From: Selaginella moellendorffii
Lineage: Eukaryota > Plantae > Lycopodiophyta
Length of the DNA stretch: 64,000 bases
NCBI RefSeq assembly: GCF_000143415.4
Contig: NW_003314274.1
Location: forward strand, 2,400,623-2,464,622
Direction of reading: 5' to 3'
Shown here: positions 1-64,000 of the stretch, in pieces
How positions within the stretch are numbered: position 1 is the first letter of the stretch
Layout of the letters: each line of letters opens with the position of its first letter
Made by a program: the position numbers and the translations under genes
Notes under the pieces: generated by a model
The model's input: only the letters and a program-made list of their open reading frames with translations
Databases searched by the model: none
Told to the model about the DNA's origin: nothing

Positions 1-450
1 TAAACTATCTAGTTCAAAAATATTTACTTTAATTTTGTGACAACAGCACAAGAATCAATGAAAAAGTTTTATATTATTTAATTATTTAATTTTATTTTGT
101 AAACTATATAATAATGAAAAAGAAAAATGATTTAATAGATCATATAATTTTTGGAAACTCTTTTAGGAATTGTCATTTTCAACAATCAAAATGAGGTGTT
201 ATTTCATATCAATCTTAATATTTTTAGATTATTTTTACCTTGAGAGCATACAACCTCTTGACAATACTCATCCCTAATGATGCCAAACTATTAATTAAAT
301 ATAAATTTTAATGACATAGACATAGAGAATAAAATTTATTTAATTTATTTCTTCTAAATTATTTAGTACAACTAAAAGCACTAATCTCTCCAATCTTAAT
401 TTATAACTTTACTTTTTTTCTTTTTGTAAAACTATATAATTTTGAAATGC
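1..450. other. AT-rich, CpG-depleted non-coding tract (probable eroded repeat or gene relic)
   Basis: Strongly A/T-biased, essentially no CG dinucleotides. Short segments recur in degraded form (tgtaaactatataat ~98-112 vs ~425-440; tgccaaactatt ~281-292 vs ~448-459). Confidence 0.6.
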
Positions 451-454
451 CAAA

Positions 455-1369
455 CTATTTAAAAGTACCACTTAACTTTGAGAAACTTTCAAAGGGATTC
501 TCATCTTCAACTGGTCCAGAATCAAAACGAAGCACATTATTCCAAGCGACCCACAACCTCTCCACAATATATGCTGATATATCTTCTATGCCTGATGGTA
601 ATGGTATAAATGAGCAATTCTTATGCATCTGCTGCTTCTGGCACCCAACTAAACTTCCAATCTTTCCCTCATCTAATGCAAGCCACAGATTGATGCTAAA
701 TGGCACACAAGGTGCCAAGCTTTCCAAGAGCCACACGCACACCACCTCTGCCACCCTTGCGTTGCCGTCTTTGAATGGCCTGTGGCCGAAAAACCACAAC
801 AAAGTCTCTGCAGCGATTGTTATCAGGCGCTGGGCACGCTGCTGCCAACTGAGGCTCGGATCATTCTCCAAAGCTCCCACCTTGGTGTGGAGCTCATCAA
901 TATACTTGCCCAAGGCATCACTATCAGCTTCCGCTTCTTCACCACCACCGTGATTCATCATCACAAGCTTGTGCACCTTGACAACATCCTCCAGGCTGAT
1001 GATGTCTCCCTTTTCTTGCCTCGTATCCATGTAATCTGCAGCAGCAACCAGGCCGGCAGGGATGGCACGGGGAACTTCCCTGGGGTCGTAATTTAATCGT
1101 AGCATCCTGGCCCTGGTGGCGCCTGGCTCCAGCGTGAAGGCTCGCGGAGCCACACACAGGTCTAAGAATTCCAAGAGCTGCATCTGCTTTCCAAGGTTAG
1201 GCTCAGGGACCTCCGACAGCTTGGGATGCACGGCCTCGATCTGTTGCAAGAGTTTGGAGGTGCCTACCTCTGGAACATACGCCCACGCTCTTTTGCATCC
1301 CCGCCGATGCCATCCAGGCAGCTCTGTCGCCCACTCCATAAGATGTTCTAGGGATCCAACCCTATACAA
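455..1369 (-). CDS. Fic/DOC (fido) domain protein, variant motif (Fic-1)
   Basis: 304-aa ORF with 'ISLEDVVKVHKLVM' (Fic N-terminal helix) and 'GHRPFKDGNARVA', a variant of HPFxDGNGRxxR. The 5' end is uncertain: a possible acceptor (ttgtatag) lies near 1362, or the ATG at ~1339 is used. Confidence 0.75.
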   Translation of the reverse strand: MYRVGSLEHLMEWATELPGWHRRGCKRAWAYVPEVGTSKLLQQIEAVHPKLSEVPEPNLGKQMQLLEFLDLCVAPRAFTLEPGATRARMLRLNYDPREVPRAIPAGLVAAADYMDTRQEKGDIISLEDVVKVHKLVMMNHGGGEEAEADSDALGKYIDELHTKVGALENDPSLSWQQRAQRLITIAAETLLWFFGHRPFKDGNARVAEVVCVWLLESLAPCVPFSINLWLALDEGKIGSLVGCQKQQMHKNCSFIPLPSGIEDISAYIVERLWVAWNNVLRFDSGPVEDENPFESFSKLSGTFK

Positions 1370-1726
1370 GTAAGGGCAATCGCAGCATCTTCAAAGGTGC
1401 TCGTGGAAAGATTCGCGCAAAATCCGACGGCTGGGATTAGCTTGCGATCTTAGCCGTCCAATTTAGGGCGTTTTGTCTTTTCAGCTTTCAGAATCTCTGG
1501 ATTGCATCTTTCTTCTTCTTGAGCTTTCGATCCATCGCTTCTTTCCGCATCTTTGGTTTGTGTGTTCGTTTCTCGTTTCCTTGCTTTGTTGGTTTTTATG
1601 CAGTATCAAGCTGTGGTTCCCAGTGGCTGATGATCGGGCAAGTTGCGGGAGGTGGGAAGCCTGATTGCTGGTAAAAAGGATAGTCCTTTTAGTGTAATAT
1701 AATCTAAGGACCCCCAAATATTTTAA

Positions 1727-2460
1727 TTGTTCACTGCTTCTTCTAAGGGTTTATATGGTGACTCCCTATCGACTACTTTGAGCTTCAAGTGGATCCGCCT
1801 GAAGAGAATTGTGGCCTTTGTTATTGAGATGCCAGATCTTGGCATGCCAAGCAGAATCGATGGTCAATTCCTTTGCTCTAAGTCCTGCACAGCTTCTCTG
1901 GCTTGGAAGCAGGAAGGGACTCGCAGCGTGGGAATCCGAGCCCAAAAAAATGCTGGTATACTTTAGAACATTATCGTTTCCAGCGAGTTGCTCAATAATT
2001 GCACAAGCGACAATCACACGAAAACATTTCGACATTCCCACAGTCACCTGAATGCTCTGGGCAGTTTTCCATTTGCATCGCCGATGCAACACAAAATGAG
2101 GTACCTAACACGTAAAAGTTTATAGAACTCGTCAAGGATAATAACACTTGCATTCGTTGGACAAATCCTCGTTGAGTTACAACGTTGACTGTGAAACAAT
2201 GCAGAAGAAAGCAGACGCTTACACTTTTCAAGGCCTAATCCTTTGGTAAAGGACGTTGCAATCAACCTTGCATCGACCTGGAGGAACTCACCTAGCATTA
2301 AGCAACGTTTCTGAGCTCCACCGTAAACACTCGCGGAGACGCACACAGGTCTAGGAATTCCGAGAGCTGCACTTACCTCCAACACCTTGGGAGCACGGCC
2401 TCGATCTGTTGCAAAAGTTTGGCTGTGGAACACCATCAATGCCACCATAAGATGTCCATA
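1727..2460 (-). pseudogene. Degenerate paralogue of Fic-1
   Basis: 2341-2422 is recognisably similar at DNA level to 1150-1257 (cacacaggtcta.gaattcc.agagctgca ... gcacggcctcgatctgttgcaa.agtttgg). The fragment 'VGMSKCFRVIVACAIIEQLA' lines up with Fic-1 'DGNARVAEVVCVWLLESLA'. The reading frame is broken into several pieces. Confidence 0.65.
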
Positions 2461-2603
2461 TAAAAAAATCCACTGCTACCTGGTTAAAGAAATGACACTT
2501 ACATGCTACTGTGTCTCAGCAAGCTAAAGTACGACTACTCTAAGGTGAGTGTGATCCAAGCTTATGGATGATCTTGATGCTGCAGGTCCTTGGTCAAGGT
2601 GTG

Positions 2604-3579
2604 CTATTGCTGGCAGAATCCACTAGTCACCTGAAGAACAGTTGGAATCCATTCACCATAACAATTCACTACTAACCTGCTCATAGAACTTATCCAGCAT
2701 GAATGTTGCCACTTCATACGGTGGAGTCCTCCTCACTTGACTCTTTTGCAATAACCAGCCGAAAAACAGGCCGCTGAAAAAACAAATGGATGAATACCAA
2801 GTTGAATATTGAGATAATATATTACCTTGGTATGGTGAAGTGAATACCGAGAGCATGGAACATAATGCCTGCCATCATCACGCGAGACACTCTCCCATTT
2901 CCATCAACAAAAGGATGAATCTCAAGAAACTCCTTTGCTACAGCAGCAGCAAGCTTGATAGCAGCAGAAACTCTTAGTTCCGGGGAAGAAGCCTTCAACT
3001 CCTTCAAAAAAAGAAACAAAGAATAAAAAGACCAAACAAACTAAAATGAAAACAAAGTATGCTCTTACCAGGTTCAAGGTGTTGAGAGCATAGTTGAAGG
3101 AGTCCACAAATGATGCCATTCTTTGCCGCACCAAACTTGGATGAAGATAGGGGAGTTGTTCCTTCTTCCGGAGTTGACCTTGAGAGAGTTCCAGTTTAAT
3201 GGTATAAACCATCTGTGTGCGGTATTCTCCACGCTCTCCATCCATGTCCAAGTCTGTCACGTTCAACGCTCTGTGAATCTCCGCTATATCATTCTCCGTT
3301 ATTCTGCCTCTGAGGAGTGCCTCCTCGAATGCCGTCTTGGATGCGAATTTGTCACGCCCAATACAACCTGCTAGCACAGCTACCATCTGCTCGCTTGTTT
3401 TCTCTTGGTTGATCGGGAACTTGATATCATTCATCTCTGCAACCACATTTCTCCACCATGGTTCATTCTCCATGCTGAAGTCGACATTCATCTAAATCAC
3501 ACAGGATAGAGATGAGAAAGCTCGTAGGAAAGCAAGAAAAAGGGACTACCAGGATTACCTTATCGCAGCACTTAGACAT
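2604..3579 (-). CDS. Spliced Fic-domain protein with canonical AMPylase motif (Fic-2)
   Basis: Exons joined by GT-AG introns (~3492-3558, ~3002-3069, ~2775-2825, ~2631-2676) give ...ITENDIAEIHRAL...ERGEYRTQMV...PYLHPSLVRQRMASFVD...EFLEIHPFVDGNGRVSRVMM... The start is uncertain (ATG 3579, or an upstream exon from ~3742). Confidence 0.8.
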
Positions 3580-5211
3580 CGTGGATTCCTCACTTGGCCA
3601 ACTCTGTAGCAGCCACCATCGATAGTAAAATTGGCATCATCAAGAAGAAACTCGGGCGCTCAAACTCCGTAGCTCTCAAAGGGAAGGAAAGGCGAAAAGG
3701 GACTACATACCTTGTCACGCGCTTAGACGGCAATTCTCTCATAGACTCGCTCGATCCTGCGAGCCGCGGCGGCCGCTGTGCTAAATGCTCACCGATGAAG
3801 CCCTAGCGCGCTCCCCAGCGCTCCCAGCAAACTCCCCCCAAGCTATATATTCAAACTCCATGAAGCCCTTTCAACGGCTCACAATGAGCCACGTGTACTC
3901 CGGCATCTGGGCATCGGAGATCTGGCGCAAGGAGAAATACCCATTCTGGGCATATGCTGCTATACCTTGCAATCCAGCTGCTGGATTCGGCTCGAAGCAT
4001 CAGGTGATCGGCCCAGCGTCTCCGCCAGATGCTCTTCGAGCGCCCCTTCCTCGACCGGGAATGTCTCCAGCTAGGAACTTGGACGCGAGGGCCCTCTCGC
4101 CATGCACAACCCGCCATCTCCCCGCCTTGCCATGGAACAGTGACGACCATCGCAAAAAAGCAGCGAGTTCGTCTGTGCTCCAAACGCGATAGCCTGAACT
4201 GCGCAAACGAAGCACTTGGCCTTCCTCGTGCTAGCCAGTGTCCCGCTGGGATTCCTGCCGCAACCCCTGCCGAGCATAGCAGCCAATGTGGAATGATGAA
4301 AGCGTGGCCCATATAACATGGTTACAAAATTAAAGCAACATAAAGAAGTCACAAAAAAAGAAGTTAGTATAATTGCTTTACATTATAAAAACAAAAAAAA
4401 AAACTGCATTTAGCCATAAAAATTAAATAATAAATAAAAATCAGGAAAAAAAAAAACACAGAAGAAAAGGAAGCAAATACCTTGGGTCACTCTTTACATG
4501 GTGTTAAATTTAGTTTCTTGAAGATCTATCAAGCATTTAAACCACAAATTTTTTGTCTACTTCTTATATATGAAGACACTGAAGACACTGACTAATGCAC
4601 TATTTTATATATGCAGTTATCTTACAAGATTAGTTGAGTAAATTAATTAGGTAAGTATTACAAAAGATGGCAAATAAGTAGACAGGTATCATTTAAAGTT
4701 AAATGTCTTAAAAGGATTTTAATCTACCTAAGAACACATGATATATATGTGTATATTACTAATTGAATGCAATATATTTATAAGTTTATTAGTTACAACT
4801 CCCATAAGCTCGTGATATAACTCTTTTGCTTGCAATCTAGGATTTTGTTTACAGAGGATTGGGTAATGTTCTTTGCTTGAACTTGGGACTTAATATTATG
4901 TTTTTATTCATTATAATATTTCCAGACTATATTTATTTATAGTAATTGTTATTCATAATAATAATTTTTGAATCAGGTAAGTTTACATTAAAATATTTAT
5001 ATTATCTGTAATTATTCTTATTAATTATTTTTACTTAGTATACTTAAGATCTTAGTTCCCATTAATAAACTATTTGTTTGAATAGTAATATATTTATGTT
5101 CTAAAAAACTTAAAACATAATGAGAGGGATAAAGTAGGATTACCAAGTTATAAATACAGGTTGATTACCCTAGCCATATTTGTATATTTTATATATACAA
5201 TATAAAGACAT

Positions 5212-5385
5212 TGTGAGTGCATGGAATATGGAAAGGAAATACAGAAATGTGCATATCAATTAACCCCAAAACCCTAGCTTATATACAGGAGCGAGTGGTC
5301 CGGATTGAAACCAATCCGACGGCTACCAAAATCCACTACGCTAATATTAGTATACGGCATCGTAGCCGTACACTTGGCCCTCACA
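5212..5385 (-). repeat. 3' LTR (174 bp, TGTGAG...CTCACA)
   Basis: Identical to 10048-10220 except one extra C near the end; 6-bp terminal inverted repeats. Confidence 0.97.
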
Positions 5386-5400
5386 TCATCCCCTCCTCTC
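5386..5400 (-). other. Polypurine tract
   Basis: Minus strand GAGAGGAGGGGATGA directly abuts the 3' LTR. Confidence 0.85.
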
Positions 5401-5417
5401 GGAATAATGGAAGGCCG

Positions 5418-8400
5418 TCAGGGTTCTCTTGTAGATGGGCCGGGATCTGGAGGAACGTCAGGAGGAGGCATCAGTGGATCTGTAGACGGTATTAACTGCT
5501 CCTGATCCCTCTGTATGAAGCGTTTTAACCGCTGCACATGCACAATCTCCGGAGGATCAGCCTGCTGAACGTCATGCCGAACCTCATAAACTTGTGGTCC
5601 AACTTGCCGCAACACCCGATACGGTCCTTTCCACTGCACAAGGAGCCCCTTAGATAAACCACATACCGTAAGATGGGGAAAACGGACTAACACCAAATCA
5701 TCCACTTTGTACTCCACTGGTGGACGATGATGGGAATTGTAGCGCCGTTGTTGTCCCACTTGTACGCGGCCTAAGTGTTCAGCAGACTCTGCTCGGACAA
5801 GTAGAAGAATGCTTGTCAAATATTGATCCCATGACCTAGCATCAGGAGCTCGTGGCAATCGCGAAGGTAAACCTAGCTCTGTTGGTAATATTGGATCATG
5901 ACCATATAGAAGTTTATATGGTGAAGCACCAACAGAACTCTGCACCCCTGTGACATAAGCATACCGAAGAAACGGCAAATAACCATCCCAATCCGAATGT
6001 TGAAAGTTCACATACTTCGCAATCATCCCTTTGAATGTCCGAACGAGCCGTTCCACCAGACCGTCTGATTGTGGATGATAAGCACTCGTAAAAGTGTGGC
6101 GTATCCCCAACCGAGATGTCAAAACATGAAATACCTCAGCCATAAATGCAGGACCATTATCCGAAAGAATCCGTTCTGGACAAGAATGCTGGAACACCAC
6201 TCGATTGAGGAGGAAGTATCCAACAGCAGTTGCAGAGGCACTAGCAAGAGCACCAACTTCCACCCAACGAGTCAAGTAGTCAGAAGCAATAATAACATAC
6301 TCATTGCCAGCAGTCGATCGCGGAAAAGGTCCCATAAGATCAAACGCCACCAACTCAAACGGACGAGAAACTGCAATTGACTCCAACCGTCCTTCCGCAA
6401 CACAAGGGGGAGTATTACGAGCTTGGCACCAAACGCAGCTACGCACATACCGGATAATATCACGTCGCATCTCTGGCCAATAGAAAGATCTGCGCAACTT
6501 CTCGGTGACACGACGGTGTCCCATATGCCCACCTAGAATAGGAGAATCATGGTAGGCATGGAGAAACCGCGGAATAAACACCGAAGGCACCACCAGCCGT
6601 AAATGAGCATCAGGATCCGTCCCCACAAAATAAACAAGGCCATCTTCAAGGCGATATTGAGAATGTAAATGCCGAAAAGGCAAGTCATCAGCAAGTGATG
6701 CAGGATTCTCAAACCCATCTCGAAGCCTTCGAATCCACGGCTCAATCTTTTGAGCCTCGCGAACCTCATCCAGAGAAGGTAGATCTTGCTCTACGCCCTG
6801 TGGACACTGAACGTCAAGGACAGCAACCGCCGACGGCACAGAATCCTCATCTAGAAAATCCACAGATGCTGGAACAACAGGTTCATCAGAAACATGAGAA
6901 GTGAGTGGAGAAGGAAGAGGAGCTCGAGAAAGGGCATCAGCATCAGCCATAGAACTCTCTGGGCGATGAACAACATCGAAATCATATATCTGAAGCTTCA
7001 AAGCCCATCGAGCCATACGACCAACCAGGTTCTTCCGCTTCAATAATGAAGTAACAGCAGCATGGTCACCTTCAAGTAACGTCCGAGAACCATGTAGATA
7101 GGCATGAAGTTTCTCGAAACCCCAGACTGCTGCTAAACACTCCTTCTCCGTCGTGGAGTAGTTCATCTCCGCTGGTTGTAATGTACGGCTTATGTATGCA
7201 ATGGGATGGCGCTGACCAGGCACACTCGAGCTCTCTTGCATCAACACACCTCCAAGACCAATGTCAGAAGCATCCACGCGCAAAATAAAAGGTCGAGTGT
7301 AGTCAAGATATGCCAAAACCGGAGGAGTTGTCAATAGCTCTTTGAGATTCACGAACGCCCGCTCACAATCGGGAGACCAGATGAAAGATGACGTTGATGA
7401 CTTCAGCAACGCTCGCAATGGTAAAGTGCGATCGGAAAAATGATCCACAAAACGACCGAGATACTGCACCTTACCCAAAAAGCGCTGCACATCATTCACA
7501 CACTTCGGAGTAGGGAACTTTAGAACAGCCACAAGTTTGTCAGGATCAACTTGCAAACCCTCACGAGAAATACGGTACCCAAGATAAGTTGTGTCCTTGG
7601 ACCCAAACACGCACTTCGACCGCTTCAGCTTTAAACCAACGTCGCGTAGCCGATCCAACACTTTACAAACATCACGAACATGCTCCTCCCACGTCCCCTC
7701 CGAGTGGATCAAGACATCATCAATGAAGTCGGCCGTCACCTCTGGCATATCGCAAAGAACCTCGTCCATCATGCGCTGAAAAGTTGCTGGAGCATTGTTC
7801 AAACCAAACGGCATCACCAAAAACTCGTACAAACCAAATGGTGTACAAAAAGCAGTCTTAGGAATATCGTCTTCAGCCATCGGTACTTGCCAATACCCAG
7901 AAGCAAGATCTAGCTTGGTGAACCAACGACTTCGCCCCAGATGATCCAAGAGATCAGCAGTGTGAGGAAGAGGGTACACGTCCGGGATCGTCACTTCATT
8001 TAACGGACGATAGTCGATGCAGAAACGAATACTCCCATCAGGCTTTGTCACAAGATGAGGTTCACATGCCCAAGGACTCCGCGACTTCCGAATAACACCC
8101 TTCTCCAACATCTCCTTGACGTTTGCACGTAAAATCTTGATCTCCTTGGGTGACCGACGACGAACAGGAACCTTGATTGGACGAGCATCCCCGGTTGGAA
8201 TGGGATGACGTGTGGCAATCTTGGCCCCAGACGATAGGTCAAATTCAAAGAGATCAGAATACTCCTTCATGAGCTGATCAACAGCTGCAACACAAAGATC
8301 ATCGGAGGGATCGAAAAAGGGAAGAGCAGAACAAGATGGAAACACAAGAGGAAATAATGGGGGAACAAAAGTAATGGAAGCAGAGGTAGAAGTAGAGGGA

Positions 8401-8906
8401 CGAAGAGGTACAGAAGTGAGAGGAATGGATGAAACATAAGGAAGTATGAGACAAGGGGGAAAAGCCTCAAAGTCACACTTGGCATGATTGTGCTGCAACC
8501 AATCCATACCAAGAATGAGGTCAAAAGCTTGACTCGGCACCACCTGCAACGACTGCAACTCAAGCTCGAGATCGCCCACACGCACAACCAGGTCCGCCTC
8601 ATCTCGTGCACATGCATGTGTACGGCCGTTGCCATAAAGAATGAAAACTGGATCCGCCGCACGACGCAAGTGTAGACGACAACGTGTGGCAACAGGTCGA
8701 GCAATAGAAGATAAACTCGAACCTGTATCAACCAACACGGAGAGAAGAATAGGAGACCTCTTGTTATAAAAACGAGCTTGGAAAGTAAACACTGGATGAA
8801 CCGGTGCCGAGTGAACCCCTTGATGATACTCCCGAAAGAAAAATGGAGGGATCACTAACTTATTCGCGCAAGGTCCCTCCATTACTCGCGCGACTCCTCG
8901 TTTCCC
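5418..8906 (-). CDS. pol: Pol polyprotein (protease, RT, RNase H, integrase), -1 frame relative to gag
   Basis: VLVDTGSS (protease); KLDLASGYWQV, MPFGL, FIDD (RT); VDASDIGLGGVL (RNase H); HDSPILGGH...CVWC, DDE core and WKGPY (integrase). Uninterrupted frame; no chromodomain seen. Confidence 0.95.
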   Translation of the reverse strand, partial: GKRGVARVMEGPCANKLVIPPFFFREYHQGVHSAPVHPVFTFQARFYNKRSPILLSVLVDTGSSLSSIARPVATRCRLHLRRAADPVFILYGNGRTHACARDEADLVVRVGDLELELQSLQVVPSQAFDLILGMDWLQHNHAKCDFEAFPPCLILPYVSSIPLTSVPLRPSTSTSASITFVPPLFPLVFPSCSALPFFDPSDDLCVAAVDQLMKEYSDLFEFDLSSGAKIATRHPIPTGDARPIKVPVRRRSPKEIKILRANVKEMLEKGVIRKSRSPWACEPHLVTKPDGSIRFCIDYRPLNEVTIPDVYPLPHTADLLDHLGRSRWFTKLDLASGYWQVPMAEDDIPKTAFCTPFGLYEFLVMPFGLNNAPATFQRMMDEVLCDMPEVTADFIDDVLIHSEGTWEEHVRDVCKVLDRLRDVGLKLKRSKCVFGSKDTTYLGYRISREGLQVDPDKLVAVLKFPTPKCVNDVQRFLGKVQYLGRFVDHFSDRTLPLRALLKSSTSSFIWSPDCERAFVNLKELLTTPPVLAYLDYTRPFILRVDASDIGLGGVLMQESSSVPGQRHPIAYISRTLQPAEMNYSTTEKECLAAVWGFEKLHAYLHGSRTLLEGDHAAVTSLLKRKNLVGRMARWALKLQIYDFDVVHRPESSMADADALSRAPLPSPLTSHVSDEPVVPASVDFLDEDSVPSAVAVLDVQCPQGVEQDLPSLDEVREAQKIEPWIRRLRDGFENPASLADDLPFRHLHSQYRLEDGLVYFVGTDPDAHLRLVVPSVFIPRFLHAYHDSPILGGHMGHRRVTEKLRRSFYWPEMRRDIIRYVRSCVWCQARNTPPCVAEGRLESIAVSRPFELVAFDLMGPFPRSTAGNEYVIIASDYLTRWVEVGALASASATAVGYFLLNRVVFQHSCPERILSDNGPAFMAEVFHVLTSRLGIRHTFTSAYHPQSDGLVERLVRTFKGMIAKYVNFQHSDWDGYLPFLRYAYVTGVQSSVGASPYKLLYGHDPILPTELGLPSRLPRAPDARSWDQYLTSILLLVRAESAEHLGRVQVGQQRRYNSHHRPPVEYKVDDLVLVRFPHLTVCGLSKGLLVQWKGPYRVLRQVGPQVYEVRHDVQQADPPEIVHVQRLKRFIQRDQEQLIPSTDPLMPPPDVPPDPGPSTREP
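8842..8906 (-). promoter_or_regulatory. -1 programmed ribosomal frameshift signal: G GGA AAC plus H-type pseudoknot
   Basis: Slippery heptamer at 8900-8906 in the gag frame, 6-nt spacer, stem 1 (8885-8893 with 8864-8872, 9 bp including one GU), stem 2 (8874-8883 with 8842-8851, 10 bp). Confidence 0.88.
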
Positions 8907-8995
8907 GAATGCACCTCGGTATCCAAACCTTCCACCGCAGCAGCACCAACGGGACGTTGCTGACGCCAAGGTCTCCACCCAGGAAATGGAGGTCG

Positions 8996-9814
8996 CTAAT
9001 CCGGAAAGCGCCGACAACGCCGATAAGTATGACCAACTTCATCACACGCCCAGCAACGAATGTCACGGCCACGACCACGTCCTCGCCCTTGTCCTTGGAC
9101 TCGAGTAGCAGCAGCATCAACCTCCATGGGAACAGGACCATCACTCATAGGAAGTGGAGCTGAAGGACGTGTAGCAAGAAGTGGAAGAGGCGACGTCTCA
9201 TAACGTTGTGCCAAGCGAAGAGCATCGTCAAGAGTGGCAGGAGCAAGTCCATGCACAAGTCCGACAAGATCTTGACGAAGTGCTGGCCACAGCATTCCTA
9301 GCTTGATCCGCTCCGACATATTTGGCTCCGCACGAAGCAAAAGACTTCGGAAACGAACGCCAAATTGCATCACCGACTCAGATGGCCCTTGGCGAAGACG
9401 ATGCAATTGTTGGAAGGCATCATCACAATCGTCGGCGTGTCCGAAGGCGCGTTTGAAGACGTCCGGAAGAACACTCCAATCGCCACGAGTAGCTGCGCTC
9501 AATCCATTGTACCACTGCAATGCTGTCCCTTGAAGACATGTGGGGAACTCACGCAAACGCCGAGCATCATCCCAAGAATGATATGTGGCAATCACCGTGA
9601 AGTGATCGAACCAATGGTACACATCATCCCCAGGATTCCCACGAAAGAACTCCGGCCGAACGCGAGGATTGGCACCAAAAGCAGGAGGAGTTGTACCATG
9701 TGCCGTGAACGCCGCCATCAACTGAGTTTGGTTGTTCAATTGCAGGCGCATAGCATCAAGCAATTGAACCAACTGCTGCTCTAGAGTCAAAGGAGGAGAT
9801 TGCGGATCGGCCAT
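8996..9814 (-). CDS. gag: Gag (capsid plus CCHC nucleocapsid), interrupted by TAG at 8996-8998
   Basis: RPEFFRG...WFDHF...WDD...LQGTALQWY...LRQGPSESV (retrotransposon gag), CWACDEVGHTYRRC knuckle. The frame continues past the TAG for 37 more codons to a TAA at 8882-8884. Confidence 0.92.
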   Translation of the reverse strand: MADPQSPPLTLEQQLVQLLDAMRLQLNNQTQLMAAFTAHGTTPPAFGANPRVRPEFFRGNPGDDVYHWFDHFTVIATYHSWDDARRLREFPTCLQGTALQWYNGLSAATRGDWSVLPDVFKRAFGHADDCDDAFQQLHRLRQGPSESVMQFGVRFRSLLLRAEPNMSERIKLGMLWPALRQDLVGLVHGLAPATLDDALRLAQRYETSPLPLLATRPSAPLPMSDGPVPMEVDAAATRVQGQGRGRGRGRDIRCWACDEVGHTYRRCRRFPD

Positions 9815-9875
9815 GAAAATGAATGAGAAAGAAAGAGCAAAAGAAGAGAAATGACAAAAAGCTAGAAAGAAATGG

Positions 9876-9988
9876 TAGATCTAGACAATGCAAAAAGCTA
9901 GATCTAAACCAAAATCTTGAAAGGAAAGAACAAAAGAAAGGAAATGGAAAAAGCTAGATCTAGACAATGCAAAAGCTAGATCTAAACC
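9876..9988. repeat. Two ~35-bp direct repeats in the retrotransposon 5' leader
   Basis: tagatctagacaatgcaaaa(a)gctagatctaaacc at ~9876-9910 and ~9955-9988. Confidence 0.8.
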
Positions 9989-10030
9989 GAAATCCCAAAT
10001 CCAAGCACTCCCCAGGGACAATCAAAGGTG

Positions 10031-10046
10031 CCCCTCACCTCCACCA
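10031..10046 (-). other. Primer-binding site, tRNA-Ala-like
   Basis: Minus strand TGGTGGAGGTGAGGGG starts 1 nt inside the 5' LTR; complementary to a tRNA 3' end of the form ...CACCUCCACCA, typical of tRNA-Ala. Confidence 0.7.
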
Positions 10047-10047
10047 A

Positions 10048-10220
10048 TGTGAGTGCATGGAATATGGAAAGGAAATACAGAAATGTGCATATCAATTAAC
10101 CCCAAAACCCTAGCTTATATACAGGAGCGAGTGGTCCGGATTGAAACCAATCCGACGGCTACCAAAATCCACTACGCTAATATTAGTATACGGCATCGTA
10201 GCCGTACACTTGGCCTCACA
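10048..10220 (-). repeat. 5' LTR (173 bp)
   Basis: Near-identical copy of 5212-5385. Confidence 0.97.
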
Positions 10221-10313
10221 ACATGAAATTATAAAAATAATTTCTAAATTTCTAAAAATAGATATAAATATTTTATAACTGGGTTATTCATTTATGCTTT
10301 AAATTATTATGGT

Positions 10314-10990
10314 AAGCCTCATACAGGCCTCAACAACACAGCCATCTCAACCATGTCAAACAGGAACTCAACGTCAGGATAGCTCTCACTATGGACCTTG
10401 TCGAAGCTCACTGTCCAGAATCAGTGTCTCACCTTTTTTAAGGCAATAGAGTGCGGATCCCAGCATTTCCATTTCCAGTGGAAGTCCAAGCTTCGCGAGG
10501 CCCATCCCAGCCAGAACAATCCAGGTGGCCATCCCTGGGAGCTTGTCTCCCTTGGACCTACGAAGCTCTGGCACCGTATCCTCGAGCTTGGCTTTCTCGT
10601 GTGCCCCTCCAAGTCACTGTTTGCTCCTCGGGATATCGAGTCACTTATGTCATCGACCTTGACACAGCCAGCTTCACCATCAACACATTCAAGAACACTG
10701 TGTCCTTCAACACGGAAAACAACCCACACAACTGGATGGCTACCACGAACGCCCCTCATCGCCTCTCTGTATCTCCTGTGAACCGGCAGCAGTGAAAACT
10801 TCGCGAGAAATCCGGGTGATGGAAACTTTGGAAATTACGCACAACAAGAGGGTTTGAGAGAACTCTACCACTGCACGATCAAACGGGAAATTCAAGAGAA
10901 TGGATAGGATGATCCTTGCGAGAGTCGACGATCCTTTTGCCGAGGAAGTCCAAGTAGGAGTCCAAATGATTGTAGCGGAAGCTTATGTGG
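10314..10990 (-). pseudogene. Truncated, frameshifted duplicate of the 5' part of the gene at 11781-13923
   Basis: Colinear DNA similarity to ~13124-13907, including the intron remnant. Retains VIDLDTASFTINT-like and WMATT-like segments. Has deletions, including loss of the first splice donor. Confidence 0.85.
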
Positions 10991-11780
10991 TGAAATTATG
11001 AAAATTAACAGTTCAAACTGTGGTTTATATTAAGCCCCTTTAGGTACTTCCCTAAAAACGGCTTGAGGCATCGGTGGATGGCTTGTGAATGGCCGTTGTG
11101 GCTCTTTGCGGCGCCTCGTCATGGAGCTGCTGAGGGGGTTTGCTCGCTGCAGGCATCGTCAAATTATGGTGGCCATCGTCATCGGCATCTGGATACACTG
11201 CAAGAGGGGAAGAAGCAAGGTGTGTGATGAGTGGCCATCATCCTGGCCGCAGTGGTGCCCGCAGCATTTTATTCCCTAGAGCAAAGTGGAGAATGCCTTG
11301 GAGCATCAAGTGAATGTCGGCAGAAAGAAGATCGCCAATGATCCTCGGATTCGCGAGCTCCTGCAGCAGGCGGCTGCCACCTTCAGCTCTTCTCGGTGGT
11401 GCTTGCCATGACTGGGGATCGGGAAACAAGGTCGCAGTGGATCCACTCTTTGCAGTGCAAGATCAGGAGGAAAACGTGGTGGTCCAGGAGGATCCTCTGT
11501 CCACGCGCAGCCAACTCTCCTCCATCGTCGTGACTCATTCTTCTCGACTGCTCATTTCGAATCGGACCAGCAGGCGAGAATATGGCCGCAAACGAGCTCC
11601 AGTGCCCCTATCAAAGGCAGACAAGGACTTTTGACACCGTGTTTGATCCTGGAGATGGCAAAGAAGCGGCTTTGCATCTCCATGATTTTATGCATCTGCT
11701 TCCGCTGTGGAGATGGAGAAGCAGATGCAGTTAAGAGATGGAGCCCCGCATCAAACCTTTTTAACACAGGTTAGTCTCTT

Positions 11781-13923
11781 CTAGGTCATGACCGGGCCAT
11801 TTCTCTTGGCAGCTCCCGGGCATGGTTCTCCGACGAGTGGACGAGCCGAGGTACGAGCCTTTTCGTTTCTTGGGTTAGATTTCCACAGGGATTTCCACCT
11901 GTGAGACATGGAACCTTGACGCGAAAGTCTATTTGTATAGATGCTACTCTTGAATTTGCAGGCAGCACAAGAAACAAATTGAAATGAAAACGATTTTTTA
12001 AAATTACCTCTCTTTTCCCAGCAAATGAAGCTGTACACTAATGGATTTGTATCACTGTAAGAGAGGCCTTTAATTCTGTTCAAATTGCAGACTTTCCATA
12101 CACTCCAGATTACGTTTGTGTCCACGAAAATCTTTTCCATACCTCATCCACAGGAAAAGATCGCCAATTCCAGTAACTTGGGCTTTGAGCCCTTGACTGC
12201 CTTCGAGGAGCCGGGCCGATAAAATACATGATTTCTCAACGATAGCATGATTCAGAAGAACAATTGAGCTTCCAATACTTCCTTGTACGCGGCAGTAACT
12301 CTCATCCAAGACATTGATCGGGAGCTCGATATGATTCATCCTGGTTTTCCAAAATCTTTTTACATAAGAAACATACAAAGATTGATCATACCTTGTCAAG
12401 TAGCTCAGCAAAAGTTTGAACCCAGGTTCAACAAGTTTTACTTCATCGTAGCCAAATTCCCAGTCATGAAATGTATGAGGCCTCTCTAAACGAATCAAGG
12501 GAGCTGGTTGGGAGCGAGCTATGGTTATCCTTTCTCCAATCCTCGCAACCTTTATAGTCATTACGTGAAGGACGCTCAAAGCGCACACGCAAATCTCCTC
12601 CACTCTCGGCTCCAAAGACTTGAAATGCTCCACAGCCATTGAGACAGCATTCTGGACCCCAGCGTCGTCGTTGAGCTGAATCGCAAGGAGAACTCTATGC
12701 TCTCCACCCTTGCTAATCATCCAGGGAGAAGCCAATCTTGCAGCGTTTTCAGTGTCTCAGCAGCGGTTCAGTCCGTCATCCAGAGGGAGATTTGAAGAGA
12801 AACAGCTTTCATACCATATACTATGAACTCGCTTCTTTGGCTCGCACGTAGTGAAGCTGATGTTCTCCCATTCAGCTAGCACCAATACATACTTGGCAAG
12901 CTCCACAAACGCTTGCATGTCCGGCTCCAAGAGAGGCAGCTCCATGAAGAACACGTAGTTTTGGCACACCATACCGTAGAAGACTAGAGCATGGAGCTTT
13001 GCATGGTCGGATGTAAGCGGCTCCTCCACGATCGCAGCTTGAGAGATCATAGAACCACTGTGAACGTTATGAGTTTTGCTGAGGGAAATCTCACGTATGA
13101 CGAAGGGATTGGAGCGCAAGTGAAAGCCTCATACAGCAGCCTCAACAACACTGCACTCTCAATCATCTTAAACAGGAACTCAACGTCAGGTTCGCTCTCG
13201 CTCTCACTGATCAACAAGCGACGGACCGTGTCGAAGCACTGATCAAGCGGGAGTAGAAGATGGCCGAGTATGATATTCCAAGCTTCATGACCACGGCTGC
13301 TCAGCTTTCGATTCATCGTCTCCTGCAGAACTCGGTCATCCCAGCCAGCAAGAGCGATCCATTCTGGGGGGTCGTACGTGCAAGCCATCCAGTTATGTGG
13401 TATGTTTTCCATGTTGGAGGACACAATGTTATCGCTCGTGTTGATGGTGAAGCTGGCCGTGTCAAGATCGATGACATAACTGTAGTGGACATAGGTTCTC
13501 CGAGGAGCAAATAGTAACATGAAACTGCACGGGAGAAAGCCGAGCTCAAGGATACGGTACCAGAGCTTTGAAGGTCCAAGGGAGACAAGATCCCAGGGAT
13601 TGCCCCAAGGATTCCCGCCTTGAAGTTCTCTCCGTATCTCCTGTGACCCGGCAGCAGTGCAAACTTGGTCCAGGAATTGGGGTGATGGAAACTCCACGTT
13701 CCCAAACTACAGATGGAAATTTACACACAGCAAGAGGGTGTCAGAGAACTCTCACCTGGAATACCACTGCACGATCAATCAAGAATTTCAAGAGCTGGAC
13801 AGAATGATCCTTCAGAGAGTCGACGATCATTTTACCGAGGACCTCCAAATTGGAGTCCATTTGATTGTAGATGCAGTAGTAGACACCTTTGTAGCGGAAG
13901 CTTATGTAACCGTGGGTGCCCAT
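11781..13923 (-). pseudogene. Fungal-type uncharacterised protein (MGTxGY..RYKG.YY..YN..DS family), probably disrupted
   Basis: Exon 1 13923-13756 (MGTHGYISFRYKGVYYCIYNQMDSNLEVLGK), 49-bp GT-AG intron 13707-13755, exon 2 with YSYVIDLDTASFTI, later LLAIQLNDDAGVQNAV...ALSVLHVMTIKV. Frame change near 13050-13100 and an in-frame TGA at 12757-12759. The 3' end is approximate. Confidence 0.6.
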
Positions 13924-13980
13924 GCGTTTGATAACGTCTGGCTAGCCCTAGGTGGCGATGAAAGAGGTTTATATTAAGCA

Positions 13981-15921
13981 TTAAGCAATGAGACCAAAGC
14001 TACTACTATCGCAAGATCTGGTGGTCTCTGTTCTTGCCAGCAACTTCTCAAGACCTCTTTCAGATCCTTGCCCGTCCTCCGGCGGCGGTGGCAAGTTGAG
14101 ATCCAGCTCCAGGTGTCTGCTGCTCCGCCTGGAATGATCTGGGCGACGATCACGATCGCAATTATCACCCGCAGTTGCCACCAACACCATCGGACTGTCG
14201 TTATCAGTCGTCGTTGTGGACGCTGAGACCCTGAGTACCTGATTGCTGTCAGCAGCAGGAGGAGGAGTGGCAGTACCCGGATTGTTGCTGTTGTTACTTC
14301 CCCCGACCCAATGGCAGCGCTTGTGGCCTCCCAGCGCTTGCCCGGTCGCGAACACTCGGTGACAAATCGAGCACTCGTGTCCTCCTGCCAGAGATCTGTT
14401 AGAGAGACTGGAGTCCCTGTACTGCTGCTCGTACTGGTGGTACCGGTTCTCCTCGTCCGGATCGTAGCAGTCATCGTCAAGAGTGGTCAGCGTCGTCGTT
14501 GCCTTGCTGCTGCTGCTACTGCTCGTCTTGATCGCAAAGCACCCCTTGACCTTCTTGTGGCTGGCGCGGTGGCCCCCGAGCGCCTGATGCGACTTAAAGA
14601 CACGCTTGCACGTCGCGCACGAGTACCTCCCTGGTGCTGTTGCGGACGCCGCCGAGGTAGCAGTAGTCCGGCAGGAGGAAGACTTTGCGCGCACCCAGTC
14701 CACTTCCTCGCCACCTTGATCATCGGGATCCGCCAGCAACTTTGGATCCAGCGGAGATCGATGGAGTCGAGCTCGCCGATGATGATCGTCGGCAGCCACT
14801 GACGCGCACGAGGATGCCCGCCTGATCGTCTCGGTGTCACCAGCCCCGCCGCCGCCGCCCGCGAGCATGACGAGACAATTGGCCATATCTTTCTCGTCCT
14901 TGATGTCAGCTGGAGCGGCAAGAACATGAGTCCGCCAGCGATTCTTCTGGCGTAACGAGCGGCGGCCGGATCTCCGTCCCGTCATTATCTTCTTGTTTCC
15001 AGGCGGGATCACTGGGCCTGATGCTGCTGCTGCCTTGCCTGTGATCGTCGTGGCGGCAGCCATCGCCATTGCTGCCGCGACGTACGTCGCCTCGATGCTG
15101 TCGCTGCTCTCAGGACCCTCCTCCTGATCGATGGCGTCGATCTTTCGCTTGGGATTCTTCGCCTTGTCGATCCAGCTCGAGGCGGCGGCGGCGGTGGCGA
15201 TCTTGTGGTCGCGATCGACAGCTCGCGGAGACGACGAGCCTGACGAATCGGAGGATTCTCCTCCTTGCCCTAAGATCATTGGAAATCTCCTGTGGCATCT
15301 CATGTGACCAGACAAGGCCTTACCGGATGGGAATTGCTTGCGGCATTCCAGGCATGCAAACGGCGGCGATGATCCTCCTCCCAGCTCCTGCGATGGACGA
15401 TCTTCTTCTTTCTTGATCGCCGGCGGCGGCCGCGGGAGATTGGCGTAACGATCTGGCGCTGGAGGATCGAGCTGCTCTTCCGATTTCGATTCCTCCACCA
15501 GGCGCAAGCTCCGGCCGCGCTTGGGATGGCTCCGCGGAGGAGAATCTCGCAGATTGGTTGGATGCATGACGCCGCCGCCGCCATCGATCATCGATCCGCC
15601 AAGAATGCCACGGATCCTATCCCGGCCACGGACTTCGTCCAGGAATCGCCCCAGGCCAAGATCGAGGCGGCAGTCCCTGGCCGAGATTCTTGCATGCCGC
15701 TGCTCGACCTGATCATTTCCATTCCAGGCCGTCGCCGCCGTCGCTACTTCACTCTTCCCTCGATCGTCGGAAATATCCTGCGAGAAGCCACCGATATTTC
15801 GACGATTCCCCGGCCGATCGGCCATGGCGAGCAATCCCAGCTCCTCGACGCGCTGCTGCCAAGATTTGAGGAAAGAAGGCGGAGGAGGAGAAGCGGCAGC
15901 GAAATCTTGCTGCGTCGCCAT
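13981..15921 (-). CDS. Three-finger C2H2 (QALGGH) zinc-finger repressor with EAR motif, DAZ1/ZAT3-like
   Basis: Fingers [51 protein letters not shown] and [22 protein letters not shown]; L-box DMANCLVML; EAR motif LELDLNLPP. First ATG at 15921; intronless. Confidence 0.9.
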
Positions 15922-16328
15922 TCCAGAGCATACATCAGTACATCGAGCTAATTTAATCTTTGGATCCCGGAAGAGAGCTAGGCGCGCTAAAGCGAGGAGC
16001 TCGAAAGAAAGAAGATCAAAAAAGAGCTTTAGGGAAGTGGAAGAAGGAGAAGGCAAAGAGCCATTTCTAAACGGCCCATACAGCCACCATCATAGTAGCT
16101 GCTTATAGCGTAGTGACAGTGGAGTGGCGTGGGTTAGTTAGTAAGTACAGTGTGCTCTAACTATTACTTAGTTAACACCCATCGCTTTCCTCTACTCCTC
16201 CCTCTCGCGAGCTCGCGTAAGGAAGTTGCTTTTCCACTTCACTAGTTAGCTAGAGTAGAGAAGCATATGCCATGTCATTGACTGGATCAAAGCCACATTA
16301 AATTAAAGCTAAAGGGGGTCTCTAAGCT

Positions 16329-16390
16329 AACCGCTGCGTTTAGGGCACAGAGGCCGAATATTCGAGAGCAAGAGGACAACCGCCACGTGT
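16329..16390. promoter_or_regulatory. AACCG MYB cores and G-box/ABRE in a divergent promoter
   Basis: TAACCGC at 16328-16334, AACCG at 16378-16382, CACGTG at 16384-16389 (GCCACGTGTC). Short motifs, chance occurrence possible. Confidence 0.35.
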
Positions 16391-16679
16391 CAGCTGCTGT
16401 TCACGCGTATTCATCTTGAATGTCTGGTTTGTCTCTCCGGCCATGGCGACTAGAAAGACGCGAGCCAGCGCGAATTGCAGGCGCTCTTTTAGCGATTAGC
16501 TCCTAGGGTTTATGGCGGCAGCGCGTCTCTCTCGCCCGCGCGCGCGGCGTGCCGCTGGCCATGCGAGAGGATCGAGGTGAGTGGCCGCGGCGGCAGCGAG
16601 CAGCAGAGAAATCGCGCTGCGCGTTTGGGATTTCGGGGCCGGATCGAGGCTAGGGTTTTAGAGATCTGGGAGCGGGAGG

Positions 16680-18003
16680 ATGGAAGCTCTCAATGGGAAT
16701 TTCTACGGCTTCACGGCCGACGATTACTACGAGCGCCTGGCGGCCGGGTCGGACAACATGTCCGTGGACAGCGTCGCCAGCCTCCACACGAGCAATGGCG
16801 GTGGATCCGTGACGATGACAGCGGCGGAGAGCAGCGTCGGCTCTAACGGGTCGAGCAGGACGATCCTGATGCACCCGGAGCTGGGGATCAAGCGGGGCAA
16901 CCGCAGCGTGACGGGCTCCTACAGTGTTGTCCACCCCAGCACCGTGGGCGCGCCGCCGCCCACGGACGAGGACGTGCTCACCAATGCGCTCATGGATGCG
17001 CGCTCGCCCACGGAGGGGCTCGAGGGCTACGACGACTGGACGCTGGATCTCCGGCGGCTGGCCATGGGCCACGCATTCGCGCAGGGCGCGTCGGGCCGGC
17101 TCTACAGGGGGACCTACGACGGCGAGGACGTGGCGGTGAAGATCCTGGAGCGGCCCAAGAACAACGCGGAGCGCGCGCAGGTGATGGAGCAGCAGTTCAC
17201 GCAGGAGGTCCGGATGCTGGCGGCGCTCAAGCACCAGAACGTGGTGCGATTCATCGGGGCGTGCCGGAAGCCGCTGGTGTGGTGCATCGTGACCGAGTAC
17301 GCCAAGGGCGGATCCGTGCGCTCGTTCTTGAGCAAGCGGAAGTCGAGGCCCGTGCCGCTCAAGCTGGCGGTGAAGCAGGCGCTGGACATCGCGCAGGGGA
17401 TGCAGTACCTCCACAACCTGGGATTCATCCACCGGGATCTCAAGTCGGACAACTTGCTCATCGCCACCGATAAGTCGATCAAGATTGCCGACTTTGGCGT
17501 GGCCAGGATCGAGGTCCAGACCGAGGGGATGACGCCCGAGACCGGGACGTATCGCTGGATGGCACCGTAAGCGCATTTCTCTCTTCGTTCTCTTCGCGTT
17601 TTCGTGTTCTTCCTCCATAGCTAGACTTCAAAGCCTCACTAACCGTTTCATTCATTGCAGAGAGATGATCCAGCACAGGCTTTACACACACAAGGTGGAC
17701 GTTTACAGCTTTGGCATTGTCCTGTGGGAGCTCATCACAGGATTGCTACCGTTCCAGAACATGACGGCCGTGCAGGCAGCGTTTGCGGTGGTGAACCGAG
17801 GATACAGGCCGGGCATCCCAGCCGACTGCCCGCCGGCGCTGGCCGAGATAATGAGCCGGTGCTGGGACGCAAACCCAGACTCGAGGCCGGGGTTCGCGCA
17901 GGTGGTCAAGATGCTCGAGGAAGCTCGGGCGGAGATCGTGCACTCGGTTGGCAAGGCCAGATTTCGCTGCGGCTGCATGGCTCGTCCCTTGACCAACGAT
18001 TGA
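16680..18003 (+). CDS. Raf-like MAPKKK / STY kinase (STY13/Raf22-28-like)
   Basis: [36 protein letters not shown], with intron 17567-17660. Confidence 0.93.
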
Positions 18004-18364
18004 GTGACAAGATCTCGCGAAGAACTGTGATGATAAGCAAAAGAGAAGAAGAAAAGAGTGAGAGCAGTGGAGTGAACGAAGAAAGAAAAACTGTCCGGGT
18101 TTTTGAGAGAAAGCATTGTATATTGTTGGTAATTTTACTAACTCTTCTCTTTGTGTACTCTCTCTGTGTATGTAAAATGGACATACTTCAGCTCGCGGCG
18201 AATGCGAGTGAGTTTGTCGCTTGATCCTGACAAGGTGATGCTTGAATCTGTGTTCGTTTGATCCATTCCAGAATTGGAGGGATGCACGCGCTGGAGCTCA
18301 CGAAGATCCTACACACACAACGGAACGGACTGGGTGTTTTAGTCAAGGTCATGGCCGTTGTTGC

Positions 18365-20157
18365 TTACTTGTTCTTGGCGACGTAAGACTTTAAAAGCGA
18401 GAGCTCCTTCTTGGCTATCGCTTCGGGCGAGAGGACCACCCGCGACTCGATCTTTACGTCGGCCGGCCTGGAGTAGTCATCCGTCAGGAAATCGAGGATC
18501 TTCTCCTGCGAAGTCATAACCGAAGATTGAGTGAGAGGCTTCCGAATCATTAAATGGGTGTGGAGAAAGAGGAGAGGAGCTCACTTACCAGTGGCTGTGA
18601 AGCGTCTATCCATTGGAAGAGAGGCTCGTTACGGAACCAGGTCAGCTGCCGCCGGGCATAATTCCTGGAAGGGCCACCTTTATCATAAGACTACGACCGC
18701 ATCAATGACTTCAAGACTACCTGGAAGCTTGCTGAAATGAAGAGAGAAATTTCAGGAAGTGTTCTTCGGATGACACACCGCCAGCGCATCGACATTCATT
18801 CAAGTACTCCATTGCCTGTACGATGATGACGGGTTAGGCGGTAAGAAACCGAGATTTTTTAGAGTTGATCGCGTCACCTGTCGATATCCAATGGCCCGGG
18901 ACGGCGGGCTTGAGCCTGGTTGGATTCGTAAGTCTAGCAGCCATGACGCCTCGGCCAGGATACCACGACCACTCTCGGCGTTTTCTATAGAGAAAACATG
19001 AAAAAAAAAAGAGAAAACACACGTCAGGCCAGCCATTTGATCATCATCTTGTTGTCATTACCAGCTGCCAGCATTTCTTCGCATCGCGCATCAATCGCCC
19101 TGTAAAGATCAATGCGGCGCCTGTAGAGAAAGTAGCACAGGAAATCGTAGTCCGTCTCTGGAGCGGTAACTGAAGCAGAGTTAATATCCTCCTTCACGTC
19201 GCTATTAGCTTCAGGTTTTTGTCCCAGAGAGAATCGTGTTCTTGGCTGTCCAGATGCCTGCAAACTCGACAAACGCTACCACGTACTAACTCCGCTCGAA
19301 ACTCTTTACCTTGATGATTGAGAGAGCTCTTCGGAGGCGATACCAGTCATTGCGAGTGAGGCTCTTGGCAGTCAAGACGTCCCCTGCTTTCTCCAGAATT
19401 TCAAGCGCTCCGTCCCAGTCACCCGCCTTTTGTAGAGCTGAAACTTCCGCATCAACTTGAGCAGTAATCTCCGGGCTCTCCTTTGGAGTACCCGGCTTAC
19501 CATTCAAGTACCTACGAAACAAAAACCATGGCGTTATAGCTCCACTCCTTGCTGAAATGGCAGAAAGGATCCTTACCAGCGCAGGTAGAGACCAGTACCG
19601 CCAACAACAATTGGAACTTGTCCCCTCGAAGTCACTTCGTAAGTAGCTCGCCTTGCATCATCGAAGAACGCTCCAGCCGTGTATTCTAAACTGTTACAAG
19701 TTGAGTCCTCTTTCCACGAACAAAGAAAACGAGAAAAAGGAATCCACTCACCATCCGTGGGATCCACAATGTCAAGCAGATGATGCGGCACGCCCTGGAC
19801 ACACCAGTGACACACAATTTCTTGCTGGAATCCAATAAACCTCTACAAACCTCTCGCTCTTCCAAGGGCGTCTTGGCGCTTCCAACATCCAGCCCTCGAT
19901 ACACCTGCATTCCATAGCCCCGTCCAACGATCGCTCCATCGGCCCTAGAAATGTCGGAAATCTATCGATACCTGGACAGAATCGGCGCTCACAATCTCGC
20001 CATTGAGCCGCTGCGCGAGCGCCAGCGCCAGGCGCGATTTTCCGACGGCAGTCGGGCCGGAGATGACGATCACGCGCCGCGCTCTCGTCTTGCTCGCGCC
20101 ACTAGAGCTCATTCTCCACAGCGCCAAGCCGCCACAATGGCATTCCCCACTACTCAT
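18365..20157 (-). CDS. IPT9: tRNA dimethylallyltransferase (MiaA-type tRNA-IPT, IPT9-like), multi-exon
   Basis: [11 protein letters not shown]-loop, EIVSADSVQ|[43 protein letters not shown]. Confidence 0.9.
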
Positions 20158-20250
20158 AAGAAAGAGGGTTTAGTTAAAAGCCTCCTTTTATTACTGTGGT
20201 TGTATCATATAAAGGATTTACTAGGGCCGGAAGAACCCTAATTCTTGGAA

Positions 20251-21054
20251 ATGTTGCGCGTCAAGTTTGGGCAGCGATCTAGGTACTTGTGCACCACGAT
20301 CGCCGCTGTTCAAGACGAGCATTCGCTACTGCCTCCTCGCTCGAGAGAATTCGAGGGTAGAGGCACTCTGGTACTCGACCTAGACGAGACTCTGGTTTAC
20401 ATCAAGTGTGAGCAAGGATGCCTCGTCAATTGCGAGTGTGGCGAGGGTGATGGCTTCTACGTTGCCAAGAGGCCCTGCGTTGACGACTTCTTGCAGCTGA
20501 TTGTTGCAAACTTTGAGGTGGTTTTATGGACGGCCTCTCCGCAGCCGTATGCCGAGGCTGCTCTGGGACTGCTGGATCCCGAGGGGCAGATTTTCGCGCA
20601 CAGGCTCTACAGGCAGCACTGCGTAGGGGGCGTGAAAGATTTGTCCCGGCTGGGGCGGGACTTGAGCATGGTGGTTGTGGTGGACGATCAAATCTCCAAC
20701 TTTCCCAGTGCGCTTCTGCACAACATGATTGCCATCAAGCGGTTTATCCGGGATGGAAGCGACGAGCAGGAGCAGGATGTCACACTTCAAAAGCTTGGGC
20801 AGTTGCCCACCAGGCTTCTGAGGGAGTCCCCATTGGACTTCGTGAAGTGGTTGGACGAATTCAGGGAGGAGGGGTTTTTCGATGCGATTAAAAGCATTGG
20901 GGAGAGAGCAATGCCGTGGTTGCCCTCTTGGAGAAGGGACAAGCTTCAAAGTGGTTTACCTTTTGTAGCTGAAGTTCAAATGCCCGTTTACGTGCCACTT
21001 CTCAGCGAAAAGTGCAATGAAGACTTCTTTAGGTTACACATGATTTTATTTTAG
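20251..21054 (+). CDS. NIF/FCP1-SCP-like HAD phosphatase domain protein, intronless
   Basis: TLVLDLDETLV catalytic motif, KRPCVDDFL, FEVVLWTAS, HRLYRQHC, KDLSRLGRDL, VVVDD. Confidence 0.88.
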   Translation: MLRVKFGQRSRYLCTTIAAVQDEHSLLPPRSREFEGRGTLVLDLDETLVYIKCEQGCLVNCECGEGDGFYVAKRPCVDDFLQLIVANFEVVLWTASPQPYAEAALGLLDPEGQIFAHRLYRQHCVGGVKDLSRLGRDLSMVVVVDDQISNFPSALLHNMIAIKRFIRDGSDEQEQDVTLQKLGQLPTRLLRESPLDFVKWLDEFREEGFFDAIKSIGERAMPWLPSWRRDKLQSGLPFVAEVQMPVYVPLLSEKCNEDFFRLHMILF

Positions 21055-22250
21055 AGTTTCTATCTCTTAAAAATGGTTAAAATTAATTAACTTGAAAAGA
21101 GAGATAAAATAAATTACAACTAGGGTGAGAAATAAATAATAAATTATTAATCTAAAAAATTTAAACTAAATATATAGTACCTTTATAATTTTATTTCTTT
21201 ATATATTCAAATTAATTTTAGTTTGATTAATAAATATAAAAAGTATAATTTTATATAGGGGAAGAAGATCTACAAACTCAAAATTACCCCAAGGCTAGAA
21301 AATGATTCAATAGTGGGCATAGTGACCATCAAATTTTTTTTATAGTAATGTATTTTTAATTTTTTTAATAATTTATGTATAATAAACTTATCTTGTAGCT
21401 GATGGCTGCAAACCTTGAGGTGGTTTTGTGGATAGTTGAAGAATGATACAACAATAGACATAACAATTATCAAAGATTTTTGTAGTAATGTAGTTTTAAT
21501 TTTTTTTAAAATAATTTATACACAATAAACTTAAATTTTAGTTGAATTGAGTTTGTAACAAAACAAAGTTATCCAAAAACAAATATATTATATTGTATGT
21601 TTTTTAATGTAATAAAAATGCTATCTATTTTTAAATCATAAATAATATAAATAATAAAATTAATAAAAAAATCTAAAGAGTGACTTTACAGGTCCTTTTG
21701 CACAAGAAAAATGAAAAGAATGAAATAAATATAGAAGAGTTGTGAACTTTTTCATACCTTTGAACGTCTGTTTACATGCCACTTTATGGTGAAAAGTGCA
21801 ATGAAGACTTTCATGGATTTCATACAATTCCAATTTAAAATTTCTATCTCTTAAAAATTGTTAACATTAATTAACTTGAAAACAGAGAGAAAATAATTCT
21901 TGATATATTCAAATTAATTTAAATTTAATTAATAATTATTGAAAATATGATTGTATATGATATGGAGGGGAGGAAATACACAAGTTCGCAATTACTATAG
22001 TGCTGAAAAATGATACAACAATATACACAATGATCATAAAAGATTTTTGTAATAATGTAGTTTTATTTTTTAAAATTTATTTATGTACAATAAAATTATA
22101 TTTTAGTTGAATTGATATTATAACAAAACATAGATACGAAAAATAAATATATTATAGTATTTTATTTAATGTAATTAAAAAACAATGTTCATGTAAATAT
22201 AAATAATGGAAATAATGAAATTAATAAAACCATCTAAAGAGTGACTTTTA
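20985..22250. repeat. Degenerate AT-rich tandem duplication
   Basis: ~20985-21690 resembles ~21770-22250 (gaaaagtgcaatgaagactt ... tttctatctcttaaaaat ... atctaaagagtgacttt). A ~90-bp sub-unit occurs three times (~21301, ~21442, ~22009). Confidence 0.8.
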
Positions 22251-22581
22251 AATATTCATTTATATAAAAGGAAAAAAATTAAAATTTCATATCTATAATA
22301 ATATTAATTTACTTCACATATATACAGTGACGCGAGTATATTTCTGGTTTAAAGCTGATATGTGTGATGTCATCAAATATCTGGTGACATCAATCTGCGC
22401 TTCTTGGGAAAAAGAAGCGGTGATTTCACCCGTAAAGGTGAGCGTGCCAGAGCATGACTATGGGCTTTGCCCGCGCAGGTCCGAATCCTGCCGCTCACGA
22501 AATCCTTGTAGATAAGAATTTGTTATTCTAAAATTGCTGGATTGCGATTCACTTAAATTTTGGCTGATGCACATGAGGCAT

Positions 22582-25500
22582 TCAAGGGACTCTCCAGGCT
22601 TCATAACCTTCTAACTTGCTTGCGCCAGATGCAAGAGACGAAAGCGTTGGCAGCATATCTCCAAACGTTGAGGAGATTGCCGCAGCAGACTTGTCACGGA
22701 GCCTCCCTACTTGTCCATCACCAATAATCGACCCGAACTTGAGAGTCCCTTCTCCAAGTCGGCTTCCCACCTAAGTAAACATACATAGAGATCACCACGT
22801 ATACAGACTAGTGTTCTTCCTTCTTACCTGGCCCATGAAAGATTTGAGTAGAGGAGCATTGACGAGAGAAGATAACCCCGTGGAATCATCAAACGTGAAG
22901 TTTCCACCCTGCTCTTTCTGCTGGTAAGCTTTCCAGGCGTTCGAAATGTCTCCCTCTTGGTTGCCACCCGCACCACCGTTGATGGTTCTCGCACCAACGT
23001 TGCCTCCTGTGAGAGGCATACTGCAAACAAAAGAAGAAACATCAACGGCCGACGAGGAGAGAAATGTCCAAGTTTTCTTGATTACCTGATAGGGAGAGTT
23101 ATAAATCGTGGAACCGAGGCCGACAAGCCGATAGTGTTGCCATCGGTTACAGGCTGGTTTCTTAATGCCGCGTCAGTGTAGAGACGGTTTAGCTGCGTGA
23201 GAAAGCCGAAGAGAACAGCGCAGCGATGATAACAGCGGCGCTCATTCTCCCATAGCTGAGGTTCGTAACTGTAGAAAAGTAAAACAAACCATGAGCTATT
23301 CATGATTGAGTAGATAAATGAACTTACGTAGCCCAATCAATCGGATCCAAGTTGCTGGACAGTTTTGACAAGAGGGTTTTCACCGCTTTCTGGCTTTTAG
23401 ATTTAACAGCTGCATCTTGGATGCCTACGAGCACGTCAGCCAAGAAGCGCACGTCAAAGAGAAGCTGAAGCGATCCTCTCTCGGATATCTGGACGCTTCC
23501 GGACAAGTAACCTTCGTAAGCTGCAAGGACCTGGGGTCGTCATCAAGTGTCACAAATGAAAATCGTGGAAAAGTAAAGCGACTACCTTCTCAAGAAGTGT
23601 TGCTGAAAACGAGTGGATCACTGACTTGTCCAAAACGTGACCCCCAACTCTGTATATTTCTTGGTTCGCCAAGAACAGCAAGGACACCGCGTAAGGCGAA
23701 GCCATGCCCGGCAAAGAGATCTTAATCTCGCCCTCGGCATTGTCCGTCTCTTGCTTAAGAACTGTTTCTTCCCATCCCTTGGAGCAGAAGTAAAGTCATA
23801 TCAGCGTGACACCAACAAAACTTAACCAATGTACCTTTGGAAAACTCGTAGCAAAGAGACCATCGTCCATGCCAAGATCCTTGAGGAAAATCTTTACCAG
23901 GACGCCAGTGCTCCAGGACACCCAGAGGTTGTGTGCTATGTCCCACTGACTGCGAAGAGAACCCTGCAAAGTCTGTAATCTCGAAGAAATCCCATCTGTG
24001 GCTCTTCTTCTGCTGCTACGAAATTCCGGAAGATCACTCTCCTTCGAGAACATTTCGGACGATCTCTTGTGATGTGTTATCCACTGCTCTGGAGACCCGA
24101 AGATCACTGGCAGGTAGTGTAGGTGCGTTCCCAGGGCCAGCGAGAGCCTTCCCAGGAACAGAGCTCGTTCCAAAGTTACGAGGCTATCCAGCCCATTCGC
24201 CGTTCCCAGATCTTTAAAGTTGAGCGTGAGTTTCTTCAACTCCACCTCGAGCTCGCTACAGATGCGCGACATGCACGAAAGAACTTTCTCGTGAAGATAT
24301 GGTGCGAGCTCCAGGATCCTCGTCGGACTTTGTGGCTCGCCAAGAAACATGAGAAGATCGAGCAGGATGGCATTCAGCCCGTCGTCCACCTCTTCCTTCA
24401 AACGACAAACATCCGGACCGAAGTACAAGCTGATCTCTCCAAGCCATTCCCTGCTCGTAGGCCCTTTCGTTTGAGGCTGTCCAATATCTTCTACCAAACT
24501 TCGTAGTAAACCTGTATTCGGCTGTTGCAAGCAGGAGGAAGCGTCGATCGAGCTGAGAAGCCTCTCCACGACAGCCATGATCGTTATCTTCTCGATCCGC
24601 GAGTCTACAATGGCTTTTATCCTCCTCAAGAACATGCTCTCAAAGAGCGTCTCCCACAAGTTGACGGAGCTGTTCAACAGCAGTGCGCTCAAGAACTCCC
24701 AGGGCGAGCTAATCGTCTGGCCAAAGGCGCTCTTGAGCCACTCCACGCCCTCTCGAAGAGCAGCCTGCTGCTCTATATGGAGCCTGATCGAGCTCTCCAT
24801 CTCCGCGAGATCTTTCCCGTTGGAGACACCGTCGAGCACCGGCCGAGCGTCGTCCAAGAGCTCTTGCGCGCACACGCCAAGGAAGGAGAGGCTGCCTTGA
24901 GCCACAAACTCCCCGGACAGCGGAACCATGCGCGCCTCCAGCTTCTCCCTGTGGAGCTTCCAGGCACGAACTTCCTTCTCCGGATTGTAAATCCCTCCAA
25001 AGAGCTGGGACGACGGCGGTGCAGTGAGGACGGTGGTGAAGAGCAGCGGCGACGTTCCATTCGAGACTTCCAGGAAAAGTTGGCCAATGTGGCAGAGCGT
25101 CAGCTGGATCATGTCCACCGTTTTGTTGAGTACCAAAACTCTGTCCTGTAGAGACGAAGAGCTCGTGATCACCACCTTGGTTCTCAAGTAGCTTCTCAGC
25201 CACGACTTCCTCGTCTCGACGAACAAGGAGAAAACCTGTGCCGACGAGAGATCTTCCACGATCGCAATGGCCGCCAGCGCCACAGCGTAGTCGCTAGCTG
25301 CAAATCCGGGTTCCTGCAAGCGCTCTCGGCTCCTGGCCGAGATCTGTCCCTGGAATGTCTCTATCACTGGCCACTGGTGGTGCCACAGCAGCGAGAAATT
25401 CGTGGCGGCGCTGGAATCGCCACCACCTCCGCCGCCGCCGCTGCTGAGGAGCAATCCATGGACCTGGCGAGCTCGCAAGAATCTTTCGGCGCCTTCCAGA

Positions 25501-25943
25501 TACATGTGTTCGTCGAGGCAGCCCCAGATCTTCTCTGGAGTGTCCACCAGATACTTCACGCGACTGCCAACCCCGTAGAGATCCTCGCGGCTGCTGCCAC
25601 TACTGGAGATCGAGGCCACTGCCACCGCCGCCAAGGAGGAGGAGGAGGAAGAGATCTTGATGCTCTCCTTGAGGCGATCCAATCCCTGCGCCATACCTGA
25701 GAGATTTTCCATGACGCGGTGGCAGCAGTCCCCCATGACGAGGATGGAATCGGCGGAATCGATGAGATCCCGGTAGCTGGCCCCGACCAGCTGCCGCAGC
25801 TCCTCCTGCTTGTCCTGGATCTCCTTGCGCGTCGCGGATTCCACCTCCCGGACCTCCGCCACGGATCGCGACTCGAGGAGAGCCTCCGCATTCCTGGCAT
25901 TGCCGTCGCCCCCGCCTCCTCGCTCGAATCTGCCGCCCCTCAT
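22582..25943 (-). CDS. COG1: Conserved oligomeric Golgi complex subunit 1, multi-exon
   Basis: Vps51/COG1 N-terminus KQEELRQLVGASYRDLIDSADSI; VKYLVDTPEKIWGCLDE; LQLLFDVRFL; LDPIDWATYEP; VPRF. Confidence 0.92.
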
Positions 25944-26413
25944 CGCGATCTCTGGCCCTATCCCATTCTACCTATTTTGTTGGAACCCTAAAATGTCTGG
26001 TACGCTTGAAAATCTGGTCAAGCGGAGGTTCCCTGGAGGATTGCTTGATTGATAGTGAGTGATTTGCAGAGGAATGAGCTCTCGAGCAGAGATTCACATC
26101 GATTCGGCTCCAATCACGCCATCACGGAGAAGCTATGATAAAGGGGGAAAAAGCGCAAGCCTTCGATTGCGATGTCTTCCCCGTGAATGACAATGCAAGG
26201 CTCTCGATTCGTTTTGCACAGCTCCATTTCGATCGAAGACAAATTGCGATCGCGCACCATTCACATCAAACTTCGCTGAAGAGCTGACACGATCTGGCAA
26301 GTGTGTAAGGGTTTATCTGGAAATGGGGCATTTCAAAAACGAAGAACCCTAAAATCTATCAATCATTTTGAGAAAGAGGACCGTTTGAGAGAAACGGGGA
26401 GAAAGGGCGAAGA

Positions 26414-28520
26414 ATGGCGAGCCACAGCGGCGGGGTTGGCAGTGGCGGCGGTGGCAGCGCTAGCGGCTACGAGAGCCCGATGGTGAGGCAGGAGCTTGCG
26501 AAGCTGGACAAGGGCGGTGAGAAGCGGCGCAGCGCCCTGGCGTCGCTGCGCGCCTGCGTGGAGAAGCTCGACGCCTCGAGCGTTCCCCGGTTCTTGTCCC
26601 AGGTCGGCGACGCCCGCGATCTCTCCGAGTCGCGCCCCCACGCCATCTCGCTCTATACGGACGTGGCGCGCGTCCATGGCCGGCTCATCGCGCCCGAGAT
26701 CCCCCGCATTATGATCACCATCACGCGCACGCTCTCCTCCAGCGGCAGCTCCATCCATCTCCACGAATCTTGCGCCCGGGTCGTGGCGGCGCTGCTCAGG
26801 TACGCAATCTCGCCGCTCAGCGCCATGGCCGACGCCGACAAGGTCTTCCCCGACGTTTGCAACCCTCTCATCGACGTTCTCTCGGCCAAGATCGAGCCGC
26901 TGGCCGCGGGCGCGGCGATTTGCCTCCAGGCTGCGGTGGAATCCGAGAAGTGGAAGTACGCGCCCCGGGATTTGGTCGCGGATTTGTGCGCCAGGGCGAG
27001 CGCGGTGCTGAAGGATCGTTCCGGGCAGACAGTGGGGCACATCCAGCTCGCTCGATCGCTGGTGCGTGTCGGTGCCGTGGCGCCGGATTGTGGAGTGGCG
27101 CTTCTGCGCGCTTCCACCGAGATTCTCCGCGGCAATCCACCGGCGTGGCAGCAGAAAGCCTCGGCGCTCCAGCTCGTGAGAGCGCTGCTGCTGGGCCTGG
27201 ACAAGAAATCCCTGGCCGAGGAGTCGGAGTCGATTGGGAAGATCATCGAGCACATCAGGCGGGACCGGATGCCTCACGTACGCAGCGAGGCCGTCAAGGC
27301 GCTCCAGGCGCTCAAGGCCCAGCAAGTCTCTTTCTCTTCGGACGACGCGAATGGCAACTCGATCCACTTGGCGGTGGCCGGGATGGATTCTTTGAGCCGC
27401 TCGAGCTCGAGATCTTCCCGGAGTTTCTTGTGGGAGCAGCACCGGGACGAGCTGTGCTCCGCCGCGGCGCCGTCGACGTCGCAGGAGTCGCAACTTGTGA
27501 GCCTCTCGCCACCCCCGGCGTCACCCGAGTCGTCCTCGCCGGTCTCGAGGAGCCGGCGCCGCCGGCGGTATCCGCTGCTTCCTCCAGCGCAGCGGACGGG
27601 CTCCTCAGGGTCTTCGAGCATTGCCACCAGTGAAGACGCCTCGGATTCCTTTGCGACTTTCGAAGCTCCCGGCTTGGAATCCAAGGAGAACGGGCAGATG
27701 GAAGAGGGGTTGCAGCTGGACGATCAGTGTGCTGCTAGCAGCGAGAGTTGCGTGGTTGACGACTCCGAGGAGGTGGTGGTGGGGAACTTTTTTGGAGAAG
27801 TTGACGTTACCGCGACCGCAAGGAGCACGAATGCGCGGTATGCTCTCGTTGATCAGAGCCCGGCTAGCACTGTTACTACTGCCAATGGAGACGATGTTGC
27901 GAAGTTCTCCAACAATGTCGCAGCGACACCCGAGGTAAGCCTTCATGTTGGTTTCCACTGTTTCATAACATCTTTTCTCGTTTGGTATTCTTGTTTTGCA
28001 GCGAAGCGCATCGATTCTTACTGCTGAAGACTTCACAAAGTATACAACGCCGAGGAGGCTGGTGCGGTCGCTACAGGCACTTGAATCCAGTCCAGACAGT
28101 GATCCCGACGAGAAGCTGGACGACTCAGTGTTAATCGACGGGGAGGCCGAAGAAGAAGAAGAATCCAGCGAAGCGGCTTGGAGTGTCCGGGACAATCCCA
28201 TCGCCGAGCAGGACTTATTCGCCGATCGCCACCGCTTCCATCTTCAACAGCCGCAGAAGCATGGTGAGTGTGATGATCCACTGTTCCAGGACGAAGAAGA
28301 TCAAACCGAGAACACACCGCTATCACCACCACAATCGTCGACGAAAGCGATCAAGCCGGTTGTGACGAAGAGCAAGAAGAAGAGGACTTGGAAGATCGCT
28401 CGAGGATGGATTGAATGGCTACTGGGTGGACTGTTAGTCGTGGTGCTACTACTTCCTCTGGCTATGGTGGTGTTAATGCTGGGGTTTAGCACCCACGATG
28501 TTGGCTTGGTTCCAACTTAG
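26414..28520 (+). CDS. SINE1/2-like plant KASH protein (ARM/HEAT repeats, C-terminal TM, ...VPT)
   Basis: LRACVEKLDASSVPRFLSQV...HAISLYTDVARVHG; intron 27935-28001; hydrophobic helix followed by the GLVPT* KASH tail. Confidence 0.85.
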
Positions 28521-28655
28521 AGAACTTAAGTTAATTTGACAATAGGCAGTACAAAGATTCGATCCCTGCACGTCCCATTGACTAAGGAATTAATATTTCC
28601 CCCCGAGCTGTCGCGACGAGCTCGTCCTAGGTTTTCCTTCCGGTTCCCGCCGGCT

Positions 28656-31348
28656 ATGGCCGAGCGCGAGTGGCTGCGCCAGATGGTGGAACTCATGCTA
28701 GGCAAGCTCAAGGGAGGCGCGCGAGTGGATCGTCGTGAGTTTTATCGGATGTGCGTCGTTCTTTCCAAGTAAGTGAGAAAGATTTTTCTGGAGCTGCGAA
28801 ATTGAGAGGTTTTGGAGCTGCAGGGCTATGGATTGCGCAGTCGCTGCGAATCAGAGCCCGCATTGTGTCCACGATGTGATCCAGCTGCTCAAGCAGGTTC
28901 GATTTTGTTTCGTTTGCTATGCAATGTGAGCAAATGTCTTCTTCTTTTTTTTCTTCCCATAGGTGTGTACACAGAAAGACGATGCCGACGTTCGTCCTGC
29001 GATCGTGTTGGTGATGCTATCTTTCAAGGTGCTCGAATTAAATATCTATTTTTCGGGGAATGCTAACTTTCCAAGTTACTTTTCAGGGTGCTGTTCAAAA
29101 AGGATGGTTTAACAATGTGGAATATGGAGATCTTCTCTGTGTTGTCAACGAAGTAAGTACATTCCTTTTTGGTGCCAGGGTCTCACCCGCTTCGGTTTAT
29201 GCAGCTTCTCGACCTGTATGATAGACTTGGGTCTGCATGCGTGAAAACGCCAACGGATTTCTCGAGCATTGAGAAATTCACCGGTGACGTCCTTATGCGG
29301 TATGACTATCGTATTGCCCAAATCGTTGCGTTTCCTGACGGTATTGGAATGTTCTAGCTTGTATCCGTGGCTGAAACTGGGTAACATTTTGCTATACATC
29401 GAGGCAGAGGTCAGTGATTCTTGTTATACAGACAGAGACTAAACTTTGGTGAGGTTTTAGGCCGGCTACAGGACCGTGGTTTCGGAATTTTACATCCATA
29501 CTCTTGCGCCAGTGGTATGTTTTAAAAGTTTATGGTGTTTGTAACGATCATTTCTAGAAGCTTTTTACTATCAGAAGGGACGCCGTCGAACAACCGTCGT
29601 GCTTGACTCCGCCAGCTCTAGTGAGCTTCATCCTAAACGGATATCCTGTCGATAGAAGAACACCACTTCAAATGGTATGTACGACAATGTTGTACCTGAG
29701 TCTCAAGTTCCCGTACAGGATAGTGGACCCCAACCCCCGGCAGAGTGCGCAAGATATTGCAGGTTAGGAAATAATGTATTGCAAGTTGTGGGAGAATTTG
29801 CAGGTTTGTAAATGGGGCTGCTCAAGCTTGCTTATTCCATTGTTATTCCAGCTTCATATGTAATTCTGGTGGCTCATACGAAGAATGCAATCTTGGTTCC
29901 AACTTTGCTGGACCTTCCGGAAACCTGGCTCTTTGGCTCGCAGGCAGGCAAGTGACTTTTGTTTCTGATAGACAGGACAGCTGAATTGGCTTGGCAATAT
30001 TGCAGATGACGATCTGATGGAAGGGGCGTCTAAAGTCTCACTATGTTGTCCCATCAGGTAGATTTTTGTAGGCATTTCGCAAAATTTTACTGAGAACGTT
30101 TTCATGGATAGCCGGCAACGAATTGCAACTCCTGTGAAGGGTCTGGCATGCAAACACTTGCAGGTAAGGAAGTTATGATTTATTGAGCTTTTTCAAGGCA
30201 GTTGGTGGCTGTATAGTGCTTCGATTTCAAGAACTACACAGAAATGAACACAAAACGACCGTCGTGGCGATGCCCATACTGCAACGTGGTTGTGACTTTG
30301 CAAGACCTTCGTATCGACATGAAAATGGCAAAGGTAGTTCGCTGTTCGTTTTCTGTCTTTGAACTGATTTGGTTGCTTGCAAGATATTGCGTGAGGTCGA
30401 CGGGAACATCAAAGACGTGATGCTCACCAACAATGGCTCGTGGCAAATGCTGGAGTCACATCCTATAAGCTCCCGAACGAAGAAAACCGTTCCAGTGATC
30501 GTCGACCTTAGCGAGATCGACAATGAGGATGCGCCATCACTTTCTCCTTCTCGTCCGCCGGAGTCTACTACCACTCCTGTGCTCCGAAGTTCCTCAATAT
30601 TTTCAAGCTCGCCGGCTCTAACGGAGGACAGGAAGCCGGACATTGCCAGCTTATCAAGAACTTGGTCCGCAAATAACGTGTCATCAATCGGTTTGGCACC
30701 TAGTCGATCGCTTCCTGCGAATCTTCTGCCATCAACGCCAAACGGTTCCGAGTTGCGACAACATCAGCGCAACACACCAACAACTCGACTCAGGCTCCAC
30801 CGCTCGGTATTGTACTTAGAACTCTTCTGTGCTGGATTGAGTGACAACATGTTGCGGTGCAGGATACGGAAAGGCTGATGCAACAACTGGCTGCCGTGCA
30901 AGCCCAGCACGCTCTTCAAGCTCAAGCTGCGCAGCAATCTCCACAGGCTCAAGTCCAGATGCAACAACAGATTCAACAGCATGCTCAGCTACGGCAAGCT
31001 CACCCAGTGCAAGTTCAGTCTTTACTGCAGCAAACTCAGGAAAGTCAGGCCATTCGCGCTCAAGCTCAAGCTCAACAGCAGCAGCAGCAACAGGCTCAGC
31101 TATGGCAGACTCATCCACAACATCATCAGGGTAGCTTCTCTCGACGACAAGCTCAAGCTCAGCAGCAGCAAGCTCAGATACTTTATGCTCAACATACTCT
31201 TCACTCTCAACGTGCTCCTGCCCAGCAATCTCAGCAAGCTGCGCCACAGCAAGCCGCTCAGCAACAATCTCCGCAGTTCCAGCTCCAGCCGAGGCAAATT
31301 CATCCGTGGCTTATGATTCCAGGCTCTAGCAATGATCCGCCACAGTAG
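28656..31348 (+). CDS. PIAL1/2-like SP-RING (zf-MIZ) SUMO ligase with Gln-rich tail, multi-exon
   Basis: Spliced KVSLCCPI-SRQRIATPVKGLACKHLQ-CFDF...RPSWRCPYCN; SIM-like VIVDLSE; Q/A-rich last exon. Confidence 0.85.
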
Positions 31349-31775
31349 GCTCTGTTGACAGAACACTGTCTTTCCAGAGGATTTTCTTAAAGGTTCGAAC
31401 GAGTGAAACAAATCTCTTTTGGCTTTACGTAAGAATGCATGAAATTGGAATGATGGATCGAATAGAATAAAAGCTGCTTCTATAAAGCCTGGTGAGTCAA
31501 CATTCTAGTCAAAATGGTTGACTGGCAAGACCGCGCGGTGGTAACTGGCGAGTGTAAAAATCTCCAGTGGATGCCGTCATGTCATGGACTGGTAGTGTCG
31601 TTAGCGCCACGTTGGCAGGGCTGCCCTAGAAGCATTATTTTTATTACTCGCTCGATGGATAGATAGCCTCTCTGTCGCTGTTCTTCCTCGCCTTCTCTTT
31701 TGGTTCTTTGCTGCTCCTCTCTCTCTCTCTCCAATCTCAAGATTCTCTGGAATGCCGCGCGATCGCTCATGAGCG

Positions 31776-33662
31776 ATGGTGGCCGAATTGCTGCTGGCGC
31801 GGCAGCGATGGCCGTGGTGGCTGCCGCTGGCGGTGGCGCTGCTGGCGTTGGGATTCACATTGGGGCAGGGGCAGCAGGTTGGAGTGAACTGGGGCACGCA
31901 GCTCTCGCATCCTCTCCCCGGCGATACCGTCGTGCAGATGCTCCGGAGCAACAATGTCACGCGCGTCAAGCTCTTTGATGCGGATCCCAACGCATTGCGC
32001 GCCCTCACCAAGGATTCCAGCTTCGAGGTCATGGTGGGAATTCCCAACGAGATGCTCCAGCGCCTGGCGCAGAGCTCCCAGGCCGCGGATCTGTGGGTGT
32101 CGCAGAACGTGTCGCGCTACGTATCGGGGCGACGGCGAGCAAACATCAGGTATCTTGATGGACCTCTCCTCTTTCTTGGTGTTCTTGTTCTTGATTCTTG
32201 GTCCCCGGTCGATATTCTTGGTCTCTAGCATCGATTTCCTCGCGGTAATTTGGGACTGTATCGATATTTCTCCCATTCCTTGGGATTCTTGCGGGCATCG
32301 ATATTCTTGGCGGATTCGTCGATATTCTCTCGACAGATCGATTCCTGGCAAGTTCTTCGGTCTCGATATTTCTGGATGATCTTGCCTGTGGTTCGACATA
32401 GCTTGTCTTGGAGAGCATTGGAGCATTGATGAGTCGCCTGGATCGACGCTAGAGTTTTCCTGTTCTTCCTGTTCTTGTTCTTGTTCTTGGCTGGGTCTAG
32501 TTTTTTCTAATTGCTGACGACGATATGGATCGATGACAATGGCAGATACGTGGCAGTGGGCAACGAGCCCTTCCTCACCGCCTACAATCGAAGCTTCGAG
32601 GGCGTGACGCTCCCGGCGCTTCAAAACATCCAGGGCGCGCTGGCGCGAGCGGGGCTCGACTCCCAGATCAAGGCCACGGTCCCACTCAACGCCGACGTGC
32701 TGGCCAACTCGCGGCCCCCATTCCCCTCGGGCGGGATCTTCCGGCCCGAGAGCCAGGCCCTGGTGGTGAGCATCGTCCAGTTTCTGAGCCAGACGGGCGC
32801 GCCCTTCGTCATCAACATCTACCCCTTCATCAGCCTCCACGGGGACCCAAACTTCCCGATCAACTTCGCCTTCTTCGAGGGCGCCGCCAACTCGATCGTG
32901 GACGGCTCCAACACCTACACGAACGTCTTCGATGCGAGCTATGACCTCCTCGTCGCCGCGCTCAACGCCGCGGGCTACGCCAACATGGCCATCATCGTTG
33001 GCGAGGTCGGGTGGCCGACCGACGGCGACCCCAACGCCAACGTCGAGAACGCGCGGCGGTTCAACCAGGGGCTGCTCCAGCACGTCCTCTCCAACCGCGG
33101 CACGCCGCTGCGCCCCGGATCGCCCATCCACTTCTACCTCTTCGGCCTCATCGACGAGGACCAGAAGAGCATCGCGCCGGGCAACTTCGAGCGGCACTGG
33201 GGGGTGTTCACGTACGATGGGCAGGCAAAGTATTTCCTGGATATGAGCGGGCGGGGGGTCGCCAACGCGAGGCTGGTGAACGCGCAGGGGGTGCAGTACT
33301 TGCCGCGGCGGTGGTGCGTTCTTCGGCCCGGGGTGGCGGTGTCCGCCAACAGCATCTCGTTTGCGTGCGCGAACGCCGACTGCACGGCCCTCTCGTATGG
33401 TGGCTCGTGCAACTTCCTCACCGCGCAGGAGAACGCCTCGTACGCGTACAACAACTACTACCAGAAGACCAACCAGCTGCCGACGAGCTGCGATTTCCAG
33501 GGGCAGGCCGTGGTCACCACCACTGACCCCAGCATTCAACCGTGTAGATTCATTAGGCAGATTATTCCGCCCGACGACTCGGCCGCCACCATCGCCACCA
33601 CCGCGAGAATCTCTTTGCTGCCGCTACTACTGCTACTGCTGCTCGCGATCTTGGCTGTCTAG
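31776..33662 (+). CDS. GH17 beta-1,3-glucanase with X8 (CBM43) domain and probable GPI signal
   Basis: Signal peptide, VGVNWG, RYVAVGNEPF, IIVGEVGWPTDG, FERHWG, WCVL...CTALSYGGSC...SCDFQG, hydrophobic tail; intron 32150-32545. Confidence 0.95.
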
Positions 33663-33704
33663 AAAGCGATGTCTAGGAGAGAGGTGTTAACTTATCTGTC
33701 TCTT

Positions 33705-33706
<2 letters not shown>

Positions 33707-33750
<44 letters not shown>
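33707..33750. repeat. (TC)22 microsatellite
   Basis: Perfect dinucleotide run between two convergent genes. Confidence 0.95.
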
Positions 33751-33757
<7 letters not shown>

Positions 33758-33895
33758 TCGTGCCTGGCTGGATCGATACAACGAATTAGGTACACGAGAA
33801 CGCGAGGACGAGAGAACGATAGAGAAAAAAAGAAGCGTTTGGTTTGGTTTTCTATATGTAACAACTTAAAAAAACTTAGCTCGCTTCACGTACGA

Positions 33896-36528
33896 TCACG
33901 TTGTCTTCGTTTTGTTCTCCTCAGTCGTTGAGGCGTCGTCGTCGTCATCGTCACTACTGCTGCTGCTGCTATTGGCACCGGATTTGCTCGTCTCTTGCCT
34001 GGAGTTATGATGTCTCTGGCGTAAGTCCTCATTATGGTGCTGCTGCTCTGGAATCGAAGTCGCAGGAGCATCTCCATCGATTGCTTCTGCTGCATCAGGA
34101 GTAGTAGTAGTAGTAGCGGTCACGTCACTCGCGTCCTCTCCACCGAAACCAAACTCGTTGATTCGCTTGCGGTCCACGGGATATATCCAACGTTGATACA
34201 GATAAATCAAGAAAATGATGTCTGCGCAAGCAGCAGCAGATTGTGAGTCCTCTGCCTGACTTTGTGAGTGACACGAGGGGGACGGACCGGGACTCGGGAA
34301 GAGGTAAAATGGAAAGAAAAGAAGAAAAGTATGTGGTGAGAGAACGTACCGTCACGGAAGACTGACAACCGATGCAGTATAGGCATCTTGATCACGAAAG
34401 CGAACAAATCATCGATAATTGTGTTGAGGAACTTGTAAGTCATTTGGCGCCAGGGGAGGTGCGCCACGGACTTGAGCTTGTAGTTGATGAAGAGCTGGGG
34501 GCACATCATGATGAAACCTTTTCACACAACACACACACATGATCTTACAGACAAGGAAAAGCGGTGACAGTGGACTCACCAAAAGTGTAGACACAGCTCG
34601 TAAGCGATGACAGGATCCATGAGTACCAGCTCTTGTGACGGTCATAAATAAGGGAATATATCGCGAAGCCCAACACAACCGGATAGAGGACGTAAGATAG
34701 GTAGCGCATCGCCAGGTCGTCATATTCCTTCGTCTTGTTCTTGGCATACGAGTCTCGGTCTCTGAATCGCAGGAGCGGGAACCGTCCACTCCGGTCCACC
34801 TGGGTTTTGCATATTCACTGGATTACTCACGAGCAAACAGGAGAAAGAATTCATACCTCGATATGCATCGCTTTACCAATCTTCCAGAATTCAATGCAGC
34901 AGCCAACGCCTGAGCTGAGAATGATCATCCACGATGTCTCGTTGTCCAACAAGTAGAGGAAAACGACAAGCTGACAGAAAAAGTTGACAACAACTGATCG
35001 AGCTGACAAGCCCTCCATCGACTTGTTTTTGTTCCAAAACTGGATATCTACAACGTAGTCATGAGTTAAGAAACAGTGCCGCAAAGACAATAAACTTACC
35101 ATTCTTGAAAGCGAGGAAATCGAAAACAGTGTGAAGAAGCGAGACAGTCATCGTGATTGCCAACAAAATGGGGTTGCCCTCTAGGAAAACTCTCTGCACG
35201 GTTTCAAAGTCAAACACTGGAATTTAGTGTAAAGTAGACCATAGTACCTTGAGTTCGTCGGCTTCACCTTCGAGCATGCTTCCATATGAGCGATGTATCT
35301 GAAAGGACTGGTCAATCTGTAAGTAAAGCTGCCACCGAGTGAGACTGATCGGAGAAAGATCCAGATTCAGTGTCAATTCTGTCGTCGTCTCATTGATGCG
35401 TATCAGCTTGTCGCGCAGTAGCCAAAACTCGTTGAAGAAAACGGTAGGATAATAGTTTCCTGATGTCTCTTCAAAGTTTAAGTCTGCAAAAATGTCAAGG
35501 ATAACCAAGGATGCGCAATAACAGGCCAAGGAAGGATACACTCTGCTACGGTAGGTGGAAGAGCATTCCTAGAGTACCTGCAATCGACCCAACCATCAGC
35601 CAGACGTATTGAAATGAAAGAATCACTAGCTTTACATACTTTGTAAAGTCGTCCACCAGATTCATAGTCACATTCGGTTTCCAGAAAGAGACCCACTCGG
35701 TGATTCCTTCGTCTTCTACGACTTCTGGGAGCACCTAAGATTGAAACATAACGTTTCATGAGCTCGGAACTCAAAGAGAAGCCCAATGCACAAACCTCCG
35801 GCGCTTCATCTTTGGCCTCCAACAGACTTTTCCTTTTGTCTGTCTTTGGTTTTGGAAGATAGCTGATCAAAGCTATGAAATAGAAGGTTAGAAGGAAAGA
35901 ATGGTATCTAGCATCACTAAACTTACAAACTGTTCTGCTAAACGATGAGAAATGGTCGTAGTCTGGGTCACTGGGGTTCGGTGAGAAGCCGGATCGTGTA
36001 AAGAATACATGCCCATAAACGGTGCCATTATGCTTCATCACAGCCTAGAAAACAAAAAAAAAAAAAAACTTAGCAGCGGAGATCATGGCTCGGTAAGTAC
36101 CTCGGAGGGAGAATAAGTAAGGACATGGTGGCGAGAGCTATCGGGCGTCCACGCAGCATATGGTACGTTGGTTTCGTGCCACACGAGCGCTTGTTCGTTG
36201 CCAAAATCTGCGAACTTATGATCCTCTGATAGATAGAACCACATATCCTTAAAAAAACAAAGGATCAGTCGACAGACAGTGAAGTTCGATTGGAATTCAG
36301 TGAAAATCTTACCAGTTTCTCGCCCTTGGAGAAGAGATTGATCGACGACGTCGCAGGATCAGCTGGTTGCTTCTTGAATCCAAACATCTGAGATGCCAGG
36401 TACCAGAACAAGGCCATTCGGATCATCCCCATCAGGATCTGGCCAACGCCTTGCTGCTGCGGCTGCTGCTGCTGTGCATTCCGCTGCGCGGGAGCTGGCG
36501 CCGCGACGATGGGCGCTGGATTCGCCAT
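33896..36528 (-). CDS. CLPTM1-family membrane protein, multi-exon
   Basis: HTVFDFLAFKN-DIQFWNKNKSMEGLS; MMCPQLFINYKLKSVAHLPWRQMTYKFLNTIIDDLFAFVIKMP; YQRWIYPVDRKRINEFG. Confidence 0.93.
35484..35539 (-). other. U12-type (minor spliceosome) GT-AG intron
   Basis: Donor GTATCCTT, branch site TATCCTTGAC 11 nt before the end of the terminal AG; splicing restores VAE-Y-LNFEETSGNYYP. Confidence 0.85.
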
Positions 36529-36607
36529 TGGAACCGAAGCGACTAAGAGGAAGGACTAGGGCTTTTGGAAGCCCTTTTTTAGGGTAGTGGGATTTTGGCC
36601 TTGAGCA

Positions 36608-39600
36608 ATGGGAGTAGGGCTGGAGGCCGTGCGCCGGCTGAGCGATGTCCTCGCTCGGCAGAAGGCGGGCATGGAGGATCGCCTGGATTTGCTGATCGAT
36701 CAGAAGCGTGGCCTCCATGGCATTGTCGCTGCTTCGCGATATCTGGCCGCCAGAACCAGCGTCACTGGCAGCGATAAGCAGCGGGATCTACTGCTCTACG
36801 TCGCGGGATTCATCGATCAGCTCCCGGCCATGGCAATGCAGGCGATTGGGAGCTCCGAGGCTGATTTCTTCGCGGAGTTGGCGAGATATCTGGTGAGCAT
36901 TGTGGAGAAGTGGCCGGTTGCTTGCTCCACCCTCAGCAAATCTTTAGCGATCGTGCTGGAAGGCTTCGATCCTTCGCAGGGGGCGACCTCTCCGTGCAGG
37001 GCCTTCCTCTGCGCAGTGTCGATGAATTGCTTCCGAGTGGACGAAGCTGCCGTGGATCAGATTGGTGATTGCCTGTTGCGAAAGTGGATCATTTCCAGTG
37101 ACGAAGATAGTTCCTCTCCTCGGGGGAACGAGTCCATTGACGATTTGGAGAGGTATAAGATCGGGCTAAGGTTATTTATAAACATCATGGGGAAGTCCAA
37201 GGACGCTCAGGTTTTAAAGCTCCGGTCAGCATCAGTTAGGCAGCTCAAGACATTGATTCCACTGCTCAAGGTAGCGATCGCGACACTTTCCTCGTGGATG
37301 CTTGATACTAGAACTGATGTTTTCCTTTTCTTCGCTCCAGATCCGAAAGCGAGAGTTAAATGGTGGCGAAGTTCCTTTGAAACAGACAATATGCTTGAAG
37401 ATGGAGGTGGCTCAAGTGGCAGCAATCTTGCAAACCAAGTCGCTGTTAAGTTCTCGGAATTCCTCGGACGGGCTTGTGTGGGAGACCGTCACATTGCTTA
37501 TGGATGTGGCCGATTCGTGCGTTACGTCTCCCTGGCGGAGGATCCAGGCTTGTGAGGTGCTGTTCGAGAGCCTTTTATCCAGCGTCGCCGAGATTGTTAG
37601 TGCTCATGGGAACCGAACAATTTTACATCGTTTGAGGCTTTTGATCTTGTGCACTTGCGCTTACGTAAGTACATTGCTCTTGTTGTTTCTTCTCGCTCAC
37701 ATTTTGTATCACAGGCTGATACATGGGGAACAAATCAAGGAGCTCTGTTCAAGAGCGTTGTCAGGTCAACCTGTTCTATCATTCAAGCGGGATGGAACGA
37801 GGACAGGTCTGCAGTCGAGTCTTTTCTTTTGTCGTTGGCTGCACATGTTCGACAACATTCTGAACAGGTTAATCGTTAAGAAGAAAGAATTCTCGTTTCT
37901 CTAACTGGTAACATGATCAGGAAGACAAAGAAAAGCCTACAGTAGCTGTTATGCAGCTGAACGTGATTCCTCTTCTTGCTGAAATTGCAGCGATGCTCAA
38001 TAAATCAGAGGCGGTGGATATGTTGATGCCGATGTTCATAGAGTGTTTAGAAGAGGGAGAGGCTTCAGCGCCATCCTTGTTACGTCTTCGGGTAATGTTT
38101 TAATCTGTCTTTGTGAAGATACTAATCGATCATGCAGCTGCTAGACGCAGTGGCTCGTATGGCTGGCTTGGGCTTTGAGAAGTCGTACAGAGAAGCCATA
38201 GCCTTACTTACGAAGAGTTATAAGGACAAGCTTTCAACTGTGGGATCTACACATAGCAGGACGTTAGCTCCTGAAGCTACAACTGAACGTGTTGAGGTAA
38301 TAAAAAACTATCTTGTAGGTGAAGTGTAATTTTTCTGTCTTAATAAGTGCTCCGCAGACACTCCCTCTTGCGTTTTACGTAATTGCAGGCGGTCTGAAGG
38401 ATCACGTTTTGCGAAATGACTACCGGCAACGCCTGCTCATATTGTGCTCGGAAGTGGGGCTTGTTGCTGAAGCTAAGAGCGGAAGGTAGGTACTTAGTCC
38501 TGCGCATATTTGTGGGTGTTAATGGTTTAAAAAATTTCTTTTGCAGAAGCGGTGCTGATTTGCTTGGACCTCTGCTTCCCGCTGTAGCAGAAATATGCTC
38601 CGATTTTCAACCTTCTCGAGCAGTTGAGCCTTCTCTTCTGAAGCTGTTCCGCAACTTGTGGTTTTATATCGTGCTATTTGGCTTAGCACCTCCAATTCAA
38701 AGAGAACAATCGTCCTTAAAATCGTACGCCATAAGCACAAGTAGTATGGGCAGCATGAGTGCGATGGCGTTACAAGCAGTGGCAGGACCTTATCTTTGGA
38801 ATGCGCAGTGGTCAGCAGCTGTACAACGCTTAACCGAAGCTACACCACCGCTGGTAGGAAGAGTTTCGTTATGCTGCAAATTTGTGATCTTTTCTTTGTT
38901 TGTGCAGCTGGTCAGCTCAGTAAAATGGATGGAAGATGAGCTGGAGCTGAATGCACTTCATAATCCCGGTAGCCGGCGAGGTAGTGGCAACGAAAAAGCC
39001 GTTACAGCACAAAGAGCGGCTCTAGCGGCCTCGCTGGGCGGTCGTGTGGAGATCTCTTCATTGAGCACGATTTCAGGTATTTGTTACGCCTTCTGTAATT
39101 TTGCTAACGGGTTTCTGAGCAGGCGTCAAGGCTACATATTTGCTCGCTGTCTCCTTTCTTGAAGTCTTGCGATTTAGTTGTAATGGTGGCATATTGAGAA
39201 CTCAAAATCCGGAGACTCGGAGCTCGTTAATATGCACCTTCATGTACCTTGAGACACCTCAATTAACTCCTGATGTTTATCAGTGTCTTTCTGCAATGGT
39301 TCACCGAGCTTTTGATGCAGCTATCACATGGCTGGTAAGTACGCTGGTCGCTATTGTTTTCTGCTGACATTCGAGTGTTCCAGTGTGACAAAGCTACCGC
39401 CAGCGAAGACGAGAAAGATTCAGTGCTAATGGCTCATGCGACATTTTTAATTCAACAGCTGACTCATCGCAACGAGAACATTAGAGAAATGGCAGATAGC
39501 TTGTTGAGCCAACTAAGAAATCGATTTCCACAAGTGAGTATACTGTCTTATTAGTTCAAGCTAAAACGACTAGTATTTTTCAGGTTCTTTGGAATCCTCG

Positions 39601-42600
39601 TTGTGTGGATCTGCTACTAAATTTGCTTGGCGGTATATCATCTTCTGCTCTAGCATCTGATCCAGGTGCCATGGTCGCTTGTCGAATGCTTGTGCAACAG
39701 AGAGTTCGAGAATGGATAACTTACTCGCTGCTCCTCGCTCCTGCCACGACGCAGGGGCTGTTAGAGGTATGGTAATCCTGATGTTAAACGTTACTGAAAA
39801 TTTCCTTTATTTTTGCAAGGAACAATTTCGGAAACTGAAGAAAACTGCACATACGAGTGAACTTATCATATTATTTTCTGATCTACATCTCGACGTGACA
39901 AAAATGGATATGAGTGGACAAGCTGCAATTATCCCTGCTGTTACGGCTGCGGCAGCAGCGGCCGCAGGCGCAAATTCAACAACTGTGGAGGTCCTTTCCA
40001 CCGGTGTGATTAGCGCGAACGTGAAGTCAAATTACGTGGGCGAAATTGTGGGCATGAAGAAGCTATATGCTGGGATCAACATCAACCAACTGCAAGATAC
40101 CAAGGCCTTGACAGCGGTCTGGCTAAGCAGCAAAGTGGATGGGAAATCTTCTCCGGAAGAGGAAGACGCGTCCCTTTCAGCTTTGCTCTTCTCCAGGTTT
40201 CTGTTGTGTCTACAGCAGTTCGTTACTGCGGCTGAACGCGGTGAAAGTGTCGATGCTGCAGAATATCACGAAGCTTGCCTCCGTGCCACGGCCCTTCTGC
40301 TCTCAGACATGGTAATGCACTTGTTTCATTGTACCAATTGTTACTGACTTTCTTCTTTCCTGCAAGGCCTTATGCAGAATGACGACATCTGAGAGCTTCG
40401 TGCAACTTTTGCGTCTGTTATGCTGGTGTCCCGCATACATTTTCACTCCCGCTGCTATGGAAACTGGCATTTTTGTATGGTCCTGGCTCCTTTCTGCAGC
40501 GCCACAGTTAAGATGTTCATTACTTTCGGAGTTAGTTGACGCTTGGCTGTGGACTGTAGACACTAGTCATGGTTTATTTGGTGCAGAAAATTGTGGTCCT
40601 GCAGCCAAACTACGACCTCACCTCACACCGGGTGAGCCCGTAACAGTGAAGGATTCGATTGAAGGGATATTAGCTCATCGCCTGTGGCTAGGATTTCTTC
40701 TGGACCGTTTTGAGGTGAAAAACGCGTTTCAACTTTGGTATTTCTGCTCATGCAATAATTGTTAGTAGGTTGTCAAGCATAATAGCAGAAAGGAGCTGCT
40801 TTTAATTGGGAGATTACTTCAGGGGTCTGTGAAGAAACCTCGTTTTACGTCCCATCCTGCGGCAACTGGGACTTTTTTTACACTTATGCTGCTAGGATTC
40901 AAATTTTGCGCGTGGCAGCTACAAAACTTGCAGTCTATCGAAACTGCAGGAATATTTCTCCTGGAAGACCGCATCTACAGGTAAGTTCAAATTCTCGTGT
41001 ACACGAACTAACTTCTTAGTTTTGTAGATCTGCTTTGAGCTGGTTTGCCGCTGAACCAGGCTGGTATGACTGGAAAACCGAGGGTGATGCTCAAAGTGAA
41101 GCACAGGCCGTGTCAACATTTGTGTATTATCTAACGTCGTATCAGCATGAGCCATCAGAAAATTTAAAATCTGGGACACAGGAAAATGGTTATATATCAA
41201 ATTTTAGGAATGTACAGGTATCTTTATCTAGATTGCCATTTTTCATTCATGTGTAATACTGCGTTCTAATAGCTTGACGGGAAACATGGTCAGACGGGGA
41301 AGGAGAGAGTAAAGCAGCTGCTGTTGATGTTATCTCAACACGAAGCTGATAGGCTTGAGACGTGGGCGTTCCCTTTAAAGTAAGCTCTACACACTCTGTT
41401 AATTCATATTCAAACTTGTATGGCTGCAGGGATTTTGTCCCCAGGCTCCGCGTCCATGCAGATAGGTTACTAGAGTTCGCAAAAACTGCGTGGCTGATAG
41501 ATCCTCGCATTGCTTTATCGTTGGTCGCGAGGTTTCCAGCTTTCAACAATTTGAGATCGGAAGTGGCTGTCATGGTGCAGGTTCGTTATCGAAAATATAA
41601 AATTCTTAAATCTTTGTGACGGTTTCTGTTCAGGAACACCTTACTGAACTACGGGAAATTCCGGAAGCTCTACCATACTTTGTGACTCCCAAGGCTGTAG
41701 ATGAAAATTCACCTTCTTTGCAACAACTTCCTCACTGGGCTCTGTGCTCGATAACTCGCGCCTTGGAGTTCTTGACTCCTCCTTACAAGGGCCATCACAG
41801 AGTAATGGCCTACGTGCTTCGTGTAATGGAGTCCTATCCACCTGAACGAGTTACCTTTTTCATGCCACAACTTGTTCAAGCGCTTCGCTACGATGATGGG
41901 GTAAGGAATAGTTTCTGTGAGCATAAAACGTATATATGCGGCATACCTTTTAGGGACTTGTCGAAGGGTATCTTATGGTTGCTGCTAAGCGAAGCAACCT
42001 TTTTGCACATATTCTGATATGGGAGCTTCAGGTAGGCTTCCATACTGCTTAGTAATTTATCCTTATTCTTGTAAATGGTAGGGTGAGGAGGTTCCAACTG
42101 AAGAATTAAACAAGGATGCCAAAGATTCATTGGGACCCAAGGTTGGAGTATTTATGAAGAATGTAAAGTTCTAATGTGGAATACTCGCAGGGTGTACCAC
42201 TGTCCGAAATAGTACCACGAGTTAAACAACGAATCATCGACAGTTTTACAGCTGAGACGTACGACATTTTCATCCGGGAATTTAGATTTTTTGACCAAGT
42301 GACCTCGATCTCGGGGTTCCTGTATCCCTTACCGAAGGAAGAACGTCGAGGTGCAATCCGACAGTAAGTTTCCATCATGTTTTAGTCGCTGTAGCTCACT
42401 ATCATTTCAGGCAATTAGAAAAGATTGAAGTGACGGGAGACGATTTGTACTTGCCAACCGCTCCGAACAAGCTTGTCCGAAGCATACAATTGGACAGTGG
42501 AATCCCTTTGCAATCAGCTGCCAAAGTTCCGATCATGATCACATTTAATGTCGTGGATAAGGAGGGAGATTCCAAAGATATCATACAACAAGCCTGCATT

Positions 42601-43617
42601 TTCAAGGTTTTGTGATTTTCTAAAGACCTTTTAGTCCGACTCGGTTGATGCAGGTTGGAGATGATTGCCGTCAAGATGTCCTAGCTCTTCAAGTCATTGC
42701 TCTGCTCAGGGATATCTTCCAAGCTGTGGGACTAGACCTCTATGTTTTTCCTTATGGTGTTCTACCGACTGGCTATGGCAGAGGAATAATTGAGGTGACA
42801 AACTTATGAGACTTTTAAATCTCACGTTTCTTTTACTTTTTCCAGGTGGTACCAAATACTCGAAGCCGTAATCAAATGGGAGAGATTAGCGACGGTGGAC
42901 TGTATGAGCTTTTCCAGCAGGACTATGGGCCAGTGGGTTCTGTCCGCTTTGAAGCAGCTCGCGACAAGTTTATTGTAAGTAGCGCTGGATACGCAGTTGC
43001 CAGCCTTCTGCTACAACCCAAAGACCGGCATAACGGCAACCTTCTATTCGACAAGTAAGTTAAAACCCGTTTTTTTCGTTTAAGCTGTTTTACATGGGGT
43101 CCGTTTTTCAGTGAAGGCAGACTGGTGCACATAGATTTCGGATTCATCCTCGAGACATCGCCAGGGGGAAACCTGCGATTCGAGAGCGCGCAGTTCAAGC
43201 TGAGCCACGAGATGACCCAGTTGATCGATCCATCCGGCGTCATGAGAAGCGAGACCTGGAACCGGTTTGTCAGGTTTGTGTTTCTAGTTTCCGTTGAGGT
43301 GTCCGCGTCCCCGGCAATTAAAAGACGTGTTCTTATGGTTTTGTCGGTGCTTGGACAGCTTGTGCGTGAAAGGATACTTGGCAGCGAGGCAGCATATGGA
43401 TGGCATTGTTAACACAGTGCTGCTGATGATCGACAGCGGATTGCCGTGCTTTAGCCGAGGAGATCCCATTGGCAACTTACGCAGGCGCTTTCATCCGGAT
43501 ATGACCGAACGAGAGGCCGCCAACTTTATGATCCGGACGTGCGCAGATGCGTATAACAAATGGTCGACTGCGGGGTATGATCTGATCCAGTACCTCCAGC
43601 AAGGAATCGAAAAGTAG
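36608..43617 (+). CDS. PI4KA1: Phosphatidylinositol 4-kinase alpha, multi-exon
   Basis: [13 protein letters not shown]; PIK helical [13 protein letters not shown]; PLQSAAKVP; [18 protein letters not shown]; KDRHNGN; HIDFGF; [13 protein letters not shown]. Confidence 0.96.
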
Positions 43618-43751
43618 CCGAGCCAGAAGCCCGTGAATCGAACGAAGAAAAGAAACAAGATACGTTTTCTTTCTTTTTTTCTGGCTTCTCATCATCAACA
43701 TCATCATAATCGTGTATAAACAGAGCTCTTCTCGTGAATTGAGTCAGAACT

Positions 43752-44593
43752 TCAAGAACCTCTGCCGAGCAACCAATCGAGCACTCCGCAGCATCCGGAA
43801 GCTCTCTCAGGCAACTGAAGAGAATCGAATGGCACTGTTAGAACAGGGAAAGAGGGAGCGAGACAAAAAAAAGTTACCTTTTGGGGTGTGGACTCGTGAC
43901 CGGCCTGTAGCTTTTGGTCGCCATCGCTGGTAGTAGCAGCAGCAGTGATGGGCTTGGATGTGTCGATGGTAGCCGCCACGGGCTTGTGATCTTCGACAGC
44001 AGCAGTGGACTTTTGATCTTCAAAGCTAGCGGCAGTAGCAGCAGCAGCAGGGTCGTGATCTTCAATGCGAGTATCGCGGTCTTCAGTGGGAATGTTGTGA
44101 TCTTCAGTGGGAGTAGCAGCGACGGTGTTGTGATCTTTAGCAGCGGCAGGAGGAGGCTCGAGCTCATCGACTTTTTCCGTATGGCGTTCTTGGTCTGCGA
44201 GATGATGGTGGTCGTCCTCTGGTTCTTCGTGAGCGTGGAACTTGGTGGGAGTTTGCGGCGGTGGGGTGCCAACATCAAACTCGACGGACTGCCTCACCCA
44301 TTCCTCCACGTTGCTGTGCTTGCGGTCCTGCTGCTTGCGCCGCTCCTCATCGTCCCCATGTTGGTGAAGATGGTGCTCCAGATCCAGATTTGGGGGCTCG
44401 TGATGCTGGTGGTGGTGCTGGGATCTCGGCGTCGGCGTCGTGGCCGCGCTGCTGCTCAGATCGTCATCGTCCAGGAGGGACTCGCTACCCGTCTCTGCGA
44501 GAAAGAAGAATCACTCAATCAGCAGCCATCGCTTCACACAACAGTGAGCTCGCGCTGTGCGTGAGCCCTTTCGCTTACCTGATCCATTGCCAT
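43752..44593 (-). CDS. Acidic, His-rich low-complexity protein with C-terminal GCCG-LDWL motif
   Basis: MAMDQ micro-exon plus GT-AG introns; repeated EDH units; ends ERASGCCGVLDWLLGRGS*. Confidence 0.6.
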
Positions 44594-44829
44594 TGTGGTG
44601 CTGCCGCTCTTCCTCAGCGCGCTGCTCGCGCTGCTTTCGCCGCCGCGCTGCTTGCCGCTTCTTAGGGCCTGACGGCATTATCTCTCCCTCCCGCCCTCTC
44701 TCTCGCTATCTCTATCGCTCGCTCACTCTCTTCTCTAGCTAATTATGATAGCGCTCTGTTTTGGACACGCAAAAAGGGGCTCTGCCAAATTGGTGGGGAC
44801 TCACCACTAATAAACGCGAATTTCTAACC

Positions 44830-45442
44830 CTAATGATAGCAGAATATTCCTTCCCGCCCAGCAAAATCTAGGGTTCCTCGCGTCCGGGATGGCTCAGATA
44901 CCAATGCCGAGAAACAATGCTGCGTTAGATCTTGCGAGCTGCTAGAAATCCGTGAATCTGAGATCGTGCTTACCAGAGCGGCGTAATCCTCTTCGGTGAG
45001 GGGGGACTCGGTGATCGTTTCCAGGCCAAGCTCGGCGCTTTCTCCCTCGCGATGGTTTCTTTCCTCCTCCTCCCTGCTGCGCCGTGGATTGTCCGCCGCT
45101 ATCGCATCGCCGCGCTCCTGATTCTCCTCTCCATCGCCGTGCTGCTGATCGGTAGCTCCGAAATTGCCGAAATCCTCTCCACCGCGAGCCCGATTGAGCG
45201 GCTCCGCGCCGCCGGAATGATCATCGATCGCGCTGCCATGTTCCTGGATTCCCTCCTGCGCGCTACTGTCGTAGGTGACCTCGTTGTTCCCATCCTCGTC
45301 TGCCACCCGGAGAAAGACGCGCGCATTCGTGAGAATCGCGAGCGCCCTGGCGGATTCCACAAAGAACCTGCGCCTCCGGCGATAGCAAGCTCTCCGATCG
45401 GACGCATCGGCGATGAATTCCAAGGGGAGCTTTCTTCCCCAT
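44830..45442 (-). pseudogene. Divergent type-I (SRF-like) MADS-box gene with a 1-nt frameshift just after the ATG
   Basis: GRKLPLEFIADASDRRACYRRRRRFFVESARALAILTNARVFLRVADEDG aligns without gaps to the MADS consensus; the ATG at 45442 is one base out of frame. Confidence 0.65.
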
Positions 45443-45501
45443 TTTTTTATTTCTCTCTTTTAACCATTAGGTTTTTTGGCGCTTTGTTAGGGCTTTAGGC
45501 T

Positions 45502-47917
45502 ATGAGCGAGGGAGCGATGGAGGCCACGGCGGTGAACTGGGGCGCGCTAGATGCGCTGGTGCTGGATTACTGCATCGCGGAGGAGCTAGTCGTCGTGGAG
45601 GACGATCTAGTGGATGATTCTAGTCGCGGTAACGTCGCTGCTCGTGACGCCATTCGGCAGATTAGGTCTCTCATCGAGTGTGGTGCCATCACCGAGTCTG
45701 TGGCGCTCCTCACCAAGCATGCTTCGCTGCTGATGCAGGACCAGCGATTTCTTTTCTGGCTCTATAAGCAGGTGAGTGATTTCTTCGATTGTTCTATTGA
45801 TTCAGCTCCTGCTTTCTCCATCCAGCACTTCATAGAAATTCTCCGTGGTGGTGGAAACGCTGCTCGTTTGCAGGCGATTGAGTGCTCTAGATCTCAGCTC
45901 GGGCCTTGCGCTCTTAACGCTTATCCGGTGGGTTTTTCTTCTTTTTTCTTTCTCTCTCGACTTAGTGCTGCTCGATATGCAGGAAGCGTACGAGGAGTTC
46001 AAGCGAGTTCTTCTTGCCTTGATATATGATAGTGATTATCAAAATTCTCCAGTTGCTGAAGAGGTTTGCATCGCAAAGTTTCGCTCACCTCGATTTACTG
46101 ATTTGCATTCTCGTTGCAGTGGTGCGAAGCGAGACGAGCAAACCTGGCGGCAACGGTGGCATCCACTTTGAAAGCTCACATGCATGCCGATGATCCGCTT
46201 TTCTCCTTGACGATTTGCTACTTGATCAGGTTTGTGTCACTGCTTTGGAAGCTACCTAACCTCCTGTTTGTTTGTCAGTGTACACAACGCATACTGCATG
46301 AGAAAGAATTTGCCGCTTGGAGATATCGCGTCCGACATACTTCTTAAAGACCGAGATCCTCCTCCGGCGTTTCAAGACCTGTCTGGGGAAGTGCAAACTT
46401 TCAATGAGGTACTGTTTTGCATCTGCTACCGTTTTCTGTTCACGAACCAGATGGTCACGTCTCAGGCGTCCAACCTCTGTGCCAGGTTGATGTACAAGCT
46501 CTAGCACAGGCGGCGGAGCTTCCCAGGCACGATGCCATCCACAGTCTAAGGTACACGCGCGGAGATGTCATGGCGGCTTTGAAGGTTTATTATCCGTTTT
46601 TTTTTCTTACATCACTGCTTTCCTAATCTCGTTCTTACCTCACAGAATGAGCTGAGCAGAATAAGAATAAACACATCCATCCTTGACAAGCTGGTGTGGG
46701 AATATTGTGTCTACAGAGGCTTGATTAACACCAGTCCAGAAGTCTCGAGTTCAGCGGATTCCGTGGCATCGCCGTCTGGAAGAACGACAGACGCTATGGA
46801 TGAAGACTCCTCACCGCGCATTGGTTCTGGGGATACAGTCTGTTCTAGAGCGGAAGAGGCTGATAGTAGTAGGAGCAAGAACTACAGATGGAAGGGTAGA
46901 CGTTCCAGCAAGCAACAGATGGCTGTGGTAAAAGCCGACGTGGAGATGGTGCCAGCAGAAAATTCAGTCAGTCTTTCCTTATCGCGTGCATTGGATTTGA
47001 GACTTAGATCGGCTGTTTTATAGGGGACACCTGATGCAGCCTTTGAGAAATACAGACGATCGGTACAAATACGGCAGCTGATCACGGAGAAGAAGATTCC
47101 GGAGGCAATTCAAGAAGTGGAACACTTGGACCCGTGTTTCTTTGAGAACCACCCGCAGCTTCTGTTCCAAATGAAACAGGTAAGGAGATGATATTATCCA
47201 TTCAATCCATTCATGAATTATCTCGTTTCCAGGTAGCGTTTTGTGCTTTGATAGAGGCTGGAGATCATAGCCGGGCGTTGGAGATCGCGAGGGTGGACTT
47301 GGGACCTCTTGCTGCAAAGCACGCGGATTTGCTCAAGCCTTTAAAGGAGACGGTGTTGAGTTTAGCGCGCAACCCGGGGGAGGCGTGCTCAAATCAAACA
47401 CCAGTCGCTGCTCTTGCCGCATCTGTACAGGTAGAGCGAAAACTCTGTTCCCTGAATCCACTCTGATATCTTGTCGGCGCGTACAGATGACTTTAAGTGC
47501 GAGCTTGGGCATCAGGGAGCCTCAACTCATGAAACTAATGAGGACGTGCCTGTTTGCTCACACGGAATGGTTCAAAGTCCAGATGTGCTCGGATCCTTTC
47601 GCGGACCTTCTCCAGATCAACTTGCTCAAGGAGGAAGAAGGCGCACCGTCCAAGGTGTCTGCACAGAAAGCGGAATCCGGCAGCGCGGAGGAGCAGCAGC
47701 AGCAGCAGGTTCCTCCGCAAGAGAAGCCACCGTTTGAAGAGTCCGCCATCTTGACAATCATGGTAACTTTGGGAGTTTTTCTTTCTTACATCTTGTGGAA
47801 ACCTCGGGGCTTTTGTTTTTGCAGGAGTGGATGGCATTGCCTCGTGGAGATGCCATCCAGCTTTTGGTGGATTACCATGGGAGCGTGGAGGAGGTTTTTG
47901 CACAGCTTATGGGTTAG
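45502..47917 (+). CDS. LisH/CTLH/CRA-domain protein (RanBPM/GID-related), multi-exon
   Basis: VNWGALDALVLDYC, FWLYKQ-HFIEILR, ALNAYP-EAYEEFK, second LisH LVWEYCVYRGL, LLFQMKQ, LGIREPQLMKLM. Confidence 0.82.
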
Positions 47918-48045
47918 AAAACAGTGTCTTCTTCTTCAGAGTAAAAGCACAGTTACATTGGATAGATCCTGTGAATCAAAGACCAAAATTTTAAGAGACA
48001 CAAACTGGTAGTACAGGAGGGGAGCTTGAAGATCACGCGGGAGGC

Positions 48046-51000
48046 TCAGATGATCCGGTTCCTGATGTCCTCTAGCTTCTTCATCACCTCTCCGGGAGTC
48101 CTGTCCAGCTCCTCGGCAATTTTGCGCTGTAAGTCTGGCGGAAGTGTGGGATATTGTTCGCATAGATCTCCATCAATAACATCCTGGATTTTAGACACTT
48201 GTCAGTACGAGCAAGAAGAAAAAAAGAGTGACAAAAAGGAAGAAGTCTACTGACCTTGACAGGGAAGTAGGCCGAGCGAAAAGCCATGTGATCGCGGCCG
48301 CACAGCGGTGGATGCTCCTGTCGCATATGCATCTCCAAGTGCGAGAAGAAATCCACGTCCTCTCGCGACGAGAATGGCAGCAGCGCCCCCACAGAGCCCA
48401 TGACCGTGCCATAGATCACGCTCTCGCCTCCGCCTGGGATGAGCGACGCCTTTTGCATGCACGTCACCACTTCCCCGACGTGGAACTGGATGATCTCCTC
48501 CACCTTGTTGGGAGCTCCGTTGAGCCGGCCCTGCTCCCACTTTATCTTGCCACCCGTCGGGTCGTCCTCGATCTCCTCCGACAGGTCTTGCGGCAGCCGC
48601 ACGAAGAAGAGGTTCCCGAACTTGTCTCCCGCGGCCATGGTGTCGAAGTCGATGTGCAGCGACGCTGTCAGCCACCTGGGGCTGCTGTCGTCGGCGAAGG
48701 CGTAGAGCTGGTTTTCGTCTCGCCGGTACTTGACGTAGTGGAAGGACTGCAACCAAAACAGAGCGTTAGCCACTGGCAGCACGCGAGCAAATGTGTTTTC
48801 TTACCTCTTGGATGTCGCCCACGTAGATCCTGTCGCCGTAACTGTGGATGGAGGTGATGGTGTTCGGGAAGTTTTTGTTCTCGCATTTCCTCAGCAGCTT
48901 CCGCTTGCCAAGGTCGTAGATCCGAAGTATCTGCCCGATGCCGGCAAGCAGACGGCCCTGGAACTGGCACAGAGCGGTCGGAACGCCGTCGATGGGTGTC
49001 TTGTGCACCAGCTCCAGAGATCTGCCGTCCTCGACAAACCGGTATATGTGGATGAAGCCACCCATCGATCTCCGCTTGGGCCACCACTCCAAGTCCTTGG
49101 CAGTACCCACAGCAAGAACTGTTCCGAGGTTCTTGTTGTCGTGAAAGTTGACGCAGCAGATGCTAAAGGCCGCCTCGTTCTCCTGCAGCTCCAGCAGGCA
49201 CGTTGTGGCCGCTGCCTTGGGATCCAGGACTCTGATGCACGACACCCACCTCCTCGAGTCGGTTTTGGGATAGCCATACTGCTCGTCAGGCATTGGCTCC
49301 TCCTCGGACTTCTCCTGGTTGTCGATCTCCATCATCCCGTTGTCTTGAGCTGCAGCGCTCCTGCTCATGTGCTCGCGCTCCTCGGTCGTGAACGTCCCCT
49401 GGTCGGTCTCGATGAGCACCAGAAACTTCCGCTTGGGATGCAGGATAAACTTCCTGGGCGTGTATCGAAGTTGGATGGACGTCTGGTTGAAAGTCTCCCC
49501 GAGCCTCTCAATCGTGAAGACTCGCAGCGCTTCGCCAGCCACGGCCACAACACCCTCTGCGCATTGGTCCGACGAGAAGGAGGCCGCATACTCCAGGGTC
49601 TCGTAAGAAAGTGGAGTCAGGAGGAAGTGTCCCTGGTGAATGTAACCGAGCCACGGCCGACTGGAGAGGCACAAGAGTGCCTGACGGCCCCGAACAGACG
49701 TCGCAAAGAGCTTGGGAGCTCTCAGGCCCAGAAACCTCGTTCGAGTCCCAGACAGCTGCCCGGTGACCATGTCAACTTCAGTCCTGAGAAGAACGCCGTT
49801 CTGAAGGCCGGCGTTGAGGAAAACACTCGCTGGATACACTGCACCATCTTCTCCACCTGTTGACGCCTGAACTTCGAGCAAGAGCAGTGACTCTGGTGGG
49901 GAAGCCACCATCTGGACGCTCAAGATGTGCATGCAATCGTTGGGATCGAGCGAGAGGATGCGAATGGTGTTGTCGTAGGAGCCAACAGCGAGGAACCGAG
50001 AACGCTGCCTGCCTTCTGGAACTGGGCCTATAGCCAAGCAGGCCACATCCCCCGACATTTCTCGCTTCTCTATCTCCATGAGCTGCCCCGTCGGATCCAT
50101 CTCGAAGTAAATCAGCTCACCGCCGCTCAAGCCTATCACCACCTGCATCCTGTTGGAGCCAACTTTGACGATGGTCTTCTTGCCGGGAGTTTTCCACTCG
50201 TTTATGCGCACTAATGACCGAATGTGTCGGATCCCATTGGGATACACCTGCATTAGCGAGTCGTCCCCGAGCAGAGAAACTTGAAGAGAAGGTGTCGTGT
50301 CCAGAAATCCGCTGTCACTGACTTCCTCCACTGTTTCGCCGATGGACAGCACCAGCGTAGCGTTCAGAAAGGACACCACGATGTAGGCATCGAACTCGTC
50401 GGTGACACTCTTCTTCACCGTCCACACAGCACTCGGTACTCCCGGCAGCTGTGACACTGCCATCTCGGACACTGCAAGACCCGGCCTGAGTATCCGCAGC
50501 GTCGAACGAGGACCTCTCCCGCAAGCCACGAAAATCTGGGGTGTTTCCTCTTCGAACAAGTTGGCAATCTTCATGTCCATAATTGGCATGAGGCTCTCCC
50601 CCTCGTCTATCTGGATCAAGTTCTTGAGTTTGCGGGGCTGGAAAAAGATGGGCTTAAAACCATCTTCGGTCTCCTCTAGAGTTGCAGAAGAGGATTCTAC
50701 GTCCGGGTCGTCGCCAATACCCTGGAACTGATAGAGCGCATGGTTTCCAAACTCGGAAGCAGCAAAGAGGAAGCCGCTCTTGAGAACGCACATTGCCGAG
50801 GTGACGGGAAAGGTGTCGAAGTACTTGATCTTGAGCTCTGTCACCACCATATCCGTATCGTTGAAGCTCAGCGTCACCTTAAAAACATCCCCATACTCGG
50901 TCTGGAGGAGAAAGAAAAAGACGCTCTTTTGCCTGTGCGTCGAGGCCGAAACGACGAGCACACCCCTGTCCGCCGGCAAGTCGGCTCGCCTGGGGATCAG

Positions 51001-51798
51001 AGCTCTCAGCTCTTGGGACTGGTTCTTGTAGATGACGAAGTTATCCGCGCAGACCAAGACTCCACTGGGTCCATCGGCACCGCCGGGAACGGTGACGAGC
51101 ATGTTGGCACCATTGTCTATGGGCTCGCTCCACTTGCGAACGACGTGATTCAGTCCCAGGTCCAGCTCGTAGAAAGTGAGGTGCTTCTGTGCCTCGAGCG
51201 CCGCCTGGCCCGTGGCGTCCTGGTCGGCGTCCGAGTAGTCGAGCTCGATGGCGGCGAACATCGGGTTCTCAAAGCCACAGTCCACCCCGACGAGGGAGTA
51301 GACGACGGTGTGGGACTTGTGAGCCTCCAAAGGAGAGGAAATGGTGAGCCTGGCCGCGTTGTCCCGGTTGAGCACGTAGACGAGCTTCTGCTTCTCGGTG
51401 GCGGCGATCATCACCGCCCGGCCCTTTGGATCCACGGACAAGAACTGGCCGGGCACGATGCGGCGGCACCCAGATTTCCCAAACGTCTCCTTGTGGACGG
51501 GATCGAAGGCGTTCCTGTCGCGATTGTACTCGAGGATGACGATCTTGCCCGAGTCGGAGCCGACGACGAGGTAATCCTTGTGGGATCCGGTGAGGCGGAA
51601 CTGCGCGAGCGAGCGAACGACGCCAAATATTTCCACCGCGAGCAGCGTCTGGAGCTTGCCATTGTCGTCGGGGCGCAGGAGCTCTAGGATCTTACCGCGG
51701 CCGATAACGATCTCCTGGCTCTTGCCGCCGATGAAGTTGCCGTAGCAGGCGCACACGATCCCAGTGGCGCGCTGCAGCGTCAGGCTGTACAAGAACAT
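48046..51798 (-). CDS. SF3B3: Splicing factor 3B subunit 3 (SAP130/RSE1)
   Basis: MFLYSLTLQRATGI; ETFGKSGCRRIVPGQ; LRKCENK; HPPLCGRDHMAFRSAYFPVK; two short introns near the 3' end. Confidence 0.97.
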
Positions 51799-51811
51799 TG
51801 CCGCTGAGCTA

Positions 51812-51819
51812 AAACCCTA
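51812..51819 (+). promoter_or_regulatory. Telo-box (AAACCCTA) just upstream of the SF3B3 start
   Basis: Exact AAACCCTA 14-21 bp from the ATG. Further exact copies (reverse complement) at 16504-16511 and 16651-16658; near matches beside several other start codons. Confidence 0.55.
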
Positions 51820-51948
51820 GCCCGAGAGCTCAAGAGCCCTAACGCATCAAAAGAGAATATCCTGTGAACTCATTTAACCAACAAACGTTTACTTCTTCTT
51901 TCACTATCAACAAATCAAACGCCAACCCAACCTCGCCTGCCTCGTTAG

Positions 51949-53271
51949 TCATTTCTTCAAAACACTGCCAATCAAGCGAGCAGAGAGCATGAATGAGACG
52001 GTGCAAAGGGAAGGAAATCTTGGACTTACTTATACAAGTATCCAGCGATTCCTAAAACGATGCACAAAAGAATGATATCGATGCAGAAATTCCTGCTAGA
52101 TCGCATCTACAGCGAACAAAGTCCCGGTCAGAAGCCACAATTTCGAGAAAGTAAGCAAGAGGTACCTTGTTCACAGTATCTTTCAATCTCACGTTCGTGG
52201 TTCTAAGCTCAGCGTTGGCGTAATCCACCTGCGGCAACACTCAACATTCAGCTTTCTTCCAGATCAACAAACAATGAATGCCGCACCTTGCTGTCAATCT
52301 CATCGATCAGAGGGACCTGCCTGTCCATTTCCTGTAGAAATAGTCACGGATTTAAATCGGCACTTGAAAGAAGGCATAGAATAGATCTTACTTCGTTGAT
52401 ATCTTGAGCCATGTTTCGCAAAGTGGAGAGACCTTCGGCTATTGTATCCAGGCCTTGATCCTACCAAAGAACAAAAACACAACTTCACCGTTAGACAATA
52501 GAAAAGAATAAAAGCAAAGTGCAAGTCAGCTTTACCTGTCTAGCTTTCCGAGTCTCGTAATCCTGTCGGAACCCCTTCGATTCTTCGGAGTGCTCGTACT
52601 GCTCGGGACGCATCACGTCCTCTAGAGGTTGCATGAAAGAACTATAACCTCCGAAGAAATGATAGAAGCTTTTTCTAGAAACATACCGGGACTAACCGAG
52701 TCGATCTTGATCTCCATTTTGTTGTTGGACGCGCTTTTGCTGTTGCCCCAGCTGCTTCGTTTGTTCCCCAAGTTTGTTCCCTCTGGAATCGATTCAATCT
52801 TCTCAGCAAGCGCAAGAACGAGGTCTGGACGAGCTTCCATTTCTTCCCTGGAAAGTCCCTTCACCTGGACAAACAAACCAAAATTTCCTTGATTATGATA
52901 CCACCGCGGGCATACACAAACTATGCTAGCTTACCTTTCTAGGAGCGAGCTTCTCCAGCTTTGGGATCTCATTCCTTAGCGCGGCCTTGGATCGGCGGAC
53001 TTCGGCATTCAATGCGGCTACAGTAGCTCGATTCTTCTCCGTGGCGGCCTCGTTCGCTTTCTGGACAGGGATAATCGCCTCACTGGGCGCTCGGCGGTGG
53101 AAATTTTGGTGTTACCTGGAGCGTGGTCTCCACATCCGCGTTGAGCACCGTGTAGAGCTTGAGGAAGCCATCGGTGGAGGAGATCTGCGCGTCCCGCTGC
53201 CGATCCAGGTCATACTTCTCGTACTTCTGGCACAGCGCATCGACGCGCGTGAGAATGTCGATGACGCTCAT
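51949..53271 (-). CDS. SYP7-family Qc-SNARE (SYP71-like), multi-exon
   Basis: MSVIDILTRVDALCQKYEKYD; SNARE motif with QDQGLD; RNFCIDIIL TM anchor ending YNVLKK*. Confidence 0.93.
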
Positions 53272-53406
53272 CTTGCGCTTCCCTCAAAAACCAAAGCCCT
53301 CACTCTCTTCGCAAGCTCCCCTCGTCGGGGGTTCGAATCCGGGGAGCTCGATTCTATTTAACCTAAACTTTCTGGGTATCGAACCACGACCGGGTGTTAT
53401 AAGAAA

Positions 53407-55187
53407 ATGGCCATGGCAGCACCATCGTCGTGGGAAGCAGGGATTTGGCACAAGAAGAAGAGCAATGGACGCATTCCTCTCGGCGCCATCGCGAGAAAGC
53501 ATGGTAATATCGCCATGTCTTGCAGCTCCTTCTCGTCACTGCTGCTCTCCAGATCCAAGGACGATCATCATCCGGTGGAGCGCGAGAGAGATCCCAAGAA
53601 GCGCGTGGTGATCACCGGCATGGGATTGGTGTCCGTCTTCGGCAACGATGTGGATTCCTTCTACGACAAGCTCCTCCAGGGCGAGAGCGGGATCACGCTC
53701 ATCGACCGCTTCGACGCGTCCAAGTTCCCGACGCGATTCGGCGGCCAGATCCGCAACTTCTCGTCCCAGGGCTACATCGATGGCAAGAACGACCGGCGCC
53801 TCGACGATTGCCTGCGCTACTGCCTGGTGAGTGGGAAGAAGGCGCTAGAGAACGCGGAGCTGGATACAAGCAAGGTAAAATCTCTCGAGCTCCTCAAATA
53901 TTTCGATGATATGATCGCTGCATTGTCTGTCTAGATCGACAAGGAGCGTGTTGGCGTCGTGGTGGGATCGGGAATGGGAGGTCTGTCGGTGTTCTCGGAT
54001 GCTGTCCAGGCGCTCGGTGACAAAGGCCACCGCCGCATCACTCCTTTTTTCATTCCCTACACCATCACCAACATGGGCTCGGCGCTCATCGCCATCGAGC
54101 TGGGATTCATGGGGCCGAATTACTCCATCTCCACAGCCTGTGCCACTTCCAACTACTGCTTCTGCGCTGCGGCCAATCACATTCGTCGCGGGGAGGCCGA
54201 CGTTATGCTTACCGGTGGCACCGAGGCCCCGATCATCCCAGTCGGGCTTGGCGGATTCGTTGCTTGCCGGGCTCTGTCGCAGAGGAACAGCGATCCCCAG
54301 ACAGCTTCTCGGCCATGGGACAGAGATCGAGATGGATTTGTCATTGGAGAAGGCGCCGGAATTCTGGTATGATCTTCCATCTTTCTTACGTAGTATGATC
54401 TCCCATCTTTTGTTTTTTCCTGGCGTGGTTTTCCAACTTTCCAACTTTGTACCAGGTGATGGAGAGTTTGGATCACGCCATGAGGCGAAACGCGCCCATT
54501 CTTGCGGAGTACTTGGGTGGCGCTGTCACTTGTGATGCTTACCACATGACTGACCCTCGAGCCGATGGATTGGGAGTTTCAACGTGCATTACGCGTGCAC
54601 TAGATGACGCGGGTGTACATCCAGAAGAGGTATTATCTCTTTGCGCTCGTCTCGATCATTCTCACCAAGGTCTTCAGGTGAATTTTATAAACGCTCACGC
54701 TACATCCACTCCAGTTGGCGACATGGCTGAGGTGAATGCCATTAAAAAAGTATTCAAGGATACGTCGGAGATGAAGATGAACGCTACCAAGGTACGTCTG
54801 ATTGCTGCAATGCTGCTATTGTAACTTGAGTTTTTCTAGTCGATGATTGGACATTCTCTTGGAGCCTGTGGTGGCCTGGAAGCCATTGCCACCATCAAGG
54901 CTATAAAGACTGGATGGGTTCATCCAACTATCAACCAATTTGTGAGTCGGAATAGCTTGCTTGTTCACGATCACTCACAATCCTTTCGGCAGAATGTTGA
55001 CCCGCTAGTAACATGTTTTGATACGGTTCCAAACGTGAAGAAACAGCACGAGATCAATGTTGGTAAGTAAAACTACGTCGTTGGAAGCAAGGCAGTACTA
55101 ACACGACTCCACACAACAGCTATTTCGAACTCGTTTGGCTTTGGAGGCCACAATTCGGTGGTCGTCTTCGCACCGTTTGTTCACTAA
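53407..55187 (+). CDS. KASI: Plastid beta-ketoacyl-ACP synthase I, multi-exon
   Basis: ERDPKKRVVITGMG; YSISTACATSNY (catalytic Cys); INAHATST; SMIGHSLGA; NSFGFGGHNS. Confidence 0.93.
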
Positions 55188-55290
55188 GTAAAAATATCTA
55201 TTCAGTTTCCCCAGACAGCCAACACGTCTTGCTGGCGAGAGCAAGACGATTTAAAATATACAGTCTAGTAAGCGAGCTGGAAATAATCTC

Positions 55291-58200
55291 TCAAGTCTTT
55301 TGCGAGTCCTTTCTGGTCGGCTTTCTCAAATCGTCGAAACTGGGTTTGCCATTGTATTCCTGTGACGAAGGCTTTAAAGAAAAGAAAAAACTTTGGTTCT
55401 GGGACAGTCTTACCTCTGCTCGCGCACACTTGCTATTGCGTCTCGACTCTAAGACGCTCGCTTCTGCATGGTTTATACATTTTCCATGGAAACGAACGTG
55501 GCCATCCGTGTCGTTCACAGTTTCGATCTGGAGCAAGCCCTGTAATGGAGGATCATCACTTTGCGAAAAAAAAAAGAAAGAAGCAAACAATGTCCTAACC
55601 TTGGAATGAGCACACCAGGCATGAAAAGGAACAGCACACTTCGCCTCGTGACACTGAATACAGGAGCCACCTTCTCGTTTGCATATGGTGCAAGTCTAAA
55701 CAAGAACCCCGAACAGAGAAAAACATAAGACCATAAGACCAAAGTTTTTTCTCTACGTACCAGTCGTCTCCTGGAAACCGAAACTCCAGATACGTCGAAC
55801 ATCCCCATCGTTCCAAGGTTGAGGCACCTCGTCCCGGGCATCCACAGGGCGCACACCATATGAACCCATTGTGCGACGCTCGGATCACTCACGGAAGCCG
55901 TGATGGTGTTGCTGACTTCTTCGATTTCCCTGGCGCTGTTTCTCTCCGATCGGCGTACCTGCTTAAGCCCGGGCTTGGGCCGTTCACCGCTTCCGGCCTT
56001 CCATGCCTTAAGTAGTCCCTTCACGACGGTCTGCGCGTTTTGAGCTCGAGTCATCGCCCCGCCGCGATATCCACAGAGGACACACACCTGGAATGAAACC
56101 ACTCGTCCATCAGCAACTGGCTAACAAGTTAAACTACTTACGATGTTCTCGACTTCGGACTTGCATGGACGGCACGTCCACGAGGACTTTGGAACCTTAG
56201 GAACTCCGTAGCAAGCTTGATGGACCTGCTTTGAGCGCAAAATTCGTAAATCGTTTAACAACAAATTTCGTTACCTTCACTGGACACGCGCTACAGTAGA
56301 TGAGCTGATTGTGTGATTCGGACTTTGAACTCCCACAAACGGAGCAAGCGTTTTCCTTGACAGGTTGAGCCTTCTTGCAATGCTTCTTCAGCTCCAACTC
56401 ATCTTCTACACACTTCAGTTTTACTGTCTGCGTTGTTCCAGGTTCACGACTGCCGCTGCATGGCAAAAACAATTTTAGTCCATCCCGCAACTTTGAAACT
56501 CCAAACCTGAAAGTAGAGGTTGTTTGTTGGTGATTCGTAGTCCTCCTTCGCTTTACGCCTTCGGTTTCTGCTAATGAGCTCTTCCCTGTCTGCCCTGACT
56601 CCAGTTTCTTTTTCGCAACCGACGATGTCTGTCTTTGGGAATCATCTTCAGTTGCTAGAGACTTCGTTTTCCTGGTAGCTCCTCTTGGAGACCTTTCACC
56701 ACGAGGAATGATACTTTGTCCCACTCTGAAAGGCCGACAAGTTACGTTTGCAGAAGGGTCAGGTATTGACGAATTGAGCTCAGACAGCTTACGCTTGCGG
56801 ATCTCTTTGCGTAGAGCACCACCATCTTCCTTACACCCCTGTCCTTCAGCATTCTTTGAAAAACGGGGAAATCCTTCCAGACTGATTCTCCGTTCAGTTG
56901 CGTGCTTCATTATCGACTTCATTGACATCATCTTCCCGTTTCCACCGTTCCCCGTCCGGTTGTGTTTTCTTTGATCGCTACTGTCGGAATCCTGTTCGTC
57001 TGTGCCGGCTGGTGGGTCTCGACTCTTAACTTTGATTTTCAAGAGAGTGTTTTTCTGCTTCCCCCCGGCTATGTCGCCGTGCGAGTCCTTGAGAAGGAGA
57101 GATGCAGAACGGGTCTTCCTCACAGTTGTTCTCGATCGCTTTTGCTTCGGTGTAAGCTTACATAGAGCGGTGTTTTGTTCCTCATCATCCCTTTGCTGCC
57201 GTCGGTTCGAAGCAGGGAGCTCGGAAACGCCTGAATCATTACCCTTGGAATTCCTAGCCATGATTGTGTCGTTGAGGCTCGCCACCTTTTTCCGGCCTCT
57301 TCTTTCAACCTTGTCTTCATGTTGCACTTCTTGCAACCCTTCTATCATGACGGACTCATTAGCCTCGCTGGAAGAGCGGTCGCTTGGTGAGAGTGATAAC
57401 TCCCGAGTATCTCCAGCTTCAAACTTTTCGGAGCTGGATTTTCCAATACCCGAGCCTTCATCAATTAAGTCATGCTCTCGGCTCTCCGACTCCAGTGTCG
57501 AGGCTTCATCATTCACGTCGTCGTGTGCATCTGAAAAACTCGCAACGTTCTCCGAGCTTTTAGTTGAAACCTCGCTAGTTTCATCCTCGTCCTCGAGTGA
57601 GGTGGTCTTGCCAGCTAGAATGCCTTCACCCGTGGTTTCACTGGGGACTTCTAAGCCATCACACGGCTTTGCAGGGGCGTTCCACGCAAAGGAACCATTT
57701 TCAAGCGGCACGTTTTTTTCCGAATGAACTGCGCCTGTAGGCAACTCATTTTCACCAACCGATACTAGTAGCCCAGAATTTGCCGGTATAATTGACGATG
57801 TATCTTCGTGGTGCTGGCCTGGTTTCCCCTCTAGAAGACTATCCCTTGTCAGATTTTGCGAGCTGGTGGCATGACTATTTCTTTCACCTGGTACTAAGAG
57901 CGCGGTAGAGTTTCTGCAGAAAGAGCTGATATAGTTTAAGCATATGCAGACTTAACCGACCTGTTTGCTTCGTCGACAATGTATGGATGCTCCACTGTCG
58001 CCTTGTGATCCAAAGCACTTTTTCCTGAAGTGAAGAATACAACTTAGAAACGTAATCCTCAGCGTAGATTATACCTGGAGTGGCAATCGAAGGATTCGCT
58101 GGTTCTGTTTCAGCTCTCCCGATGTCACATAAACGTGCTTTGGTTCTAAATTGCTCGCCGATCTGAAGAGCTTCCTGTCCATCGAGCACAGATCCTGTTG

Positions 58201-60553
58201 CTTTGTGTTCCATACCCTGTTGCTGTATACAGCTACTACTGCTCATTCGGCACGCCAAAGTTTCCTGGGGTGCGGGTGCAGCCCGGGTCCCATCACCCCC
58301 AAAGCAGTGTACCACCTCCTTCTCTTTACTTTGCAAATACCGAGTCCCATTGTTGGACCATCCCACTTGAGAGCATTCTTGTGAGACGTATTGCTGACTA
58401 TCCATCTGAGTAAATCCAACAACGTCGTTAAGCAGCCGATGACTCACCATTCTCTGCTTCATCTGTGACTGTGATAGCAGTTCAAGCGAGTTTTCTGGCA
58501 CGTGAGGTTTTAACTGGTAGAAAGAGTCCCCATGCTCTGACGAAACTCTGTTCCCATTCTGATTTGGTGGCTCCGTCCAGAACTTTGTCCTCTCACTGAG
58601 TACTGTTCTTTCCAATGCGGCCGGGCCATAGTGACCGAAGTTCACAACGTTGATTTTCTCCAGTCGTTGTTGTTGGGTAAACTGCTGAACATCTTGCTGT
58701 GGCTGGAAACCATAGCCATGTACTGATCCCGGGTGAAGGCTGGCATCAACTGCACAAACATATACAGAAACCTTGTCAGCCGAATGGTCAAGCGGAATTA
58801 CGTACTCTTTTGATACGCTCTTTCATAAACGAGTGAGGTTGGCTGATCCATCTCTGTAGTCTGCATCTGTGACCGGAAGGCTGTGCCGAATGATGCTCCT
58901 GCTTTCTGTGCTTGCTGTGACGGCTGCCCCAGCCTCAACTCAAAGCTCGACGCAAAACTGTCCTTGTCCTGTCTGACGTTCTCGTCCCAAGGTTTCCTTG
59001 CTTGATCAGAATGCAAGATCCTTTCCCGCAAACCAAGCTGTTGTTCAGCGGACGAATAGGCTCGACCACCATTGATGAAGTCGAAATGCATTGGCTTGAC
59101 GGCACCCACAATCCGTTGAAACTGCGGTGAAAGAAGCTCAGCGCCTTTCGAGCTTCTGTTGCAGCCTTGGAAAACAGCGTCCTGGTAATTCCCATAGTTC
59201 AGACTCGCAGGGAGGTTTGTCATCTGAACGGGCTGGCAACTGGTAAAAGTTTCAGGCAATTTAGGAGTGTGTACGTTTCTACTCGTTTCACTTCCATCAC
59301 CAGAGTCCCATCCAGCTTCATCATCCGGCACAGGAACCTGTGCGCATACGTTAGCTAGAAAAGACGGGAAAAGATGATAACACGAACCCCGACTCGTGTA
59401 AAGACTTTTCTGCGCCACTGGACTAGTGTCTCCCCCGTTTCCAAGTAGACAGCATTGCCGGGATTGACAGAATGAGAACCAGCATGCTGATGCAATGAAA
59501 AGAAAGTAAGAGAGTGAGAGAGAATAAAAAAAGAACGCACAGATCGTCTAAATCTCTACCGGCACTTGCCTGGACAAACTTGGCAACTGTCATCGCGCAG
59601 CCGTGACACAAACACACCACCTCCAGCCGACCCCTATCAGTGAGAAGCAGCTCTCCATCTGTTGTCGGGAAAAGCCCGAGCAAGATGACGTCAAAGAGAT
59701 GATCCAAGACGCAAGGTATAGAGAGGAAGAGAAAACTTACTGGCGATCAATCCTTGAGCGCCGGGAGTGTATACTCGCAGACCCGCCGGGAAGGCATGCG
59801 AAGTAGAGTTCGCGCTGTTGATAGATTTTCTCTGTGGAGGTAGCAGCGCCTGTCCGTGGAGCTGCTGCTGGTTTCGAAAGTCTGTAGAGCAGCTAGTCTG
59901 GGCGTCATAGGTTGATCGAGACAAAGAGCTGTCCTTGAAGAAGTCGACGTCGGATTTCTTGGTCCTTGATCTGTTCTTGAGCAAGCCCAAGTCCCGGTCC
60001 AGAGAAGCAGTGGTAGCAACGTCGGTGAGAAGGGCACGATTGGTAGTAGCGGGATGGAGCTCCTGGACGCCAGACCAAGGCACGGCAGCATTGGCACTCG
60101 CAGTGGAGGAAACTAGATGATGTTGCAAGTGTGGATGATGAGAAGTGACGATCCCTCCGGCCGAGTGATGGAGAGAGTGCTGCTGATGGTGCTGTTGCTG
60201 CTGCTGGACGAGAGCTAGCAGCTGATTGCTGCCTTGATCGCTGCTACGAATCGACTGCTGCTGCTTAAGGCCTCCTTCCAGGCCGCCGAAGTTGATGAGA
60301 TGATTGGCGCCCAGTGTCTCCTGCCGGATTGTCACGCACACCTCCTGCGCGACGAAGGGATGATGGTGATGGTGAGGCGGATGATTCAGCTGGCTCACGG
60401 TGCCAGCCGCATTGGCCGCATTGACCTGGAATTGCAGCGCAGCGAGGATCACAATGTGAGGCTCCCGGGGCCAAGGGGAGATGAATGTAGGCTTACCTGA
60501 GCTCCGCCAAACGATTGCTGCGGTCGACTGTGGTGCTTCCACAGATCCTCCAT
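55291..60553 (-). CDS. Large nuclear chromatin protein: Cys/His (TDBD/SAND-like) N-terminal module plus C-terminal PHD and extended PHD
   Basis: LEVVCLCHG...HAG...NPGNAV; FELRLGQPSQ; CSVCG...CSACPVKVHQACYG...WTCRPC; CVLCGYRGGAM; WVHMVCALW; FHAWC. Likely first exon MEDLWKH...GAQ (60553-60497). Confidence 0.75.
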
Positions 60554-60636
60554 CCAAGCTCTCCCGCTCAGGAGACCCCCATAGCCCTAAAAACCCTTGC
60601 TTGGTGAAATAGGGTTCTTGAAAGGGCGAGGCAATC

Positions 60637-63600
60637 ATGGAGGACGAGGACGACGATCCGATTGCCGTAATGCAGCTCCACAGCTGGCCGGAGGTCCCGC
60701 TCTGCGAAGTCCAGCAGCTGACCGATGCAGCTCTATCGCCATCGCTCCGGCGATTGCTGCTTGTGTCGAGGACGTTGGGATCAGCGCGCTTGCTCACATT
60801 GAAGAAAAATCTCTCGGTAAGTTTGCCACAGCCGATGGGATCATTCGCGTGGGGATGCCAGACAGATTGTTACACGAGCAATGGGGGATCGTCGGGGCCA
60901 TTTGAGGAGCTGCTCTTCACTTGCAGCGATAGAGGTCTTATGATCTACGGGTTCGCAAGCAAGGTTAGCGAGCATGGCCTAGATTCTAGCAGCTCTAGCT
61001 CTATCTACGAGGTTGAGCTGGGATATCACGACGTCGACAAACCGAAGCTCGTCTTTTTGGAAGCCGAGGCATGGCCGGATTTCGTACCATTGAGCATCGC
61101 GAGAGACTCGCCTTCTTTCTCGAAGTTAGTTCAGTTCGCCATCAAGGACTCTGGTACCGACCAAGCATGTCTTGATGGAAGAAGCTATGGATTGGTTAGC
61201 TTGGTTTCAAGTTTCTCCGGCAGCTTGGTGGCAATGATCTTGCAAGAGGCTTCTAGTGGCGATCAAGCTGTAGTGATCGCCAGGATATCCGAATGGGACG
61301 TACGCTGGATCGCTCGGATTCTCCTCGACGTGCAGGGAAAAGACTGGGTGGACTTTTCTCTGGTGCTGGACAGGTTCCTGGGTCTCACAGGCAGTGGCAA
61401 GATTTTTATCTGGGAAGCTTCGACGGGAAAGTTTCTATCTGTTGTTCATGTTTCAGGGACGACGGCCACCTTTTCGCGACTATATCCTGCCAAGCCTCGG
61501 GGACTTGTAGGTGTTGCGGACGAGCTCGGACAGATTTTCCTCGTCTCGCTGGAGAGTCACTTCTCTCAGCCTGGTATCGGTAACTGGCGCTCAAGCTGGG
61601 AGCTTGCCGATTCCGAAGTTTGGATCCGCGAGGCTGGGACTAAGCCGACGCTTAGTCCCAGTGGATTCACTCCCAAGCACTTTTTGGCTGCGGGAAAATC
61701 ACCCGGTTACAAAGGCAGGAAGCTCCGGAAGGTTGTATTGCCTTGTGTTTCTTCCAGTTCCAGTTCCGATGCTGCCATTGCAATAAGTTCGTGCTCGATA
61801 ACTCGGTTGGTCAGAAGGGATGGCTCCGCCACAGTGGTGCAGAGTCCGTTGTATTGCTCGACAGGCACAGATGCCGCGACCAAGACTTGGACATACTCCA
61901 ACGAAACAGTGGGCTTCAGCTTTCAAGGGTCACTTTATCTCGTATCAGCAAACTCTCTGACCGTGGTTCTTCCTCCAGTCATTGATTCAAGTCATCAGGC
62001 ACCTAGACAGCAGTGGTGGTGTACGTCCACAAGAGAGCTTCCTAGCTTTTTGTCATGCCAAACTCCGGTCCCGCAACTACAGCAGTGGCAAATGGCAGTA
62101 CTGGACAGATGCCTCATTTATGACGGATTGGATGAGGCGGAGCACTTGTTCGTTGAAAATGGTGAGCTTTTGTGAAGTTCGTTGAAGCTTGGAAATAGAT
62201 TAATTCTAACACTGTAGGCTGGAACATCAGACTTGCACGACTGCGAAAGTTACAGTTGGCGTTAGACTATCAGCGAACAAATGAGATTGCACCGTAAGTT
62301 TCGTTATTTCATTTCTCAACAAAAGTTTACACAGACCAAGCTCCTGTCCAGGTTGTTGAATAAGCTTATTCCTGTGGGTGGAGCTGAAACAGGTGTGCTA
62401 CGTCTGATGTTTACTGCTGTGGAACTTATGTTGAATCAATTCGGCAGTGATAACGAGCTTTCTCAAGCAGCGCGGTAAATATGTTCCTTGTTACTTATCG
62501 ATGGATATCATCTACTTTGTGTTTCAGGTTGCTTGCCCTTGGTGCACGTTTCACCAGGGAATTGATTAAAGTTTATGGACTTCGAAGTTTTCCCGACGAC
62601 AACCTTCAGACGTCACAGCCTCTCCTGGAACTTTCGCAGTTTCTGGAAACTATTAGAACCTTGCAAGACCATCTACATTCACGCAAGACTAGGCCAAATA
62701 CTGAAAAGGTAAGCAGTTTTGGAATTGGCTGCTTCCTTGAATTTTTTTGTTTCTTTTACTTTTTGCAGGATGAGGCTGTACCAGAGGTGGAAAGGCGGGT
62801 GCAAGCAACTCCTTCAGTCGAGCCACACTATAATGACGACCGCTTGGTTTCTACTGTTATAGCGTCACCTGAGGACGAAGAAAACAGTAGAAGACACCCT
62901 TCGCAGGAAACTCCGAAAGAGATGATCGCCCGTTGGGACAGTGAAAACATTGATGTTCTTGGTATCGTGAAGGATGCTTTACGTGCAGGACGCATACCTT
63001 TGGCAGTTGTACAACTTCACCACCGGAGGTGTGGAGAGACTGGTAAGAGGCAACTGGAGGCCGACGTTTTTAAGGAAGTTCGTGACATCGGCAGATCAAT
63101 CGTCTATGAGTTGCTTTGCAAGGTGACTTTCGGTTTTGGTTACGGTGGTAGCATTCTGATTTTTGGTACAGGGAAAGACGCCAATTGCATTGGCAGCGTT
63201 GCGCAGACTTGGAGAAGACATACCAACGGTGCTACATGATCTGGCATTTGGAACCGTACGGCGGTCATTACGAGCTCATACTACGAAAGAGCTGCGGAGG
63301 CACGGTCACCTTGATCCAAAAGAGTATCGCCTCTTACAAACTATTTCGCGAATTGAGGTAAACTAAGTTTGTTGCATCTTCGTTTTCTGACTTTATGTTA
63401 TTGAAGAGTGTGTACCCAAGCAACAACTTCTGGAAAAGTTACCACATACGACATGAAGATTCCGTTGGTACTTCAATGCCTAGCGATCGAAAGCTTCAGA
63501 TTTGGTGTACATCGCCCGTTGGAGATTGTTCGATTGACTGTGGTGAGATTGATGGTGTGGTATTGGGATCATGGAATAGAATTATCGCTAAAGACGTGGA

Positions 63601-64000
63601 GGATGAAGTGAACAAAGAAGAGCGCTCTGCAGCATACTGGGCTGGTGCGCTGGTTTGGCTTCAATCGTTGGATGAGTTAACTATTGATCGGGTAACTAGA
63701 TTCAAGTTTCAGTTTCTTCTCGCTCGTGACTAATGTTTGCTACCTGTAGATGATTCTGGAGCAATCTCAAGCATCAAATGTTGCATGGGATTCTCAGCTG
63801 AAGTATGCGGTGGTACACCACTCGTGGTCCGCTTCAACAAGCTTGATCAGTGATATTCCTTCCTCGGAATTACAAGAATCTGAGCTGGAGATTCAGGTGC
63901 CAACTTCAAGAAATGGTATAGTGGTGGTGACAATACCCAAGGTCAAGCGGCTCGCGCCGAACTTAGATGCTTGCTCCAACTGGCTTCGTTATCTGGTTGA
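60637..64000 (+). CDS. SPG11: Spatacsin (SPG11-like), 5' part, runs off the window
   Basis: ENG-WNIRLARLRKLQLALDY; ETPKEMIARW; KDALRAGRIPLAVVQLH; LAFGTVRRSLR; IE-SVYPSNNFW; CGEIDGVVLGSW. Confidence 0.85.

Follow-up and report, generated by a model that had tools for sequence, protein, structure and literature searches.

Reviews of AMPylation describe the eukaryotic Fic enzyme as the product of a single metazoan gene that plants and fungi lack (PMC12409994). The metazoan protein, FICD/HYPE, is a class II Fic AMPylase and deAMPylase of BiP with a TM helix, TPR domains and a TxxxEG inhibitory helix, while the bacterial class II proteins SoFic and BT_2513 carry an N-terminal SxxxEG helix and a C-terminal winged helix. 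A further family, from Amoebozoa and a chytrid, has two canonical or near-canonical Fic domains in one polypeptide. Full-text searches found no literature in which Fic domains are linked to non-seed plants in general or to Selaginella in particular.

The window, by which we mean the whole 64,000-nucleotide stretch of Selaginella moellendorffii nuclear DNA analysed here, holds two Fic-fold genes, both on the minus strand: gene A (LOC9646299; protein P0004) and gene B (SELMODRAFT_410894; protein P0001). Contrary to the reviews, this vascular plant has a Fic gene that is transcribed, correctly spliced and flawless in its catalytic motif, and next to it lies what appears to be the gene of a conserved Fic pseudo-enzyme. 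The reading that we prefer, with a probability of about 60%, is that these are two separate Fic-fold genes, of which A probably encodes an active, soluble class II nucleotide-monophosphate transferase and B a conserved, non-catalytic Fic-fold protein.

Both genes lie on scaffold GL377578.1 (2.86 Mb) among ordinary plant genes (C2H2 zinc finger, NIF phosphatase, Vps51 and TORTIFOLIA1-like), with a Ty3 element also nearby; contamination was rejected on three grounds, namely introns, neighbouring plant genes and scaffold length. The original prediction of true Fic/Fido-fold genes in the nuclear genome of a plant is borne out: both genes are transcribed, and matches to Pfam Fic (PF02661) reach 51.8 bits for gene A and 28.9 bits for gene B against a gathering cut-off of 24 bits. 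The minus strand does contain both motifs quoted in that prediction: the His codon of IHPFVDGNGRVSR is at 2917, and the Arg codon of GHRPFKDGNARVA at 781. Where three Fic loci had been proposed, we found two, and a six-frame profile scan detected no further Fic loci in the 64-kb window. The supposed decayed middle locus is a short fragment (2316–2471, minus strand; ~110–155 bp) without the Fic core, which in blastn and tblastn searches resembles the 5′ part of the gene B family (residues 9–79; 73% DNA identity over 132 nt, 38–52% protein identity) and lies within the gene A 3′ UTR, covered by gene A contigs.

Contigs from the same four runs cover both genes. That these runs are RNA was a guess, and is shown by the spliced joints; the contigs are uninformative on strand, transcript ends and expression levels. 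Neither an Rfam search nor RNA folding yielded anything in a high-depth piece at 1540–1700. Databases label both proteins solely as uncharacterised 'Fido domain-containing'.

Gene structure, transcript and predicted fold of gene A

Gene A comprises six exons encoding 247 aa, and all five of its introns (3604–3710, 3492–3558, 3002–3068, 2774–2825 and 2631–2676) are backed by GT-AG joints in spliced RNA contigs from four runs of four studies, as had been predicted for the canonical gene. Spliceosomal introns had been proposed for the family; this holds for gene A, while gene B is intronless. Exon 1 (3711–3900), which the joint 3603/3711 and RNA contigs from four runs support, is wholly 5′ leader. 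Exon 2 (3559–3603), defined by joints and CT..AC ends in four runs, contains the main start codon at 3579–3577 (MSKCCDK), from which translation gives P0004. Exon 3 (3069–3491), supported by tblastn, the structure model and profile alignment, encodes the N-terminal region, the H80 core helix, the G95-x-Y-R98 anchor and the extended flap hairpin (103–121), and exon 4 (2826–3001) carries the canonical Fic motif HPFVDGNGRVSR at 2917–2882. Exon 5 (2677–2773) rests on sequence and on a joint found in all four runs. Exon 6 (2162–2630), covered by contig pieces, holds the last eight codons, the stop codon (2606–2604) and a 3′ UTR that extends at least to 2162. The public gene models conflict, giving gene A either 247 aa or, in the GenBank model, 422 aa; an exact-product look-up of P0004 gave no match.

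The transcript has several unusual features. Contigs extend 350–405 nt past 3900, to ~4250–4305 if colinear, and the resulting long leader contains upstream ATGs at 3861 and 3742, an in-frame stop at 3725 and at least two uORFs, one of which overlaps the start codon. An optional GT-AG intron in the 3′ UTR (2423–2502; joint 2422/2503), ~100 nt after the stop codon, had been removed in one of the runs but was retained in a second. Features of this kind are typical triggers of nonsense-mediated decay. From the long uORF leader and the 3′-UTR intron, we infer that gene A output would be limited after transcription.

The motif spans residues 177–188 and is a complete HxFx(D/E)GNGRxxR. A profile built without P0004 aligned its residues 65–206 (118.7 bits), leaving residues 1–64 not alignable. 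Three alignment positions, H177, N183 and G184, are invariant, with H80, G95, P178, F179, G182, R185 and R188 nearly so. The AF2 model reaches a pLDDT of 77 overall and >90 in the core, with a hairpin at 103–121, and falls below 60 in the poorly modelled N-terminal 64 residues. Its best Foldseek matches are FICD and BT_2513 (E = 6e-7), and it aligns with Fic clusters of the ESM Atlas, mostly Fic plus winged-helix families, at TM 0.62–0.67. The predicted fold is that of a soluble, stand-alone class II Fic domain similar to FICD and SoFic.

As originally predicted, neither protein shows a TM helix, a TPR or an [ST]xxxE[GN] motif. The maximum 19-residue Kyte-Doolittle mean lies inside a core helix in both (1.37 for A, 1.68 for B), a Pfam scan found no TPR or any other non-Fic domain in either, and a regular-expression search found no [ST]xxxE[GN] in P0001, P0002 or P0004. 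The two proteins are not FICD/HYPE-like, because TM and TPR domains are absent. In the alignment P0004 is gapped where its relatives have SNxIE(G/D/E). The segment TAFEEA (residues 60–65) was considered as an inhibitory helix and rejected, since alignment places it in the first core helix and not at the alpha-inh position; the N-terminus of gene A may hide an inhibitory element of non-canonical type, with SMENEP at 13–18 as one candidate.

In gene A no residue of the catalytic motif is missing, and the protein also has the conserved His80, a flap for target docking and the Gly95-x-x-Arg98 anchor. The protein is probably an active transferase of a nucleotide monophosphate, most likely AMP, onto a hydroxyl side chain of some protein, and its output, with no recognisable inhibitory helix, would be held down after transcription.

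Sequence, conservation and predicted fold of gene B

Gene B is a single intronless ORF at 455–1369 (first ATG 1339, stop 457–455) that encodes ~294–304 aa. Contigs with zero differences span 677–1333, and an annotated extra 3′ exon (~239–300) is without RNA contig support. Its degenerate motif, RPFKDGNARVAE, occupies 781–746. The original prediction had counted GHRPFKDGNARVA as a Fic motif, but it is not of catalytic grade: in an ungapped alignment the catalytic His is replaced by Arg, GNG by GNA and the last Arg by Glu. Across gene B copies the motif reads (H/R)RPFKDGNARV(A/V)E, and the His beside the catalytic position is itself Arg in the paralogue (GRRPF). The flap is deleted as well, with profile positions 111–143 skipped and no strands in the model. 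The overall fold nevertheless appears to be retained, as the predicted model aligns with 3cuc at a VIA-align Z of 13.4 over 189 residues, and all 50 VIA-align rows listed for it are Fic, Doc or AvrB; a PDB sequence search gave no match.

A second gene B locus, present on two haplotype scaffolds, has an intact ORF, so that intact ORFs of 294–304 codons occur at three places; against Pfam Fic the paralogous ORFs, of which there are two, reach 30.5 and 26.4 bits. The three pairwise comparisons gave dN/dS values of 0.235 (p = 6e-10), 0.249 and 0.306. Given the intact second locus and these values, gene B appears to be a conserved pseudo-enzyme under purifying selection, and is thus neither an active nor a decaying copy. 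With its catalytic His changed to Arg, the anion-hole Gly to Ala and the ATP-binding Arg to Glu, and with the flap gone, the protein would be unable to work as a Fic enzyme. Transcription, together with purifying selection at the second locus, instead suggests a non-catalytic binding or regulatory role.

Relationship, origin and possible roles of the two genes

Genes A and B are neighbours and not recent duplicates, with no detectable paralogy outside the motif; the intervening sequence contains nothing more of this kind than the short relic of the gene B 5′ end. BLASTP aligned only 23 residues, in the motif stretch, and in a quick IQ-TREE tree of 82 rows the two genes are far apart, with P0001 and P0002 on a separate branch of length 3.4. 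This distance, and a third locus that is a short non-Fic fragment in a UTR, leave the proposed tandem family undergoing birth and death unsupported. A split double-Fic gene was also considered and rejected: neither protein nests in the clade of the N or the C domain of double-Fic proteins, and no plant double-Fic protein was found.

Gene A appears to be a Selaginella-only orphan, with the fold and chemistry of a well-known superfamily. In a search of 1.84 billion representative proteins its sole match below E = 1e-10 is itself and its best foreign match has E = 2e-7; a word-indexed homologue search with the N-terminus likewise matched only itself. Streptophyte orthologues, which would have indicated vertical inheritance, were found neither for gene A, in an exhaustive search, nor for gene B, for which a word-indexed search returned three Selaginella proteins only. 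The proteins closest to gene A match it weakly (E ≥ 2e-7) and are a mixture of amoebozoan, fungal, bacterial and giant-virus-context proteins, with no plant protein among them. A horizontal origin is plausible, but because of this weak mixture no donor can be named. An origin from giant viruses was examined and found no support: one weak relative, P0012, adjoins a Pox_VLTF3 gene, and other weak relatives lie in plainly bacterial contexts. Matches in BFVD are nudivirus, WSSV and phage proteins at only 15–18% identity.

These observations bear on the original prediction, that a Fic family was acquired horizontally, later intronised, and now acts as a defence or cell-death toxin system. The orphan status of gene A, the absence of plant proteins among its weak relatives, the missing canonical auto-inhibitory motif, the several transcript features that would hold the protein low, the mainly nonsynonymous variation in RNA contigs and the 2025 review that places Fic outside plants (PMC12409994) would all suit such a history. 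However, no donor clade emerges, P0004 sitting on a branch of length 1.94 in an unresolved group; gene A has five short introns of host type and host-like neighbours; and the genes are not among the NCLDV-like Selaginella genes of Maumus et al. (2014), who make no mention of Fic (PMC4083422). We regard an acquired toxin system as unlikely. A wider version, in which the genes belong to a lineage-specific, fast-evolving Fic and pseudo-Fic repertoire from microbes or giant viruses, is distinctly unlikely in our judgement; here A and B would form one unit, with uninhibited A checked by uORFs, mRNA decay and possibly B; once released, A would serve in immunity or conflict as an effector, with proteins of the host or of a pathogen as its AMPylation targets.

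Very improbable, too, is a functional pair in which pseudo-Fic B binds active Fic A and restrains or targets it, by analogy with Fic toxin-antitoxin modules or with the two domains of amoebozoan double-Fic proteins. The genes share a strand, with A upstream of B and ~1.2 kb between the ORFs, and are transcribed in the same four runs; A has no inhibitory motif of its own; and the hhalign preferences against the double-Fic family are reciprocal (A, 90.5 for the N domain and 68.7 for the C domain; B, 55.3 for the C domain and 41.2 for the N domain). Yet B contains no [ST]xxxE[GN] motif that it could supply to A, its second locus has no A-like neighbour and shares only coding sequence with the first, no contig from the four runs joins A and B, and in the tree A falls outside the N-domain (support 98) and C-domain (support 99) clades while B lies elsewhere on its long branch. 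We are similarly very doubtful that one or both genes are transcribed but functionless relics, whether recent pseudogenes or inserts that drift neutrally. In the case of gene A, this would fit the lack of detectable relatives, the typical decay triggers and coding variants in RNA contigs that are near the neutral expectation (7 nonsynonymous versus 3 synonymous), there being no paralogue or orthologue with which to measure constraint; the disagreement of public models (247 versus 422 aa, with P0002 and P0003 truncated) points the same way. Against it, the 247-codon ORF of gene A is intact through five correctly spliced introns and keeps every invariant Fic residue, and gene B ORFs are intact at three places with dN/dS of 0.24–0.31.

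Two separate genes, one probably catalytic and one not, remain our preferred reading. If gene A is active, Fic-type AMPylation would be a plant post-translational modification, and gene A a rare natural Fic without the canonical auto-inhibitory helix.

Comparison with known Fic systems

FICD/HYPE (PDB 4u04, 6i7g) is the best solved-structure match to gene A, with the Foldseek value given above and a phmmer E of 3e-4 across the motif helix. The two have in common the HPFxDGNGRxxR motif, a flap and a helical core, although the gene A flap has a ~10-residue insertion relative to the Fic profile; the gene B model also aligns with FICD/HYPE, at Z = 12–13. In contrast, the TM helix, TPR and TxxxEG helix are all absent from the Selaginella proteins, and with identity of ~20% there is no sign of orthology. 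The bacterial class II proteins (PDB 3eqx, 3cuc) likewise share the core fold, and gene A scores 39.5 bits against the PADLOC SoFic model over residues 61–197, but the Selaginella proteins have neither the winged helix nor the SxxxEG helix, and scores remain far short of the NCBIfam equivalog cut-offs (17 bits versus 550).

The best whole-sequence match for gene A is the double-Fic family, whose members (~575–615 aa) come from Heterostelium (PPL_00220), two Dictyostelium species, Balamuthia and the chytrid Borealophlyctis; in hhalign, gene A aligns with the N domain at E = 1e-12, and gene B with the C domain at E = 2e-6 to 2e-7. In Selaginella, however, the two Fic-fold proteins come from separate genes, both outside the well-supported clades of either domain. 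Among Fido-fold proteins whose Fic chemistry is altered or absent, Doc is without the flap and AvrB without the Fic motif (PMC2686095). The likeness of gene B to these proteins is one of departure from AMPylation; its predicted model aligns with Doc at Z = 9.2 and with AvrB at Z = 8.9, and is nearer to class II Fic (Z = 13). In gene B, whose motif contains GNAR, Arg replaces the catalytic His, whereas Doc retains this His and has GNKR.

Structure and expression of gene A

The locus lies on the 2.86 Mb scaffold GL377578.1, and its Fic-fold genes are read from the minus strand. LOC9646299 (gene A), whose protein P0004 has 247 aa, is matched exactly by an exon at 3069-3491, and SELMODRAFT_410894 (gene B, protein P0001) corresponds, at 99% identity, to a 304-codon minus-strand ORF at 455-1369. 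Further ORFs of the window encode a C2H2 zinc-finger protein, a NIF-type phosphatase, a Vps51/COG1-like protein and a TORTIFOLIA1-like protein; the DNA is plant nuclear, and contamination is excluded. A Ty3/gypsy retrotransposon (5418-9814, minus strand), its 1199-aa pol ORF uninterrupted and adjoined by a 272-aa gag ORF (Retrotrans_gag), lies 1.7 kb upstream of the first confirmed exon of gene A and may be young. ORFs of 221 and 216 aa, without a Pfam family, occupy 12070-13697 on the minus strand.

The exon structure of gene A was read from the sequence and then compared with contigs from four public runs (four studies) over 200-3900. These runs, at first presumed to be RNA, are RNA, as their spliced contigs show, and every intron of gene A was confirmed. 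The joints 3603/3711, 3491/3559, 2773/2826 and 2628/2675 were present in all four runs, and 3000/3068 in three; their CT..AC ends on the plus strand correspond to GT..AG on the minus strand. After shifting to canonical dinucleotides, the introns (46-107 nt) are 3604-3710, 3492-3558, 3002-3068, 2774-2825 and 2631-2676. P0004 is the exact translation of the spliced coding sequence, whose stop codon lies at 2606-2604. With contigs reaching 2162, the 3' UTR measures 440 nt or more, and the splicing out of 2423-2502 in one run indicates an optional 3'-UTR intron ~100 nt beyond the stop. The 422-aa GenBank model, which extends to 1766, is unsupported because contig depth is zero from 1812 to 2059.

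Exon 1 consists of leader only. The ATG at 3742, with which the originally predicted gene cluster ended, starts a 26-codon uORF that, once spliced, overlaps the main start out of frame; a second upstream ATG is found at 3861, and an N-terminal extension of the protein is ruled out by an in-frame TAA at 3725. Contigs run 350-405 nt past 3900; assuming colinearity with the genome, the leader would be about 585 nt long and contain 11 upstream ATGs.

A separate feature of the contigs is the depth over 1564-1687 (also 1440-1563), which reaches 6099 in one run and 658 in another and is zero in two others. The loose ends of the 1564-1687 contigs run into unrelated sequence, and plus-strand positions 1612-1677 resemble an exon, preceded by a pyrimidine tract and cag and followed by gtaaaa. 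Neither an Rfam match nor an unusual fold was found for the piece, and its sequence is not repeated elsewhere in the window; it may be a partial copy of a highly expressed gene elsewhere.

Both genes pass the Pfam Fic cut-off of 24 bits, gene A at 51.8 and gene B at 28.9, in keeping with the family assignment originally made. The Fic motif of gene A (HPFVDGNGRVSR, residues 177-188) is complete. H177, N183 and G184 do not vary when P0004 is aligned with 59 distant relatives, and the residues that are nearly invariant among them (H80, G95, P178, F179, G182, R185 and R188) are all present in P0004, residues 65-206 of which align at 118.7 bits to a profile made without it. The AF2 model (mean pLDDT 76.9, above 90 across the core) has the Fic helices and a long β-hairpin at 103-121 corresponding to the flap. 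The closest solved structures are FICD and BT_2513 (E = 6e-7 to 6e-6), and shape matches in the ESM Atlas were to Fic clusters only (TM 0.62-0.67). Two predicted absences were borne out for this protein: neither a TPR repeat nor a hydrophobic anchor was found, and a motif search for the auto-inhibitory [ST]xxxE[GN] returned nothing. P0004 is gapped where its relatives have SNxIE(G/D/E), and the candidate inhibitory helix ‘TAFEEA’ was rejected, as it aligns to the first core helix instead. A non-canonical inhibitory element is possible within residues 1-64, a poorly modelled region.

Gene B and its paralogous locus

Gene B is a single ORF with no splice joint in any of the four runs; contigs cover 486-1333, one of them with zero differences to the window, and depth is zero in every run across the additional 3' exon of the annotation (about 239-300). 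For 549-706, two contig versions that differ at 5 positions occur in each of three runs; they represent either both haplotypes or paralogue sequence that cross-maps. No gap is needed to align the motif region with gene A or with the profile of the double-Fic family (two-Fic-domain proteins of Amoebozoa and a chytrid); in these alignments the catalytic His is replaced by Arg, the second Gly by Ala and the last Arg by Glu, and the motif cannot be read as that of an active Fic. In the paralogue (GRRPF), the His that precedes the Arg at the catalytic position is likewise replaced by Arg, and the profile alignment omits positions 111-143, where the G-x-x-R anchor and flap would lie. The structure model of gene B contains no strands; it matches 3cuc with a VIA-align Z of 13.4 over 189 residues, all 50 VIA-align matches listed are Fic, Doc or AvrB, and ESM Atlas features likewise indicate Fic. 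On these models, the predicted fold is that of Fic.

A second locus of the gene-B family adjoins Nup160 and is found with identical neighbours on two scaffolds, GL377636 and GL377616, which are either alternative haplotypes or the product of a recent segmental duplication. Each carries an intact pseudo-Fic ORF, of 304 codons in L002:6001-6912 (a stretch of GL377636.1) and of 301 codons in L009:5382-6284 (a stretch of GL377616.1). Both ORFs are misrepresented in public models, P0002 and P0003 being cut short or carrying a frameshift; the entries are SELMODRAFT_425030 (252 aa) and SELMODRAFT_421411 (265 aa, with a frameshifted tail). The window locus and the second locus have only the coding sequence in common (90% over 866 nt), and no A-like gene was found at the latter. 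Nei-Gojobori dN/dS values for three pairs within the family are 0.235 (p = 6e-10), 0.249 and 0.306. Given the intact ORFs and these ratios, gene B is a conserved pseudo-enzyme, neither an active copy nor a decaying one; the original interpretation is partly supported, holding for Fic genes in plant nuclear DNA but not for an active or decaying gene B. Differences among RNA contigs are few (7 nonsynonymous and 3 synonymous in gene A; 11 nonsynonymous and 2 synonymous in gene B in one run, some perhaps from the paralogue) and establish neither relaxed nor diversifying selection.

Relationships and origin

A third, decayed Fic locus had been proposed between the two genes. Likeness there is confined to 2316-2471 and to the first ~70 residues of the gene-B family; this segment lacks the Fic core and is transcribed within the 3' UTR of gene A. 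A six-frame profile scan of the window revealed no further Fic segment. The original observation is partly confirmed: the motif and splicing described for gene A hold, and the third locus and an intact motif in gene B do not.

Compared directly, genes A and B share only 23 alignable residues (hhalign score 33.5, probability 38%), and both score higher against the double-Fic family than against each other. Members of that family (~575-615 aa, with two tandem Fic domains) occur in dictyostelids, Balamuthia and a chytrid, and P0005, P0007, P0014, P0026, P0035, P0041, P0068 and P0069 were included in the alignment; homology between their N and C domains is clear (hhalign score 264). Because gene A prefers the N domain (90.5, versus 68.7 for C) and gene B the C domain (55.3, versus 41.2 for N), the pair could have arisen by splitting of a double-Fic gene. 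This idea was dropped because A and B both fall outside the N and C clades in the tree, and the search returned no double-Fic protein from plants.

An exhaustive phmmer search with gene A against 1.84 billion representative proteins gave 55 matches at E <= 1e-3; only P0004 itself fell below 1e-10, and the best foreign E was 2e-7. Named matches are amoebozoan (Heterostelium, Balamuthia), fungal (Chaetomium, Cristinia, Orbilia, a chytrid) or metagenomic; among unnamed relatives, gene context is bacterial for P0013 and P0015, amoebozoan-like for P0007 and giant-virus-like for P0012. The last is a canonical 261-aa Fic gene immediately next to the gene for a late transcription factor, Pox_VLTF3, on a metagenome contig (ENA ERZ1426520), which suggests that it is giant-virus-encoded. 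The tree of 82 Fic domains places P0004 on a terminal branch of length 1.94, within an unresolved group of unnamed sequences and outside every starred clade. From the protein searches and this placement, gene A is an orphan; its matches, their contexts and the tree demonstrate neither vertical descent nor the donor that horizontal acquisition, as first proposed, would imply.

Predicted function and comparison with known Fic proteins

Beyond what the data establish (fold, motif status, splicing, transcription and the constraint on gene B), gene A would encode an active NMP (probably AMP) transferase that lacks canonical auto-inhibition, and its protein level may be held down by the uORFs and by transcript features favouring decay. 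Gene B is probably a non-catalytic binder. The N-terminal part of the double-Fic family has a SNxIE(D/E) helix in place of SxxxEG. A 2025 review (PMC12409994) describes Fic as absent from plants and fungi, and the Fido paper of 2009 and a survey from 2015, both of which stress horizontal transfer, report eukaryotic Fic from metazoa, a few fungi and sporadic other eukaryotes only. Full-text literature searches returned no paper linking Fic with Selaginella or non-seed plants. The locus is an undescribed plant member of the well-known Fic superfamily, with an unusual neighbourhood of enzyme and pseudo-enzyme.

Follow-up and report, generated by a model that had tools for sequence, protein, structure and literature searches.

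A putatively acquired, giant-virus-related gene in the genome of Selaginella moellendorffii

Structure of the gene

We analysed a window of 64,000 nt from the genome of Selaginella moellendorffii, which carries a multi-exon gene on its minus strand. The ATG of this gene is located at 13923, where MGTHGYISFRYKGVYYCIYNQMDSNLEVLG begins, and the protein starts with MGTHGYISFRYKGVYY. The original prediction quoted a series of peptides in a given order, and among the six-frame ORFs of the window all of them are found on the minus strand, in that order and in long open frames. In detail, a 216-aa ORF at 13047-13697 (-) carries YSYVIDLDTASFTIN...MENIPHNW, the ORF at 12757-13119 (-) carries AFVELAKYVL, and a 221-aa ORF at 12070-12735 (-) carries LAIQLNDDAGVQNAV...ALSVLHVMTIKV...IARSQPAPLI together with LPINVL. 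The plant-sized introns proposed at the same time are recovered as candidate GT-AG introns of 56-115 nt which would keep the frame open, obtained by enumerating the in-frame GT-AG pairs between the ORFs. The G+C content at the gene is 47%, which is plant-like.

Exon 1 (13756-13923, minus strand) has 56 codons, MGTHGYISFRYKGVYYCIYNQMDSNLEVLGKMIVDSLKDH...VVFQ, ends in phase 0 at the donor CAG/GTGAGA, and contains the N-terminal beta-hairpin and the first helix of a viral-type domain. The frame changes between exons 1 and 2, the exon-1 frame meeting a stop four codons past the donor. In the preferred model, intron 1 spans 13692-13755 (-) and is a phase 0 GT...AG interval of 64 nt, while an alternative acceptor would extend it to 13641 (115 nt); the exon start at 13691 is favoured because the similarity to a Selaginella paralogue (EFJ37078/EFJ33731, see below) extends up to 13679. 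Exon 2 (13135-13691, minus strand) reads FPSPQFLDQV...LWYRILELGF...HYSYVIDLDTASFTIN...MENIPHNW, followed by a region specific to the gene, and its first ~105 codons finish the viral-type domain. Its 3' end is ambiguous, with the donor at either 13135/GTATGA or 13095/GTGAGA. The putative exon 3 frame (12757-13119, minus strand, ...AAIVEEPLTSDHAKLHALVFYGMVCQNYVFFMELPLLEPDMQAFVELAKYVLVLAEWENISF...) closes at the TGA 12759-12757, and the best candidate for intron 2 is the 56-nt interval 13134-13079 (-), with several alternative solutions. The frame of the putative exon(s) 4-5 (12070-12735, minus strand, 221 codons) is the same as that of 12757-13119, and a 102-nt candidate intron 3 (12814-12713, minus strand), again one of several solutions, would splice away the in-frame TGA. 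Extra exons are possible in 11781-12069 (-) up to a stop TAG at 11783-11781, as read from splice sites alone.

For the later exons (12757-13119 and 12070-12735), scans of Pfam, PHROG and NCBIfam give no homologue, nor does BLASTP of the ORF 12757-13119 against small viral and metagenomic ORFs. A single-sequence fold of the 221-codon ORF is uninformative (pLDDT 37.5). The motif LPINVL had been taken as possibly F-box-like, a reading without support from Pfam, as the ORF 12073-12735 matches no family at E<=1, PF00646 and its relatives included. The gene is absent from protein collections, both in length-limited word searches and in an exhaustive HMMER search with exon 2 as query, and is therefore evidently unannotated. 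Throughout the analysis, the exons served as separate queries and as separate rows in the trees.

The 'MGTRG' protein family

Over its first ~150 residues (all of exon 1, and exon 2 up to its middle), the gene product is a member of an uncharacterised protein family with the consensus "MGTRG...YKGxYYxxYNHxDSYP...EYxYxIDLD...IPxxW". The original prediction gave these motifs in the same order, and profile search and alignment show that it describes a real family including the window gene. We identified the family in viral contigs of IMG/VR by a degenerate DNA pattern for YKGxYYxxYNxxDS, while exon 1 alone as query in viral contigs gave no match. All seven loci retrieved are in-frame ORFs starting with MGTRG or MVTHG; several of them are on GVMAG contigs and one is on a 1.47-Mb Orpheovirus genome. 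Another search found 18 further viral loci, and a word search with the profile gave 221 proteins. Among the 120 of these listed, most have 143-290 aa and two are longer (361 and 442 aa); the only organism name is Orpheovirus (ORPV_338), with no plant and no fungal name. On the whole, the relatives retrieved from viral and metagenomic sequences are all intronless ORFs of 123-442 aa, mostly below 200 aa, and they are placed on giant-virus MAGs, on Orpheovirus (ORPV_338), on AT-rich metagenome contigs and in phage families (PHROG 30528, matched by 127 of 131 family members). Contigs of family members, 0.27-1.6 Mb in size, have dense intronless genes including an aminoacyl-tRNA synthetase, eIF5A, RING and TnpB. 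Longer forms with C-terminal extensions (266-442 aa) also exist, one of them adjoining a DUF3431 gene.

Judged from these sequences, giant viruses (Nucleocytoviricota) carry the family in abundance, and large phages have it as well. The resemblance of the N-terminal domain to small phage proteins, which had been noticed earlier, is genuine, and the domain makes up the entire length of many small viral proteins. No relative is found in a scan of bacterial and archaeal genomes, so that the phage share of the family comes from PHROG and BFVD alone; tblastn of exon 1 against the INPHARED phages gives no match either. Scans of the entire family with Pfam, NCBIfam and PADLOC return scattered chance matches and no Pfam family. 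In the literature on 'MGTRG' and EFJ10148 (a Selaginella gene family discussed below), we found nothing beyond Maumus et al. 2014.

The viral domain is predicted to fold (pLDDT 88.5) into a compact alpha/beta structure with an N-terminal beta-hairpin, three helices, a four-stranded sheet and a C-terminal helix. Structural matches in BFVD, with E=7e-6 to 1e-4, are phage G gp614 and proteins of medusavirus, Orpheovirus, Tupanvirus and Edafosvirus. With the confident viral model, Foldseek and VIA give no fold relative in the PDB (best Z 3.5), and the exons and the family profile match no PDB sequence. The near-invariant polar residues of the family are T3, R4, N20, H21, D23, S24, Y25, E94 and D102, and they hint at a pocket to which the far N-terminal end and the loop between hairpin and helix would contribute. 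The domain might be a small enzyme or a ligand-binding module, a tentative assignment that we hold at clearly less than even odds. As H21, Y25 and E94 are replaced in the plant copy, this copy, if made as a protein, would most likely serve for binding or as a scaffold, without catalysis, in fusion with a new C-terminal part.

Membership of the Selaginella gene

A family profile was built from viral and metagenomic sequences without the window sequence and used in hmmsearch on the complete set of 1527 ORFs that the six frames of the window contain. The profile detects the ORF of exon 1 with E=2.9e-16 (55.8 bits) and the ORF of exon 2 with E=1.5e-5, the latter on YVHYSYVIDLD...IPHNW and collinear with the profile; the only other matches in the window are two pieces of a nearby pseudo-copy. 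By BLASTP, exon 1 is 50-62% identical over 34-39 aa to small viral and metagenomic ORFs. Direct scans of single exons are weak, with phrog_9723 alone in PHROG (E=0.014) and nothing useful in Pfam and NCBIfam.

At the N-terminus, MGTHGYISFRYKGVYYCIYN fits the M-G-T-R-G start and the hairpin F.YKG.YY..YN, with R4 replaced by H as in a viral 'MVTHGY' clade. The following loop, NQMDSNLEVLG, retains N20, D23, S24, L29 and G30, while H21 is replaced by Q, a residue that a few members from viruses share, and Y25, invariant in 131 family sequences, is replaced by N. In the C-terminal half, the family has a helix of the type QGSL..VL.SGY, then the strand E-Y-x-Y-x-I-D/N-L/F-D, an F and IP.xW; here SKLWYRILELGF...HYSYVIDLDTASFTIN...MENIPHNW lines up with it position by position, H standing in place of E94. 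The window copy departs from the family at three near-invariant positions, which counts against the explanation favoured below.

Compared with the small viral 'MGTRG' proteins (Orpheovirus IHUMI-LCC2 ORPV_338; GVMAG contigs), motifs, order and spacing are shared: the N-terminal motif at the protein start, the YKGxYYxxYN.xDS hairpin, the xYxYxIDLD strand and IPxxW. Further viral kin are ORFans of medusavirus, Tupanvirus and Edafosvirus, Bacillus phage G gp614 and PHROG 30528/1987. The viral proteins are mostly single-domain, of 123-200 aa, intronless and AT-rich, whereas the plant gene, on a plant chromosome, is broken within the domain by a candidate intron, has a host-like G+C content and continues for ~300 codons in an extension without relatives; it has Q, N and H at the near-invariant positions H21, Y25 and E94. 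The window gene is a derived, domain-level member of the family and not a typical one.

Exons 1 and 2, each taken by itself, find their nearest kin in a single 'MVTHGY' clade, whose contigs have 19-26% GC; the closest metagenome relatives in general lie on contigs of 19-30% GC with a giant-virus-like look. In the trees (176 and 87 rows), which are unrooted, have moderate support and long branches and give no starred placement to the Selaginella rows, the exon-1 row and the Selaginella paralogue form a pair (SH-aLRT 83), and a 29-row side (SH-aLRT 91) holds the three Selaginella rows together with short viral forms of the 'MVTHGY' type. Feature searches of the ESM atlas give weak viral leads from exon 1 and nothing from exon 2.

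Copies of the gene in Selaginella

With exon 2 as query, the exhaustive HMMER search covered 1.84 billion representative proteins, and its only real match is a Selaginella paralogue, the hypothetical proteins EFJ37078 (SELMODRAFT_404005) and EFJ33731 (SELMODRAFT_406483), which represent one divergent locus and are the sole other plant match. A second match of this search was discarded as a low-complexity artefact. The paralogue is 29% identical to exon 2 over 120 aa, and the likeness spans LW[YF]R[IL]LELG...Y.Y[IV]VDLD...IP[HK]NW, running past the viral domain. The divergence from the window gene is very large, as for a paralogue rather than an allele. At the N-terminus, MGTxG and YNxxDS are lost and the locus is degenerate, with stops; the gene models are partly artefactual and their C-termini are unrelated to the later exons of the window gene.

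The pseudo-copy, at 10300-11010 (-), is a degraded partial duplicate of exon 1, intron 1 and exon 2 with 83-92% identity. It is located 0.8 kb from the main gene and beside a young Ty3 element. A 24-nt deletion takes out YKGVYYCI and the upstream start, and an internal inversion places 10518-10755 on the plus strand. The canonical YNHLDSYLDFLG is retained, and in the loop NHLDSYLDFLG both H21 and Y25 are still present; the two pieces match the family profile with E=1.8e-5 and 0.004.

Genomic neighbourhood

Upstream lies an ORF of 691 aa for a C2H2 zinc finger of the QALGGH type (13981-16056, minus strand; Pfam zf-C2H2_6, E=3e-26). A gap of 57 nt separates its stop codon (13981-13983) from the gene's ATG on the same strand, which agrees with the original prediction that a conserved plant gene lies 57 bp away. 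The other flanking genes are also of plant type (kinase, NIF phosphatase, COG1 and TORTIFOLIA1-like). With such ordinary neighbours, short candidate introns and a plant-like G+C content, the claim that the gene is integrated is well supported.

A young Ty3/gypsy LTR retrotransposon occupies 5209-10215 (-), with a 1199-aa pol ORF, a gag ORF and 171-nt LTR cores of 99% identity, and a near-identical pol is found at another locus of S. moellendorffii. The element was considered as a carrier of the gene and rejected, since its LTRs (5209-5379 and 10045-10215) delimit it and the pseudo-copy lies outside them. The original prediction further described an island of foreign-looking genes of roughly 14 kb. 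Of this island, a Fic domain is confirmed in the ORF 455-1369 (Pfam), for which no close relative is found in viral contigs; 5 kb of the supposed island are the Ty3 element, which stops ~85 nt from the pseudo-copy and divides the island.

Origin of the gene

Taken together, the gene looks foreign-derived and integrated, as was first proposed. We consider it probable (about 60%) that the locus is a gene integrated into a Selaginella chromosome, or else a pseudogene of very recent date, whose ~150 N-terminal residues are a diverged 'MGTRG' member acquired horizontally and related to giant viruses. A Selaginella ancestor would have taken up the gene, the likeliest donor being a giant virus or the DNA of an organism that serves as host to one; the sequence would then have drifted towards host composition, gained introns and a lineage-specific C-terminal extension of ~300 residues, and been duplicated inside the Selaginella genome.

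The most serious alternative is that it is a foreign-derived but dead relic, no longer expressed or constrained, the introns being in truth frameshifts and a nonsense mutation. We regard this as quite possible, though with somewhat less than an even chance. The gene is unannotated, over 1.85 kb its frame shifts twice and is interrupted by a single in-frame stop, and near-invariant residues are replaced in the main copy, two of which the pseudo-copy has kept. The dN/dS between the two copies is 0.72, with neutrality not rejected; the DNA next to it contains a damaged copy as well as a young retroelement, the N-terminus at the paralogue locus is degenerate as well, and the ATG being only 57 nt from the stop of the neighbour leaves little room for a promoter. 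However, the four successive open frames (60, 216, 120 and 221 codons) are far beyond chance at 47% GC, for every break there is a phase-compatible, canonical GT-AG interval (56-115 nt) that could span it, and the homology of exons 1 and 2 ends and begins at candidate splice sites. The opposite case, a domesticated giant-virus gene in a vascular plant, in which a captured MGTRG domain gained introns and a plant-specific C-terminus, formed a small family and is expressed, appears less likely still.

The gene had been labelled fungal-type, and a transfer from fungi would mean that the family is widespread in fungi, the viral and phage proteins being distant kin of its N-terminal domain. This label was not without basis, since the consensus given with it is almost exactly that derived from natural sequences, and the longer forms with C-terminal extensions, including the one beside DUF3431, would suit a fungal family. 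Nevertheless, no search returned a fungal protein (the word search with exon 1 covering proteins of 31-98 aa, and the profile matches being judged from the 120 of 221 listed), the relatives that can be named or typed by context are all viral, and the nearest ones are extremely AT-rich and intronless. Moreover, fungal genomes contain endogenous giant-virus insertions (PMC7017919, PMC10640383), so fungal copies alone would not indicate a fungal origin. We therefore do not retain the label, on what is weak negative evidence, and consider a fungal transfer rather improbable, although the family may have fungal members; on the present sequences a source related to giant viruses seems at least as likely as a fungal one.

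Vertical descent of an old plant gene, lost elsewhere and captured by viruses from green hosts, is very improbable. Giant viruses do acquire genes from their hosts, and the unrooted tree leaves the direction free; but exon 2 matches Selaginella alone among the 1.84 billion proteins, no plant name appears among the 120 of 221 family matches listed, and in viruses and phages the family has both diversity and depth. Contamination of the assembly by viral or fungal DNA, which has nothing but the foreign affinity in its favour, is hardly credible beside a plant zinc-finger gene within 57 nt, the four further plant-type neighbours, an adjoining Ty3 element of Selaginella type, a host-like G+C content of 47% and a gene divided by candidate introns.

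Giant-virus genes in land plants

We know of no giant viruses of land plants. NCLDV-like genes in Physcomitrium and Selaginella are the only traces of giant viruses reported from land plants (PMC4083422). For S. moellendorffii, Maumus et al. 2014 described the families of EFJ26844, an exoribonuclease, and EFJ10148, of unknown function, the latter with 23 copies and with fungal and chlorovirus homologues, and found no additional NCLDV-like genes near them (PMC4083422). The two families share with the window gene the genome, the multi-copy state, giant-virus relatives and an origin that is not settled. The EFJ10148 family, with relatives also in a few fungi, fits the window gene by description alone.

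Our locus adds a plant gene whose relatives are overwhelmingly giant-virus ORFans. As fungi too carry giant-virus insertions, other 'fungal-type' genes of Selaginella may in fact be of giant-virus type, the label being a likely misnomer. The analysis also delimits a sizeable viral family of more than 220 proteins, without a Pfam family or a solved fold, whose predicted structure is confident enough for designing experiments. Since the gene appears to have been reshaped by its host, in introns, composition, an added C-terminus and duplication, it bears on how a viral ORFan is converted into a host gene. If domestication is true, it would offer a cellular system in which a widespread family of viral proteins could readily be studied, and would strengthen the case that early vascular plants were once hosts of giant viruses.

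Gene structure

The gene under study opens on the minus strand with an ATG at 13923, from which MGTHGYISFRYKGVYYCIYNQMDSNLEVLGKMIVDSLKDH...VVFQ is read. Exon 1 is assigned to 13923-13756 (-) from sequence and homology, and its frame is shut four codons past a CAG|GTGAGA donor at 13756. Beyond it the same strand has three more long open frames, at 13047-13697 (216 codons), 12757-13119 (120 codons) and 12070-12735 (221 codons). All peptides quoted in the original prediction are found in these four frames in the order that it stated, and its distance of 57 bp to a plant gene is confirmed, 57 nt separating the ATG from the stop of an upstream C2H2 zinc-finger ORF (691 codons). The F-box-like LPINVL that it proposed is unsupported by Pfam scan.

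Canonical short introns predicted from the sequence could close every break, and short introns are usual in the compact S. moellendorffii genome. For intron 1 the likeliest span is 13755-13692 (-; 64 nt, phase 0). We prefer it to a candidate of 115 nt ending at 13641 because similarity to the Selaginella paralogue (EFJ37078) extends up to 13679 and the segment PSPQFLDQV resembles DPVQFRDFI of that paralogue. Exon 2 would run from 13691 to a candidate donor at 13135 (GTATGA), which goes with a candidate intron 2 at 13134-13079 (-; 56 nt), or to one at 13095 (GTGAGA). The only in-frame TGA (12759-12757) lies between the 120- and 221-codon ORFs, which share one frame; it would be either excised by a multiple-of-3 intron, with 12814-12713 (-; 102 nt) as candidate, or a recent nonsense mutation. 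Judging by splice signals, extra 3' exons are possible as far as 11781. For the window gene, all searches, folds and tree rows used single exons.

Family membership and conserved residues

Single exons gave nothing usable against Pfam, NCBIfam, PHROGs and PDB sequences, or in word searches and phage tblastn. A degenerate DNA pattern encoding YKGxYYxxYNxxDS was scanned across IMG/VR, and its matches are all in frame (7 of 7), opening small ORFs whose first residues are MGTRG, MVTHG or MSTRG. Several are carried by giant-virus MAGs (GVMAG) and one by the 1.47-Mb Orpheovirus genome. These ORFs close with EYxYxI[DN][LF]D...F...IPxDW, and the window has the equivalent HYSYVIDLDTASFTIN...MENIPHNW at the same place. 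Another 18 viral loci joined the family through a scan driven by an alignment. A profile of 131 family members, with the window sequence excluded, was searched against all six-frame ORFs in the window, 1527 in number; it matches the exon-1 ORF (E=2.9e-16) and the exon-2 ORF (E=1.5e-5) at collinear profile positions, and the remaining matches are only the two pieces of a pseudo-copy. Membership of the gene in this 'MGTRG' family is thereby established at the domain level, as judged from sequence.

Scans with Pfam, NCBIfam and PADLOC place the 131 members in none of their families; PHROG 30528 is matched by 127 of them and PHROG 1987 by 42. A profile word search retrieves 221 proteins at E<=1e-3. 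Among the 120 listed, most have 143-290 aa and two have 361 and 442 aa, none carries a Pfam domain, and Orpheovirus ORPV_338 is the sole organism-named protein. C-terminal extensions unrelated to that of the window gene (266-442 aa) are seen at locus L022 (64-1146) and in the retrieved proteins P0063, P0095, P0105 and P0108; P0063 adjoins a DUF3431 gene on a Logan contig of 37% GC. The C-terminal ORFs of the window gene gave no relatives in searches and no usable predicted fold.

An exhaustive protein search with exon 2 has one non-artefact match, on S. moellendorffii scaffold GL377566.1. Another match, P0001 (2434 aa, Ser/Phe/Leu-rich, perfectly repetitive), reaches E=3e-17 via 27 repeats and was rejected as a low-complexity artefact. 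On the same scaffold (locus L001, 10001-11332), the model of paralogue EFJ37078 opens with a one-codon exon 'ATG|GT', evidently a prediction artefact, and in the allele model EFJ33731 (459 aa) a PPR-like fragment from upstream has been joined on. The real N-terminus of the paralogue (..ISFRFNGIYYLLYRGQLEDVGERLV) is a degenerate form of the MGTRG domain, and one haplotype has stops upstream of it.

For one viral member a confident structure model was obtained (pLDDT 88.5, pTM 0.86), in which residues 5-20 form an N-terminal beta-hairpin, accompanied by three helices, a sheet of four strands and a helix at the C-terminus. Its BFVD matches are Bacillus phage G gp614, medusavirus, Orpheovirus, Tupanvirus, Edafosvirus and uncultured Caudovirales (E=7e-6 to 2e-4), and in the ESM atlas it matches viral clusters (TM 0.74-0.76). 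PDB has no match to this model (Foldseek best E=0.16; VIA best Z=3.5) or to the family profile. Near-invariant polar residues lie at the extreme N-terminus (G2, T3, R4, G5), in the post-hairpin loop (N20, H21, D23, S24, Y25) and on a strand (E94, Y97, D102); we infer, from the model alone, that they might form a pocket, as of a small enzyme or a module that binds a ligand. Because three of them are lost, the plant copy would more likely serve for binding or as a scaffold, joined to a new C-terminal part, or else be inert.

Origin of the gene

Members occur on contigs of 0.27-1.6 Mb that look like giant viruses, with dense intronless genes including class-I aminoacyl-tRNA synthetase, eIF5A, RING proteins and TnpB. 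A metagenome scan yields 57 loci, of which almost all are small ORFs carried by contigs with 19-30% GC. A scan covering one genome for each bacterial and archaeal species gave no relative. Exon 1 has 50-62% identity over 34-39 residues to a clade 'MVTHGY...FKYKGIYY.FYNHSDSYFEHLGN', to which the best viral matches of exon 2, searched independently, belong too. In an 87-row tree, unrooted, with long branches and with all branches holding Selaginella rows unstarred, exon 1 and the paralogue pair (SH-aLRT 83), and all three Selaginella rows fall within a 29-row side (SH-aLRT 91) with short-linker viral forms including the 'MVTHGY' clade. This suggests that the Selaginella copies have one origin and are akin to sequences of giant-virus type, donor and direction being left aside by the tree.

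In addition, locus L061 (1142-2504 of JACCEA010135181.1, 41% GC) has two tandem family copies adjoining an MscS-like channel gene, on a contig that may be eukaryotic rather than viral. The first copy (254 aa) has YNQWDS, which is like the window, and an IQ-motif-like end (ILIQAYVRRFLAKARA); the second appears interrupted.

The original prediction of a foreign-type, integrated gene with a virus- or phage-like N-terminal domain stands, but its fungal attribution is unsupported, no fungal protein having come from the exon-2 exhaustive search, the word searches with either exon, or the profile and metagenome searches. This absence is weak evidence against a fungal source, because exon 2 alone is too diverged to retrieve viral members in the exhaustive search, exon 1 was word-searched against very short proteins only, 120 of the 221 profile matches were listed, and the genome-level scans covered viral, metagenomic, bacterial and archaeal sequences. 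The EFJ10148 family of S. moellendorffii, with 23 copies, unknown function, homologues in a few fungi and one chlorovirus, and unresolved origin (Maumus et al. 2014, PMC4083422), may by its description be the 'MGTRG' family. Endogenous giant-virus DNA is present in fungal genomes (PMC7017919, PMC10640383), and therefore fungal copies alone would not argue for a fungal source.

Genomic neighbourhood

The upstream zinc-finger ORF matches Pfam zf-C2H2_6 (E=3e-26), and other neighbours encode a protein kinase, a NIF phosphatase, a COG1/Vps51-type protein and a TORTIFOLIA1-like protein. A complete Ty3/gypsy LTR retrotransposon lies at 5209-10215 (-; gag 8996-9814, pol 5418-9017); it is young, its LTR cores (5209-5379 and 10045-10215) being 99% identical. 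Its pol has a near-identical fragment beside the paralogue on GL377566.1 (L001, 11684-13618), which, with the exon-2 match on that scaffold, assigns the window to S. moellendorffii or a species very close to it. Outside the LTRs, with a gap of ~85 nt to the element end, lies the pseudo-copy at 10300-11010, a partial duplicate that covers exon 1, intron 1 and exon 2 at 83-92% identity. It is without the start codon and 24 nt of exon 1 and has an inverted internal segment (10518-10755, +), and keeps the canonical motif YNHLDSY, which is absent from the main copy. In the 'Fic cluster' named by the original prediction, ORF 455-1369 (-) has a Pfam Fic/DOC domain (E=1.8e-6), with no close relative on IMG/VR viral contigs by pattern plus tblastn, and ORF 2922-3491 (-) has no such Pfam match.

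Live gene or relic

The window gene has 47% GC, which is host-like, against 19-30% in its relatives, and therefore points to long residence in the host. This composition speaks in favour of an intact gene, as do the four unusually long consecutive open frames, the predicted correct-phase splice solutions available at each break, and homology that begins and ends at predicted splice sites. Against a live gene speak its absence from the protein collections searched, so that it is unannotated, the replacement of family residues H21, Y25 and E94 by Q, N and H in the main copy, a dN/dS between main copy and pseudo-copy of 0.72 (few sites; neutrality not rejected), and a promoter space of only 57 nt upstream of the ATG. 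On the whole, we give a probability of about 60% to an intact gene whose descent is foreign and probably giant-virus-related; if so, that it is already a relic is somewhat less probable than that it is still live. Virus-related genes in Selaginella are of a known kind, to which this gene would add a further member.
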